A stretch of 39,790 nucleotides of DNA from Mycobacterium sp. GTDB taxonomy: Bacteria > Actinomycetota > Actinomycetes > Mycobacteriales > Mycobacteriaceae. Position numbers and translations under genes: made by a program. Under the pieces are notes generated by a model. That model was not told where the DNA came from. It saw only the letters and a list, made by a program, of their open reading frames with translations, and did not search any database. The DNA lies in NCBI RefSeq assembly GCF_035653355.1, contig NZ_DASRBZ010000340.1:1-39790 (forward strand), written 5' to 3'. How positions within the stretch are numbered: position 1 is the first letter of the stretch; each line of letters starts with the position of its first letter. Below are positions 1 to 39,790 of the stretch, piece after piece.

Positions 1-1102
1 CGGTCTTGTCGCGGTGCAGTGTGTTGACGTCAAGCCGGTAGGCCAGCTCGATCACCTTCGCGCGCGTGGTGCGGGTGGTGTGCTTGATGAGGTATTCGCG
101 GCCGGGCTCCAGCGCCGAGTTGTCGGCCATCCAGCACACGGTCGCGTCGAACTCTCGCGCGGCCCGAGGTTGGTTGGTGGGCCGGGCGATCATGTCACCA
201 CGGGAGATGTCCAGGTCGTCGTCGAGCCTCACTGAGATCGCCATCGGCGGAAACGCTTCGGCGATTGGGCCATTGGGTCCGTCGATTGCGGTGATCCGGG
301 TGGTCTTGCCGCTGGGCAGTACCACCACTTCGTCGCCCGGTCGCATCACTCCACTGGCCATACTGCCCGCGTAACTTCGGTGGTCTTGGTGTTCGCGAGT
401 CTGCGGCCGGATGACGTACTGCACCGGGAACCGGACGTCGACCAGGTTGCGGTCGCCGGCGATGTACACCTCTTCCAGATAGGGCAGCAGCGCCGGTCCG
501 TCGTACCACGGTGTGTGCTCGGATTTGGTGACCACGTTGTCGCCGTGCAGCGCCGACATCGGAATGGTGACCACGTCGTGCACGTCGAGCCGGGCGGCGA
601 AGGCATGGAACTCGTCGCGGATCGTCTCGAATTTCTCTTGGCTCCAGTCGATCAGGTCCATCTTGTTAACGGCCAGAACGATGTGGCGGATGCCCAGCAG
701 CGACGCCAGGAACGTATGGCGGCGGGATTGCTCGCGCAAGCCGTGGCGGGCGTCGACCAGCACCACAGCCAACTGGGCGGTGGAGGCTCCGGTAACCATG
801 TTGCGGGTGTACTGGATGTGTCCCGGGGTGTCGGCGATGATGAATTTCCGCTTCGGCGTGGAGAAGTAGCGGTAGGCCACGTCGATCGTGATGCCTTGTT
901 CGCGTTCCGCCCGCAGGCCGTCGGTGACCAATGCCAGGTCGGTGTAGTCGTGGCCGCGCTCCTTGGATGTGCGCTGCACCGAGGCCCACTGGTCCTCCAT
1001 CATGGCCTTGGCGTCATAGAGCAGCCGCCCGATCAGCGTGGACTTGCCGTCATCGACGGAACCCGCGGTGGCGATCCGAAGCAGCGTAGTGGGCGCAGGC
1101 AT
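1..1102 (-). CDS. cysN: Sulfate adenylyltransferase subunit 1 (CysN/CysNC), 5' part; runs off the window
   Basis: Read manually: ATG at 1102 overlaps the cysD stop (TGATG). Translates MPAPTTLLRIATAGSVDDGKSTLIGRLLYD, with GTPase G1 motif plus DTPGH and NKMD motifs. Confidence 0.95.
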   Translation of the reverse strand, partial: MPAPTTLLRIATAGSVDDGKSTLIGRLLYDAKAMMEDQWASVQRTSKERGHDYTDLALVTDGLRAEREQGITIDVAYRYFSTPKRKFIIADTPGHIQYTRNMVTGASTAQLAVVLVDARHGLREQSRRHTFLASLLGIRHIVLAVNKMDLIDWSQEKFETIRDEFHAFAARLDVHDVVTIPMSALHGDNVVTKSEHTPWYDGPALLPYLEEVYIAGDRNLVDVRFPVQYVIRPQTREHQDHRSYAGSMASGVMRPGDEVVVLPSGKTTRITAIDGPNGPIAEAFPPMAISVRLDDDLDISRGDMIARPTNQPRAAREFDATVCWMADNSALEPGREYLIKHTTRTTRAKVIELAYRLDVNTLHRDKT

Positions 1103-2031
1103 CAGAAGTACCCCTGCCGTTTGCGGTCTTCCATGCCGGCTTCCGAGATCCGATCGTCAGCGCGAGTAGCTCCCCGTTCCGTCAACCGCGCCACCGCCGT
1201 CTCGGCGATGACCTCTGCCACCGTGGCCGCCGTCGATTCCACGCAACCGGTACAGGTGACGTCGCCGACGGTGCGGAATCGCACCGACGCCTCCAACACC
1301 TTCTCTCCTGTGCGCGGCTGCATGTACCGGTGCACCGCCAGCAGCATGCCGTCGCGTTCGAACACCCGTCGACGGTGCGCGAAATAGATCGAGGGCAACG
1401 TGATCTTCTCGGCGCCGATGTACGACCAGACGTCGAACTCGGTCCAGTTCGACAGCGGAAAGACCCGGATGTGCTCACCCTTGTGGTGCCGCCCGTTGTA
1501 CAGATTCCACACCTCGGGCCGTTGCGCCTTGGGATCCCACTGCCCGAACTCGTCACGGAAACTGAACACCCGCTCCTTGGCGCGAGCCCTCTCCTCGTCG
1601 CGGCGGGCGCCGCCGAACGCGGCGTCGAACTCGTTCTCGCGGATCGCGCGCAGCAGCGTCACCGTCTGGAGCGGGTTGCGTGACGGGATGGTTTCCACGA
1701 CCCGGCCGGCGTCGATGTCGTCTTGCACCTTGGCCACGATCAGCCGTACCCCGGTCTCTTTGACCAGGTGGTCGCGGGTGGCGATGACCTCGTCGAAGTT
1801 GTGGCCGGTATCGACATGCATCACCGGGAACGGCAGCCGGCCCGGGTGAAACGCCTTGAGCGCCAGATGGAGCATCACGATCGAATCCTTGCCGCCGGAG
1901 AACAGCAATACCGGCCGCTCGAACTCTGCGGCCACCTCCCGGATGATGTGGATGGCTTCGGCTTCCAGCGAGCGCAGGTGGCTTAACTCGTACTGCCCCG
2001 CAGCCGGCACGGTGGTTACTTGACTGGTCAT
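1102..2031 (-). CDS. cysD: Sulfate adenylyltransferase subunit 2
   Basis: LLFSGGKDS PP-loop, GGARRDEE and RFRTVGD motifs, C-terminal MEDRKRQGYF; coupled to cysN. Confidence 0.97.
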   Translation of the reverse strand: MTSQVTTVPAAGQYELSHLRSLEAEAIHIIREVAAEFERPVLLFSGGKDSIVMLHLALKAFHPGRLPFPVMHVDTGHNFDEVIATRDHLVKETGVRLIVAKVQDDIDAGRVVETIPSRNPLQTVTLLRAIRENEFDAAFGGARRDEERARAKERVFSFRDEFGQWDPKAQRPEVWNLYNGRHHKGEHIRVFPLSNWTEFDVWSYIGAEKITLPSIYFAHRRRVFERDGMLLAVHRYMQPRTGEKVLEASVRFRTVGDVTCTGCVESTAATVAEVIAETAVARLTERGATRADDRISEAGMEDRKRQGYF

Positions 2032-2173
2032 CGACCCTTACCTGGTAATCTTGGTAGGACTGGCCATATTAGTGAGTATTACCGTGTATGAAACCAGCCC
2101 CGGGCGGAGCTGTCAACGGCCGCGCCCGGCACCGGTTCGCAGCCTCGTCGGTGCACTGCGAAAACATGGACTC

Positions 2174-2599
2174 ATGTCGACACCTGATAAACCGCCTAGT
2201 GGCCGCGACGTGATCGCGCAGTTTCTGCCCCAGTCCCCCTTCGTTGCGAAGCTTGGCATCGTCGCCGACGTACTTGCCGACGATCAAGTGCGGCTGCGGC
2301 TGCCGTGGGATCCGTCCAACGTCACCATCGGCGACATGGTGCATGGCGGGGCAATCGCGACGCTGGCCGATCTCACGGTTATGGCCGCGGCGTGGTGTGA
2401 CGCCGATGCACCGCCCGAGCTGCGGGGTGTGACGGTGTCGATGGCGCTGGACTTTATGGCGCCGGCCCGTGCGACCGACGTGATCGGGGTGGGCCGGGTC
2501 TTGCGGCGTGGCCGGTCATTGGTCAACTGCGAGGCCGAGGTCGTTGACCCGCAGGACCGGCTGATCGCCAAGGCACTGGCGACCTACAAGATCGGTTGA
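2174..2599 (+). CDS. PaaI-family thioesterase (hot-dog fold)
   Basis: NVTIGDMVHGGAIATLAD motif; start moved to ATG 2174 within ORF 2051..2599. Confidence 0.85.
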   Translation: MSTPDKPPSGRDVIAQFLPQSPFVAKLGIVADVLADDQVRLRLPWDPSNVTIGDMVHGGAIATLADLTVMAAAWCDADAPPELRGVTVSMALDFMAPARATDVIGVGRVLRRGRSLVNCEAEVVDPQDRLIAKALATYKIG

Positions 2600-2613
2600 C
2601 GCGCGGGTTGACG

Positions 2614-3105
2614 CTACAGAGTGACTTCGTTGAGCTTGCCGGTGGCGACGTCGAAGATGAAGCCGCGCGCTGACTCGTGCTTGGTGACGAACGGGCTGGC
2701 CTGGATGCGGCGCAACGACTGCCGGACGTCTTCTTCCAGGTCGGGGAAAGCCTCAGCGGCCCACGACGGTTTAAGGCCGGTCTCCTCCTGGATGGCGCGC
2801 TTGAAGTCGTCGTCGGTGAACGTGAGCATGCCGCAGTCGGTGTGGTGAATCAGGATGATTTCCCGGGTTCCCAGCAAGCGCTGGCTGATGGCAAGTGAGC
2901 GGATCGCGTCGTCGGTGACCACTCCGCCGGCATTGCGGATGACGTGTGCCTCACCCTCCTTGAGCCCGAGGATGCGGTACACGTCGAGCCGGGCGTCCAT
3001 GCACGCCACCACCGCGACGTGTTTGCTCGGCGGCAGCGGCAACGGCCCCTCGAACGTATTCGCGTATTCCGCATTGTTGGCCAAGTATTCGTCGGTAACC
3101 GTCAC
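2614..3105 (-). CDS. canA: Beta-class carbonic anhydrase (Rv1284 ortholog)
   Basis: Zinc-ligand motifs CMDARL and HHTDCG, plus IRNAGG; synteny with cysD. Confidence 0.95.
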   Translation of the reverse strand: MTVTDEYLANNAEYANTFEGPLPLPPSKHVAVVACMDARLDVYRILGLKEGEAHVIRNAGGVVTDDAIRSLAISQRLLGTREIILIHHTDCGMLTFTDDDFKRAIQEETGLKPSWAAEAFPDLEEDVRQSLRRIQASPFVTKHESARGFIFDVATGKLNEVTL

Positions 3106-3316
3106 GCCAATCTCCTTAGATATTGCATGATGTCGTTTGCTGCACCGACAATTCGGGTGGCTGATTTTAACAATCGGCGACAGCTATTTCACCGGTCCGG
3201 ATCAATCCGATCAGAATGGCTCGAAGCGCCCACCGCAGCTTGCGGCGCTGATTCGCGAGCGCTCTGGCGTCCGCTCGCTACCCTGTGCCCATGCACCAAT
3301 GGCGAAGCAGGCAGAT

Positions 3317-4297
3317 GTGATCCGCTTCTTGGCACGCCGGTTGCTCAACTACATCGTGCTGTTGGTGCTGGCGACGTTCTTGGCGTTCTGGCTGACATCC
3401 GTGACGTTTCATCCACTGGACAGTTTGATCCAGCGCCATCCGCGGCCGCCGCAGGCGGTTATCGACGCCAAAGCGGCACAGTTGGGCCTGGATATCAAAC
3501 CCATACCGGTCCGCTACGCGAAATGGCTTTCCGGCGCGGTACGCGGTGATTTCGGCGCCACGGTGACCGGTCACCCTGTCTCCGAGGAACTGGGGCGACG
3601 GATCGGGGTCAGCCTGCGGCTGGTGGTGATCGGTTCCGTGCTGGGCACGGTGACTGGCGTCGTCGTGGGGGCGTGGGGAGCGATCCGCCAGTATCGGATG
3701 AGCGACCGCGTGATCACCGTGCTGTCGTTGATCACCTTGAGCATCCCGACATTCGTGATGGCGGGCCTGCTGATCCTGGCGGGGCTGCGGGTCAACGAAT
3801 TCACCGGCGTGCGGATGTTCCTGTATACCGGTGAGACCTCACCAATTCCGCCCGGCGGGATGTGGGACCAATTCCTCGACCGCGTGCAACATATGGTGTT
3901 GCCGACACTCACGCTGGCCTTAAGCGCAATCGCGGGTTTCAGCCGCTACCAGCGCAACGCAATGCTCGACGTGCTGAGCGAAGATTTCATCCGGACCGCG
4001 CGCGCCAAGGGCCTCACCCGCCGACGGGCGCTGTTCAAACACGGCCTGCGCACCGCGCTGATCCCGATGGCCACATTGTTCGCTTATGGGGTCAGTGGTC
4101 TGGTCGTCGGCGCGGTGTTCGTCGAGAAGATCTTCGGCTGGCATGGCGTGGGCGAGTGGTGGGTGCAGGGCATCTCGACGCAGGACACCAACGTCGTCGC
4201 GGCGATCACGATGCTTTCCGGAGCGGCGGTTCTGCTTGCCGGACTGTTGTCCGACATCTTCTATGCCGTGCTGGATCCCCGGGTGCGGGTGTCATGA
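3317..4297 (+). CDS. oppB: Oligopeptide ABC transporter permease
   Basis: Hydrophobic helices and EAA loop DFIRTARAKGL; start GTG 3317 (ATG 3299 is an alternative). Confidence 0.9.
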   Translation: MIRFLARRLLNYIVLLVLATFLAFWLTSVTFHPLDSLIQRHPRPPQAVIDAKAAQLGLDIKPIPVRYAKWLSGAVRGDFGATVTGHPVSEELGRRIGVSLRLVVIGSVLGTVTGVVVGAWGAIRQYRMSDRVITVLSLITLSIPTFVMAGLLILAGLRVNEFTGVRMFLYTGETSPIPPGGMWDQFLDRVQHMVLPTLTLALSAIAGFSRYQRNAMLDVLSEDFIRTARAKGLTRRRALFKHGLRTALIPMATLFAYGVSGLVVGAVFVEKIFGWHGVGEWWVQGISTQDTNVVAAITMLSGAAVLLAGLLSDIFYAVLDPRVRVS

Positions 4298-5229
4298 CGC
4301 AAGAAGTTACCGCGGAAACCACGCCAGTCCGGTCCGGCATCCATCCGGCCACCTTTACGTCGCGGCGAAACCTGGTGGCACGCCGGTTCATCCGTAACAA
4401 GCCTGCAGTGGTGGCGTTGATTCTGCTGGCGTTGCTGTTCGTCGGCTGCTACGCGCTGCCGCAGCTACTCCCCTACGGCTACACCAGTCTCGACTCTGGC
4501 GCGCTGCTGCAGCCGCCATCGTTGCGGCACTGGTTTGGCACCAACGCGCTCGGTCAAGACCTGCTGGCGCGGACCCTGCGCGGCATGCAGAAGTCGATGC
4601 TGATCGGTTTTTGTGTGGCAGTGATTTCCACCAGTATCGCCGCCACCGTCGGATCGGTGGCCGGTTACTTCGGCGGCTGGCGCGACCGGACGCTGATGTG
4701 GCTGGTGGACCTACTGCTGGTGGTACCAAGCTTCCTCCTGATCGCCATCGTCACTCCGCGCATCAAACAGTCCAGAAGCATTCTGTGGCTCATCGTGCTG
4801 CTCGCAGTATTCGGCTGGATGGTCAGCTCGCGGATGGTGCGCGGCATGACGATGAGCCTGCGAGAACGCGAATTCATCCGGGCGGCAAAGTACATGGGCG
4901 TATCCAGCCGCCGCATTATTGTCCATCACGTCGTGCCGAACGTCGCCTCCATCCTCATCATCGACGCGACGCTGAACGTTGCCTACGCGATCCTCGCCGA
5001 AACCGGTTTGAGCTTCTTGGGATTCGGTGTCCAACCGCCCGACGTGTCGCTGGGCTCGCTGGTCGCGGAGGGCACTTCGTCGACCACCACGTTCCCGTGG
5101 GTCTTCCTGTTTCCGGCGGGCGCGCTGGTGCTGATCGTCTTGTGCGCCAACCTGGCTGGGGACGGACTGCGGGACGCGCTGGATCCGCGCAGCGTTTCGG
5201 CACGCCGCAGAAAGCATCGCACGAAATGA
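4294..5229 (+). CDS. oppC: Oligopeptide ABC transporter permease
   Basis: [11 protein letters not shown] and [10 protein letters not shown] motifs; ATGA overlap with the oppB stop. Confidence 0.9.
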
Positions 5230-7073
5230 CGGCCCTGCTTGAGGTGACGGATTTACGCGTCACCTTCGAAACCGAAGACGTACACGTGGCCGCGGTGCGG
5301 GACACGAGTTACCACATCAATCCCCGCGAAGTGGTCGCCATCGTCGGCGAATCCGGTTGCGGCAAAACCACCGCCGCAATGGCGGTTATCGGGTTGCTGC
5401 CCGAATACGCTGACGTGTCCGGATCAGTGCGGCTGCACGGCGAGGAGTTACTCGGGCTCTCCGACAGCGAGATGTCACGGATCCGCGGCAAAGTGATCGG
5501 CACCGTGTTTCAAGATCCGATGTCGGCACTGACGCCGGTGTACACCGTCGGCGACCAAATAGCCGAAGCCATCGAGGTCCACAACCGCGACATCAGCCGA
5601 GCCGATGCCCGCAAGCGCGCCGTCGAACTGCTCGAGTTAGTTGGCATTGCACAGCCGCAGCGCCGGGCGAGAGCCTTCCCGCACGAGCTGTCGGGCGGCG
5701 AGCGCCAGCGAGTGGTGATCGCGATTGCGATCGCTAACGATCCGGACCTGCTGATCTGCGACGAGCCGACCACCGCGCTGGACGTCACCGTGCAGGCGCA
5801 GATTCTCGATGTACTTCGAACCGCGCGCGATGTCACCGGCGCCGGTGTGCTGATCATCACCCACGACCTCGGAGTGGTATCGGAATTCGCCGACCGGGCA
5901 CTGGTCATGTACGCCGGACGCCCGGTTGAAATCGCCACCGTGGAGGAGCTTTACCGCGACCGCCAGATGCCCTACACGGTCGGATTACTGGGTTCCGTGC
6001 CACGGCTCGACGCCCCGCAGGGTACCCGGCTGATCCCGATCCCCGGAGCGCCGCCGACGATGACGTCGCTGTCCCCCGGGGTGTGCACGTTCGCCCCCCG
6101 CTGCCCGCTGGCCATCGACGAATGTCTTGCCGCAGAACCAGATCTCGTCACCATCCGCGACGGACACCGGGCAGCCTGCATCCGCACCGATGCCGTCGCA
6201 GGGCGCAGCGCAGCCGAAATCTTCGGCGTGTCAACTCAGCCGGCGCCGATGGACAGTGCTGGGCACCAACCGCTGGTGCTGCAGGTCACCGACCTCGCCA
6301 AGACCTATCGACTCACCAAGGGAGTGGTCTTTCGCAGGCAGGTGGGTGAAGTACGTGCGGTCGACGGGGTGAGCTTCACCTTGGAACAGGGCCGTACGTT
6401 GGGCATCGTCGGGGAATCCGGTTCGGGTAAATCGACGACGCTGACCCAGGTTCTCGAGCTCACCAAACCAGAGGCGGGGTCCATCGAAATTCTGGGCGCT
6501 GACGTCGCGGCCCTCGATCCGGCCGGCCGTCGCAAGCTGCGGACCGAACTGCAGGTGGTGTTTCAGGACCCGGTCGCGTCGCTGGACCCTCGCCTTCCGG
6601 CGTTCGACGTCATTGCGGAACCGTTGGTCGCCAATGGATTCGACAAGCGCCGGTGTGAGGACCGGGTCGCCGAGCTACTCGCCATCGTCGGGCTCGACCA
6701 CGCCGACGCCAGCCGCTATCCCGCCGAGTTTTCCGGCGGGCAAAAGCAGCGAATCGGTATCGCGCGGGCGCTGGCGCTGCAACCGAAGATTCTTGCGCTC
6801 GACGAGCCGGTGTCGGCTCTCGACGTCTCAATTCAGGCGGGCATCATCAACCTGCTGCTGGATTTGCAGCAGCAGTTCGGGTTGTCCTATCTGTTTGTTT
6901 CCCATGATCTTTCGGTGGTCAGACACCTGGCGCACCGGGTGGCGGTGATGTACCGGGGAAAAATCGTGGAGCAGGGCGACGGTGATCAGGTGTTCACCAA
7001 CCCGCAGCATGAGTACACGCGGCAACTGCTGGCCGCGGTGCCGCGCGCAGATTCCGATGTCACCAGCGGTTAG
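5226..7073 (+). CDS. oppD: Oligopeptide ABC transporter ATP-binding protein with two fused NBDs
   Basis: Two Walker A motifs ([16 protein letters not shown]), LSGGE and FSGGQ signatures; ATGA overlap with oppC. Confidence 0.92.
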
Positions 7074-7083
7074 CATCGCGCGG

Positions 7084-8757
7084 GTGAGACACCCGCCGAT
7101 CGCACGCAGGCTTGCCCCGCTGGCGCTGGTAGTCGGTCTGATCGTCGGTGGCTGCGCGGACGGATACCGGGACATCCAAGAGGGCCATGCCGCGCGGGTC
7201 GGCGCCACCAGCGACATCAACGCACGCGACCCGGCGACCCTGCGCGACGGCGGCAACCTGCGGCTTGCGCTGACGGAATTCCCGTCGAATTTCAACGAAT
7301 TGAACATCGACGGGAACACCGCGGACGTCGGTTCGATCGTCAGCCCGACGCTGCCCGGGGCGTTTATCACACAGTCGGACGGGACGCTGAAACTCAACAC
7401 CGACTACTTCACCAGTGTTGAGCTGGCCAGCGCCACCCCTCAGGTCGTCACCTACACGATCAATCCCAAAGCGGTGTGGAGCGACGGCTCCCCGATCACC
7501 TGGGAAGACCTCAAATCCGAGGTCGAAGCGTGCAGCGGCCGCGACAAGCGGTACTTGATCGCCAGCAGAGCGGGCTTTGAACGGGTGAAGTCGGTGAACA
7601 GAGGCGTGGACGACCGCCAGGCGGTCATCACCTTCGCCGAACCGTACGCCGAGTGGCGCGGGATGTTTGCCGGCGGCATGCAGCCGCGCAGCATGACGGC
7701 CAATCCAGACGTCTTCAACAAAGGCCAACTCAACGCCCCCGGTCCGTCCGCCGGGCCGTTCATCGTCTCCAGAATCGACAAGGCCGCGCAGCGCATTGTG
7801 CTGACCCGCAATCCCCGCTGGTGGGGTACCAAGCCGCGACTGGACTCCATCACGTTTCTGGTGCTGGACGCCGCCGCCGTCATCCCCGCCCTGCAAAACA
7901 ACGCGATCGATGCTGCCGGGGTCGGCACGCTCGACGACATGGTTACCGCGCAGCGCACTCCCGGAATCGTCGTCCGGCGTGCGCCGGCGCCCACGTGGTA
8001 CCACTTCACCTTCAACGGCGCAGCTGGATCCCTCCTGGCCGACCAGAAGCTGCGGCTGGCGATCTGCAGAGGCATCGACCGCCAAGCCATCGTCAACGTT
8101 GTCCAGCACGGATTGACCGACCACCCTGCGCCGCTGGACAACCATATTTACGTCGCAGGTCAGGTGGGCTACCAAAACAACAGCGCACCAGCCGCTTACA
8201 ACCCCGACCAGGCGCGCAGGGACCTCGACGCGCTGGGCTGGAAGCTCAACGGGGCGGTACGGGAGAAGGACGGCAGACAACTGGCCATCCGTGACGTGTT
8301 CTACGACGCGCCATCGAACCGGCAGATCGCACTGGTGGCCCAGCACAACCTGGCGCAGATCGGTGTGAAGCTGGTGCTCGACGTCAAACCGGGCACCGGG
8401 TTCTTCAGCCAATACGTGAGCGTCGGCGACTTCGACATCGTCCAATTCGGTTGGGTGGGTAATGCTTTCCCGCTGTCTGCGCTGCCGCAGATATACACCT
8501 CGGACGGTGACAGCAATTTCGGCAAGATCGGCAACCCGCAGATCGACGCCAAGATCGACCAGACACTGTCCGAGTTGGACCAGGACAAGGCGCGCGCGCT
8601 CGCCAACCAGGTGGATACGATGATCTGGCAGGAAGGATTCAGCCTGCCGCTGTTCCAGTCGCCCGGTGACATTGCGGTGCGCAGCAATCTGGCCAACTAC
8701 GGCGCGCCCGGACTGGCCGACGTGGTCTATACCGCGATCGGATTCACAAGGGACTGA
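7084..8757 (+). CDS. oppA: Oligopeptide-binding lipoprotein (SBP family 5)
   Basis: Lipobox LIVGGC and WSDGSPITWED family-5 motif. Start is GTG 7084 or ATG 7057. Confidence 0.88.
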   Translation: MRHPPIARRLAPLALVVGLIVGGCADGYRDIQEGHAARVGATSDINARDPATLRDGGNLRLALTEFPSNFNELNIDGNTADVGSIVSPTLPGAFITQSDGTLKLNTDYFTSVELASATPQVVTYTINPKAVWSDGSPITWEDLKSEVEACSGRDKRYLIASRAGFERVKSVNRGVDDRQAVITFAEPYAEWRGMFAGGMQPRSMTANPDVFNKGQLNAPGPSAGPFIVSRIDKAAQRIVLTRNPRWWGTKPRLDSITFLVLDAAAVIPALQNNAIDAAGVGTLDDMVTAQRTPGIVVRRAPAPTWYHFTFNGAAGSLLADQKLRLAICRGIDRQAIVNVVQHGLTDHPAPLDNHIYVAGQVGYQNNSAPAAYNPDQARRDLDALGWKLNGAVREKDGRQLAIRDVFYDAPSNRQIALVAQHNLAQIGVKLVLDVKPGTGFFSQYVSVGDFDIVQFGWVGNAFPLSALPQIYTSDGDSNFGKIGNPQIDAKIDQTLSELDQDKARALANQVDTMIWQEGFSLPLFQSPGDIAVRSNLANYGAPGLADVVYTAIGFTRD

Positions 8758-8766
8758 ACGTGATTC

Positions 8767-10050
8767 CTAGCCAGTTCGGCGAGCAGCTAGCCGTTGACGG
8801 GGCGCCCAACGCCCCAGGTCAGTAGGCGACACCGGCAGCCCGCCCTCCACCGCGGCTGCCAGACCGACCGCCGTCTCAAGCAGCCGCAGCGCTAGGCGCA
8901 CCGGCAGCGCATCCAACATCGAGGCTTGGCCCGCTAACCTGTCAAGTTCGTCACGACACACTGCGGAGGCGATGGTCAGCGCGGCCCGCTCGCGAGTTTC
9001 GAGCGCGCTGTGGCCCATCGTCGGCAACGTCAGAAGCAACGAGTTCGGCACCAGCGACGCGATGCGCTCGGCTACCGCCGGCGGTGTGGTCAGGTCGCGA
9101 CCGCCGGAGACCACGGCCGTCGGCCAGGAGAATTTTGGCAGCTCAGCCACCAGGTCGTACGGCTCGGCTTCGAATGTGGCTGTGGCCGGGATTAATTCGC
9201 GCATGGCCACCGCGGGGTCGAGCGGCAGCCCGTCTGGCTCGCCGGCGTAGTCGAGCTCGCGCAACGCAATACGGCTCACCAGGTCGATTTCGTAGCGGTA
9301 GGGCGCCTTGTGCGTGGTCATCGTGAGAACCCAGCCGAGTGCCCTCCATAACAGCGTTCGGCCACGCAACAGCAGATCGAGTTGCCGATTGAGCAGCGAA
9401 GCCCCGCCGTAGCCGTACACCGCCGCAGCGAGGTGGCCGGCTGTCGGCGTCATCACGCCGGCCTCGGCGAGGCGACGCACCTTGGGGGCTAAGGCGGCGG
9501 TCTCCGGGTGATCGCCGTACCACAGCACACCCCGGATAGCTTCGCGCACATCGGCGATGTCGTGCCGGGACAACACCGGCGAATCCAGCACCATGCCCCG
9601 CACCCGACTGGGATGGCGTACACCGACGCCGGCGGCAATGTAGGTGCCATAGGACGCGCCGTAGATGACGGCCGTGTCGACCTGGGCGTCATCGAGCACC
9701 GCGGCCACGTCGTCGACCACCTGGTTCACGGTGAGCGCCTCGGGCGGCAGGTCGGCTCCGGAGTCGTCGTGGCGGGACATCCCGACACCCCGGTGCTCGA
9801 TCATGATGATATCTAGACCGGCCGCGGCGGCCCGACGGCGAAAACCCTTGTACACCAGCACCGACGCCAGTCCAGGTCCGCCGGGGATGATCACCAGCGG
9901 ATGGGGTAACCTGGGTCCTGTGCGCACATAGTAGAGGTCGAACTGCTCTGCACTTCCCGGCCAGACCGGTCGCCGCACGGGTCGCACTCCCGGCAGTGAC
10001 GCCAGCTTGTTGTGCACCCGCCGCCGTTTGGCATTCATCGTCATCGGCAT
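8767..10050 (-). CDS. Alpha/beta hydrolase (proline iminopeptidase/TAP-like)
   Basis: IPGGPG oxyanion motif, GASYG nucleophile elbow, Asp in GRDLTTP, His in MGHS; start placed at MPMTMNAKRR. Confidence 0.8.
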   Translation of the reverse strand: MPMTMNAKRRRVHNKLASLPGVRPVRRPVWPGSAEQFDLYYVRTGPRLPHPLVIIPGGPGLASVLVYKGFRRRAAAAGLDIIMIEHRGVGMSRHDDSGADLPPEALTVNQVVDDVAAVLDDAQVDTAVIYGASYGTYIAAGVGVRHPSRVRGMVLDSPVLSRHDIADVREAIRGVLWYGDHPETAALAPKVRRLAEAGVMTPTAGHLAAAVYGYGGASLLNRQLDLLLRGRTLLWRALGWVLTMTTHKAPYRYEIDLVSRIALRELDYAGEPDGLPLDPAVAMRELIPATATFEAEPYDLVAELPKFSWPTAVVSGGRDLTTPPAVAERIASLVPNSLLLTLPTMGHSALETRERAALTIASAVCRDELDRLAGQASMLDALPVRLALRLLETAVGLAAAVEGGLPVSPTDLGRWAPRQRLAARRTG

Positions 10051-10114
10051 CGACCCGCCATTGGGACATTCTGCCGAAATCCGTCGTGAGGCGCCGCTGG
10101 CGCACGCATGGCTG

Positions 10115-12736
10115 TCAGGCGCCCAACTCGATGCGGTGTGCGCCCTGAACGCCGTCATACCGAGTGGGAGTGCATGTCAACACGATCAGCTGTCCATGGG
10201 CGCCGACCGCGTCGAACACCTCCCCCATCTTGACCAGCCGGTCGGGATCGGTGAAGCCCAGCGCGTCGTCGATGAGCACCGGGACAGTGTCTTCCTTCGC
10301 GACCAACGCCGCGCCCGCCAACCGGACCAGGATGCCGAGTTGCTCTTTTGCTCCGCCTGAGAGCGATTCGTAGGGCACGGTGCGGCCATCGAGGGTTCGG
10401 CTGCGGATACTCAGGTCGCTGTCGACGTCAACCTCGAAAGTGGGCCCGAAGACAGGGCGACCGAGCCGCTGCAGTTCGGTGCGGAACGGCTCGACGTAGC
10501 GCAACCGCGTGTTGTCGCGGTGACGGACCATCACCGAGCGCAGCAGTTCCGCAGCACGCGCCCGGCGGCGCACCCGCGAGTATTCGGTCGCGGCATGCTC
10601 CCGGCGTGTTTCGGCGGCGTCGAGCTTTCCCTTTCGTCCTTCGGTGCCGAACACAGTTAACTCCACTGCGATGTCATGCAGCGCGCGCGCCGTTTCCTCA
10701 CGGCGGGTTCGCAGCATGTCTGCCGCCTCGGTGGCGTCGGCAAGTTCGGCGGCAACTGCGTCAGGCGCTGCCGCGTCAAGCTGTCCGGAAAGGTCCGCGA
10801 CCCGCTGGCGGGCTGCTTGGGCGGCCCGCAGATCGGAATCCGCTGCGGCGGCCAAGTCCTCGTCGGTGCGGGATGCCCGCTGCTGGGCCAGCTGGGCAGT
10901 CGCGGCATCCAGCTCCGTCCGGTGAGTGGTCAGCTTGTCGTGCAAAACCGCTGCGCGGGTGGATGTCTCGGCGACCTGGGCGGCTGCGGCGGCTGAAACC
11001 TGGCGGCAATCCTGGCAGCGGACGCCCGCCTGCAGGTGAGCCGCATCGGCCGTGTCGACCTCGGCGCGGGCGGCGGCGAGATCGACGGTGGGCTCACCAG
11101 ACCCGTCGCGCTGACCGGCACGCAATTGAGCCCGCCGGGCACGCAGGTGCTCGACATCGTCGTCACCACAGAGTGCGGACAGCGTGGCGGTCAGCTGGTC
11201 GCGGTTGCTGTACAGTTCGCGGCGCCGCTTTTCGGCCTGGCGTGCCGCGGCCAGGTCAGCGACCTCACCAGCTGCCAGCGCAGCAGCGAATTCGCATTGG
11301 GCAGCAGCATATTCGGCTTCGATGTCGCGGGTAGTGGCGCCGGGACTGAATCGCGCTGTCAGCACACCGGAAACCACGACCTCGGTTGGGCCGGTCACCG
11401 TCGTCGACCACCTCTGGCCAGCGGATAACGGGATTAGCTGCGCGCCGGCCTCGAGTTCGATGTCCGCAGCTGCCGTGAATTCTACTGTGGCCGAGAGTAA
11501 TTCGAGTTTGCTTTTCGCCCGGTCGACCGCTGCCGCCGCATTCTCGATGCGTTGCATGACGGCCTCGGTGAGGGCGATCCGGGATAGCTCCGCACAGATC
11601 TGTTCCCGATCGCGTTGGACGGCGTCGATCTTGGCGATCCGGGCGGCCAGGCGATTGGCCTCGTCACGTTCGGACAGCTTCTCCAACACATCTCGAGCGG
11701 TGTCGAGCCGTTGCTTGGCAGCTGCCAGCTCGGCGTTGGCTTGCTCGAGCGCGGCATCGGCGGCAGCGGCAGCCTCACGCGCTGCCGACTGCGCGTCAGC
11801 GGCTTGGCGGGCCTCGATTTCTAGGGCCGCGATGGTGGCGGCGCGGGTGTCGATGTCGGCGCGCAGCCGCAGCCGCTCGCCGTGCGCGGAGCTGGAGGCG
11901 GTGCTGGTCGCGGCGGCAGCGGTGGCGAGCAGCTCGGCTTCCCGGAGTTGCTCGGTGAGCTTCGTGATGCGCGCGGCGGCGGCTTGCGCGGCGCACTGGC
12001 GACCGTCTGCGTCGTGCTGGCGCCGGGACAACTCGGCGAGTTCATCGGTCAACGCGGCGTGCCGGCGCACCCGGTCGTCGACCTCGGCGACCGCCGCAGC
12101 GCAGCGGGCAACTTCCTCGTCGGCGTCGCGCAGACCCGCGATCGCCGCGGACCATTCCCCGGTAGGCCGTCCGGTCGGGGTGAAGTAGCGCGCGTACTCG
12201 GCCTCGATCCGCTCGATGAGCAGCGGCTCGGTGCCCGACAGCATGGCCGCGTCCCCCGCAGCAACGTCAAGGGCACGCGACAGCGCGTCACACCCGGAAA
12301 AATCTACCGCGGCGGTCGACGTCGCCTGCAGCACCCGCTGCGCCCGCCATAGCTCGGTGTCCATCGTCTCGGCCAGCATGGCGCACACGCGTTCGTGCGC
12401 CTCGTCGCCGGTCAGCTGTTCTCGATGGGGAGCCAACACCGTCAGCTGGGTCTCGCACTTCTTGTGGAACCGTTTGCGGTAGACGAATCGATAAGGGCCC
12501 GTGCTGATCTCGGCGGTGACCTCCGAGCCGACGTCGGCGTGGGTGGGCTTGACCAGCTTGACGTCTTTCTTCGTCGAGCGGTCTTTGGACTGCAGCAACA
12601 GGTCCAGCGCCTCGATCATCGACGACTTGCCGATTTCGTTGGGCCCACATAGCACAACCACTCCGCTGTCGGGCAGCTCGATCTCGCGGTGCGCGATGCC
12701 GCGGTAATTCGTCAGGACCAGCCGGTGCAGTTTCAT
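10115..12736 (-). CDS. SbcC/Rad50-like coiled-coil ABC ATPase (Rv1278 ortholog)
   Basis: Walker A GPNEIGKS, long Ala/Glu-rich coiled coil, LSGG signature, Walker B VLIDD. Confidence 0.88.
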   Translation of the reverse strand: MKLHRLVLTNYRGIAHREIELPDSGVVVLCGPNEIGKSSMIEALDLLLQSKDRSTKKDVKLVKPTHADVGSEVTAEISTGPYRFVYRKRFHKKCETQLTVLAPHREQLTGDEAHERVCAMLAETMDTELWRAQRVLQATSTAAVDFSGCDALSRALDVAAGDAAMLSGTEPLLIERIEAEYARYFTPTGRPTGEWSAAIAGLRDADEEVARCAAAVAEVDDRVRRHAALTDELAELSRRQHDADGRQCAAQAAAARITKLTEQLREAELLATAAAATSTASSSAHGERLRLRADIDTRAATIAALEIEARQAADAQSAAREAAAAADAALEQANAELAAAKQRLDTARDVLEKLSERDEANRLAARIAKIDAVQRDREQICAELSRIALTEAVMQRIENAAAAVDRAKSKLELLSATVEFTAAADIELEAGAQLIPLSAGQRWSTTVTGPTEVVVSGVLTARFSPGATTRDIEAEYAAAQCEFAAALAAGEVADLAAARQAEKRRRELYSNRDQLTATLSALCGDDDVEHLRARRAQLRAGQRDGSGEPTVDLAAARAEVDTADAAHLQAGVRCQDCRQVSAAAAAQVAETSTRAAVLHDKLTTHRTELDAATAQLAQQRASRTDEDLAAAADSDLRAAQAARQRVADLSGQLDAAAPDAVAAELADATEAADMLRTRREETARALHDIAVELTVFGTEGRKGKLDAAETRREHAATEYSRVRRRARAAELLRSVMVRHRDNTRLRYVEPFRTELQRLGRPVFGPTFEVDVDSDLSIRSRTLDGRTVPYESLSGGAKEQLGILVRLAGAALVAKEDTVPVLIDDALGFTDPDRLVKMGEVFDAVGAHGQLIVLTCTPTRYDGVQGAHRIELGA

Positions 12737-13890
12737 GCCGCACCCCGGTCGCGATCGGCAAGCCGCAGAAGCAGCGCCAACGCCGCCTGGGCGTCATCGG
12801 CGGCATCGCCCTCTCCAGCGCGGGCAGTCGCGACCAACTCGTCGACGGCGTCGGCGGCGAACCCGCCGATACCGAGGTCGCTGAACTCGCCGTCGGCCGG
12901 GATCACGGCCAGGTCGCTGTGCCGCTCCCACAGGCCGAGCCAGGCGAACAGCCTCGAGTACTTGTCCAAACAGGCGTCCAGGGCGGCACGGTCGGTGACG
13001 GTCAGCGACCCGGTCAAGGCCAGCCGCACGACCGTGCGGTCCTTGTCGGTCATCTGGTCCAGGTTGAGGTCCAGGTCGGCGATGTCGCGGTTGTTGTCGA
13101 CCTGGCGGCGCAGGGTGAGGAACCGCCAGCGACCGACGCGGCGAGCCTCGACGTTGACCGCCCGCTTGGGGTCGGCTTCGTCGATGTCGACGATCAGGAC
13201 GTGCCCGGGGTCGGATTCGACGTCGTCGAAGTTGGTGACCTCTGGTGAGCCGGAGTACCACACCCGAGGGCTGCTGCCGACCGTGGTGCGGGAATGCTTG
13301 TCGCCCAGCGCAACATAGTGGACCAGACCGCGGGCCAGTGCATCCTCCAGCGCGGCTAGCCGGATGACGGCGGGTCTGCCGGGGTCGGGGTCGAGCACAT
13401 CGACACCGCCGTGCGCGACGAGTATTCGGGTGACCCCGTCGTTCGGGACGCCGTCGAGCACTTCGCCAACCAGGTCGGTGGTGGGCGACTTCGAGCGCCA
13501 CGGCGCGGCGACGATCTGGACCCCCGGCCGCACCTGGTGCACCCCGGCCCGGTCGAGCACCACGACGTTGTCCGGGCGTTCGGCAGTGAACAGTGCGCTG
13601 GTGTACAGCGACGACGCATCCAGCGGGTCGTGGTTGCCGGGCAGCAGATAGACCGGAATGCCGATGGCGCGCATGGCTTCCAGGGACTGACTGACTACCT
13701 GCGGAGACAGCTGGTTGTGTTCGAAGACGTCTCCGGCGACCACCACGAATTCCGCGCCCACTTCGGCCGCCAGCTCACCCAGCCCGGCCACCGCGTCGCG
13801 GCGGGCCGCTGAATAGCGCGGCTGCGCTTCCCCCGCCAGGAAGTGACGGGTCATGCCCAGCTGCCAGTCGGCGGTGTGCACGAACCGCAT
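12733..13890 (-). CDS. SbcD/Mre11-like metallophosphoesterase nuclease (Rv1277 ortholog)
   Basis: HTADWQLG, AGDVFE, PGNHD, AHG and LGDKH motifs; ATGA overlap with the ATPase gene. Confidence 0.9.
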   Translation of the reverse strand: MRFVHTADWQLGMTRHFLAGEAQPRYSAARRDAVAGLGELAAEVGAEFVVVAGDVFEHNQLSPQVVSQSLEAMRAIGIPVYLLPGNHDPLDASSLYTSALFTAERPDNVVVLDRAGVHQVRPGVQIVAAPWRSKSPTTDLVGEVLDGVPNDGVTRILVAHGGVDVLDPDPGRPAVIRLAALEDALARGLVHYVALGDKHSRTTVGSSPRVWYSGSPEVTNFDDVESDPGHVLIVDIDEADPKRAVNVEARRVGRWRFLTLRRQVDNNRDIADLDLNLDQMTDKDRTVVRLALTGSLTVTDRAALDACLDKYSRLFAWLGLWERHSDLAVIPADGEFSDLGIGGFAADAVDELVATARAGEGDAADDAQAALALLLRLADRDRGAA

Positions 13891-14063
13891 GCCGATCCCG
13901 TCCTTCCTGCGTTGCCGTGACCCAGCCCGGCGACGATGCGGGCCGAGGAGCGGCCCGAGGAGCCGGGCATTTGGGCAGGAGCACCGCGAGTCTAGGACCG
14001 CGTACCGACAAGTTCGGGGACCTTGCTCGGCACGTCCGGGGTTCGGGCCTTACCGTTGGTCAG

Positions 14064-14567
14064 GTGAGCGGCCGGCATACGTTGGTGCTCCTGCGGCACG
14101 CGAAATCGGCGTACCCCGAGGGGGTGGCTGACCACGACCGGCCGCTGGCAGCCCGAGGAATTCGTGAGGCTCCGTTGGCCGGTGACTGGCTGCGCACCAA
14201 TGTGTCCGACATCGACTTGGTGCTGTGTTCAACCGCGACACGCGCCCGTCAGACGTTGGAGCGCACCGGCGTGCAGGCACCGGTGCGCTACGTCGAGCGT
14301 TTGTATGGCGCCACCCCCGGAATGGTGATCGACGAAATCAACGGGGTCGACGAGGACGTCACCACCTTGCTCGTCGTGGGGCATGAGCCGACGATGTCTG
14401 AGGTGGCGACCGGCCTGGCCGGCGCCGAGGGCACGGACAACGCTGCGCGGGAACGTCTTTCGGCGAAATTCCCGACCTCGGCCCTTGCGGTGCTCGACGT
14501 CGCCGGCCGCTGGAAGGACCTCACGCTGGGTGGTGCCGCACTCGTCGACTTCCACGTGCCCCGCTGA
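14064..14567 (+). CDS. sixA: SixA-type phosphohistidine phosphatase (Rv1276c ortholog)
   Basis: LLRHAKS, STATRARQT and VGHEP motifs; start GTG 14064. Confidence 0.85.
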   Translation: MSGRHTLVLLRHAKSAYPEGVADHDRPLAARGIREAPLAGDWLRTNVSDIDLVLCSTATRARQTLERTGVQAPVRYVERLYGATPGMVIDEINGVDEDVTTLLVVGHEPTMSEVATGLAGAEGTDNAARERLSAKFPTSALAVLDVAGRWKDLTLGGAALVDFHVPR

Positions 14568-14570
14568 GGC

Positions 14571-14645
14571 TCGCCGCGAAACAGCAGCCAAGGTCGTGAT
14601 CGGAGCGGGATCAGCAGCCGTGGCTTCTGGCTGGCGGGGCGGCGA
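14571..14645. terminator. Long imperfect hairpin between convergent sixA and lprC; possible bidirectional terminator
   Basis: Nested arms TCGCCGC/GCGGCGA (14571/14639), AGCCA/TGGCT (14586/14621) and TGATC/GATCA (14597/14609). Confidence 0.45.
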
Positions 14646-14648
14646 CCG

Positions 14649-15206
14649 TCAGGAGTTCGTCGACAGCGTCAGCTCCATGAGCTTGATCGCTTGCGCGCAC
14701 GCGTCGATACCGGGTGCCTGCGGGTTGACCCACCAGCCGACCACGCCGGCGGCGTCGCTGGCCACACCGCAGGAGCCGTTGGGGTCGTTCGGCCGCATCA
14801 CGATCGACTGCACCCCGGCAATCGAGCGGCTCTCGATCTGGTACTTCAGCCCCTCGGCGACCTTGCGTTCGTTGCTCAGGCTGCCTTGTTCAAACCAGAA
14901 CCGGGTGATGTCGATGAGACCGGCCGGGTTGGCTGCCTGCCAGCGGCAGATGGCGCCGACGAACGTGCTCTGGATGTCGAGCGGGTCGGCGCCCACCGTC
15001 TTGGCGAGGATGTCGGTGGTCAGCACCTCGCATTCCTTGAGCAGGTTCGGATACTGCTGTTCGGAGTTGTTGTTGCGCTGACCGCCGCCTTCACCCGCGC
15101 GGACCGGTTTGCCGGCCACCGACCGGGCACACCCGGTCACTACGGCCATCGCCGCGATGACGGCCATCGCCGCCGCGAGCACCCGTTGACGCATTGGACG
15201 ACTCAT
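14649..15206 (-). CDS. lprC: Lipoprotein LprC (DUF3558)
   Basis: Lipobox VVTGC and QYPNLLKECEVLT motif; ATGA overlap with the lprB stop. Confidence 0.88.
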   Translation of the reverse strand: MSRPMRQRVLAAAMAVIAAMAVVTGCARSVAGKPVRAGEGGGQRNNNSEQQYPNLLKECEVLTTDILAKTVGADPLDIQSTFVGAICRWQAANPAGLIDITRFWFEQGSLSNERKVAEGLKYQIESRSIAGVQSIVMRPNDPNGSCGVASDAAGVVGWWVNPQAPGIDACAQAIKLMELTLSTNS

Positions 15207-15751
15207 TTCGAGTTCGCAATCGATTGACGAGCGAGTTCTTTGGCCACGTCGCATGGGTCCGGGAACGGTTTCTGGTTGAAGCTCACCGACCATTCGATGA
15301 AGTCGTCTTTGAACTGGATGCCCACCTCGCACAGCGAGTCACCCAACGTGGGCTCGGACCCGATGGCGATGAAGCCGCCGTGGCCGTTGATGTTGATGTC
15401 CTCGACGCTGGACCTCGACAGCTCCTCGGTCTTGCGCTCCCGCCCAATCGGGCTGCCGCGATACCAGGAGAAAGAGAAGTGCGGGCCCAGGATGCCGCCG
15501 CCTGCCAGCCACTGGCAGCCGACCGAGTTCTGGGCGGTGTTGACCAGTCCGGGAACCTTGGTCAGCTCTGACACGGTCTGGTCGCTGATACCGCCGCATT
15601 GCGGGAAGAACGGCCCGTGATGTCCCTCCGCGGAGGACGGCGAGGACGACTCGGTGGGCTGGGGCTGCTGGGAGCCGGAATGCGAGCACGCGGCCATCGT
15701 CGGGATCAAGGTTGCCGCCACCAGGGCGAGCGCCACCACGTTGCGCTGCAC
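15203..15751 (-). CDS. lprB: Lipoprotein LprB (DUF3558)
   Basis: Lipobox MAAC and HGPFFPQCGGISDQ motif; start GTG 15751 is inferred. Confidence 0.86.
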   Translation of the reverse strand: MQRNVVALALVAATLIPTMAACSHSGSQQPQPTESSSPSSAEGHHGPFFPQCGGISDQTVSELTKVPGLVNTAQNSVGCQWLAGGGILGPHFSFSWYRGSPIGRERKTEELSRSSVEDININGHGGFIAIGSEPTLGDSLCEVGIQFKDDFIEWSVSFNQKPFPDPCDVAKELARQSIANSK

Positions 15752-15923
15752 TGCTACGCGTACCTTCTGCTGGTCACACGATGCACTGTAGCGGCAGCAC
15801 CTTAGGGCAACCACGGCACACGCGCTGAACAGGTCTTTAGCACGCCTGAGCGGCGCGATTTCGGCACCGGCATCATCCGGCGTGGCCAGGACTCGACGGC
15901 TTGCGGTGTGCGACAGTTACCAG

Positions 15924-17675
15924 ATGCTCCTGGCATTGCTGCGCCAGTACGTCCGGCCATACCGCTGGCTGGTCGCAGCGGTGATGATGTTGCAATCGGT
16001 CAGCACTTTGGCTTCGCTGTACCTGCCGACGGTCAACGCCACGATCATCGACGACGGGGTAGCCAAGGGTGACACCGCCACCATCGTGAGGCTTGGCGGG
16101 GTGATGTTGGGTGTCACCACCGTTCAGGTGCTGTGCGCGGTCGGCGCGGTCTACTTCGGCTCCCGCACCGGGATGGGTTTGGGCCGGGATCTGCGCTCGG
16201 CGATGTTTGGTCACGTCATCACGTTCTCCGAGCACGAGACGGCCCGGTTCGGCGCGCCGACGCTGCTGACCCGCACCACCAACGACGTCCGGCAAATCCA
16301 ATTCCTGGTGCAGATGGCCTCCACCATGCTGGTCACCGCACCGATCATGTGCGTCGGCGGAATCATCATGGCGATCCACCAGGACGCGGGACTGTCCTGG
16401 TTGCTGGTGGTCAGCGTCCCGGTGCTGGCCGTGACCAATTACTGGATCGTGTCGCGCATGCTGCCGATCTTCCGCAGCGTTCAACGGCTGATCGATGGCA
16501 TCAATCGGGTGATGCGCGACCAGCTATCGGGTGTGCGGGTAGTCCGGGCCTTCGCACGTGAACAGTTCGAGCGTGACAGGTTCGCTCAAGCCAACCGCGA
16601 GTTATCCAATACCGCTCTGGCGGCGGGTAATTGGCAAGCGCTGATGCTGCCGGTGACGACCCTGACCATCAATGTGTCCAGCGTCGCGGTGATTTGGTTC
16701 GGCGGGTTGCGCATTGACGCCGGCCGGATGCAAGTTGGCTCGCTGATTGCCTTCTTGGTCTATTTCACCCAGATTCTGATGGCTGTCCTGATGGCGACGA
16801 TGGCGGTGATGATGCTTCCTCGGGCTTCCGTGTGCGCCGAACGGATCACCGAAGTGTTGAGCACCCGCCCGGCGGTGACCGATCCTGACCGCCCGGTGCG
16901 CCCGCGGCACGGCACGCGTGGCGTGCAGCTGGACGGCGTGTCATTTCGCTATCCCGGGGCTGATCGTGCTGTGCTCCAGGGCGTTTCGCTGACTGCGATC
17001 CCCGCCACTACCACCGCGCTCGTCGGTGGAACGGGTTCGGGAAAATCGACACTGGTGTCGCTGATCTGCCGGCTCTATGACGTGACCGAGGGAGCTGTGC
17101 TGGTCGACGGAGTCGACGTTCGTCACTATGAGACCGAACAGTTGTGGTCGGCGATCGGGCTGGTGCCCCAACGCGGCTATCTGTTCTCGGGCACGGTCGC
17201 AGACAACCTGCGATACGGCGCGCCGCCGGGAAAAACAGTCACCGAAGCCGAGATGTGGGAGGCGCTGCGAGTGGCCGCCGCCGACGAGTTCGTGCAGGCG
17301 CACACTGACGGCCTGGCCATGCGTGTTGCCCAGGGCGGCACCAACTTTTCCGGGGGCCAGCGACAGCGGCTGGCGATTGCGCGAGCAGTTATCCGACGTC
17401 CGGCGATCTACCTGTTCGACGACGCGTTTTCCGCCCTGGACGTACACACCGAAGCCAAAGTGCGTGCGTCGCTCCGTGCGGTCGCCGCCGACGCGACAGT
17501 CATTATTGTCACACAGCGGATTTCGGCTGCCGCCCAGGCCGACCAGGTGATCGTTATCGACGATGGGCGGGTCGTCGGTGCCGGCACACACGAATCGCTG
17601 CTGGAAAGCTGCCCAACCTATTTCGAGTTCGCCGATTCACAGTCGTTGGGCGCACGCGTCGGAGGCCAGCGGTGA
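15924..17675 (+). CDS. ABC exporter, TMD-NBD half transporter (Rv1273c ortholog)
   Basis: Walker [17 protein letters not shown] signature, degenerate Walker B YLFDD. Confidence 0.92.
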
Positions 17676-19573
17676 CCACGCCGCCGATGCGCGGCGTAGT
17701 GCAAGCGCCCACGCAACGGTCCCGCGACTTCAGGCGCTCGTCGACCCGGCTGATAAAACGGCTGGCACCGCAACGCTGGCTGGCTGCCGCGGTGATCGCG
17801 CTGGGTATCGGCGGCACGGCAATCGGAGTCGTCGTGCCTCGGATCCTCGGCCATGCCACCGACCTGTTGTTCAACGGGGTGATTGGGCGAAAGCTGCCCG
17901 CCGGGATGACCAAGGAACAGGCCGTCGCCGCCGCCCGGGCGCGCGACGAGGGCACCTTCGCCGATCTGCTGTCGGGAATGAACGTGGTACCGGGCCACGG
18001 CGTGGACTTCGGTGCGGTTGCCCGCACGCTCGGGTTAGCCCTGGCTCTCTATCTTGTTGCTGCGCTGATGAATTGGTCGCAGGCAAGGCTGCTCAACGTC
18101 ACCGTGCAGCGGACGATGATGGCGCTGCGCTCCGACGTGGAGGACAAGGTGCACCGACTGCCGTTGGCCTACTTCGACGGTCGGCAACGCGGTGAACTGC
18201 TGAGCCGCGTCACCAACGACATCGATAACGTCCAAACCTCGATATCGATGACAATCACCCAGCTGTTGACCGCAATCCTGACGGTTACCACAGTGCTGGT
18301 GATGATGCTGGGCATCTCGCCGCTGCTGACGGCGATCACGTTGATGACGGTGCCGCTGTCGCTGTTGGTGACGCGGGCGGTCGCGCGCCGCTCGCAGCGA
18401 CTGTTCGTCGCTCAGTGGGCCCGCACTGGGCGGCTCAACGCCCACATCGAGGAAACCTACAGCGGCTTCACGGTGGTCAAGACATTCGGCCATCGTGAGC
18501 AGGCTCAAGCCCGTTTTCGCGAACTCAACGACGATGTGTACAAGGCGAGTTTCGGTGCTCAGTTTGTCTCCGGATTGCTGTCGCCGGCCACGATGTTCAT
18601 CGGCAACCTCAGTTATGTCGCGGTGGCGGTGGTCGGTGGCCTGCAGATTGCGAGCGGCCAGATCACAGTGGGCAACATCCAGGCGTTCATTCAGTATGTT
18701 CGCCAATTCAATTGGCCGCTCTCCCAATTGGCGGCGATGTACAACGTGATGCAGTCCGGGATCGCCAGCGTCGAGCGGGTCTTCGAGCTGCTCGACGAAC
18801 CCGAGGAGTCCCCTGACCACCAATTGGAGCCGCTGCCCGTCAACGGCCAGCGGCCGGTCGGACGGGTCGAGTTCGAGCACGTGATCTTCGCTTACCGGCC
18901 AGGAAGCCCGGTGATCGACGACCTGTCGCTGGTGGTGGAACCCGGGAGTGCGGTGGCGATTGTTGGACCGACGGGCGCGGGCAAAACCACTTTGGTGAAT
19001 CTGTTGATGCGGTTCTACGAGCTCGACTCCGGCCGAATCTTCGTCGACGGCGTCGACATTGCCACGGTCAGCCGCAATTCGCTTCGATCGCGCATCGGCA
19101 TGGTGCTCCAGGACACCTGGCTGTTCGACGGGACGATCGCGGAGAACATCGCCTACGGGCGGCCCGCGGCGAGTTACGAAGAGATTGTCGAGGCGGCACG
19201 GGCAGCCCACGTCGACAACTTTGTCCACACGCTGCCGCACGGATACCAAACGCGGATCGGCAACGACGGCGGCAACATCAGTGGCGGCGAAAAGCAGCTG
19301 ATCGCCATCGCCCGTGCTTTTTTGGCCCGTCCTCAACTATTGATCCTCGACGAGGCAACCAGTTCAGTCGACACCCGCACCGAGTTGCTTGTTCAGCACG
19401 CGATGCGCGAACTGCGCCGAGGTCGGACGAGTTTCATTGTCGCCCATCGCCTTTCAACAATCCGGGATGCCGACCAGATCCTGGTGATGGAAGCCGGCAG
19501 GATCGTCGAGCACGGTAACCACGCCGAGCTGCTGGCCAGGCGTGGGGCCTACTACGCCATGACCCGGGTTTAG
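17672..19573 (+). CDS. ABC exporter, TMD-NBD half transporter (Rv1272c ortholog)
   Basis: [15 protein letters not shown] and LILDEATS motifs; GTGA overlap with its partner gene. Confidence 0.93.
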
Positions 19574-20136
19574 AGCTCTGGGCCCTGCGCTCTCAGGTCG
19601 TCCACTTTTGCCATCGCTTCGCGAAGTTTGGCCAGCCACTCCTCGGTGTGCTGGCCGACCAGTTTGACCGCCCACGCCAACGCGTCGGAGCGAGACCGGG
19701 CCACGCCGGCGTCGACCAGCGTGTCGAGCACCTGACGTTCGGGCTGCTTCAGCCGCGTCATGACGGGAACGGCGATGTGAGTGAACAGGATTCGATCACC
19801 GCCGACCTCGACGCCCCACGAGACCTTGCGCCCGTACCGAGCCTGTGCCTCGTCGGCGATGTCCATCCGCTCCGGCCGGGTTTCCTCGCGGAACCGCGAG
19901 ACACGCCCGGACGTGCGCGCTTCGCTTTCTTCTTGTCCTGAGCTGTCCGGTTCGGGCAGCTTGCCGATCACGGTGATCTCTTCACGGTCGACGATGACCG
20001 TCGGGTCGCCGTCGAACCAGTCGTCGGGTAGGCGTCCCGCGAACCATTCGGCCGCGTCGCTCGCGTCCGGTTGCTCGGCCTGTTGCCAGCCGCCCGGCCG
20101 CCCGTACCGCCGCCCATGCATGTGATGTCGTTTCAT
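19570..20136 (-). CDS. abmR: AbmR, ATP-binding mcr11 regulator (Rv1265 ortholog)
   Basis: [18 protein letters not shown]-terminus and ribbon-helix-helix-like C-terminus ([11 protein letters not shown]) match Rv1265 as recalled; synteny with Rv1264. Confidence 0.85.
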
Positions 20137-20158
20137 GATTACATGATTACATCATTAC
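20135..20158. promoter_or_regulatory. Three tandem 8-mers ATGATTAC-ATGATTAC-ATCATTAC at the abmR start; probable operator
   Basis: The repeats are directly visible and overlap the start codon; function is inferred. Confidence 0.5.
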
Positions 20159-20204
20159 ACCGTAGAAGCGACGGCGTTCTCCGGAAGCGAACACGGCGCT
20201 GCTC

Positions 20205-20408
20205 TCAGCGCTTGCGCAGAACCGCGACTCCACCCGCCACGGAAAGCGCGAGCAGGAGGAGAAGCGCCCAGCCGACGCCGGCGAATACCCATACCGCGGC
20301 AAGCGCCGCAATCGCCGGGGACACGGCAAACAGCACCATCACCGGATGCTGCCTGATGACCTCCAGCGCGCTGCGGGCTCGTATCGGATCGATCTCTCTG
20401 CCCGGCAT
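20205..20408 (-). CDS. Small membrane protein (67 aa, about two TM helices)
   Basis: MPGREIDPIRARSALEVIRQHP followed by two hydrophobic stretches and a basic RKR tail; start ATG 20408. Confidence 0.65.
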   Translation of the reverse strand: MPGREIDPIRARSALEVIRQHPVMVLFAVSPAIAALAAVWVFAGVGWALLLLLALSVAGGVAVLRKR

Positions 20409-20449
20409 GCCGCAAGCATGCCAGAACCCGGCTTCATGCGTGAAAACCA

Positions 20450-20478
20450 TTGATACATCGGCGTCGACGGCGTAGCTT
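20450..20478 (+). promoter_or_regulatory. SigA-type promoter of the sRNA
   Basis: TTGATA (20450-55), 17-nt spacer, TAGCTT (20473-78, fits TANNNT); no convincing ORF downstream on this strand. Confidence 0.6.
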
Positions 20479-20484
20479 TGGTAG

Positions 20485-20596
20485 CGAAGCAGACCCGGAA
20501 GTGACTGATCCAAAGAGCCGGCGTAAGGGGTGAGAGAGCCGGCCGCGCAGGTTAAATGAGACGCAACCCCAATGTCCTCCGGGTCTGCCCTTCTTT
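20485..20596 (+). ncRNA. mcr11: Mcr11 (MTS0997)-like small RNA
   Basis: Lies between abmR and the Rv1264 cyclase, antisense to both. Has an 11-bp closing stem GCAGACCCGGA (20489-99)/TCCGGGTCTGC (20578-88), an inner GCCGGC pair and a TTCTTT tail. Confidence 0.7.
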
Positions 20597-20604
20597 ATGC
20601 GGAC

Positions 20605-21726
20605 CTAGCCGCCAGCCTCGTCGCTACTCTCGCCGCGGCGGGCGCGAAACAGCTTTACTGCACCCTCGACGCCCTTGAGGTGGCGGCCGCCGGTGAACGA
20701 CCAGCTGAACCCTGCGCCGTCCCCCACCGCCTCCCGCACCGACTCGGCCGCCAGCACCGTGCCGGGCCGCGCCACGCCGGTCACCCGACTGGCCACGTTG
20801 ACTGGGCTGCCAAACCAGTCGCCGGCCCGGCTTACCGCGGGCCCTGCGGCAATGCCTGCCCGCAGCCGCGGAAATTCGTTGTCGGTGTCGGTGACTTCGA
20901 CCAGTTTGAGCACCGCGTCGAGCAGCGGTACGGGATCGGGGCTGACGAACATCACCGCGTCGCCGATCGTCTTGATGAACCGCACCGGTGGGACGGCGAC
21001 GTCCCGGGCAAGGCCGGTCAAGCGATCGGCCAGCTGCACCAGTTCCTCGGGTGGCACCGCCTCACCCAGGCGGGTGAACCCGACGAGATCCGCGAAAGCC
21101 ACGACGACTTCGCGTGCGCCCGGTAGCGGCGCCCCCGCGGCTCGTTCGCTGGCGCTGACGGCCTCGGTCTCCATCTGGTGGCGCAGATGCATGAAGAGCA
21201 TGTCGGTGATCCACGGGCCCAAAATGGGTGCGATCCTGCTCACCAGCGCATAGGAGCGCTTCGCGGTCTCCAGCTCGCTGAGCCCCGGTTCGAGGATGGC
21301 GGCCAGCGCGGTGTAGCGCATCACCTCGGCGGCGCGCGAAAGGCCGTCGGCGAGAACCCGTACCACCTGGACCAAGTGCTCGGGATCGAGGCCGACCTCG
21401 AGGAACCGTTGCGCATGGGCAGCGGCGATGCCGTCGGCCCGCATGTGCACGGCGGCGTCGGGATCGTCGATCCGGGCCAATCCGATAGCCCGCTGCACCC
21501 GTTGCAGCAGCTCCAGGTCGACGCCGGTTGATTCGCTGATCTCGCGCGCCGAAACATATGTGCCGTCGTCTCCTATCAGGCGACGCGAGGCCAGCAGCAT
21601 CGGCATGACCGCGCCACGAATTTCGTCGACGGTGATGCCTTGTTCGAGTAGCCATTCGATCAGCTCGGCGCGCTCGGTGCGCGTGTTGCCTTCCAGGCCA
21701 TCGAGCAGATCGTCCGGCATGTCCAC
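20605..21726 (-). CDS. Class III adenylyl cyclase with N-terminal regulatory domain (Rv1264 ortholog)
   Basis: [17 protein letters not shown] and [13 protein letters not shown] motifs; start GTG 21726 or ATG 21720. Confidence 0.93.
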
Positions 21727-21763
21727 CTGGTCAACGTATAACGCCCGCAGCGCATGATGTGAG

Positions 21764-22261
21764 GTGATGACCACGCCGCTGCTCGAGGGATTGCCGCTGG
21801 TTGCCGCTCATGGCGCCCGGGTGCTGATCCTCGGCTCGTTCCCCAGCGCCCACTCGCTGGCCATGCGCCAGTACTACGCCAATCCGCGAAATGCGTTCTG
21901 GCGAATTACCGCTGAGCTGTTCGGCTTCGTTCCGGACGCCCCCTACGAAAACCGATTGGCCGCTTTGCAATCGCGCGGGGTGGCGCTGTGGGATGTGCTG
22001 CGCAGATGCCGCCGCTCCGGGAGTTCGGACGCCAAGATCGAGCCGAACAGCATGGTGGTCAACGACTTTGCCCAGCTGTTCGCGAACTACCCCACGATTA
22101 GCCGGGTGTACTTCAACGGCGAGAAGGCGACCACCGTGTTTGGCAGGCTGGTCCGGATCGACGCGTCGGTCAGCTATCACCGGCTGCCGTCGACCAGCCC
22201 GGCCAATGCGATCTCGCTTGACAGGAAACTGGCGGCATGGCAAGTGATTTCGCTGTCATGA
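21764..22261 (+). CDS. DNA-deoxyinosine (hypoxanthine) glycosylase, UDG family 6
   Basis: LILGSFPS...[11 protein letters not shown] and LPSTSPAN motifs. Confidence 0.85.
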
Positions 22262-23647
22262 CACCGGCGGGCGCCGGTGCGCCCAGGGCCTGGCACTCTC
22301 GATCTGGGCGCTGAGCGCGAGCAATGTCGCCTCGTCGTCGGGCCGGCCAACCAGCTGAACACCGAAGGGCAGCCCGTCGCGGTCCAACGCCCACGGCACC
22401 GCAGCCACGGGCTGGCCGGTCAGGTTCCAGATTTCGAAAAACGGAACGTGGCGCGCTACTAGCAGCAGACTCGACACCGCACCGCGGCGTTGGTAGGCGC
22501 CGACGCGGGGTGGTCCGGTGGCGTTAGCCGGTGTCACCAGCACGTCGGCGTCGTCGAAGATGGATTGGATACGGGCGATCACCGGTGGGTCGCCGGCGCG
22601 CACGGCCGCCATCACCCGGTCGGAGATCAGCCGCCCGATGCGCGCCATGTTGCGGGTGCGAGCCTCCAGCCGCTCGGGATGAGGCAAGGTGTGGGCATCG
22701 TCGTAGATGCCACGGAAGTACCTCGGCAGGTAATGACCGGAGATCGCCGTCGCCGGGTAGTCGGGGTCACGGGCGATGACGTGGTGGCCGAGCTCACGGA
22801 GCAGCTCACCTGCCTGGCGAACTGCCTCCTTCTGCTCCTTGCCGCACTTGACCATCAACGGGGGTGGAACCTTGGTGGTCAAGGCGATTCGCAGCCGGCC
22901 CGGGTTTCGCGCGGCCGCGGCGACGAACCCGCCGTCGGGGCCGGGCTGTGTCGTCGTCGCATCGAGAAACACCGCCGCATCGGTCACTGAACGCGCGATT
23001 GGGCCGTTGACGCTCAGGCCGCACCACGCGTCGTCGTGTGGCGCCAGCGAGACCCGGCCGCGCTGGGTTTTGAGACCGAACAGACCGCACCACGTCGACG
23101 GGATGCGGATCGAGCCGCCGCCGTCGGAGCCCAGCGCCAGCGAGGCGAGTCCGGCGGCCACCGCAGCGCCGCTGCCGCCGCTGCTGCCGCCAGGCGTGCG
23201 GGAGAGGTCCCACGGATTGCGGGTGGCGCCGAAGCTCACCGACTCGGTGAAGGGCATCATCAGCAACTCGGGCACCGCGGTTTTGCCGATGATCACCGCG
23301 CCCGCGGCGCGCAGCGCGCGGACCACTTCGGCGTCTTGCGTTGCCGCTGGACCGTGGGCGCTGGTGCCGTAAGTGGTTGTCTGCCCGGCGATGTCGACGT
23401 CGTCTTTGATCGCGATCGGGACCCCTAGCAGCGGCAGTCGTTCACCGGCATCCAAGCGGCGTTGTGCGTCGGCGGCCTCCTGGCGTGCGGTGTCGGCCAA
23501 CACGACGCGGTAACACCGCAGCTGCGGGTCCAGCCGAGCGATGCGGTCCAGGTAGATCTCGAGCAGCTCAGCGGCGGTGACGGTGCCAGCGGCCAGCATC
23601 CGCGCCTGTTCGGCGGCGCCGGCGTAGGCCAGGTCCCGAGGGTCCAC
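22256..23647 (-). CDS. amiB2: Amidase signature enzyme (Rv1263 ortholog)
   Basis: IAIKD, GGSSGGS and GSDGGGSIRIP motifs (Ser-cisSer-Lys triad). Confidence 0.9.
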   Translation of the reverse strand: MDPRDLAYAGAAEQARMLAAGTVTAAELLEIYLDRIARLDPQLRCYRVVLADTARQEAADAQRRLDAGERLPLLGVPIAIKDDVDIAGQTTTYGTSAHGPAATQDAEVVRALRAAGAVIIGKTAVPELLMMPFTESVSFGATRNPWDLSRTPGGSSGGSGAAVAAGLASLALGSDGGGSIRIPSTWCGLFGLKTQRGRVSLAPHDDAWCGLSVNGPIARSVTDAAVFLDATTTQPGPDGGFVAAAARNPGRLRIALTTKVPPPLMVKCGKEQKEAVRQAGELLRELGHHVIARDPDYPATAISGHYLPRYFRGIYDDAHTLPHPERLEARTRNMARIGRLISDRVMAAVRAGDPPVIARIQSIFDDADVLVTPANATGPPRVGAYQRRGAVSSLLLVARHVPFFEIWNLTGQPVAAVPWALDRDGLPFGVQLVGRPDDEATLLALSAQIESARPWAHRRPPVS

Positions 23648-23685
23648 CGCGGCAGCGTATCGTGCCGTCCGGGCAGACTACTGGC

Positions 23686-24846
23686 ATGACCGACACGGTG
23701 TTCGATGCATTGAGCGAAGAGCAGCTTCGCCGACGGAAGACCATCAAATGGACCTACTTCGAGCCCGACGTGTTGCCGCTGTGGATCGCCGAGATGGATT
23801 TCCCCACCGCACCGGCCGTGCTCGACGCCGCGCGCGCGTGCGTCGATAACCAGGAATTCGGCTATCCACCGGTCGAAGATGACCTCGCGACGGCGACCGC
23901 CGACTGGTGCCAGCGCCGCTACGGCTGGCGCGTCCAGCCCGGCTGGGTCCGCGTCGTTCCCGACGTGCTCAAGGGCATGGAGGTCGTCATCAACTTCCTG
24001 ACCCGCCCGGAGAGCCCCGTCGTCTTGCCCGTGCCGGCCTACATGCCGTTCTTTGACGTGCTGCGGGTCACCGGTCGGCAACGCGTGGAAATCCCGATGC
24101 TGCAAGATGTTTCGGGCCGATACGTCATGGACTTGGAAGCGCTCGACGCGGCCTTTGCCGGCGGTGCCGGATCGCTGATTCTGTGCAACCCGAACAACCC
24201 GCTCGGCACGGCGTTCACCGCGGACGAGATGCGCGCCATCGTCGACGTCGCAGAAAGACACGGCGGACGGGTGATCGCCGACGAAATCCATGCGCCTCTG
24301 ATCTACGCCCGGCCCCACGTCGCAGCCGCCTCCGTTTCCGACACGGCCGCCGAAACGGTGATCACGCTGATGTCGGCGTCCAAAGGCTGGAACCTGCCCG
24401 GCTTGATGTGTGCCCAAGTGATCCTGTCCAACCGCCGCGACATCGACGAGTGGGACCGGATCAACATGCTGCACAAAATGGGCGCGTCCACGGTCGGTAT
24501 CCGCGCCAACATCGCGGCCTACCAGCACGGCGCCGCGTGGCTGGACGAGCTGCTCCCCTACCTGAAGGCCAACCGCGACCACGTCGCCCGGACCCTGCCC
24601 GAGGTGGTCCCTGGACTGAAGATCAACCGGCCGGAGGCCACCTACATGTCGTGGGTCGATTTCCGCGCGCTGAACCTGCCGGCCGAACCGGCGGATTACT
24701 TGGTGTCCAAAGCCAAGGTCGCGTTGAGCCCGGGCATCCCGTTCGGCGCCACGGTAAGCGCAGGGTTTGCGCGGCTGAACTTCGGCACCACCCGCGCGAT
24801 CCTCGACCGCGCGATCGAGGCGATAGCTGCCGCGGTGCCGACCTGA
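23686..24846 (+). CDS. MalY/PatB-family PLP-dependent C-S lyase
   Basis: LPLWIAEMDF, LCNPNNPLG, ADEIH and SASKGWN (PLP lysine) motifs. Confidence 0.9.
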   Translation: MTDTVFDALSEEQLRRRKTIKWTYFEPDVLPLWIAEMDFPTAPAVLDAARACVDNQEFGYPPVEDDLATATADWCQRRYGWRVQPGWVRVVPDVLKGMEVVINFLTRPESPVVLPVPAYMPFFDVLRVTGRQRVEIPMLQDVSGRYVMDLEALDAAFAGGAGSLILCNPNNPLGTAFTADEMRAIVDVAERHGGRVIADEIHAPLIYARPHVAAASVSDTAAETVITLMSASKGWNLPGLMCAQVILSNRRDIDEWDRINMLHKMGASTVGIRANIAAYQHGAAWLDELLPYLKANRDHVARTLPEVVPGLKINRPEATYMSWVDFRALNLPAEPADYLVSKAKVALSPGIPFGATVSAGFARLNFGTTRAILDRAIEAIAAAVPT

Positions 24847-24870
24847 TGGCCAACCCAGTACCGTAGCCGC

Positions 24871-25299
24871 ATGTCCTGCGTGTTCTGTGAGGTCGTCGCC
24901 GGGGAGGCTCCGGGGATCAAGATCTACGAAGACGACGACTATCTCGCCATCCTCGACATCCGTCCGTTCACTCGCGGCCACACCCTGGTGGTGCCCAAGC
25001 GGCACACCACCGACCTGACCGATACGCCGCCGGAAACCTTGGCGGGACTGGTCACCATCGGCCAGCGGATAGCGCGCGCCGCGCGGGCGACCGAACTGGC
25101 CGACGCCACCCATCTCGCGGTCAACGATGGTCCGGCCGCCTTCCAGACGGTGGCACATCTTCATCTGCACGTGGTGCCGCGGCGCGAGGGCGACAAGCTG
25201 TCGTTCGCCAAAGGCGTACTGCTCCGCCGCGACCCCGACCGGGAAGCCACCGCACAGATCCTGCGCGAGGCGCTGGCGCGGATCGACGCCGGCCAGTAA
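24871..25299 (+). CDS. HIT-family hydrolase (Rv1262c ortholog)
   Basis: CVFC, GHTLVVPK and HLHLHVVPR histidine triad. Confidence 0.93.
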   Translation: MSCVFCEVVAGEAPGIKIYEDDDYLAILDIRPFTRGHTLVVPKRHTTDLTDTPPETLAGLVTIGQRIARAARATELADATHLAVNDGPAAFQTVAHLHLHVVPRREGDKLSFAKGVLLRRDPDREATAQILREALARIDAGQ

Positions 25300-25308
25300 G
25301 ACTGGGCC

Positions 25309-25767
25309 ATGACCAATCTTTCGCCGATCGAGCAGGTCGGCGCACAGCTGCTGCGGATCCACGACTTCATCTACCAAAAGAGCAACGGCCGGATCGGCCA
25401 CCGGATACCAGGGGCGCCGCCGAGCCTGCTGCTGCACACAACCGGCGCCAAGACCGGGCAGCCACGCACCACCTCGTTGACGTATGCGCGTGACGGCGAC
25501 TCTTATCTGATCGTCGCCTCCAACGGCGGAGCACCGCGCTACCCGGGCTGGTACCACAACCTGCGTAAGCGTCCCGAGTGCGAAATCAATGTAGGCCCAA
25601 AGCGATTCGCTGTTACCGCGAAGCAGGTCAATCCCGACGACGCCGACTATTTGCGACTGTGGCAGATCGTCAACAAGAACAACGCCAACCGCTACACCGC
25701 TTACCAGCGCAAGACATCGCGGCCGATCCCGGTGTTCGTGTTGACGCCGCGCGACAAGGCTGCCTAG
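25309..25767 (+). CDS. F420-dependent nitroreductase/FDOR-A family protein (Rv1261c ortholog)
   Basis: LLHTTGAKTGQPR, VASNGG..PGWYHNL and YQRKTSRPIPV motifs. Confidence 0.9.
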   Translation: MTNLSPIEQVGAQLLRIHDFIYQKSNGRIGHRIPGAPPSLLLHTTGAKTGQPRTTSLTYARDGDSYLIVASNGGAPRYPGWYHNLRKRPECEINVGPKRFAVTAKQVNPDDADYLRLWQIVNKNNANRYTAYQRKTSRPIPVFVLTPRDKAA

Positions 25768-26801
25768 AACAGCTCTTTCGCCAGCAATTCCAGGGTCTTT
25801 TCCCGGCCCGGCGCGGTCGCCGGGTCGGTGCCGCGGTGCGCCGAGGCGACCGGGTTGACCATCACCTCGTCGACGCCGAACCGGTCGGTGAGCGCACGCA
25901 GCTGGTCGGCTGCCTCGGCGGGGGCGCCTACGACGGCACGTTTAAGCCCGCTGCCGACGATGCGCTGCTGTTCGGGTGTGAGCTCGGCAGTTTGGGCGTC
26001 TTCGACCAGCTGCAGCGGTCCGAGCGGCTGCCCCGTACGCATGCGGGCCAGCATGTGCAGGTTGGGCAGCATCAAAGCTATTGCGTCCTCGCGGGTTTCG
26101 GCCACCGCGGCGTTCACCGTCAGAAATGTCGTCGGTTCGGCGGCTAGCTTGCTGGGCTTGAATTTCGAGCGGTAGACCGCGAGCGCTTCTTCGGTTCCCT
26201 TGCCGGAGAAGTGGTGGGCGAAGACGTAGGGCAGCCCCTTGGCCGCGGCCAGGTGCGCCGAATACATCGACGACCCGAGCAGCCACAGCCGCGGTTCGCT
26301 GACCGCGGCCGGGGTGGCCTTGAGGATGTAGTCGTGATTGCGGATCGGCACCCGCACGCCGCGCGCGCTCATCAACGCAACGACGTCGTCGAGGTAATCG
26401 GGGAAGTTCTCGATGTCGCGATCGTCGCGGCCGGCCGGACCCCGCAGCGCCAGCGACGTCACCGGATCGGAGCCGGGCGCGCGACCGATACCGAGATCGA
26501 TGCGGCCCGGCGCGGCGGCTTCCAGCAGCGCGAACTGTTCGGCCACCGCGAGCGGCGCGTGGTTGGGCAGCATCACCCCGCCCGAGCCCAGCCGCAGCTG
26601 CGTGGTCTGCGCGGCCAGATATGCGATCAACACCGGCGGGCTGGTCGCGGCGATGGAGGGCATGTTGTGGTGTTCGGCGACCCAGTAGCGGGTGTAGCCC
26701 AGCCGGTCCGCGGTCTGAGCCAGCCGCACCGTAGCGGCCAGCGCATCCGACGTCGACTGGTCGGTGCGCACGGGGACAAGATCGAGAACGGACAGTCGCA
26801 C
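25764..26801 (-). CDS. LLM-class (luciferase-like) flavin-dependent oxidoreductase
   Basis: RLSVLDLVP, RYWVAEHHN and GSGGVMLPNH motifs. Start is GTG 26801, or ATG 26825 overlapping the udgB stop. Confidence 0.9.
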   Translation of the reverse strand: MRLSVLDLVPVRTDQSTSDALAATVRLAQTADRLGYTRYWVAEHHNMPSIAATSPPVLIAYLAAQTTQLRLGSGGVMLPNHAPLAVAEQFALLEAAAPGRIDLGIGRAPGSDPVTSLALRGPAGRDDRDIENFPDYLDDVVALMSARGVRVPIRNHDYILKATPAAVSEPRLWLLGSSMYSAHLAAAKGLPYVFAHHFSGKGTEEALAVYRSKFKPSKLAAEPTTFLTVNAAVAETREDAIALMLPNLHMLARMRTGQPLGPLQLVEDAQTAELTPEQQRIVGSGLKRAVVGAPAEAADQLRALTDRFGVDEVMVNPVASAHRGTDPATAPGREKTLELLAKELF

Positions 26802-26821
26802 GACCTTGTCAACGCCGCCGG

Positions 26822-27676
26822 TCATTGGGATAGTCCTGCGATCGTCGCCGCCCGGCCGAAGACGTCGTCGAGCATCGCCGGCGTCAACTTGCCGGTGAAC
26901 GTGTTCTGCTGGCTGGGGTGGTAACAACCCAGCAGCACCACCTCGCACCCGCCCGCGCGCAGTGTGGCCTGTGCGCCGTGGCCGAATTGCGGCGACGGTC
27001 GGCTGACCTCCCCGCCAGCGGTGCGCACCATCCGCAGCGCCGCGCGCCATCCAAAACCGCCCAGCGCCACGATCACCCGCACGTCGCCTTCGGCGAGCCG
27101 CCATTCGGCATCCAGCCACGGGGCGCAATTTGCCCGCTCGACGGGCGTCGGCGCGTTGTCCGGCGGTGCGCACCGCACCGCGGCCACCACCCGGGTGGCA
27201 TTGAGCTCCAGGCCGTCGGCGGCGTCGACGCTGATCGGCGAGTTGGCCAGACCGGCCCGGTGCAACGCGGCGAACAACACGTCGCCCGAGCGGTCGCCGG
27301 TGAACACCCGCCCGGTGCGGTTGCCGCCGTGCGCCGCCGGCGCCAACCCGACCACCAACACCCGCGGGCGTTCTGCACCCCAGCCCGGAATCGGCCTGCC
27401 CCAATAGGGTTCGGCGGCGAACGACCGTCGCTTGGTGATAGCGACGTGCTCGCGCCATTCCACCAAGCGTGGGCACGCCCGGCACACCGACACCACTGCG
27501 TCAAGCTCCGCCACTGTGTGGACGGCCTCGGCTATAGACACCACCTGCGCCGGTGTCGATGCCACCGCGGTCTGGGATGTCGCCGGATCGCCGGGCCATC
27601 CAGTTCCGGGAGGTACCGGAGAGTCGAACAGTGCGGCGGTACGGGGATGGGCGAGGCTCACCGGTCTACTGTGCAC
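26822..27676 (-). CDS. udgB: Family-5 uracil-DNA glycosylase UdgB (Rv1259 ortholog)
   Basis: Fe-S cysteines [23 protein letters not shown] and HPSQQN motifs; start is uncertain. Confidence 0.92.
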
Positions 27677-27693
27677 GGCTGGGCACATCCGGC

Positions 27694-27732
27694 AAAAATC
27701 GCTCGCCGCCGTTGTGGGTGCGCTGCTAGATT
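27694..27732 (+). promoter_or_regulatory. Putative WhiB7-dependent promoter of tap
   Basis: AAAAAT (27694-99), then 3 nt, -35-like TCGCCG (27703-08), 18-nt spacer, -10 TAGATT (27727-32). Confidence 0.55.
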
Positions 27733-27742
27733 CCCCACTCTC

Positions 27743-28990
27743 ATGCCCACCTCGTCGCGCCGACCGGCCTACCTCATCTTGTTCGCGGCACTGGCCGCCG
27801 CGGCGGGCAACGGCATCTCGCTGGTGGCTTTTCCCTGGCTGGTGTTGCAGCGTAACGGCAGCGCGGTCGACGCGTCGATCGTGGCCGGGGCAGCGTCGCT
27901 GCCACTGCTGTTTTCCACGCTGATCGCCGGCACTGCGGTGGATTACCTTGGCCGACAGCGCATTTCGATCCTCTCCGACGTGCTGTCGGGCAGCACGGTG
28001 GCTGCGGTGCCGGTACTGGCGATCACCGTGGGCCAGCGGAACATCACTGTCGGGATCCTCGCGGTGCTGGCCGCACTGGGTGCACTGTTCGATCCCGCAG
28101 GCATCACCGCGCGCGAATCGATGCTGCCCGAAGCAGCCGCGCAGGCCGGGTGGACGCTGGACCGCACCAACGGCCTTTACGAGGCGATCTTCAACGTTGC
28201 CTACATCGTCGGCCCCGGGCTCGGTGGCGCGCTGATCGCAACCATTGGCGGGGTCAACACGATGTGGGTGGCGGCCGGGGCGTTCGGCGTATCGATTGCG
28301 GCGATCAGCGTGCTGCGGCTGGCCGGTGCCGGACCACCGCCGGTTGGTGAACGCCCCGGCAGTCCATGGTCGGGGATGGTCGATGGATTGCGGTTCGTGT
28401 GGAACGTCAAAGTGTTACGCACGCTGGCGCTGATCGACTTGGCGATGACCGGACTGTATTTGCCGATGGAAAGCGTACTGTTTCCGAAGTACTTCACCGA
28501 CCGCAAGGAGCCCGCGCACCTGGGCTGGGTGCTGATGGCGCTGAGCATCGGTGGGTTGGCCGGCGCCTTGGCGTATCCGGTCGTGGTCCGGTGGCTAAGT
28601 CGACGCACCACGCTGCTGGCCGCGACGTTGACGCTCGGCGTGTGCACCGCGTTGATCGCGATGTTGCCCCCGCTGGCTGTGATCTTGGTGCTGTGCGCGC
28701 TGATCGGCCTGGTCTACGGGCCGATCGCGCCGATCTACAACTACGTGATGCAGACGCGGTCGCCGCCGCAGTTACGGGGCCGCGTCTTCGGTGTGATGAC
28801 GTCGCTGGCGTATGCGGCCGGGCCGTTGGGTTTCATGCTGGCAGGACCGCTGACCGACGCCGCAGGGTTGCGGACGACGTTTTTGGTGCTGGCCATTCCG
28901 ATGACCGTGATCGGGCTGGTGTCGCTGCCGCTGCCGTCGCTGCGTGAGCTCGATCGCTTGGCGGAGCTGGCCGTCGATCCGAAACCGTAG
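27743..28990 (+). CDS. tap: MFS multidrug efflux pump Tap (Rv1258c ortholog)
   Basis: About 12 hydrophobic segments; [19 protein letters not shown] and [14 protein letters not shown] motifs; divergent from udgB as in M. tuberculosis. Confidence 0.88.
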
Positions 28991-28999
28991 GATCGGTCC

Positions 29000-30367
29000 G
29001 TGGGCGCGGATGTGTTAGCCAGCCTGATCGCCGAGTTGCCGGACGGCATGGTCGTCACGGACCCGGCGGTCACCGAGGGCTACCGGCAAGACCGCGCGTT
29101 CGACCCGTCGGCGGGAAAGCCGATGGCGGTGGTGCGGCCACGGCGCACCGCAGAGGTGCAGACCGTCATGCGCTGGGCCACTGAGCACCGGGTGCCGGTG
29201 GTGCCGCGCGGCGCGGGCACCGGTCTTTCGGGTGGGGCCACCGCCGTGGATGACGGAATCGTGCTGTCGACGGAGAAGATGCGTGACATCGTCGTCGACC
29301 CGGTCACCCGCACCGCAGTATGCCAGCCCGGGCTGCTCAACGCTGAAGTGAAGAAGACCGTCGCCGAATACGGGCTGTGGTATCCGCCGGACCCGTCGTC
29401 GTACGAGATCTGCAGCATCGGCGGCAACATCGCCACCAACGCCGGCGGGCTGTGCTGCGTCAAATACGGAGTCACCACCGACTATGTGCTCGGTGTGCAG
29501 GTGGTTTTGGCGGACGGCACCGCGGTACGGCTCGGTGGGCCCCGGCTGAAGGACGTCGCCGGGCTGTCGCTGACCAAGCTGTTCGTCGGGAGCGAGGGCA
29601 CGCTCGGCATCATCACCGAGGTGACGCTGCGCCTGGTGCCGCCGCAGCAACCGGCGTGCACGGTGGTTGCCAACTTCGCGTCCGTGGAGGCCGCCGCCGA
29701 GGCGGTGCTGGCGGTAAGTGCGCGGCTTCGCCCGGCGATGCTGGAGTTCATGGATTCGGTGGCCATCAACGCGGTGGAGGACAAGCTGCGCATGGGGCTA
29801 GATCGCGACGCCGCCGCGATGTTGCTGGCCTGCTCCGACGAACGGGGCCACGGGGGCCGTGAGGACGCGGAGTTCATGGCTGGGGTGTTTACCGAATACG
29901 GTGCGACCGAAGTCTTTTCGACAGACGACCCCGAGGAGGGCGAGGCGTTTGTCGCGGCGCGCCGGTTCGCGATCCCCGCGGTAGAGGCGAAGGGACCGCT
30001 GCTGCTCGAAGACGTCGGTGTGCCACTGCCCGCGCTGGCCGACCTGGTGAGCGGTATCGCCGCGATCGCCGCCGAGCGTCAGCTGATGATTTCACTGATC
30101 GCGCACGCCGGCGACGGCAACACGCATCCGTTGATCGTCCACGACCCGACCGATGCGGCGGTGACCGAACGAGCACAGCTGGCCTACGGCGAGATCATGG
30201 ACTTGGCGTTGCACCTGGGCGGCACGATCACCGGCGAACACGGCGTCGGGCGGTTGAAGCGGCCGTGGCTTGCCGACCAGCTGGGGCCGGACGCGATGGC
30301 GCTGAATCGCCGGATCAAAGAAGCGCTGGATCCGCTGGGCATCCTGAACCCGGGCTCAGGAATCTGA
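29000..30367 (+). CDS. FAD-linked oxidase, GlcD/D-lactate dehydrogenase family (Rv1257c ortholog)
   Basis: PRGAGTGLSGG, GSEGTLG, HAGDGNTH and GEHGVG motifs. Confidence 0.93.
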   Translation: MGADVLASLIAELPDGMVVTDPAVTEGYRQDRAFDPSAGKPMAVVRPRRTAEVQTVMRWATEHRVPVVPRGAGTGLSGGATAVDDGIVLSTEKMRDIVVDPVTRTAVCQPGLLNAEVKKTVAEYGLWYPPDPSSYEICSIGGNIATNAGGLCCVKYGVTTDYVLGVQVVLADGTAVRLGGPRLKDVAGLSLTKLFVGSEGTLGIITEVTLRLVPPQQPACTVVANFASVEAAAEAVLAVSARLRPAMLEFMDSVAINAVEDKLRMGLDRDAAAMLLACSDERGHGGREDAEFMAGVFTEYGATEVFSTDDPEEGEAFVAARRFAIPAVEAKGPLLLEDVGVPLPALADLVSGIAAIAAERQLMISLIAHAGDGNTHPLIVHDPTDAAVTERAQLAYGEIMDLALHLGGTITGEHGVGRLKRPWLADQLGPDAMALNRRIKEALDPLGILNPGSGI

Positions 30368-30416
30368 ACAGTGCAAACGGTTCTTTTGGCTGCGCTGCAG
30401 CAATTAACGTGGTCAT

Positions 30417-31226
30417 GTGACTGACACAGCGCTGCCAGTGGAGTTGCGCGAACGCGACCCGCGGTTCATTCGTACGATGCTGCCGACTCTGTGGCTCATG
30501 GCGAGCGTCTGGTTTCGCGCCGAGGTCGACGGCTTCGAGAATGTTCCGGACGAGCCGGTGCTGTTCGTCGGCAATCACAGCGGCGGCGGCGCGACGCCCG
30601 ACACCGCTATCTTCCTGCTTGCCTATAACACATACTTCACGGTCGAGGGCCGACCGCTGTACGCCTTGGCGCATGACATCCTCACCAGGACGCCAGGCTT
30701 TGGTCCGCTGATGCGCAAGCTTGGAGTCGTTCCCGCCCACCATTCCTGCGCCGAAAAAGTTTTCACCAGCGGCGGTTCGGCCCTGGTCTACCCTGGCGGC
30801 GACGTCGAGGCGCTGCGGCCTTGGCGTGACCGCAACAGAATTGTGTTCTCCGGCCGAAAGGGCTTCCTGCAGCTCGCGCACCGATGCAACGTCAAGATCG
30901 TGCCGGTCGTGGCCACCGGCGGTCACGACACCTTCTTTGTTCTCAACGACGGCCAGCGCACCGCCAAGGCGCTGCGATTGGACAGAGTGACGCGTGTCAA
31001 AACCCTACCCGTGACTCTCAGCATCCCGTGGGGGCTGTCACCTGTTCCACTGCCGTTTGTTCCGCTGCCGGCAAAGATCCGGGTGCAGGTGCTCGAACCG
31101 ATCGACCTGCGCGCTCGATTCGGCCAGGAGCCGGACTGGGATCACGCCTACGACTACTTCACCAGCGTCATGCAAGTTGGACTGTCACGGTTGGCCAGTA
31201 AAACGGTTGTTCCGATGATCAGGTAA
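30417..31226 (+). CDS. Lysophospholipid/diacylglycerol acyltransferase (PlsC-like)
   Basis: FVGNHSGG..PD, LVYPGG and GRKGF motifs. Confidence 0.85.
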   Translation: MTDTALPVELRERDPRFIRTMLPTLWLMASVWFRAEVDGFENVPDEPVLFVGNHSGGGATPDTAIFLLAYNTYFTVEGRPLYALAHDILTRTPGFGPLMRKLGVVPAHHSCAEKVFTSGGSALVYPGGDVEALRPWRDRNRIVFSGRKGFLQLAHRCNVKIVPVVATGGHDTFFVLNDGQRTAKALRLDRVTRVKTLPVTLSIPWGLSPVPLPFVPLPAKIRVQVLEPIDLRARFGQEPDWDHAYDYFTSVMQVGLSRLASKTVVPMIR

Positions 31227-31230
31227 GGCG

Positions 31231-31707
31231 ATGGCGCAAACTGTCACGGTCGCCAAGCGCATCCGCCGGCCGCTCGAAGAGGTGGGCGCCTTGGTGGCCG
31301 ATCCGCACCGGTTCATCCCTGCACTGGCCACAATGGGCCGCTGCGAATACATCGCCGACAGCGACCAAGGGCAGCTGTGGGACGTATTTCTGGTCAGCGG
31401 AACCCTGCACCTTGGCGGCCGGGTGCTGGTGACGCACAGCGAAAACGGCCGGCTGAGCTGGCGATCGCTGCGCGGAACCCGTCACACGTTGGAAGGCCGC
31501 GTCGAGCGCGACGGCGACGCATGCCGCATCACCTTGGCCTTGACCTATTCACTGACCGGCCTGGTGATCGCCCGGTTCAACGAACTTATCGGACGCGCCA
31601 TCGTGGCCCGCAACCTGGAAGCCGCCGCCGAGGAGCTGCGCCACCGACTTGAATTCGAGAACGGCAACGTGCCGATCGACGAGTGCCGCGATTCTCGCTC
31701 TTCGTAG
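31231..31707 (+). CDS. SRPBCC/polyketide cyclase-like (START-fold) protein
   Basis: Beta-strand pattern, 'VADPHRF' N-terminal helix and C-terminal helix typical of SRPBCC; starts 4 nt after the acyltransferase stop. Confidence 0.65.
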   Translation: MAQTVTVAKRIRRPLEEVGALVADPHRFIPALATMGRCEYIADSDQGQLWDVFLVSGTLHLGGRVLVTHSENGRLSWRSLRGTRHTLEGRVERDGDACRITLALTYSLTGLVIARFNELIGRAIVARNLEAAAEELRHRLEFENGNVPIDECRDSRSS

Positions 31708-31773
31708 CTGCGGGAGATCCGAAGACATCCCGGAAGGAGCGCCCAGCAACGTTGCCCTTAGAGCATGCCAGCC

Positions 31774-31878
31774 TGTAGGTTCCCAAACTGCGTGGCGGAC
31801 GCTGAGACCCCTACCTGCTACGTTGCAGATTTCTCATCAAATTGGCGGATGCGTTTTTCTCATCTTCGTGGCGGATCC
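31774..31878 (+). repeat. Left end: terminal inverted repeat plus three ~21-bp putative transposase-binding repeats
   Basis: TTCCCAAACTGCGTGGCGGAC (31780-800), TTTCTCATCAAATTGGCGGAT (31830-50) and TTTCTCATCTTCGTGGCGGAT (31856-76). Confidence 0.8.
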
Positions 31879-31937
31879 TAGATCCGTGCGGTTGTGCAAA
31901 TTTTGATTCCACAGAATGCGCGGACCTCCGTGGCCGT

Positions 31938-33374
31938 TCAAGCTCGACCGAGCGGAACTGGGTGGGGGTGGGAATCATCCCAGGGCTCACCAACAGTTGG
32001 CAGGATGCGGACAAGTACGTGCCGCGTGCCGGCCTCACCGACGTATTCGTCAGCTAATTGTCTGACGGCGGTGCGGGTCTTGGTCTCCATCGTGCCGACG
32101 ACGCCGTCTTTCGACTTGATCGTCACCTCGGTGGTCTCGTCAAGCTCGGCGAGACCGACGTAATCGTAGAGGAAGCCACGTAGGAATATGTTCGTGAAGT
32201 CCTCGCGTACGACTTTGATGATCTCGTCCCAGAACGCGTTGCGATCGGCTGCAAGGATGGCTTCGCTGGTCAATTGAGGATCGCTAGCCCGATGCGCGGC
32301 AATCATCGGAATGGGGTGCGCGAGCGTGACCCACACCGATGGGAACAGCGGTGCTACGGCCCGAAGAGATTGTTCGTCGTCTTCAGGAAGAACGAACCCG
32401 GCTTGGCGCTCGGGGAGCGTATCAATGAGTCGCTGTACATAGGCGTCGTGGTGCCAGCCGACCATGAACTCGAGGTGCTTCACGGCTACGCGGTTCTCGA
32501 ACAGGCTAGTGAATAGTCTCGCGATGCTCGTTGCATCGAGTTCTATGGCCGGAACAAGTTCAATGTGGCTACCTTCGATTCGAAGGTATGGTTCCTGAGT
32601 CAGCGACCCAAACACTTCCTTGTTGTCATCAGCGGCGTCATCGAGGGTGATTTCGCTACCTTGTAGCAAGCGGTTAATGAGGTCTGCCTTGATGCTGTGA
32701 CGTGCTTCTGCCCGCGCTTGGGCATCGTCTGCAGCTAGCAGGCTCCCACTGACGGAGCCCGCGAGCGCTTCACGAAGACTCTCAACCTTCTTGGCGGGCA
32801 AGCGATTACCGCGAGCGTCGACGACCGAATACTCCTCGTCATTCCACCAGACAACCCAGAAGTAGCCGCCGCCGTAGTACGCGGCCTCCACCCGGGAAGT
32901 ACTAGTACGGAATTGCTTCTCTACAGCTAAGCGAACTGTGTCCTCTGTTGCGATCTCACCTGCCTCGCACGCCCTCCGCAGGAGTTGCTTGCCGTCAAAG
33001 ATGAAGACGCCCTCGTCCTTTTTCTCAAGCGACGCGAAGCTGCCGCGGACGTTGCCGTTCACCCCATTTAAGGCGACGAGCATACCTACCGTTGCGGGCT
33101 TGTCGGCTCGCGCGAGAAAGAGCTTCCCAAGAAACTTCTGCCAGGTGGGCATGTCAACCGGGTCTGCATACGCTTTTGCCTCGCACAGAAGCGGTAACAC
33201 ATGCGATGCCCCCATTACTCCGACCTCGCGTGCACCGATGACGTCGAGCTCGTTACCGCCGGATCCAACGACGTTGGAGTACACGCTTCCGTAGCCCTGG
33301 CTCTCGAGCTCGGTATGAACGAGTGCCTCCAGCTGCGCACCCTTGTCTTTGGCGCTGACTCCCAAAACCATCAT
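31938..33374 (-). CDS. Mrr-like PD-(D/E)xK restriction endonuclease domain fused to an uncharacterised C-terminal region (478 aa)
   Basis: KGAQLEALV...GNELDVIG...LCEAKAY...WQKFLG motif pattern; GGAGGT RBS 6 nt before ATG 33374. Confidence 0.75.
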   Translation of the reverse strand: MMVLGVSAKDKGAQLEALVHTELESQGYGSVYSNVVGSGGNELDVIGAREVGVMGASHVLPLLCEAKAYADPVDMPTWQKFLGKLFLARADKPATVGMLVALNGVNGNVRGSFASLEKKDEGVFIFDGKQLLRRACEAGEIATEDTVRLAVEKQFRTSTSRVEAAYYGGGYFWVVWWNDEEYSVVDARGNRLPAKKVESLREALAGSVSGSLLAADDAQARAEARHSIKADLINRLLQGSEITLDDAADDNKEVFGSLTQEPYLRIEGSHIELVPAIELDATSIARLFTSLFENRVAVKHLEFMVGWHHDAYVQRLIDTLPERQAGFVLPEDDEQSLRAVAPLFPSVWVTLAHPIPMIAAHRASDPQLTSEAILAADRNAFWDEIIKVVREDFTNIFLRGFLYDYVGLAELDETTEVTIKSKDGVVGTMETKTRTAVRQLADEYVGEAGTRHVLVRILPTVGEPWDDSHPHPVPLGRA

Positions 33375-33726
33375 GGCGGCACCTCCGACTGCTACGGCAA
33401 AACGACGAGACAAAATGTGTCCGTAACAGGCATCACCCGAGCTGCTTACCGCAGCCTAGCCGACTGCTGCGGTGTTTCGACCGCCTGCTTAGGAGGCGCA
33501 CCGCTCGGCGGAGCTCTTTCGGCGTCAGCCGGGTGTGTTCTCGGCGGAAGTCCCGCTGTAGTTCATCGCCGGTTGGAATCCGTGGGCGTCAAGCCGACGA
33601 AACCAGATCGTCGGCGTGGTCGCACGGGAAGGAAGCTCGACGACGCTACGATCAGTCCCGTGAACTGGTAGCGACTCACGTCTGCCTCGGCTGGCCGGCG
33701 TTGGGAGTCGGTCGAAAGGACAACCC

Positions 33727-36700
33727 GTGGCAAGGTCGGGAGCAGAGCGGGCGCGCGGCACCGCATGGCGCATCTGGGATCTGCACGTCCATACGCCGGC
33801 ATCGATCGTTCAGGAGTACGGCGGCAACACCGATGAAGTCTGGTCAAGGTACCTCACTGAACTCGCGAACCTGCCCGAAGACATCGGTGTCATAGGGATC
33901 AATGACTACTGGTTCCTCGATGGGTATCGGCGTGTTTCCGAAGCTTGGCGGAGCGGTAGGTTGCCGAACTTGGACGCGATATTCCCGGTGGTTGAGATGC
34001 GCCTGGATCAGTTCGGCGGTACCGAAGGCAAACTGTCACGTGTCAATCTTCACGTCGTCTTCGATCCAGACCTCAACCCGGATGTCATCCAAGCTCAATT
34101 CCTGAATGCTCTCCAACCTAAGCTGAGACTCTCCCCTGAGCACGAGTCTTTGGGATGGCAGGGCGTCATCACCGAAGAATCGCTAGCTGACCTCGGGAGC
34201 AAGATCAAGGAATCTGTGCCCGAAGACCAACTCAGCAAGTACGGTTCCGACCTCCGCGAAGGGTTCAACAACCTCAACGTCTCACTCGGGGATGTTCAAA
34301 ATGTGCTCTCTGGCCAGTATTTCAAAGGGAGAGCGCTGCTGGGAGTCGGAAAGACTGAGTGGGCGGATATCAAGTGGACGGATCAATCGATCGCCGCAAA
34401 GAAAAATGTCATCAACTCCGCAGACCTCATCTTTACAGCATTTCAAGACTCCAACAGGTGGAAGGCGAATGTCGAGTCTCTACGCGCAAGCAAGGTGAAC
34501 GATCGTCTTCTGGACTGCAGCGACGCTCACTATTTCGCAGGTTCGGACCAGCACATGCGCCTGGGCGCCTGTCAAACCTGGATGAACACCGCTCCGACAC
34601 TCGCCGGACTGGCATACGCACTTGGAGAGTTCGACCGCCGAGTTTACGTAGGGCTTGAACCGGTCGCTCTCGCTCGAATCCGTAGGAACCCCGAACGATT
34701 CATATCGAAAGTGACGGTGAAGTCGGATAAGGAGGACCACGAACTCTTCGATTATGAGGTCCCGCTCAACGCCGGATTCATAGCGGTCGTCGGCAACAAG
34801 GGCCAGGGCAAATCTGCCCTGCTTGACTGCATAGCCCTTGCCGGCAACTCGTCACGCAACAGGGAATTTGCATTCCTCACACCGACGCGCTTCCTCAGCA
34901 CCACAAGTGTGAAGGTCGCCAGAGAGTACTACTCGGAGCTCGAGTGGGCTACTGGAACGACGCGTCGTGCTCAGCTTCCTGACGAACACGATCGGTCTGC
35001 CCCCGTGTATGTCGAATACCTGCCGCAGGCTTTCGTCGAACGTGTCTGCAACATCGACCCTGCCATCGGCGACGGGGACGAGTTCGAGCGCGAGCTACGC
35101 GTCGTTTTGTTCACGCACATTCGAGAAGAAGAGCGGTCAGGACAGAAGACGTTCGACGCGCTCCTCGCTCAAAAGACGCGCGCATCGCAGGACACCATCA
35201 ATCGCTTACGTGACGACCTCCGAGCAGTCATCAATTCCTACGTATCGATCGCCTCGTTCCGCGCGGAGAATCGGCTGCCTGAGGTCGAGGGGCGCCATTC
35301 GTTGAAGGAAAACGAGGTAGCAGGCGCCGAAGCGGCACTGGAATCCGCAAGGGCCGCGCTCGCTGAGATCGACTTGGCTAGTCGCGATGATGGTGAACTC
35401 GAAGCCCTTAAGCAAAGATCCGAGGAAATCGAATCTGCGCGAACCGAAGTGCTTAACAAGCGGACTGAGAACGAACAGCGTCAAGCACGGATTCGACAGG
35501 CTGTCAGCACGATGGAGACAATCGCTCAAGAAGCCGAGGTTCTCCGCACGGACGCTGCCGAGCTCAACGCCCGGGCAGCGGACTTCTTCACCGCCGATGG
35601 CGATCCGTATGTATCTGTGACCATCGACAACATTCGCTATGACGCCTGGCGCGCGACCGTTGAGGCAGACCTTGCTGCAGCAAGAGTCGAGCACGACGCG
35701 CTGGTTCGGGACCTCGAAACGCAAGAGGAAGCACGGCGCCGAAATGCAGAGTCGCTCGCTGCCGCTGATAGCGCACGCGAGCGTGCCCGTCAGCGAGTCC
35801 TCCAGTCAGAGGAACGCTTAGCAGCCTTAGTTGGGGACGAGAACGACGAGGAATCACTCAGCGGCCTTCGCGCGCTACGCGCTCGTATCACCGAGGCTCC
35901 CGCGGAGATGGAGAGCCTGCGCCAGGAGGTCATCGAGCACGCCGGCCGCATACACAGGGCACTCCGCGCCCAACTCGACGCAGTAGAAGACCTTTATGCA
36001 CCTGCGTCTGAATTCATTGCGCAAGCCGAGGTCGTTCGGAATGCAGGCCTCGAGTTCAACGCAGAGCTTCGTATGCTGCCGACTTGGCGGAGTATTCCAA
36101 GGAGCCTCGACGGTCGGCGCAACGGCGACTTCACTGACTGGCTCGCTGAGTTGCCCCAGCGGATTGAGGACACGAGTTGGGACCAGCTCTCCCCGCAGCT
36201 CTTGGAGGCCCTCGTCCGCTTAGAACACGAACGAGGGGAGCCTGACGATCCGTTCAGGAATCCCGCGCACGCCCTGCGCGGGACCACGGACCTGGACGAA
36301 TTCTTAATGAGCATGTTCGACCTGTCATGGCTAGAAGTTCGCTTCGGTCTGACTGGCGACGGTCTACCGCTATCCCAGCTGTCTCCGGGCCAGCGCGGGC
36401 TCGTCCTCGCGCTGTTTTACCTCGTAGTTGACCGTCGTACCACGCCACTGCTTCTCGATCAGCCGGAGGAGAACCTCGACAACGAGACCATTGCATCGAA
36501 GCTTGTTCCCGCGATACACGAGGCCGCCGGGCGGCGTCAGACCATCGTGGTCACGCACAACGCAAACCTGGCCATTGTCGGCGATGCTGATCAGATCATC
36601 CACTGCCAATTGCGAGATCTGCGGTTTACCGTCAGCAGCGGAAGCATCGCTGAGCTCGACGTCGCACAATTCGCGTTGAACGTCTTGGAAGGGACCAAGC

Positions 36701-36753
36701 CTGCGTTCGACAACCGCCGTCATAAGTACGAAGCGTTCCCTGAACTCACATGA
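33727..36753 (+). CDS. PHP domain + coiled-coil ABC ATPase (Ppl-like / TrlF-family), putative anti-phage protein
   Basis: PHP motifs WDLHVHTP, INDY and CSDAH; Walker A GNKGQGKS (34792); long coiled coil; LSPGQ; LLLDQPEENLDN; VTHNAN; AAGGA RBS. Confidence 0.85.
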   Translation: MARSGAERARGTAWRIWDLHVHTPASIVQEYGGNTDEVWSRYLTELANLPEDIGVIGINDYWFLDGYRRVSEAWRSGRLPNLDAIFPVVEMRLDQFGGTEGKLSRVNLHVVFDPDLNPDVIQAQFLNALQPKLRLSPEHESLGWQGVITEESLADLGSKIKESVPEDQLSKYGSDLREGFNNLNVSLGDVQNVLSGQYFKGRALLGVGKTEWADIKWTDQSIAAKKNVINSADLIFTAFQDSNRWKANVESLRASKVNDRLLDCSDAHYFAGSDQHMRLGACQTWMNTAPTLAGLAYALGEFDRRVYVGLEPVALARIRRNPERFISKVTVKSDKEDHELFDYEVPLNAGFIAVVGNKGQGKSALLDCIALAGNSSRNREFAFLTPTRFLSTTSVKVAREYYSELEWATGTTRRAQLPDEHDRSAPVYVEYLPQAFVERVCNIDPAIGDGDEFERELRVVLFTHIREEERSGQKTFDALLAQKTRASQDTINRLRDDLRAVINSYVSIASFRAENRLPEVEGRHSLKENEVAGAEAALESARAALAEIDLASRDDGELEALKQRSEEIESARTEVLNKRTENEQRQARIRQAVSTMETIAQEAEVLRTDAAELNARAADFFTADGDPYVSVTIDNIRYDAWRATVEADLAAARVEHDALVRDLETQEEARRRNAESLAAADSARERARQRVLQSEERLAALVGDENDEESLSGLRALRARITEAPAEMESLRQEVIEHAGRIHRALRAQLDAVEDLYAPASEFIAQAEVVRNAGLEFNAELRMLPTWRSIPRSLDGRRNGDFTDWLAELPQRIEDTSWDQLSPQLLEALVRLEHERGEPDDPFRNPAHALRGTTDLDEFLMSMFDLSWLEVRFGLTGDGLPLSQLSPGQRGLVLALFYLVVDRRTTPLLLDQPEENLDNETIASKLVPAIHEAAGRRQTIVVTHNANLAIVGDADQIIHCQLRDLRFTVSSGSIAELDVAQFALNVLEGTKPAFDNRRHKYEAFPELT

Positions 36754-37096
36754 GTCTCGCTTTCGTGTATCCGTGAGCCTCATGTCCAGTGGCACTACGC
36801 GGCCAAGCTTGAATCATTCCCGCCGCAAGTTTCCCTCGACAGTTCGTAATAGTTGCGTAGTCCGTAGAACTCGTCGGCGATATTCATGGCTACCTAGTGG
36901 TCGCGGCACCATGCCGATAACTGCGTAATATGTCGTCGCCGTCGTGCCGGTCGCTGGTGACATCGTCCCCAGAATGACGTGTCTGCCCGTCGGTGCCCAT
37001 GCCGCGCCTCCTAAACGGGATGCCGAATTGCTCGGCCGGCGCCGCAGTAATCACCAATCGCAGCCATCCGCTGTAAGGGATCGTTACAGACGTAAT

Positions 37097-37316
37097 GACC
37101 TCGTCAAGCATGACCAATCCACGACCGTGGGAACCATCACCGAAGCGGGCTTGCAGTCTGTGACAGGCGATTCGGCCCGGATCCTGGTGAGTGTATCGGT
37201 GAAGAGAACAACTGCAGTTTCACCCGCGCCACGGCAAAATAGCTTCCGGATGCGTATCGATGTGAAAACGGGTCGGCGATGGGGCGAAGGTGTCCAACGT
37301 GGAATTCATATCGTGA
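37097..37316 (+). pseudogene. 3' fragment of an Mce-associated membrane protein (Mam-type), frameshifted
   Basis: Reads DLVKHDQSTTVGTITEAGLQSVTGDSARILVSVSVK..FRMRIDV, then shifts +1 in the A-run at 37265-68 to KRVGDGAKVSNVEFIS*. No 5' half or TM segment. Confidence 0.75.
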
Positions 37317-37650
37317 AAACCCTGGTGCCATAGCGGGATTGGCCCAGTAACAGCGCGAAGCCGAAGAACCGGCCCGTCGAGGTTCTAGCCGCGGCAGCGC
37401 CAGCGGCAGTTTCTCGTGGACAACTGCGGTTATGCATGCCAGTAACAGCGGAGTCTAGTCCTAAACCGCTCCCTACCCAGAAACTCGCGCCTGCTGAACA
37501 CGCACCGTGACCGCTAACAGCTGTGAGTTAGCAACCGTTACAGGATATTTCGTCATACCAGCCGGGTAGTTGGCATTGCGCGCGGCCCTATGTTTTGTGG
37601 CGTCAACGCGCATGCAGCCAACGCCAGAGATCCGAGTAGTGAGGCAGCCG

Positions 37651-37914
37651 TCAGCGCCTGTAAACGTCCGCGCGATGATCGACACGCTGAATCAGCACCA
37701 GTGAGTGATCCTCGTCGATCCGGTATAGCAGGCGGTACGGGCCGCGCCGGGCGCTATGCAGCCCGGTCAGTTCACGCCTCAGCGGCTTGCCGACGCGGCG
37801 CGGTGCGTGCGCCAGCTCGCCGAACGCGAACTCAATCACGGCCGCCAGCACCCGCGGCGGCAACTTGTGGAGGTCACGCCGCGCGATGGCGGTGAACCGA
37901 ACCGTGTAACCCAA
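37651..37914 (-). CDS. relG: RelE-family toxin (RelG/RelE2-like)
   Basis: YTVRFTAIARRDLHKLPPR..VGKPLRREL..SARRGPYRLLYRID..DHRADVYRR, very similar to Rv2866 as recalled. Confidence 0.88.
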   Translation of the reverse strand: MGYTVRFTAIARRDLHKLPPRVLAAVIEFAFGELAHAPRRVGKPLRRELTGLHSARRGPYRLLYRIDEDHSLVLIQRVDHRADVYRR

Positions 37915-37922
37915 CGGCGGCG

Positions 37923-38204
37923 TCAGTCGGCACGCCGAGGCACGCCGAACTCGGCGCGAATTTCATCCTCGCCGTACGTGCGCCCAGCGGCAATGTCGGC
38001 ATCGGCCTCGGCGATTGATTCCTTTATCCCTGGCCGAGAAAGCCAGTACAGCGTCTCTTGGAGCGATTCCCATTCCTCGACGCCGACGAGCACCGCCGCC
38101 GGCGCACCGTTTTTGGTGATCGTGATCTGGTCCTGCGTTTGGGCGACCGCATCGACGTACTCGTTAAGCTTGTCTTTAATCTTCGAAATCGGCAGTATCC
38201 GCAC
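37923..38204 (-). CDS. relF: Phd/YefM-family antitoxin (RelF/RelB2-like)
   Basis: MRILPISKIKDKLNEYVDAV..ITITKNGAPAAVLV..WESLQETLYWL, very similar to Rv2865 as recalled; lies upstream of the toxin. Confidence 0.9.
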   Translation of the reverse strand: MRILPISKIKDKLNEYVDAVAQTQDQITITKNGAPAAVLVGVEEWESLQETLYWLSRPGIKESIAEADADIAAGRTYGEDEIRAEFGVPRRAD

Positions 38205-38210
38205 GCCACC

Positions 38211-38230
38211 ATGTTAGCCTAAATATAGGC
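38211..38230 (-). promoter_or_regulatory. Leaderless relFG promoter and autoregulatory palindrome
   Basis: -10 TAACAT (38216-38211) lies 6 nt before the GTG start, next to the palindrome GCCTA-AATA-TAGGC (38217-30). Confidence 0.55.
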
Positions 38231-38426
38231 CAGCGACAGGCGCTAATTAAGGCCCCATAATGTTACGACACCACCGACCGACTTGGCCTTACAAGTAGTC
38301 ACCGGCCACAGCAGCATCTTCTAACTGTCGGTGATGGGGAAGCCGCAACCGCAACCTCGAGTGAATCGCCGAGGCTCGCCCCTGATCCATACCTAGCCGA
38401 GCTAATCAGTTTCCGGTCTTTGTGAC

Positions 38427-38486
38427 GGATCCGCCACCTTTACGTCGCGAAGTCTGAAATTCCGCCACTTAAAAATGGAACCTACA
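38427..38486 (-). repeat. Right end: terminal inverted repeat plus two putative transposase-binding repeats
   Basis: Reverse complement reads TGTAGGTTCCATTTTTAAGTGGCGGA...GTGGCGGATCC. TCCGCCAC cores are at 38430-37 and 38461-68, and GGATCCGCCAC (38427-37) is the exact inverse of 31868-78. Confidence 0.8.
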
Positions 38487-38522
38487 CCAGCGCCGCCCTC
38501 AGGTGATCGTTTGATCCGCTGG

Positions 38523-38574
38523 TTGACAGTCTCGCGCTCATGTCGTATCAATAAGACATGACCGTCGGTTTGTC
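38523..38574 (+). promoter_or_regulatory. cyp130 promoter (probably leaderless) with two GACA-N12-TGTC operators
   Basis: TTGACA (38523-28), 17 nt, TATCAA, then ATG 38558. Palindromes at 38525-44 and 38555-74. Confidence 0.55.
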
Positions 38575-39781
38575 TCATCAGCCTCGGTTTCAACTTGCTA
38601 CTGCCGAGACCTGGGCCAATCCGTGGCCGATGTACAAAGCGTTGCGCGACCACGACCCGGTGCATCACGTCGTTCCGCAAGACCGGCCCGAGCAGGACTA
38701 CTACGTGCTGTCTAGGCACGCCGATATCTGGGGGGCCGCCCGCGACCACGACACGTTCTCGTCGGCGCAGGGCTTGACCGTCAACTACGGTGAGCTGGAA
38801 ATGATTGGGCTGCAAGACAACCCACCGATGGTCATGCAGGACCCACCGGTGCACACGGAGTTTCGCAAGCTGGTGTCACGTGGTTTCACCCCGCGCCAGG
38901 TCGAGGCGGTGGAGCCCAAGGTCCGCGAGTTCGTTGTCGAGCGGATCGAACGGTTGCGCGCCAACGGCGGCGGCGACATTGTCGCTGAACTGTTCAAGCC
39001 GCTGCCGTCGATGGTCGTCGCGCACTACCTGGGCGTGCCCGAAGAGGACCGCACCCAGTTCGACGGCTGGACGCAGGCGATCGTCGCGGCCAACACCACC
39101 GAGGGCGGCGTCGCCACCGCCGGCGACGCGGTCGGCTCGATGATGGCCTACTTCGCCGAGCTCATCGAGCGTCGCCGCAGCGAACCGGAGGACGACACGA
39201 TCTCGCATCTGGTGGCGGCCGGCGTCGGCGCCGACGGCGATGTCGCCGGCACGTTATCGATACTCGCGTTCACGTTCACCATGGTCACCGGCGGCAACGA
39301 CACCACAACTGGAATGCTCGGCGGCTCAATGCCTTTGCTGCACGAGCGCCCGGATCAGCGGCAGCTGCTCGTTGACAATCCCGACCTGATCCCCGACGCC
39401 GTCGACGAGCTGCTGCGTCTGACCTCGCCGGTGCAGGGGCTCGCGCGCACCACCACCCGCGACGCGACGATCGGCGACACCACCGTGCCGGCCGGCCGCA
39501 AAGTGCTGCTGTTGTACGGATCCGGAAACCGGGATGAACGCCAATACGGTGCTGACGCCGGCGAACTCGACGTGACCAGGTGTCCGCGCAACATCCTGAC
39601 GTTCAGCCACGGCGCCCACCATTGCCTGGGCGCGGCGGCGGCGCGGATGCAGTCGCGGGTCGCGCTGACCGAGCTCCTAACCCGCTGCCCAAACTTCGAG
39701 GTCGACGAGTCCGGGATCGTGTGGGCCGGCGGCAGTTACGTGCGACGTCCCCTGTCGGTGCCCGTCACGGTGACGGCGTGA
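38558..39781 (+). CDS. cyp130: Cytochrome P450 CYP130 (Rv1256c ortholog)
   Basis: I-helix TGGNDTT, ExxR (ELLR) and heme ligand FSHGAHHCLG; synteny. Confidence 0.93.
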   Translation: MTVGLSHQPRFQLATAETWANPWPMYKALRDHDPVHHVVPQDRPEQDYYVLSRHADIWGAARDHDTFSSAQGLTVNYGELEMIGLQDNPPMVMQDPPVHTEFRKLVSRGFTPRQVEAVEPKVREFVVERIERLRANGGGDIVAELFKPLPSMVVAHYLGVPEEDRTQFDGWTQAIVAANTTEGGVATAGDAVGSMMAYFAELIERRRSEPEDDTISHLVAAGVGADGDVAGTLSILAFTFTMVTGGNDTTTGMLGGSMPLLHERPDQRQLLVDNPDLIPDAVDELLRLTSPVQGLARTTTRDATIGDTTVPAGRKVLLLYGSGNRDERQYGADAGELDVTRCPRNILTFSHGAHHCLGAAAARMQSRVALTELLTRCPNFEVDESGIVWAGGSYVRRPLSVPVTVTA

Positions 39782-39790
39782 TGGCGGGCA
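39781..39790 (+). CDS. Start of a TetR-family regulator (Rv1255c ortholog), truncated by the window
   Basis: ATG GCG GGC overlaps the cyp130 stop (TGATG). Only three codons are visible, so the call rests on synteny. Confidence 0.45.

Follow-up and report, generated by a model that had tools for sequence, protein, structure and literature searches.

A transposase-less Tn7-family element beside cyp130 in Mycobacterium sp. and a recurrent, oriented attachment site at the cyp130 promoter

Among Tn7-like transposons, the Actinobacteria-dominated clade 2 is described as experimentally uncharacterized in the sections of the survey by Benler et al. that we consulted (2021, PMC8649781). Like the elements studied here, clade 2 (NCBIfam NF033179, TnsA_like_Actin) combines TnsABC and TniQ/TnsD with arrays of TnsB sites and defense-rich cargo. 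The supplement of the survey mentions Mycobacterium and Mycolicibacterium at least about 100 times each, and the two rows checked belong to clade 2; the consulted sections name no mycobacterial attachment site. Since the survey, as set out in those sections, required tnsB, copies like the one reported below fall outside it. In Tn7 itself, TnsD directs insertion to glmS. The family described here has in common with it a fixed insertion distance and orientation, a closely spaced end that faces the target, a 5-bp duplication, and tandem accumulation, and its site at the 3' end of dnaB looks like a direct analog of glmS targeting. Its cyp130 site differs from glmS in being a promoter palindrome rather than a coding 3' end and in tracking a short TniQ rather than a long TnsD.

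Small TniQ proteins are regarded as a hallmark of partner-dependent targeting, and transcription factors acting in trans have been named as possible partners (Faure 2023, PMC10293859). The consulted part of that report describes many short TniQs without a partner and gives no transcription-factor example; its supplement holds at least one Mycobacterium locus and at least one tniQ operonized with a LysR gene. Tn6022/AbaR, which reaches comM with a 369-aa TniQ and TnsF (excerpts of PMC10293859 and PMC11014353), has a TniQ of the same size but needs a separate DNA-binding partner, whereas no operonized TnsF-like or other partner gene accompanies the cyp130-type short TniQ in L213, L272, L350, or L352. 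The closest precedent for the mechanism proposed below comes from the res-site hunters Tn5053/Tn402, TniQ-containing elements that target resolvase sites (PMC11406308, in part). They lack TnsA and use plasmid res sites, whereas the present family has TnsA (as in locus L213) and uses a chromosomal promoter. Targeting by Tn5053/Tn402 depends on bound resolvase. Tn552 and IS21 possess a two-gene transposase without TnsA or TniQ, unlike the elements cognate to ours, and Tn552 makes 6-bp duplications. Our literature search, which covered subscription papers and some supplementary tables thinly, found no description of dnaB, lysE, or cyp130 sites in mycobacteria; as far as it shows, the target and the selector of cyp130-type elements are new. 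The search also took in two preprints (bioRxiv 2025.07.27.667033 and 2025.08.27.672191, both consulted in part).

The locus lies in a 39,790-nucleotide stretch of a Mycobacterium sp. genome (contig NZ_DASRBZ010000340.1), hereafter the window, whose features are collected in Table 1. The initial annotation had placed the ends of a mobile element at 31774 (+) and 38486 (-), and both proved to be exact matches to the end motif with its terminal TGT (two in the window versus none in 100 shuffles). The 4.47-Mb genome has no further exact match, and this search found no other copy of the element there. The ends had been read as inverted repeats with identical spacing, which holds for the first 26 bp only. 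Beyond that, the internal sites are asymmetric, with GTGGCGGA-type sites at +19, +69, and +95 on the left and, on the right, sites at +19 and +50 together with one degenerate and one inverted site. Spaced sites on the left with close and inverted sites on the right are the Tn7 pattern, and, together with the TGT...ACA termini, this asymmetric array of TnsB sites is that of a Tn7-family element. The left end is up to 86% alike to those of relatives, and the right end is 72% alike to, and collinear with, that of the autonomous element L213. The interior indeed looks foreign: its GC content is 58.8% versus 65.8% in the rest of the window (by line, 0.50 at 32521 and 0.73 at 29641), and it holds 13 CTAG sites in 6.7 kb versus 16 in the other 33 kb.

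Table 1. Features of the element and its target in the window
Feature	Position	Strand	Basis or remark
Left flank CCAGC plus one extra C; likely left copy of the 5-bp target duplication, one base out of register	31768..31773	+	
Whole non-autonomous Tn7-family element, 6713 bp, TGT...ACA	31774..38486	.	End matches; left breakpoint equals start of the match in the X2 contig
Left end: terminal TGT and three spaced predicted TnsB sites	31774..31875	+	Motif comparison with relatives
Predicted left-end TnsB sites	31780-31799, 31830-31849, 31856-31875	+	
491-aa protein with N-terminal Mrr_cat restriction-endonuclease domain, actinobacterial family	31938..33413	-	PF04471, 25 bits, cutoff 21
1008-aa TrlF-family AAA-like ATPase, distantly like anti-phage protein Ppl	33727..36753	+	NF045780, 531 bits
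Cargo interval without recognizable gene	36754..37650	.	Profile scans; X2 copy diverges from 36904
ParE/RelE-type toxin, type II toxin-antitoxin pair	37651..37914	-	PF05016, 42.6 bits
Phd/YefM antitoxin	37923..38204	-	PF02604, 79.7 bits; TIGR01552
Right end: terminal TGT and predicted TnsB sites, faces target	38410..38486	-	Motif comparison
Predicted right-end TnsB sites	38480-38461, 38460-38441 (degenerate), 38449-38430	-	Inverted site 38410-38429
Right copy of the likely 5-bp target duplication, CCAGC	38487..38491	+	
Palindrome 1, GACA-N12-TGTC; likely recognized site	38525..38544	.	Overlaps TTGACA at 38523; 38 bp from right end
Palindrome 2, GACA-N12-TGTC, over cyp130 start codon	38555..38574	.	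30 bp after palindrome 1
Host cytochrome P450, cyp130 ortholog	38558..39781	+	PF00067

Profile scans of the ORFs found no transposase, integrase, or resolvase inside the element, as first annotated, and a tblastn search that used TnsA, TnsC, 36 relatives of TnsB, and 81 of TniQ/TnsD as queries found no transposition gene or remnant there, returning only two 29-residue matches (E 0.005-0.009). Because tnsA, tnsB, tnsC, and tniQ/tnsD are absent from it, the window copy is non-autonomous. Nor did tblastn and home-made profiles find tns genes in the window's genome (assembly 91% complete, 689 contigs), a result that we counted against the explanation favored below; the profiles gave no TnsB match and two weak TniQ matches (E 8e-5 and 2e-3), the former on a contig holding an argP-like gene. 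The end motif, with one mismatch allowed, occurs in 68 of 400 same-genus genomes (reversed control, 1), where we found elements with other cargo and other duplications. Many cognate right ends are followed immediately on their inner side by tnsA, tnsB, tnsC, and one or two tniQ/tnsD genes, and complete tns operons are present in L074, L084, L086, L213, L265-L269, L350, and L352. Among these, L213 is a metagenome contig that carries an autonomous element at the cyp130 site, with tnsA, tnsB, tnsC, and two tniQ genes just inside its right end; its TnsA scores 228 bits against NF033179 (cutoff 110). It was the one real element among 116 stretches examined from a metagenome pattern scan that returned at least 117, mostly noise.

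A further copy comes from an independent soil run of another study (X2), in which a 16.2-kb contig matches positions 31774-33451 and 33535-36904 with 115 and 189 differences, respectively (93-94% identity). The match begins exactly at the terminal TGT, behind an unrelated flank; thus, the same left end and both large cargo genes occur elsewhere. Together with the tnsABC-tniQ operons between cognate ends, this copy supports the proposal in the initial annotation of a non-autonomous element moved in trans. In addition, plasmid NZ_CP076857.1 contains a 188-kb stretch bounded by a cognate left end (78% like the window's) and a right end of the window's subtype, with a perfect AGCGG duplication and a TnsB 78% identical to that of L213, indicating that the transposition machinery travels on a mobilizable plasmid. 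The window element is a non-autonomous member of a catalogued but uncharacterized Tn7 clade.

The hexamers flanking the element, CCAGCC and CCAGCG, match at 5 of 6 positions, as described, and had been set beside the 6-bp duplications of Tn552. The family instead makes 5-bp target duplications: these are perfect in 5 of 20 other end pairings, several of which are guesses across tandem arrays (G111, G091, G208, G363, and one G291 element), and none of the five extends to 6 bp. At the cyp130 site, the duplications of G208 (GTTTT) and G363 (CCACC) are both perfect yet different, which argues for separate insertion events. A search for the empty site in 61 genomes, none of the same species (best cyp130 identity, 83%), found none, and no contig joins 31773 to 38487 in run X1, which may be the source sample, or in run X2; the left breakpoint could nonetheless be placed exactly at 31774 in X2. 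With the duplication one base off and no empty site found, the two ends of the window copy could stem from two events.

The cyp130 promoter is a recurrent, oriented attachment site, a result that is new relative to the initial annotation. We found an element end immediately before the promoter in 4 of 401 genomes (none for the control) and in L213, whose 71-bp gap between right end and cyp130 ATG is the same as in the window; left ends lie downstream of the neighboring FAD oxidase in G029, G276, and G286. Seven elements at the site differ in cargo and flanks but share one orientation, right end proximal, and the distance from right end to the first intact GACA-N12-TGTC is 38, 38, 40, 43, 39, 40, and 40 bp. 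All seven thus show the oriented insertion at a fixed distance (38-43 bp) typical of the Tn7 family. The conserved bases of the promoter, read from 24 equally spaced of 32 promoters, are TTGACA-N12-TGTCGTA and AGACATG...TGTCTCA, which form two GACA-N12-TGTC palindromes spaced by 30 bp, with nothing conserved upstream; in a simple scan for promoters, that of cyp130 was not called. G444 has a degenerate palindrome 1, and its end is shifted 30 bp closer, to 40 bp from palindrome 2 and 8 bp from TTGACA. Insertion is therefore tied to the palindrome and not to TTGACA or the start codon. Since GACA-N12-TGTC occurs 60 times in the window's genome, those 8 bases alone cannot give specificity. Other right-end flanks contained GACA-N10-14-TGTC in 1 of 22 cases (G200, N11, 71 bp away), which we did not count. 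Among cyp130-site elements, no insertion was seen on the far side of the symmetric palindrome, so an added source of asymmetry, or selection, is needed. Because insertion spares both palindromes and TTGACA, the site would be a safe one. The contig ends 9 bp beyond the P450 gene, where relatives have tetR; we presume that the two genes correspond to cyp130 and Rv1255c. The cyp130-tetR order is seen in L213 and L061, and a tetR ortholog is present in all five genomes checked. The pair is a putative operon (PMC4482099, in part).

Cognate elements also occupy other sites. The collected loci hold 135 distinct ends (metagenome noise excluded), 74 of them right ends. Of these right ends, 22 closely follow the dnaB stop, 6 precede lysE by about 110 bp, 6 stand before cyp130, 15 adjoin the end of another element, 23 lie elsewhere, and 2 have too little flank; the counts are not frequencies, since targeted searches enriched the set. 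A few of the 23 are misfiled internal sites, and the ends of G444 and G196 were missed by the pattern used. At dnaB, the right end is mostly 14-27 bp after the stop; the dnaB 3' end of the window's genome carries no end motif. The dnaB and cyp130 flanks have only the motif GACA in common, at a similar distance. At lysE, a CATTA-N7-TAATG-type (LysR-type) palindrome is 37-40 bp from the right end in six of seven cases and 56 bp from it in the seventh, where the end stands behind a run of short repeats; insertion there usually breaks the 5' end of argP. The autonomous elements L265, L266, L299, and L303, at or tandem to the lysE site, share a second short-TniQ clade. In L265 and L266, a copy of argP stands right behind the short tniQ, and in two non-autonomous lysE-site copies argP is fused to the right end; gene replacement accounts for these arrangements no less well than guidance. 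Three elements whose position was not traced to lysE (L301, L310, and L339) carry short TniQs of the lysE clade too.

Which protein reads the cyp130 site can be approached through L213, which encodes a 709-aa TnsD and, convergent with it, a TniQ of about 350-375 aa. The short TniQ has 26 relatives at 59-91% identity, 25 of them full length (371-436 aa). A search of 399 genomes with it (G273 left out) gave five places in four genomes, and both new loci with a readable right end, G452:C221 (71%) and G444 (43-45%), are at cyp130. Of the remaining three, the short TniQ of G143 is 75% identical, but its contig breaks before the right end and the cyp130 site of this genome is empty; G452:C128, a second copy on another contig, also breaks before the right end; and G482 matches through a long form of 720 aa, with no end in 38 kb of sequence. 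Across the three autonomous cyp130 elements, identity is 61-68% for TnsB, 43-71% for the short TniQ, and 31-36% for the long TnsD. In trees built with FastTree alone from rows of at least 300 aa, trimmed to 720 or 330 aa, their short TniQs make up a single clade (99% support) next to the G482 long form, of which they look like truncated versions, whereas their long TnsDs fall into three clades, one of them sister to dnaB-sited proteins. The short TniQ, and not the long TnsD, probably selects the cyp130 site. Counted against this reading are the small number of autonomous elements with a readable end at cyp130, only three, the 43% identity of the G444 TniQ, and the empty site of G143.

An L213-type long TnsD was considered as the cyp130 selector and rejected: its six closest relatives (41-48%; G273 again left out) showed no link to cyp130, and two are near dnaB. 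Short TniQs match PF06527 only, while most long ones carry C-terminal HTH matches; the L213 long TnsD lacks a Pfam HTH too, which makes the missing match in the short TniQ weak evidence. The predicted fold of the short TniQ is of low confidence (pLDDT 52); weak TniQ matches were all that a PDB search returned. The ORF lists of L213, L272, L350, and L352 contain no gene operonized behind the short tniQ, which converges on tnsD. No cas effector genes or guide array were noticed in those of L213, L350, and L352, whose neighbors were partly profile-scanned and whose left parts lie outside them.

We consider it likely that the window copy is a transposase-less Tn7-family element placed by TnsA, TnsB, TnsC, and a short TniQ acting in trans, with TniQ perhaps docking on TetR. 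By analogy with Tn7, these four proteins would be supplied in trans, TnsAB would cut out the element and paste it elsewhere, TnsC would set distance and orientation about 40 bp from the short TniQ, and the elements would spread on plasmids. The short TniQ would be positioned at the GACA-N12-TGTC palindrome, where a host TetR repressor predicted to bind it may provide the dock. That the palindrome is a TetR operator and that TetR recruits TniQ is the leading mechanism, which we advance tentatively; our literature search found no paper showing the cyp130-linked TetR binding GACA-N12-TGTC. Somewhat more speculatively still, TnsDs may have been shortened twice to bare TniQ adaptors that dock on host factors (TetR at cyp130, the LysR-type ArgP/LysG at lysE) and insert about 40 bp away, the lysE case sometimes capturing the factor's gene. 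It is possible, though we lean away from it, that the short TniQ recognizes the palindrome directly, or that a host protein other than TetR, for instance RNA polymerase, brings it there. A symmetric site would suit a dimer, as the type I-F TniQ is, and the short TniQ, of about 350 aa, is highly conserved as far as its C-terminal helices and has no adjacent partner gene; yet its whole length aligns with the N-terminal ~350 aa common to long TnsDs. For RNA polymerase, the overlap of palindrome 1 with TTGACA is set against the G444 end, which follows palindrome 2 and not this box.

It is improbable that each element's long TnsD reads the cyp130 promoter directly, with the short TniQ incidental. 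The conserved bases, at about 36-60 bp from the end, fall in the region that TnsD binds, but three divergent TnsDs in three clades would have had to converge on one promoter, and the short TniQ predicted the site in both new readable loci. Direct reading by a long TnsD is nonetheless the Tn7 default (PMC11406308, in part). An Xre protein encoded beside the short tniQ is a very improbable DNA-binding partner: its gene is 92-94% identical among L213, G143, and G452, but homologs of Xre also flank second tniQ genes in elements at dnaB, lysE, and elsewhere, and the palindrome conserved upstream of xre and tniQ has CTACTAGTAG at its center and is not GACA-N12-TGTC. Xre looks like a regulator of the element's own genes. 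As for the window copy itself, we think it unlikely to be a relic that can no longer move, or a hybrid that drew its two ends from separate insertions in tandem. The out-of-register duplication, the right ends that abut another element (15 of 74), the 15 of 20 other pairings without a perfect duplication, and the restriction of the X2 match to 31774-36904 fit such an origin; against it, the ends are intact, as are the four ORFs, a shift by one base brings five flank bases into agreement, and both end subtypes occur together on the plasmid element with its perfect duplication. Almost certainly wrong is random insertion, with duplication of 6 bp, of an element like Tn552, IS21, or Mu, for which the TG...CA ends and the 5-of-6 hexamer match speak: cognate elements encode TnsA and TniQ and make 5-bp duplications, and their right ends cluster at dnaB, lysE, and cyp130.

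The cargo is predicted from its protein families to serve anti-phage defense. We found 56 homologs of the 491-aa Mrr_cat protein. The 1008-aa ATPase belongs to the TrlF family, exceeding the NF045780 cutoff of 350 bits over the entire profile (1-944 of 944); no paper on TrlF turned up in our literature search. It shares a PHP-like N-terminal motif and an SMC-like ATPase with the Ppl/TrlF family and has a PADLOC match to Ppl (E 3e-17), but it scores far under the Ppl cutoff (97.6 bits against NF042955, cutoff 1000). A Tn7-like element carrying defense-like cargo is ordinary in itself. The family does not appear to be the dedicated shuttle of anti-phage genes initially proposed, as the ORFs of other non-autonomous elements at the cyp130 site, judged by eye, seem mostly metabolic or regulatory.

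Targeting, and not cargo, is what matters here. Three candidate attachment sites, at dnaB, argP/lysE, and cyp130, can now be assigned to an uncharacterized actinobacterial clade, and they explain variable mycobacterial islands at these loci that tnsB-based surveys miss. With a defined clade of short TniQs, a defined palindrome, and a 30-bp shift that occurs in nature, the idea of a partner in trans is directly testable, and the system could give a site-specific integration tool for non-pathogenic mycobacteria. If the mechanism is true, it would be a natural case of transposition guided by transcription factors, and it would serve a hidden population of cargo elements that lack a transposase.

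The commonest target of the family is the 3' end of dnaB (loci L039, L040, L060, L064, L084, L267-L269, L279-L286, L297, L298, L302 and L308). Several end subfamilies stack there in tandem, sharing TGTAGGTT and differing in the internal repeat, a combination which suggests that they are served by orthogonal transposases. Genome G161 has, directly after dnaB, a MITE-like element of 435 bp with two ends and no gene (L068:5565-5999). The window's own genome shows no element end after dnaB (G000:C471:746-1622); by eye, a PIN-like toxin-antitoxin pair comes next.

At the lysE site, the elements break argP and carry their own copy of the gene (L056, L067:4454-8671, L265, L266 and L342:12193-13152), and in two cases this copy begins inside the right end. 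At the cyp130 site, the interval from the FAD oxidase gene to cyp130 is highly variable between species; in the window it holds two genes (see the table) that were seen in none of 29 relative loci when the 1.5 kb before cyp130 was examined. In genome G200, a right end that shares its subtype with the one in the window lies close to another tetR gene (L331:13043). TTGACA stands 46 bp and 69 bp from this end, and GACA-N11-TGTC lies 71 bp away, past a stuttered flank. This site may be a further operator target. A stutter of short repeats also adjoins the ends in L036, L067, L108, L112, L130 and L298, and may consist of duplications that successive rounds of insertion and excision left behind.

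Features adjoining family ends
Feature	Location	Position
GH6 cellulase gene	L068:1220-2266	after left end of dnaB-sited island
GH6 cellulase gene	L075:18272-19327	after left end of dnaB-sited island
Acyltransferase gene and SRPBCC gene	window 30417-31707	between FAD oxidase and left end

A conserved palindrome centred on CTACTAGTAG precedes both xre and the second tniQ (L213:1400-1790, L272, L350, L351, L084 and L086); it is likely the operator of an element-encoded Xre regulator. As cargo, the tandem array of genome G291 includes CBASS-like SAVED-domain and SMODS nucleotidyltransferase genes (L070:6890-9424).

Family ends with a 5-bp duplication bound a 188-kb stretch, about half of plasmid NZ_CP076857.1 (202258-390490; L312, L313 and L318), whose second tnsD is interrupted by IS256. 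Elsewhere, ParB-like genes contain or adjoin family ends (L086:10058, L095:8868 and L320:12126), their ParB_N match being under the cut-off of the profile search. Such ends are perhaps a route into plasmids or conjugative elements.

The gene order of the tubercle bacillus is dnaB, darTG, celA1. Given this order and the cellulase genes of the dnaB-sited islands, darTG of the tubercle bacillus may lie inside a relic of the window element's Tn7 family.

Follow-up and report, generated by a model that had tools for sequence, protein, structure and literature searches.

A non-autonomous Tn7-like element in a mycobacterial genome, its autonomous relatives, and the reused attachment sites and triplet-rich junctions of its family

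The ends of Tn7 are described, in the available part of PMC9308760, as three spaced sites on the left and four overlapping sites on the right. Tn7-like elements of Actinobacteria are already catalogued, and NCBI holds a TnsA model. In the available text and partial supplement of the survey by Benler et al. (2021), TnsB rows from Mycobacteriaceae are placed in clade 2, which is termed experimentally uncharacterised (PMC8649781). Here we describe an element found in a stretch of 39,790 nucleotides (the window) from a host that is a mycobacterium by its gene content and named look-alikes; its two end layouts resemble the spaced left and overlapping right ends given for Tn7 in the same part of PMC9308760.

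The element extends from 31774 to 38486 (6,713 bp), encodes no transposase of its own and has a GC content of 58.8%, compared with 66% in its flanks. Repeats of ~20 bp with the pattern TTCY-N9-TGGCGGA occupy both of its ends, with cores at 31792, 31842 and 31868 on the forward strand and at 38430 and 38461 on the reverse strand. At either end, position 19 is where the outer core starts, the sequence TGTAGGTTCC is common to both termini (identity at 10 of 10 positions), and left repeats 2 and 3 are identical at 17 of 21 positions. An earlier note on this DNA had given the same core positions, the same offset of the outer core at both ends and the same match between the left repeats, all of which we reproduced. 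It had also counted two repeats at the right end; their two cores stand, and additional sites are present there, among them a degenerate one with the core CGACGTA and an inverted one. The flanks consist of CCAGC plus C on the left and CCAGC on the right, that is, a 5-bp duplication plus one additional base. The features of the element and its surroundings are as follows.

31768..31773, forward strand: left copy of the target duplication CCAGC (31768-31772) and the extra C (31773); from the sequence.
31774..31875, forward strand: left end (Tn7L-like), in which the terminal TGTAGG is followed by three sites of ~20 bp set apart from one another (31780-31799, 31830-31849, 31856-31875); from the sequence, 58 distinct ends with the same layout and the alignment of an independent contig.
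31938..33413, reverse strand: cargo gene for a protein of 491 aa whose N-terminal domain is that of an Mrr-like restriction endonuclease (PF04471, E=2e-5).
33727..36753, forward strand: cargo gene for a 1008-aa TrlF-family AAA/SMC-like ATPase with a distant likeness to the anti-phage protein Ppl (NF045780, 531 bits, cut-off 350; PADLOC Ppl, E=3e-17).
37651..37914, reverse strand: cargo gene for a RelE/ParE-type toxin of a type II toxin-antitoxin pair (PF05016; best PDB match 3g5o_B, Rv2866, E=3e-40).
37923..38204, reverse strand: cargo gene for a Phd/YefM antitoxin (PF02604, TIGR01552).
38410..38486, reverse strand: right end (Tn7R-like), in which the terminal TGTAGG is followed by one full site at 38480-38461, one degenerate site at 38460-38441, a site reduced to its core at 38436-38430 and, innermost, a site in inverted orientation at 38410-38429; from the sequence and its position upstream of tnsA in autonomous relatives.
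38487..38491, forward strand: right copy of the target duplication CCAGC; from the sequence.
38523..38558, forward strand: TTGACA...TGTC-N10-GACA stretch that precedes the P450 gene at 36 bp from the right end, a putative component of the attachment site; conserved both in empty relatives and at other sites that are occupied.
38558..39781, forward strand: host cytochrome P450 gene adjoining the insertion (PF00067), present in 21 of 24 same-genus relatives.

The left boundary is confirmed as a boundary of mobility by a contig of 16 kb from a separate soil run, which aligns at ~93% identity from exactly 31774 to 36904 and whose preceding 2,120 bases are unaligned; in this contig, the same left end and cargo stand in a different flank. 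Taken alone, the 8-mer core is a weak signal, with 11 matches in the window against 4.7 expected. When a 20-bp matrix, the training set of which included the window's own ends, was applied to the whole 4.47-Mb genome, the top four scores (22.8-24.9 bits) fell on four sites of the element and the next-best, an isolated match, scored 20.0; the 30 best genome matches contain no further cluster besides the element ends. A tRNA-targeted island was ruled out, since the window contains no tRNA and there is no Rfam match near the element. Elsewhere in the window, the Rfam sRNA ncrMT1302 matches at 20499-20596, slightly over its gathering score.

The cargo is likely to serve defence. For the TrlF-family ATPase this role is one that we infer, the match to the Ppl model lying far under the cut-off of that model, and a scan of the cargo proteins against family models gave no match to a cas family. 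The RelE protein of the toxin-antitoxin pair (37651-38204) is very close to Rv2866, and such pairs may ride on this transposon family. About 900 bp of cargo (36754-37650) contain no recognisable gene. On the host side, the P450 gene is one that we take to be cyp130, and the TTGACA stretch preceding it was not called by a sigma-70 scan. An acyltransferase gene and an SRPBCC gene (30417-31707) lie between an oxidoreductase gene and the element, and in several relatives the oxidoreductase and P450 genes are adjacent, so this interval is variable beyond the present element.

No genes for the enzymes that would have mobilised the element were found in its own genome: a tblastn search of the assembly (91% complete) found no tnsA, tnsB, tnsC or tniQ, further searches of it for TnsB, TnsD and NF033179 were also empty, and within the element there is neither a transposase nor a tns relic (two matches only, with E values of 0.009-0.015). 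The element would have lost its tns genes and persisted with its defence and toxin-antitoxin cargo.

Relatives of its ends are widespread. With up to one mismatch, the terminal pattern was detected in 72 of 401 same-genus genomes, against 4 for the reversed control, and an exact scan of the genomes of all species gave at least 120 stretches, with Mycobacterium, Mycolicibacterium, Microbacterium, Nocardia, Micromonospora, Kribbella and others among the matches listed. Metagenome matches to the pattern are mostly due to chance (1 real locus in 119). Among 286 sequences picked either by the motif or by tnsB, we counted 58 distinct spread ends (cores at 20/70/96), 138 packed ends (20/40/51) and 3 unclear ones, 24 single-core pattern matches, non-actinobacterial ones included, being left out as unconfirmed; 11 loci with a close TnsB have no end recognised by the rules applied. 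The earlier suggestion that the motif could serve as a handle for an autonomous parent and for related mini-elements is borne out, both having been found by motif searches. One 8-kb mini-element (L032:3891-6428) has genes for a SAVED-domain protein and a SMODS nucleotidyltransferase, a CBASS-like defence. On plasmid NZ_CP020811 of M. dioxanotrophicus (L437:20001), a left end whose junction carries (GCT)4 is followed by groEL and by genes for aldehyde and alcohol dehydrogenases; this catabolic cluster may be cargo, and no right end lies within 20 kb. Another left end lies close to the ESX/type VII cluster on the mycobacterial plasmid NZ_CP076857 (L436:20001), which is a likely vehicle of spread.

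The two kinds of ends differ in what lies inside them, as tnsA occurs within 1.3 kb of 21 of the 138 packed ends (13 retrieved motif-first and 8 upstream of tnsB matches) compared with none of the 58 spread ends. The packed end is situated directly upstream of operons with the full order tnsA-tnsB-tnsC-tniQ/tnsD, often plus a second tniQ/tnsD, which makes it likely, as judged from these sequences, that the repeats are the TnsB sites of an actinobacterial Tn7-like family. The parental TnsA matches NF033179 (TnsA_like_Actin) with 228 bits at a cut-off of 110, TnsB has rve and Mu-transpos_C domains with DDE motifs and CAST TnsB proteins as its PDB matches, TnsC matches TniB/AAA_22 with Walker A and B motifs, and TniQ/TnsD matches PF06527 and has the TniQ zinc-finger motif. 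The TnsD proteins are 700-890 aa long, and 4 of 7 scanned TnsD-type proteins have a C-terminal LysR-type HTH. A lysine is expected at the nuclease position of TnsA; in 7 of 12 aligned parents it is replaced by valine, so cut-and-paste transposition is not assured. The branch concerned (L340:8395-9234 and six other parents) reads VDVV instead of VDVK, with an invariant arginine five residues on. The best parent, L340 (metagenome contig Ga0335075_10001197), has a complete tnsA-B-C-tnsD operon at the same P450 site as the window, and its right end, which includes the same degenerate middle repeat, is the most similar to that of the window (0.76) among the tns-linked right ends.

The end layout, the link between the packed end and tnsA-B-C-tniQ/tnsD, the 5-bp duplications in relatives and the repeated, oriented use of sites are all observed, and we hold it to be very probable that the element genuinely belongs to a Tn7-like family and is non-autonomous. 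The neighbours anticipated in the earlier note, a Mu-type DDE transposase and an AAA ATPase, are present together with TnsA and TniQ/TnsD, which specifies the Tn7 type. An IS21- or Tn402/Tn5053-type element, which would share the TG...CA termini and the iterated repeats, is a very improbable source of these sites: IS21 has istA-istB only, without TnsA or TniQ, and Tn402/Tn5053 has TniA-TniB-TniQ without TnsA, whereas tnsA and a long TniQ/TnsD are present in every full operon examined beside these ends, and the matches of the parental TnsB to IS21/IS481 models are weak and below the cut-off. The parents combine a DDE TnsB, TnsA, an AAA+ TnsC and TniQ/TnsD with the termini, the iterated sites of ~20-22 bp (spaced on the left, overlapping on the right) and the oriented, fixed-distance insertion of Tn7-like elements. 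The earlier note had also allowed for a motif that lacks any transposase locus and is instead the operator of a known host transcription factor. The tnsA linkage speaks against this, and we regard it as scarcely credible; nothing besides the direct repeats and one short palindrome recommends it, the motif has a fixed position behind the terminal TGTAGG, the genome has no other cluster among the matches described above, and the core follows the transposase. Sister TnsBs have the same end layout with different cores (CTGCAC, CTTCAW, TGTCGAA) that cluster on a quick TnsB tree, where the core type requires 16 changes (all labels) against a shuffled mean of 28.6, with 0 of 200 shuffles as low, a result inflated by related sequences. 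A constant layout whose core varies along with the transposase is what TnsB sites would show, and does not suit an operator of the host.

Four kinds of sites are reused by the family, each in a single orientation: the dnaB 3' end, the P450 promoter, the lysE divergent promoter (a site with a gene that is presumably lysG) and the end of a plasmid-type transglycosylase gene, whose product resembles transglycosylase and NlpC/P60 proteins of an ESX plasmid. Among the 138 right ends, 41 follow a dnaB 3' end, 36 abut another end, 8 are at the lysE divergent promoter, 8 at the end of the transglycosylase-type gene and 6 face a P450 gene, the remainder being unassigned. At the dnaB, P450 and lysE sites, the right end is always towards the anchor. 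The distance from TTGACA to the right end at the P450 site is 36 bp in the window, 37 bp in L340 and, overall, 36, 37, 37, 37, 38 and 41 bp, plus 7 and 8 bp (n=8, with L177 and L340 added), and in a further two genomes a left end lies behind the oxidoreductase gene upstream of this site. At lysE, 6 of 8 right ends are 37-38 bp from one anchor with unrelated intervening DNA, and at dnaB 33 of 40 are 16-21 bp behind one anchor. One insertion at lysE (L042:5454-8825) interrupts the opposing LysR-type gene at its start, so this site is not neutral. In a small sample of 26 chromosomal dnaB 3' ends, chosen without regard to transposon ends, 11 are occupied by a Tn7-type end according to a fixed rule and three more by eye, which marks this site as a major route by which defence and catabolic islands enter mycobacteria.

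On the reading that we favour, TnsB would bind the repeats, a TnsD, with its TniQ core and long C-terminal region, would read the host sequence, TnsC would place the right end ~37 bp from that sequence, and the dnaB, P450 and lysE sites would each be served by different TnsDs. The TnsD of L340 is 34-47% identical to all others seen, in keeping with a target of its own, as a single example. The link of a TnsD to the P450 site is represented by this one contig: a search for a second autonomous element there found none, and the five genomes with the most similar TnsDs (42-45%) have no P450 gene in the stretches examined. The TnsD tree does not separate cleanly by target, as there are at least two TnsD groups among the dnaB-site elements. 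The 36 abutting right ends mean that tandem stacks are common, unlike what Tn7 target immunity would lead one to expect, and these arrangements suggest that immunity may be weak. At dnaB 3' ends (L286-L315), subfamilies of ends with the cores CTGCAC, TGTCCA, TGTCGT and CTTCAW share the site and stack; their differing TnsB specificities may let them escape mutual immunity.

Fixed target sites were not considered in the earlier note, nor were the unusual junctions to which we now turn. A perfect 5-bp duplication flanks 5 of 18 end pairs in relatives and a clean one is absent from 13 of the 18, some of which are probably not true pairs; back-to-back ends are most commonly separated by 5 bp. Of the 136 ends that abut no other end and have 140 nt of flank, 12 have at least three copies of a triplet within 20 nt, against 0-3 at offsets of 20-120, 0.8 in shuffles and 8 of 946 post-stop windows (p=5e-7, this and other triplet p-values being inflated because the ends are related and not sampled independently). 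A triplet duplication finishes 0-4 nt from the junction at 35 of the 136 ends, with 4-16 in controls. Left and right ends alike have such runs, and so does the finished sequence of plasmid NZ_CP020811. In L042, a coding gene contains 19 extra nt, including (GCA)4; four other loci provide the native sequence of this gene, and the run is demonstrably added sequence. We found no empty allele of the present strain.

To account for the triplets, we tentatively propose, with somewhat less than even confidence, that aborted transposition cuts were refilled by NHEJ. TnsA and TnsB would cut one end and leave 3-nt 5' overhangs, both of which Ku and LigD would fill before re-joining, so that each aborted event would copy three flanking bases on either side; errors would alter the triplet, and the single extra C in the window would represent a partial fill-in. 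Mycobacterial NHEJ fills in 5' overhangs, and the host genome of the element encodes Ku and the LigD polymerase. According to the available parts of the sources, Tn7-type excision cuts 3 nt outside the end, with single-end cleavage seen in vitro (PMC13598128), and the LigD polymerase realigns and adds untemplated bases (PMC7072297). The proposal agrees with the enrichment at ends, the near-junction duplications, the added bases in L042 and the runs on both ends and in the finished plasmid. Against it are the absence of enrichment in sister subfamilies with other cores (3 of 22, p=0.28), the lack of separation by the TnsA state of the nearest parent (triplet-rich ends in 8 of 29 cases with Lys and 16 of 54 with Val), the missing lysine in the TnsA of L340, a period of 4 that is also raised at offsets 0-2, spacer lengths of 5+3n in 10 of 19 instances (p=0.06) and the relatedness and non-independent sampling of the ends.

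An unlikely, though by no means negligible, origin of the triplets would be full rounds of excision, re-joining of the donor and return to the same attachment site, or else slippage while the 5-nt gaps left by insertion are repaired. The reuse of sites in tandem stacks accords with it, as does a triplet run at the expected end position in 3 of 15 dnaB ends scored unoccupied (background 21 of 946; p=0.004). Re-insertion would predict repeats of period 5 on the far side only, but period 5 is rare and the additions also stretch the distance from anchor to right end (52 versus 37 at lysE, 40 versus 19 at dnaB). We think it improbable that the elements simply prefer existing repeats or that the runs are assembly artefacts. 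A preference of Tn7 for long GAA-TTC repeats in vitro is reported in the part of PMC2886061 available, and many of the loci come from metagenome bins; yet the native lysE-divergent gene has no such run where L042 has one, and runs are present in the complete plasmid and on 5.5- and 6.1-Mb contigs (L437, L079, L037).

The ends, the parental genes and the attachment sites are now supplied for what is presumably the branch of Tn7 that had been described as uncharacterised, and laboratory strains of mycobacteria could be modified by site-specific integration at the dnaB site, which is neutral and used in one orientation. If the triplet junctions were made by NHEJ after TnsA cuts, they would document the fate of aborted Tn7 breaks in an end-joining host, which is invisible to work in E. 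coli. A broader and distinctly speculative conception, which we consider possible rather than probable, is that aborted Tn7-type cuts in NHEJ-proficient actinobacteria are filled in to give a growing triplet tape at the element ends, and that the family homes, besides the heavily used neutral dnaB site, to promoters controlled by transcription factors (P450/TetR, lysE/LysR) through a TnsD with a captured regulator-like HTH. If this were true, transposons together with NHEJ would generate microsatellites and leave a record from which past firing of the transposase could be counted.

The attachment sites and the junction triplet runs appear to be new, with the reservation that supplements of Faure et al. 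and Benler et al. beyond those available to us may hold ends or sites. A literature search for Tn7-like elements with dnaB as an attachment site gave no matching report within its reach, many subscription papers and supplements lying outside it. The text and the part of the supplement available for PMC8649781 contain no 'dnaB', and that part of the supplement has no match to the end motif; the available main text of PMC10293859 contains no 'Mycobacter', 'Actino', 'dnaB' or 'LysR', and the att-site table in the accessible part of PMC11406308 has no dnaB. Neither these sites nor triplet-rich junctions are mentioned in the portions available of PMC8649781, PMC10293859, PMC11406308, PMC11014353, PMC11551767, 10.1101/2024.11.13.623437, PMC7072297 and PMC2886061.

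Among known systems, the Actinobacteria-dominated clade 2 of Benler et al. and the proteins of NF033179 have the same kind of transposase as the present family, and the defence cargo fits the theme of that survey as far as its available parts describe it (PMC8649781). The dual TniQ/TnsD elements of Faure et al. (2023), in the part of PMC10293859 at hand, have a counterpart in the two TniQ/TnsD genes of many parents here. Tn6022/AbaR of Acinetobacter similarly has a fixed att site and nested and adjacent insertions despite immunity, but it uses TniQ and TnsF at comM, and the available text makes no mention of triplet-rich junctions (PMC11014353). Tn7 of E. coli, in which TnsABC and TnsD act at glmS, shares with the present family the TGT termini, the three spaced left sites and the overlapping right sites, a tns operon that starts at the right end, in some end pairs a perfect 5-bp duplication, and an oriented insertion just beyond the 3' end of a conserved gene, which is dnaB in the present family. 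The family differs from Tn7 in its site sequence and inverted innermost right-end site, in a TnsD of the lengths given above that often bears the C-terminal LysR-type HTH, in targets that include the regulatory regions of P450 and lysE, in its frequent tandem stacks and in the replacement of the TnsA lysine in one branch, and the copy in the window has no tns genes at all.

Follow-up and report, generated by a model that had tools for sequence, protein, structure and literature searches.

Divergent genes for an Mrr-like nuclease and a predicted TrlF-family PHP-ATPase, probably independent defence proteins, in a transposase-less Tn7-like element of Mycobacterium

Two genes that lie head-to-head in a mycobacterial genome, termed A and B here, probably encode independent single-gene defence proteins that have been packaged together in a 6.7-kb Tn7-like element without a transposase. 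The window analysed is a stretch of 39,790 nucleotides from a Mycobacterium sp. contig (NZ_DASRBZ010000340.1), the source assembly of which measures 4.47 Mb and is 91% complete. The presence of PE/PPE genes in another genome of the genus agrees with a mycobacterial origin. A sequence-only reading of this DNA had described two intact, head-to-head genes separated by about 350 bp, with no methyltransferase nearby, and had proposed that they form either a new two-component sensor-effector system or two defences that act independently and share one element as their carrier. The description is borne out: both ORFs are intact and full length, the spacer is 352 bp, and none of the 31 ORFs of the window that were scanned (8 + 23) matched a methyltransferase family. 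The element to which that reading alluded is also real, extending over 6,713 bp from 31774 to 38486, with genes A and B, 0.9 kb without a recognizable gene and a ParE/YefM toxin-antitoxin pair as its cargo. The features are as follows.

31774..31898, plus strand: left end of the Tn7-like element, with the terminal TGTAGGTT and three repeated sites ending TGGCGGA (at about 31781, 31831 and 31857)
31938..33374, minus strand: gene A, Mrr-like PD-(D/E)xK nuclease, 478 aa (Pfam, fold and family alignment)
33375..33726, no strand: divergent intergenic region of 352 bp, presumably containing both promoters
33727..36753, plus strand: gene B, predicted TrlF-family PHP + SMC/Rad50-like ABC ATPase, 1,008 aa (NCBIfam, motifs and fold)
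36754..37650, no strand: 0.9 kb within the element in which no credible gene or RNA family was found
37651..37914, minus strand: ParE/RelE-type toxin of the third cargo module (PF05016, 42.6 bits)
37923..38204, minus strand: Phd/YefM antitoxin (PF02604, 79.7 bits)
38396..38486, minus strand: right end of the Tn7-like element, with inverted TGTAGGTT and two TGGCGGA sites

The start of gene A is taken as the ATG at 33374 that is used across its family (the longest ORF begins with TTG at 33413), and that of gene B as the GTG at 33727, the two being 352 bp apart; the genes are divergent and do not form one operon. A sigma-70 consensus scan of this intergenic region did not find a site, and nothing exceeding chance emerged when the island was scanned for Rfam families, tRNAs and promoters. 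Both genes look foreign: their GC3 is 0.67, whereas the FAD oxidase and P450 genes that flank the island have 0.84–0.85. The gap between these flanking genes is approximately 8.2 kb here, as opposed to less than 1.1 kb in 19 of the 21 relatives in which both could be placed.

The proposal of a sensor-effector system does not survive a comparison of the two families. Loci of the gene A family were assembled from 29 records (15 genomes, 12 metagenomes and two viral contigs, amongst which are one sequence in triplicate and a near-identical group of four), and a TrlF/Ppl-type gene was found at none of them by tblastn or by profile; 23 have more than 2 kb of sequence upstream, where gene B would be. 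As a control, the gene B profile detects Ppl at 2.6e-23 and the TrlF of Yersinia at 1.5e-28. Gene B was likewise missing from all five A-bearing genomes searched whole, and gene A from all nine TrlF-bearing genomes tested (0/5 and 0/4), with the positive control G812 matched; the TrlF genes in those A-negative genomes are distant from gene B (26–42% identity where measured), as are most of the gene B loci examined (26–42%). Relatives of gene B of near-full length (at least 80% covered) occur on 28 plasmid records, compared to gene A on none of 72,556 plasmids. Amongst cluster representatives (56 rows for A and 119/120 for B), the sole contig size in common is 4,452 bp, which is too short for both genes. 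Thus, each family lives mostly without the other, and an obligate A-B pair is not supported. The alternative offered by the sequence-only reading, namely two independent defences on one element, fits these data.

Nor does gene A have another constant companion. An all-against-all comparison of 167 ORFs from 24 A loci revealed no recurring partner, the exceptions being duplicates, mobility genes, one Schlafen-domain pair and one methyltransferase/helicase pair, which recurs at two Bacteroidales loci. The possibility that gene A is a type II enzyme to which a cognate methyltransferase belongs was rejected, because no methyltransferase is a fixed neighbour at A loci. Pfam matches for 104 of the 167 ORFs comprise integrases, transposases, Schlafen, Abi-alpha, KAP NTPase, GmrSD and restriction-modification genes, and gene B loci have relaxases, integrases, a XhoI system, SIR2 and an unrelated Mrr_cat gene as neighbours. 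An AAA_21/DUF4276 pair is present at one A locus (L019).

The main evidence against independence comes from close relatives, which keep the A-B pair. Reads from four of 11 candidate runs (X2, X3, X5 and X1, of which the last may be the source sample) were mapped onto the locus at a DNA identity threshold of 80%. A contig of 16,220 bp from run X2 matches 31774–33451 and 33535–36904, the layout being unchanged and the flanks different, that is, at another insertion site, and its products have amino-acid identities of 93% (A) and 96% (B). A contig of 6,642 bp has values of 91% and 94%, the linkage of A to B here being suggested by equal contig size, and run X5 contains fragments of both genes. 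Run X3 provides the opposite case: a contig of 22,970 bp carries gene B at 93% DNA identity (33501–36793) and 10.7 kb of further upstream sequence that does not match gene A at 80% DNA identity. The depth over gene A in this run is 0.7 or less, versus 20.9 for gene B, although missing depth is no proof by itself and a relative of A below 80% identity would escape this mapping; similarity in the intergenic region of this ATPase-only relative is retained from 33501 onward. Amongst close (>90%) relatives, therefore, one A-B pair is established and two more are probable, and linkage has been seen only in copies more than 90% identical. It would not be correct to say that the homologues never co-occur; co-occurrence is absent at the family level, and close relatives carry the same cassette. 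Shared transposon ends lead one to expect such co-travel, and the common Tn7-like vehicle accounts for the recurrence of the pair in close relatives.

Gene A encodes an N-terminal Mrr-like PD-(D/E)xK nuclease (residues 1–135, approximately) followed by an alpha/beta domain, by a segment (residues 215–298 or thereabouts) that bears a weak resemblance to a winged helix in a fold search (Z under 5), and by a C-terminal part without an assignment. Its place amongst Mrr-like PD-(D/E)xK proteins follows from a Pfam Mrr_cat match above the cut-off (25 bits versus 21), from the catalytic residues and from the fold. Across 80 sequences with identities of 19–48%, residues E16, D44, E65 and K67 do not vary, and the predicted model (pLDDT 89.2) matches AF1548, AspBHI and MspJI with Z of 9.5, 8.8 and 8.3 (rmsd 2.5–4.2 over 111–138 residues); for the whole-protein model, the AspBHI and MspJI matches span the nuclease domain only. 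In four of four pairs compared, pN (0.18–0.26) is lower than pS (0.56–0.71).

The rest of the protein does not fall into a named family: none was found for the C-terminal 340 residues in Pfam, NCBIfam or the ESM Atlas, distant members included. The ESM Atlas returned nothing usable for residues 140–478 and, for the whole protein, Mrr_cat clusters only, under 0.8. Profile searching gave 213 clusters at E≤1e-30, and the best 150 matches are mostly of about 460–510 aa and aligned over near-full length, one of them being a protein of 666 aa with an additional N-terminal part. Of 20 distant members, 12 have Mrr_cat according to Pfam; one is a fused protein, in which Pfam recognizes DUF1963 and the extra domain of which is the sole NCBIfam match; longer, fused forms were not seen among 7,992 candidates, which is weak evidence. 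Gene A is, as judged from sequence, a member of an unnamed, conserved family of stand-alone size. The PADLOC search suggested by the sequence-only reading matched no system to gene A over its length, the PDC-S02 nuclease domain alone being recognized, in 28 of 53 close members; for gene B it produced weak matches to AriA and LmuB that are confined to ATPase motifs. Searches of 50,697 phage records and of 53 genomes from one order did not yield gene A. Anti-phage activity of the family was not found in the literature searched, although supplementary candidate lists may include it.

Relative to the type IV enzymes Mrr, MspJI and AspBHI, gene A has the Mrr_cat match and the catalytic-domain fold in common and, like them, does not need a methyltransferase. 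In those enzymes, the nuclease is C-terminal, behind a DNA-reading domain, Mrr has a QxK motif, and an SRA domain in MspJI and AspBHI reads modified cytosine. In gene A, by contrast, the nuclease is N-terminal with ExK (E65-x-K67) and there is no Mrr_N match, so that it does not belong to Mrr proper. An SRA match was not seen in sequence and fold searches with the whole protein, which does not speak against such a domain. An N-terminal Mrr-family nuclease joined to a separate domain is described for a validated E. coli defence protein (PMC9519451). The chance is about even that gene A on its own represents a single-gene anti-phage family that has not been described before and possesses a new sensor domain.

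Gene B matches the NCBIfam TrlF model (NF045780) at 531.1 bits against a cut-off of 350, over positions 1–944 of 944, and the Ppl model (NF042955) at 97.6 bits against a cut-off of 1000. The earlier identification as a PHP-ATPase is upheld; on these profile scores, gene B is a TrlF-family protein and not Ppl, a PHP domain being joined in it to an SMC-like ABC ATPase whose motifs are intact. In the predicted model (pLDDT 86.5), the PHP barrel (residues 13–316, approximately) resembles EndoQ (Z 14.7, rmsd 3.7, 216 aligned), RNase AM (Z 13.3) and TM0559 (Z 13.2), and an SMC-type ABC head (Z 15.7, rmsd 3.9, 257 aligned) is split around a long coiled coil (about 476–766). The ATPase motifs are Walker A (356–363), the Q-loop (Q434), the signature LSPGQ (885–889), Walker B LLLDQ (908–912) and the H-loop (H944); their residues, including the DQPE of Walker B, are invariant in 55 of 55 relatives aligned. 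The PHP residues are H20, H22, D60, E90, H109, D266 and H268, all invariant in the same 55 sequences with the exception of H20 (54/55). The top Foldseek matches are Smc, JetC, Rad50, MukB and Lamassu chains, and the ATPase fold accordingly resembles LmuB, JetC and Rad50; an identity as LmuB or AriA was rejected, the scores being far under the cut-off or confined to motifs. Gene B is patchily distributed, occurring in two of 400 other genomes of the genus, and three of 311 genomes around G812 have gene B-like matches, all of them distant.

Within TrlF, gene B belongs to a clade of longer proteins (about 1,008 aa) that is placed far from the TrlG-linked TrlF of Yersinia in a quick tree, the long branches of which make the placement unsure, and that has NDY in place of the xDH/NH motif. 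Low-identity alignment shows Tyr61 in 55/55 members of the clade, and Lys (51) or Arg (four) at position 209, two positions at which both Ppl and Yersinia TrlF have His. We take these histidines to be metal ligands, and their replacement by Tyr61 and Lys209 renders the nuclease activity of gene B itself less certain than that of Ppl. With Ppl, gene B has in common the domain order and an unusual Walker B (DQPE); HHalign gives a probability of 97.9 over the C-terminal ATPase lobe and most PHP motifs align. It differs in being about 120 aa longer and in having Tyr and Lys at the two Ppl His positions; an identity as Ppl itself was rejected on the score given above, and a Ppl structure was not found by sequence or fold searches with gene B, which carries no weight either way. 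A review (PMC12904381) describes Ppl as a 3'-5' exonuclease that is encoded by a single gene and that NTP depletion and 3'-OH ends activate, and a preprint (PMC13648713) shows that it is toxic in the absence of RecBCD.

TrlF owes its name to the trlR-trlF-trlG operon of Photorhabdus laumondii, for which PMC7554251 reports that the temperature-restriction phenotype maps to trlG and that trlF mutants were not recovered. Temperature restriction is the sole published TrlF phenotype that we found; no publication linking TrlF to phage was found, and supplementary candidate lists of defence screens may include TrlF. TrlG (Schlafen AlbA_2 + HATPase) and TrlR do not lie beside gene B, in contrast to a Yersinia locus (L083) at which the layout is present. 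Lamassu, PARIS and PrrC/RloC, which combine an ABC/SMC ATPase and a nuclease effector, are conserved operons or single fusions. Genes A and B are instead divergent, their families do not co-occur, so that the conserved sensor-effector linkage of Lamassu and PARIS is not seen, and gene B has a PHP domain of its own.

The vehicle resembles Tn7-like transposons in having TGT...ACA termini and repeated internal sites. Nineteen of the first 27 bases agree between its two ends, the independent contig of run X2 begins matching exactly at 31774 with TGTAGGTT, and the right end matches those of two sister elements (L067 and L073) at 82–86%. The repeated TGGCGGA sites are likely, as putative sites, to bind the transposase TnsB. 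The left end is present in 61 of 399 other genomes of the genus (about 15%). CCAGC occurs on both flanks; there is one extra base between CCAGC and the left end (CAGCC versus CCAGC) and, because of it, no exact 5-bp duplication here. In 23 sister stretches, none of which has A or B, some ends are stacked in tandem, 4–8 bp apart; five end pairs could be formed, some of which may join different elements, and of these one has an exact 5-bp duplication (CCACC, in the complete sister copy L064) and one agrees at four of five bases. The cargo of the sisters is varied and unrelated (80 of 179 ORFs scanned); most of it is metabolic, and two of them contain an ApeA HEPN gene and an SMC-like ATPase.

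No tnsB, tnsC or tniQ was detected between 31774 and 38486 by ORF and Pfam scan. In one of five genomes searched for TniQ (G083), related ends directly precede transposition-type operons encoding a 276–328-aa protein without an assigned family, an HTH/rve protein of 720–745 aa, a TniB/AAA protein and TniQ, which gene order and domains suggest to be TnsA, TnsB, TnsC and TniQ. With such genes present behind related ends and absent from this copy, the latter is non-autonomous. Neither one TnsB query nor PF09299 revealed a cognate transposase in its own genome, which is 91% complete; the single TniB match there was rejected as a transposition gene, being a generic ATPase match that also appears in 13 of 14 controls. 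No publication on this mycobacterial Tn7-like family was found.

How the two proteins might act can be outlined by analogy. Gene B, if it functions as Ppl does, would dimerize through its ABC heads and bind free DNA ends made in phage replication; falling nucleotide pools would then release it and its own PHP domain would degrade DNA. Gene A, to judge from fold and context, would cut DNA with its N-terminal PD-(D/E)xK domain, and the C-terminal two thirds would be likely to hold the nuclease in check or direct it by recognizing a phage protein or DNA that is foreign or modified. Self-restraint of this kind would explain why no methyltransferase is needed. A Tn7-like transposase supplied from elsewhere probably moves the element, and the toxin-antitoxin pair may help to retain it. 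A role in defence is supported by the occurrence of A and B relatives amongst integrases, relaxases, restriction-modification genes, Schlafen, SIR2, Abi-alpha and GmrSD, and functional genes by the invariant catalytic residues and, for gene A, a pN below pS.

Two observations make co-operation between the two proteins worth considering, namely that close copies keep the cassette and that the PHP site of gene B is atypical. A and B would then be a young or facultative sensor-effector system, in which the ATPase of B responds to DNA ends or to the depletion of nucleotides by activating the nuclease of A, in the manner of LmuB and LmuA in Lamassu, with the PHP domain of B weakened or regulatory. 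We regard this as quite improbable. The persistence of the divergent cassette in copies about 5–10% diverged and at a different insertion site is what would be expected of such a pair, but shared transposon ends predict the same co-travel, and each family is alone at every more distant locus examined. A gene B identical at 93% has other sequence upstream (X3), and the divergent genes are not co-transcribed. The PHP site of B is without two histidines seen in Ppl, yet seven PHP residues of the site show little or no variation in 55 sequences; that the founding TrlF has an operon partner in TrlG (PMC7554251) also speaks for a partner. A bolder version, in which the TrlF clade has swapped part of its PHP metal site for sensing and recruits a newly captured Mrr-like nuclease as effector, seems a long shot; the cassette would then be a two-component defence caught forming and spread in mycobacteria by a transposase-less Tn7-like vehicle. 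The proposal that gene A alone is a new single-gene family is milder and likelier than that of a forming pair.

It is also unlikely that at least one of the genes is not anti-phage, B serving in plasmid exclusion, DNA repair or stress-triggered growth arrest of the Photorhabdus trl kind and A being a selfish or addiction-type nuclease that stabilizes the element. Such roles would agree with a published phenotype that is limited, as far as we found, to temperature restriction mapping to trlG (PMC7554251), with the restriction of PADLOC matches in the gene A family to a nuclease domain in 28 of 53 members and none over full length, and with the mostly metabolic cargo of sister elements. Against them are the patchy distribution (gene B in two of 400 other genomes of the genus), the residence of relatives in defence-rich mobile islands, and a domain layout shared by gene B and the validated defence protein Ppl. 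That A and B are decaying passengers without current function is barely credible: the element has no transposase, an imperfect target duplication and 0.9 kb that is apparently non-coding, and a cognate TnsB was not found in the 91%-complete genome (one query), but neither ORF is truncated, each has every residue that is invariant in its family, and close copies are intact at 91–96% identity.

We therefore retain the reading of two independent defence proteins, and the two-component reading, which does not hold, should not be prioritized as such; co-operation between A and B, if true, would show how ATPase sensors gain new effectors. The locus supplies two single-gene candidates for phage defence in mycobacteria, namely the TrlF clade of gene B and the unnamed nuclease family of gene A; genes of this kind could influence the host range of phages. 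A further outcome is that Tn7-like cargo elements without a transposase form a family that is common in the genus, the left end being present in some 15% of the genomes sampled. The remaining interest lies in gene A, as the member of an unnamed, full-length nuclease family with a C-terminal part outside named families.

The TGTAGGTT ends mark a family of Tn7-like cargo elements, mostly without transposase (window 31774-38486; fetched loci L053, L061-L080, L093 and L094). The family is widespread, its left end being present in 61 of the 399 same-genus genomes, and its elements stack in tandem; a literature search on Tn7-like non-autonomous elements in mycobacteria turned up no account of it. 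Stretches adjoining sister element ends hold two defence-like genes, encoding an 864-aa AAA_13/SMC ATPase (L071:516-3107) and an ApeA-like HEPN protein (L062:14965-16716).

Besides the nuclease (gene A) and ATPase genes of the element, features of the window include:

10115-13890, calcineurin-like phosphoesterase, then 873-aa AAA ATPase
30417-31707, acyltransferase paired with a polyketide cyclase, not part of the element
36754-37650, a 0.9-kb stretch with lower GC content
37651-38204, ParE/RelE toxin and Phd/YefM antitoxin, third cargo of the element

A toxin-antitoxin pair 76% identical to that of the window was found in L060 (genome G011), where comparison with the element ends gave no match. 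The lower-GC DNA, in which there was no credible ORF, no Rfam hit and no relative among the fetched loci, is possibly a decayed cargo gene. In one gene A-family member, P0300 (666 aa), the nuclease is preceded by an additional TIGR02996/DUF1963 region, which forms the N-terminal part of the fusion.

The acyltransferase and polyketide-cyclase pair is a separate insertion into the same variable site as the element; like the element, it is missing from the FAD oxidase-P450 gap of most relatives, and genomes G023 and G014 carry it on other contigs. The phosphoesterase and AAA ATPase are an SbcD/SbcC-like pair.

Genome G083 holds apparently autonomous copies of the element family. A copy of this apparently autonomous kind (L093:8523-12693) bears an IS256-type fragment at its start; the presence of two TniQ genes in this copy (849 and 415 aa) suggests two targeting routes.
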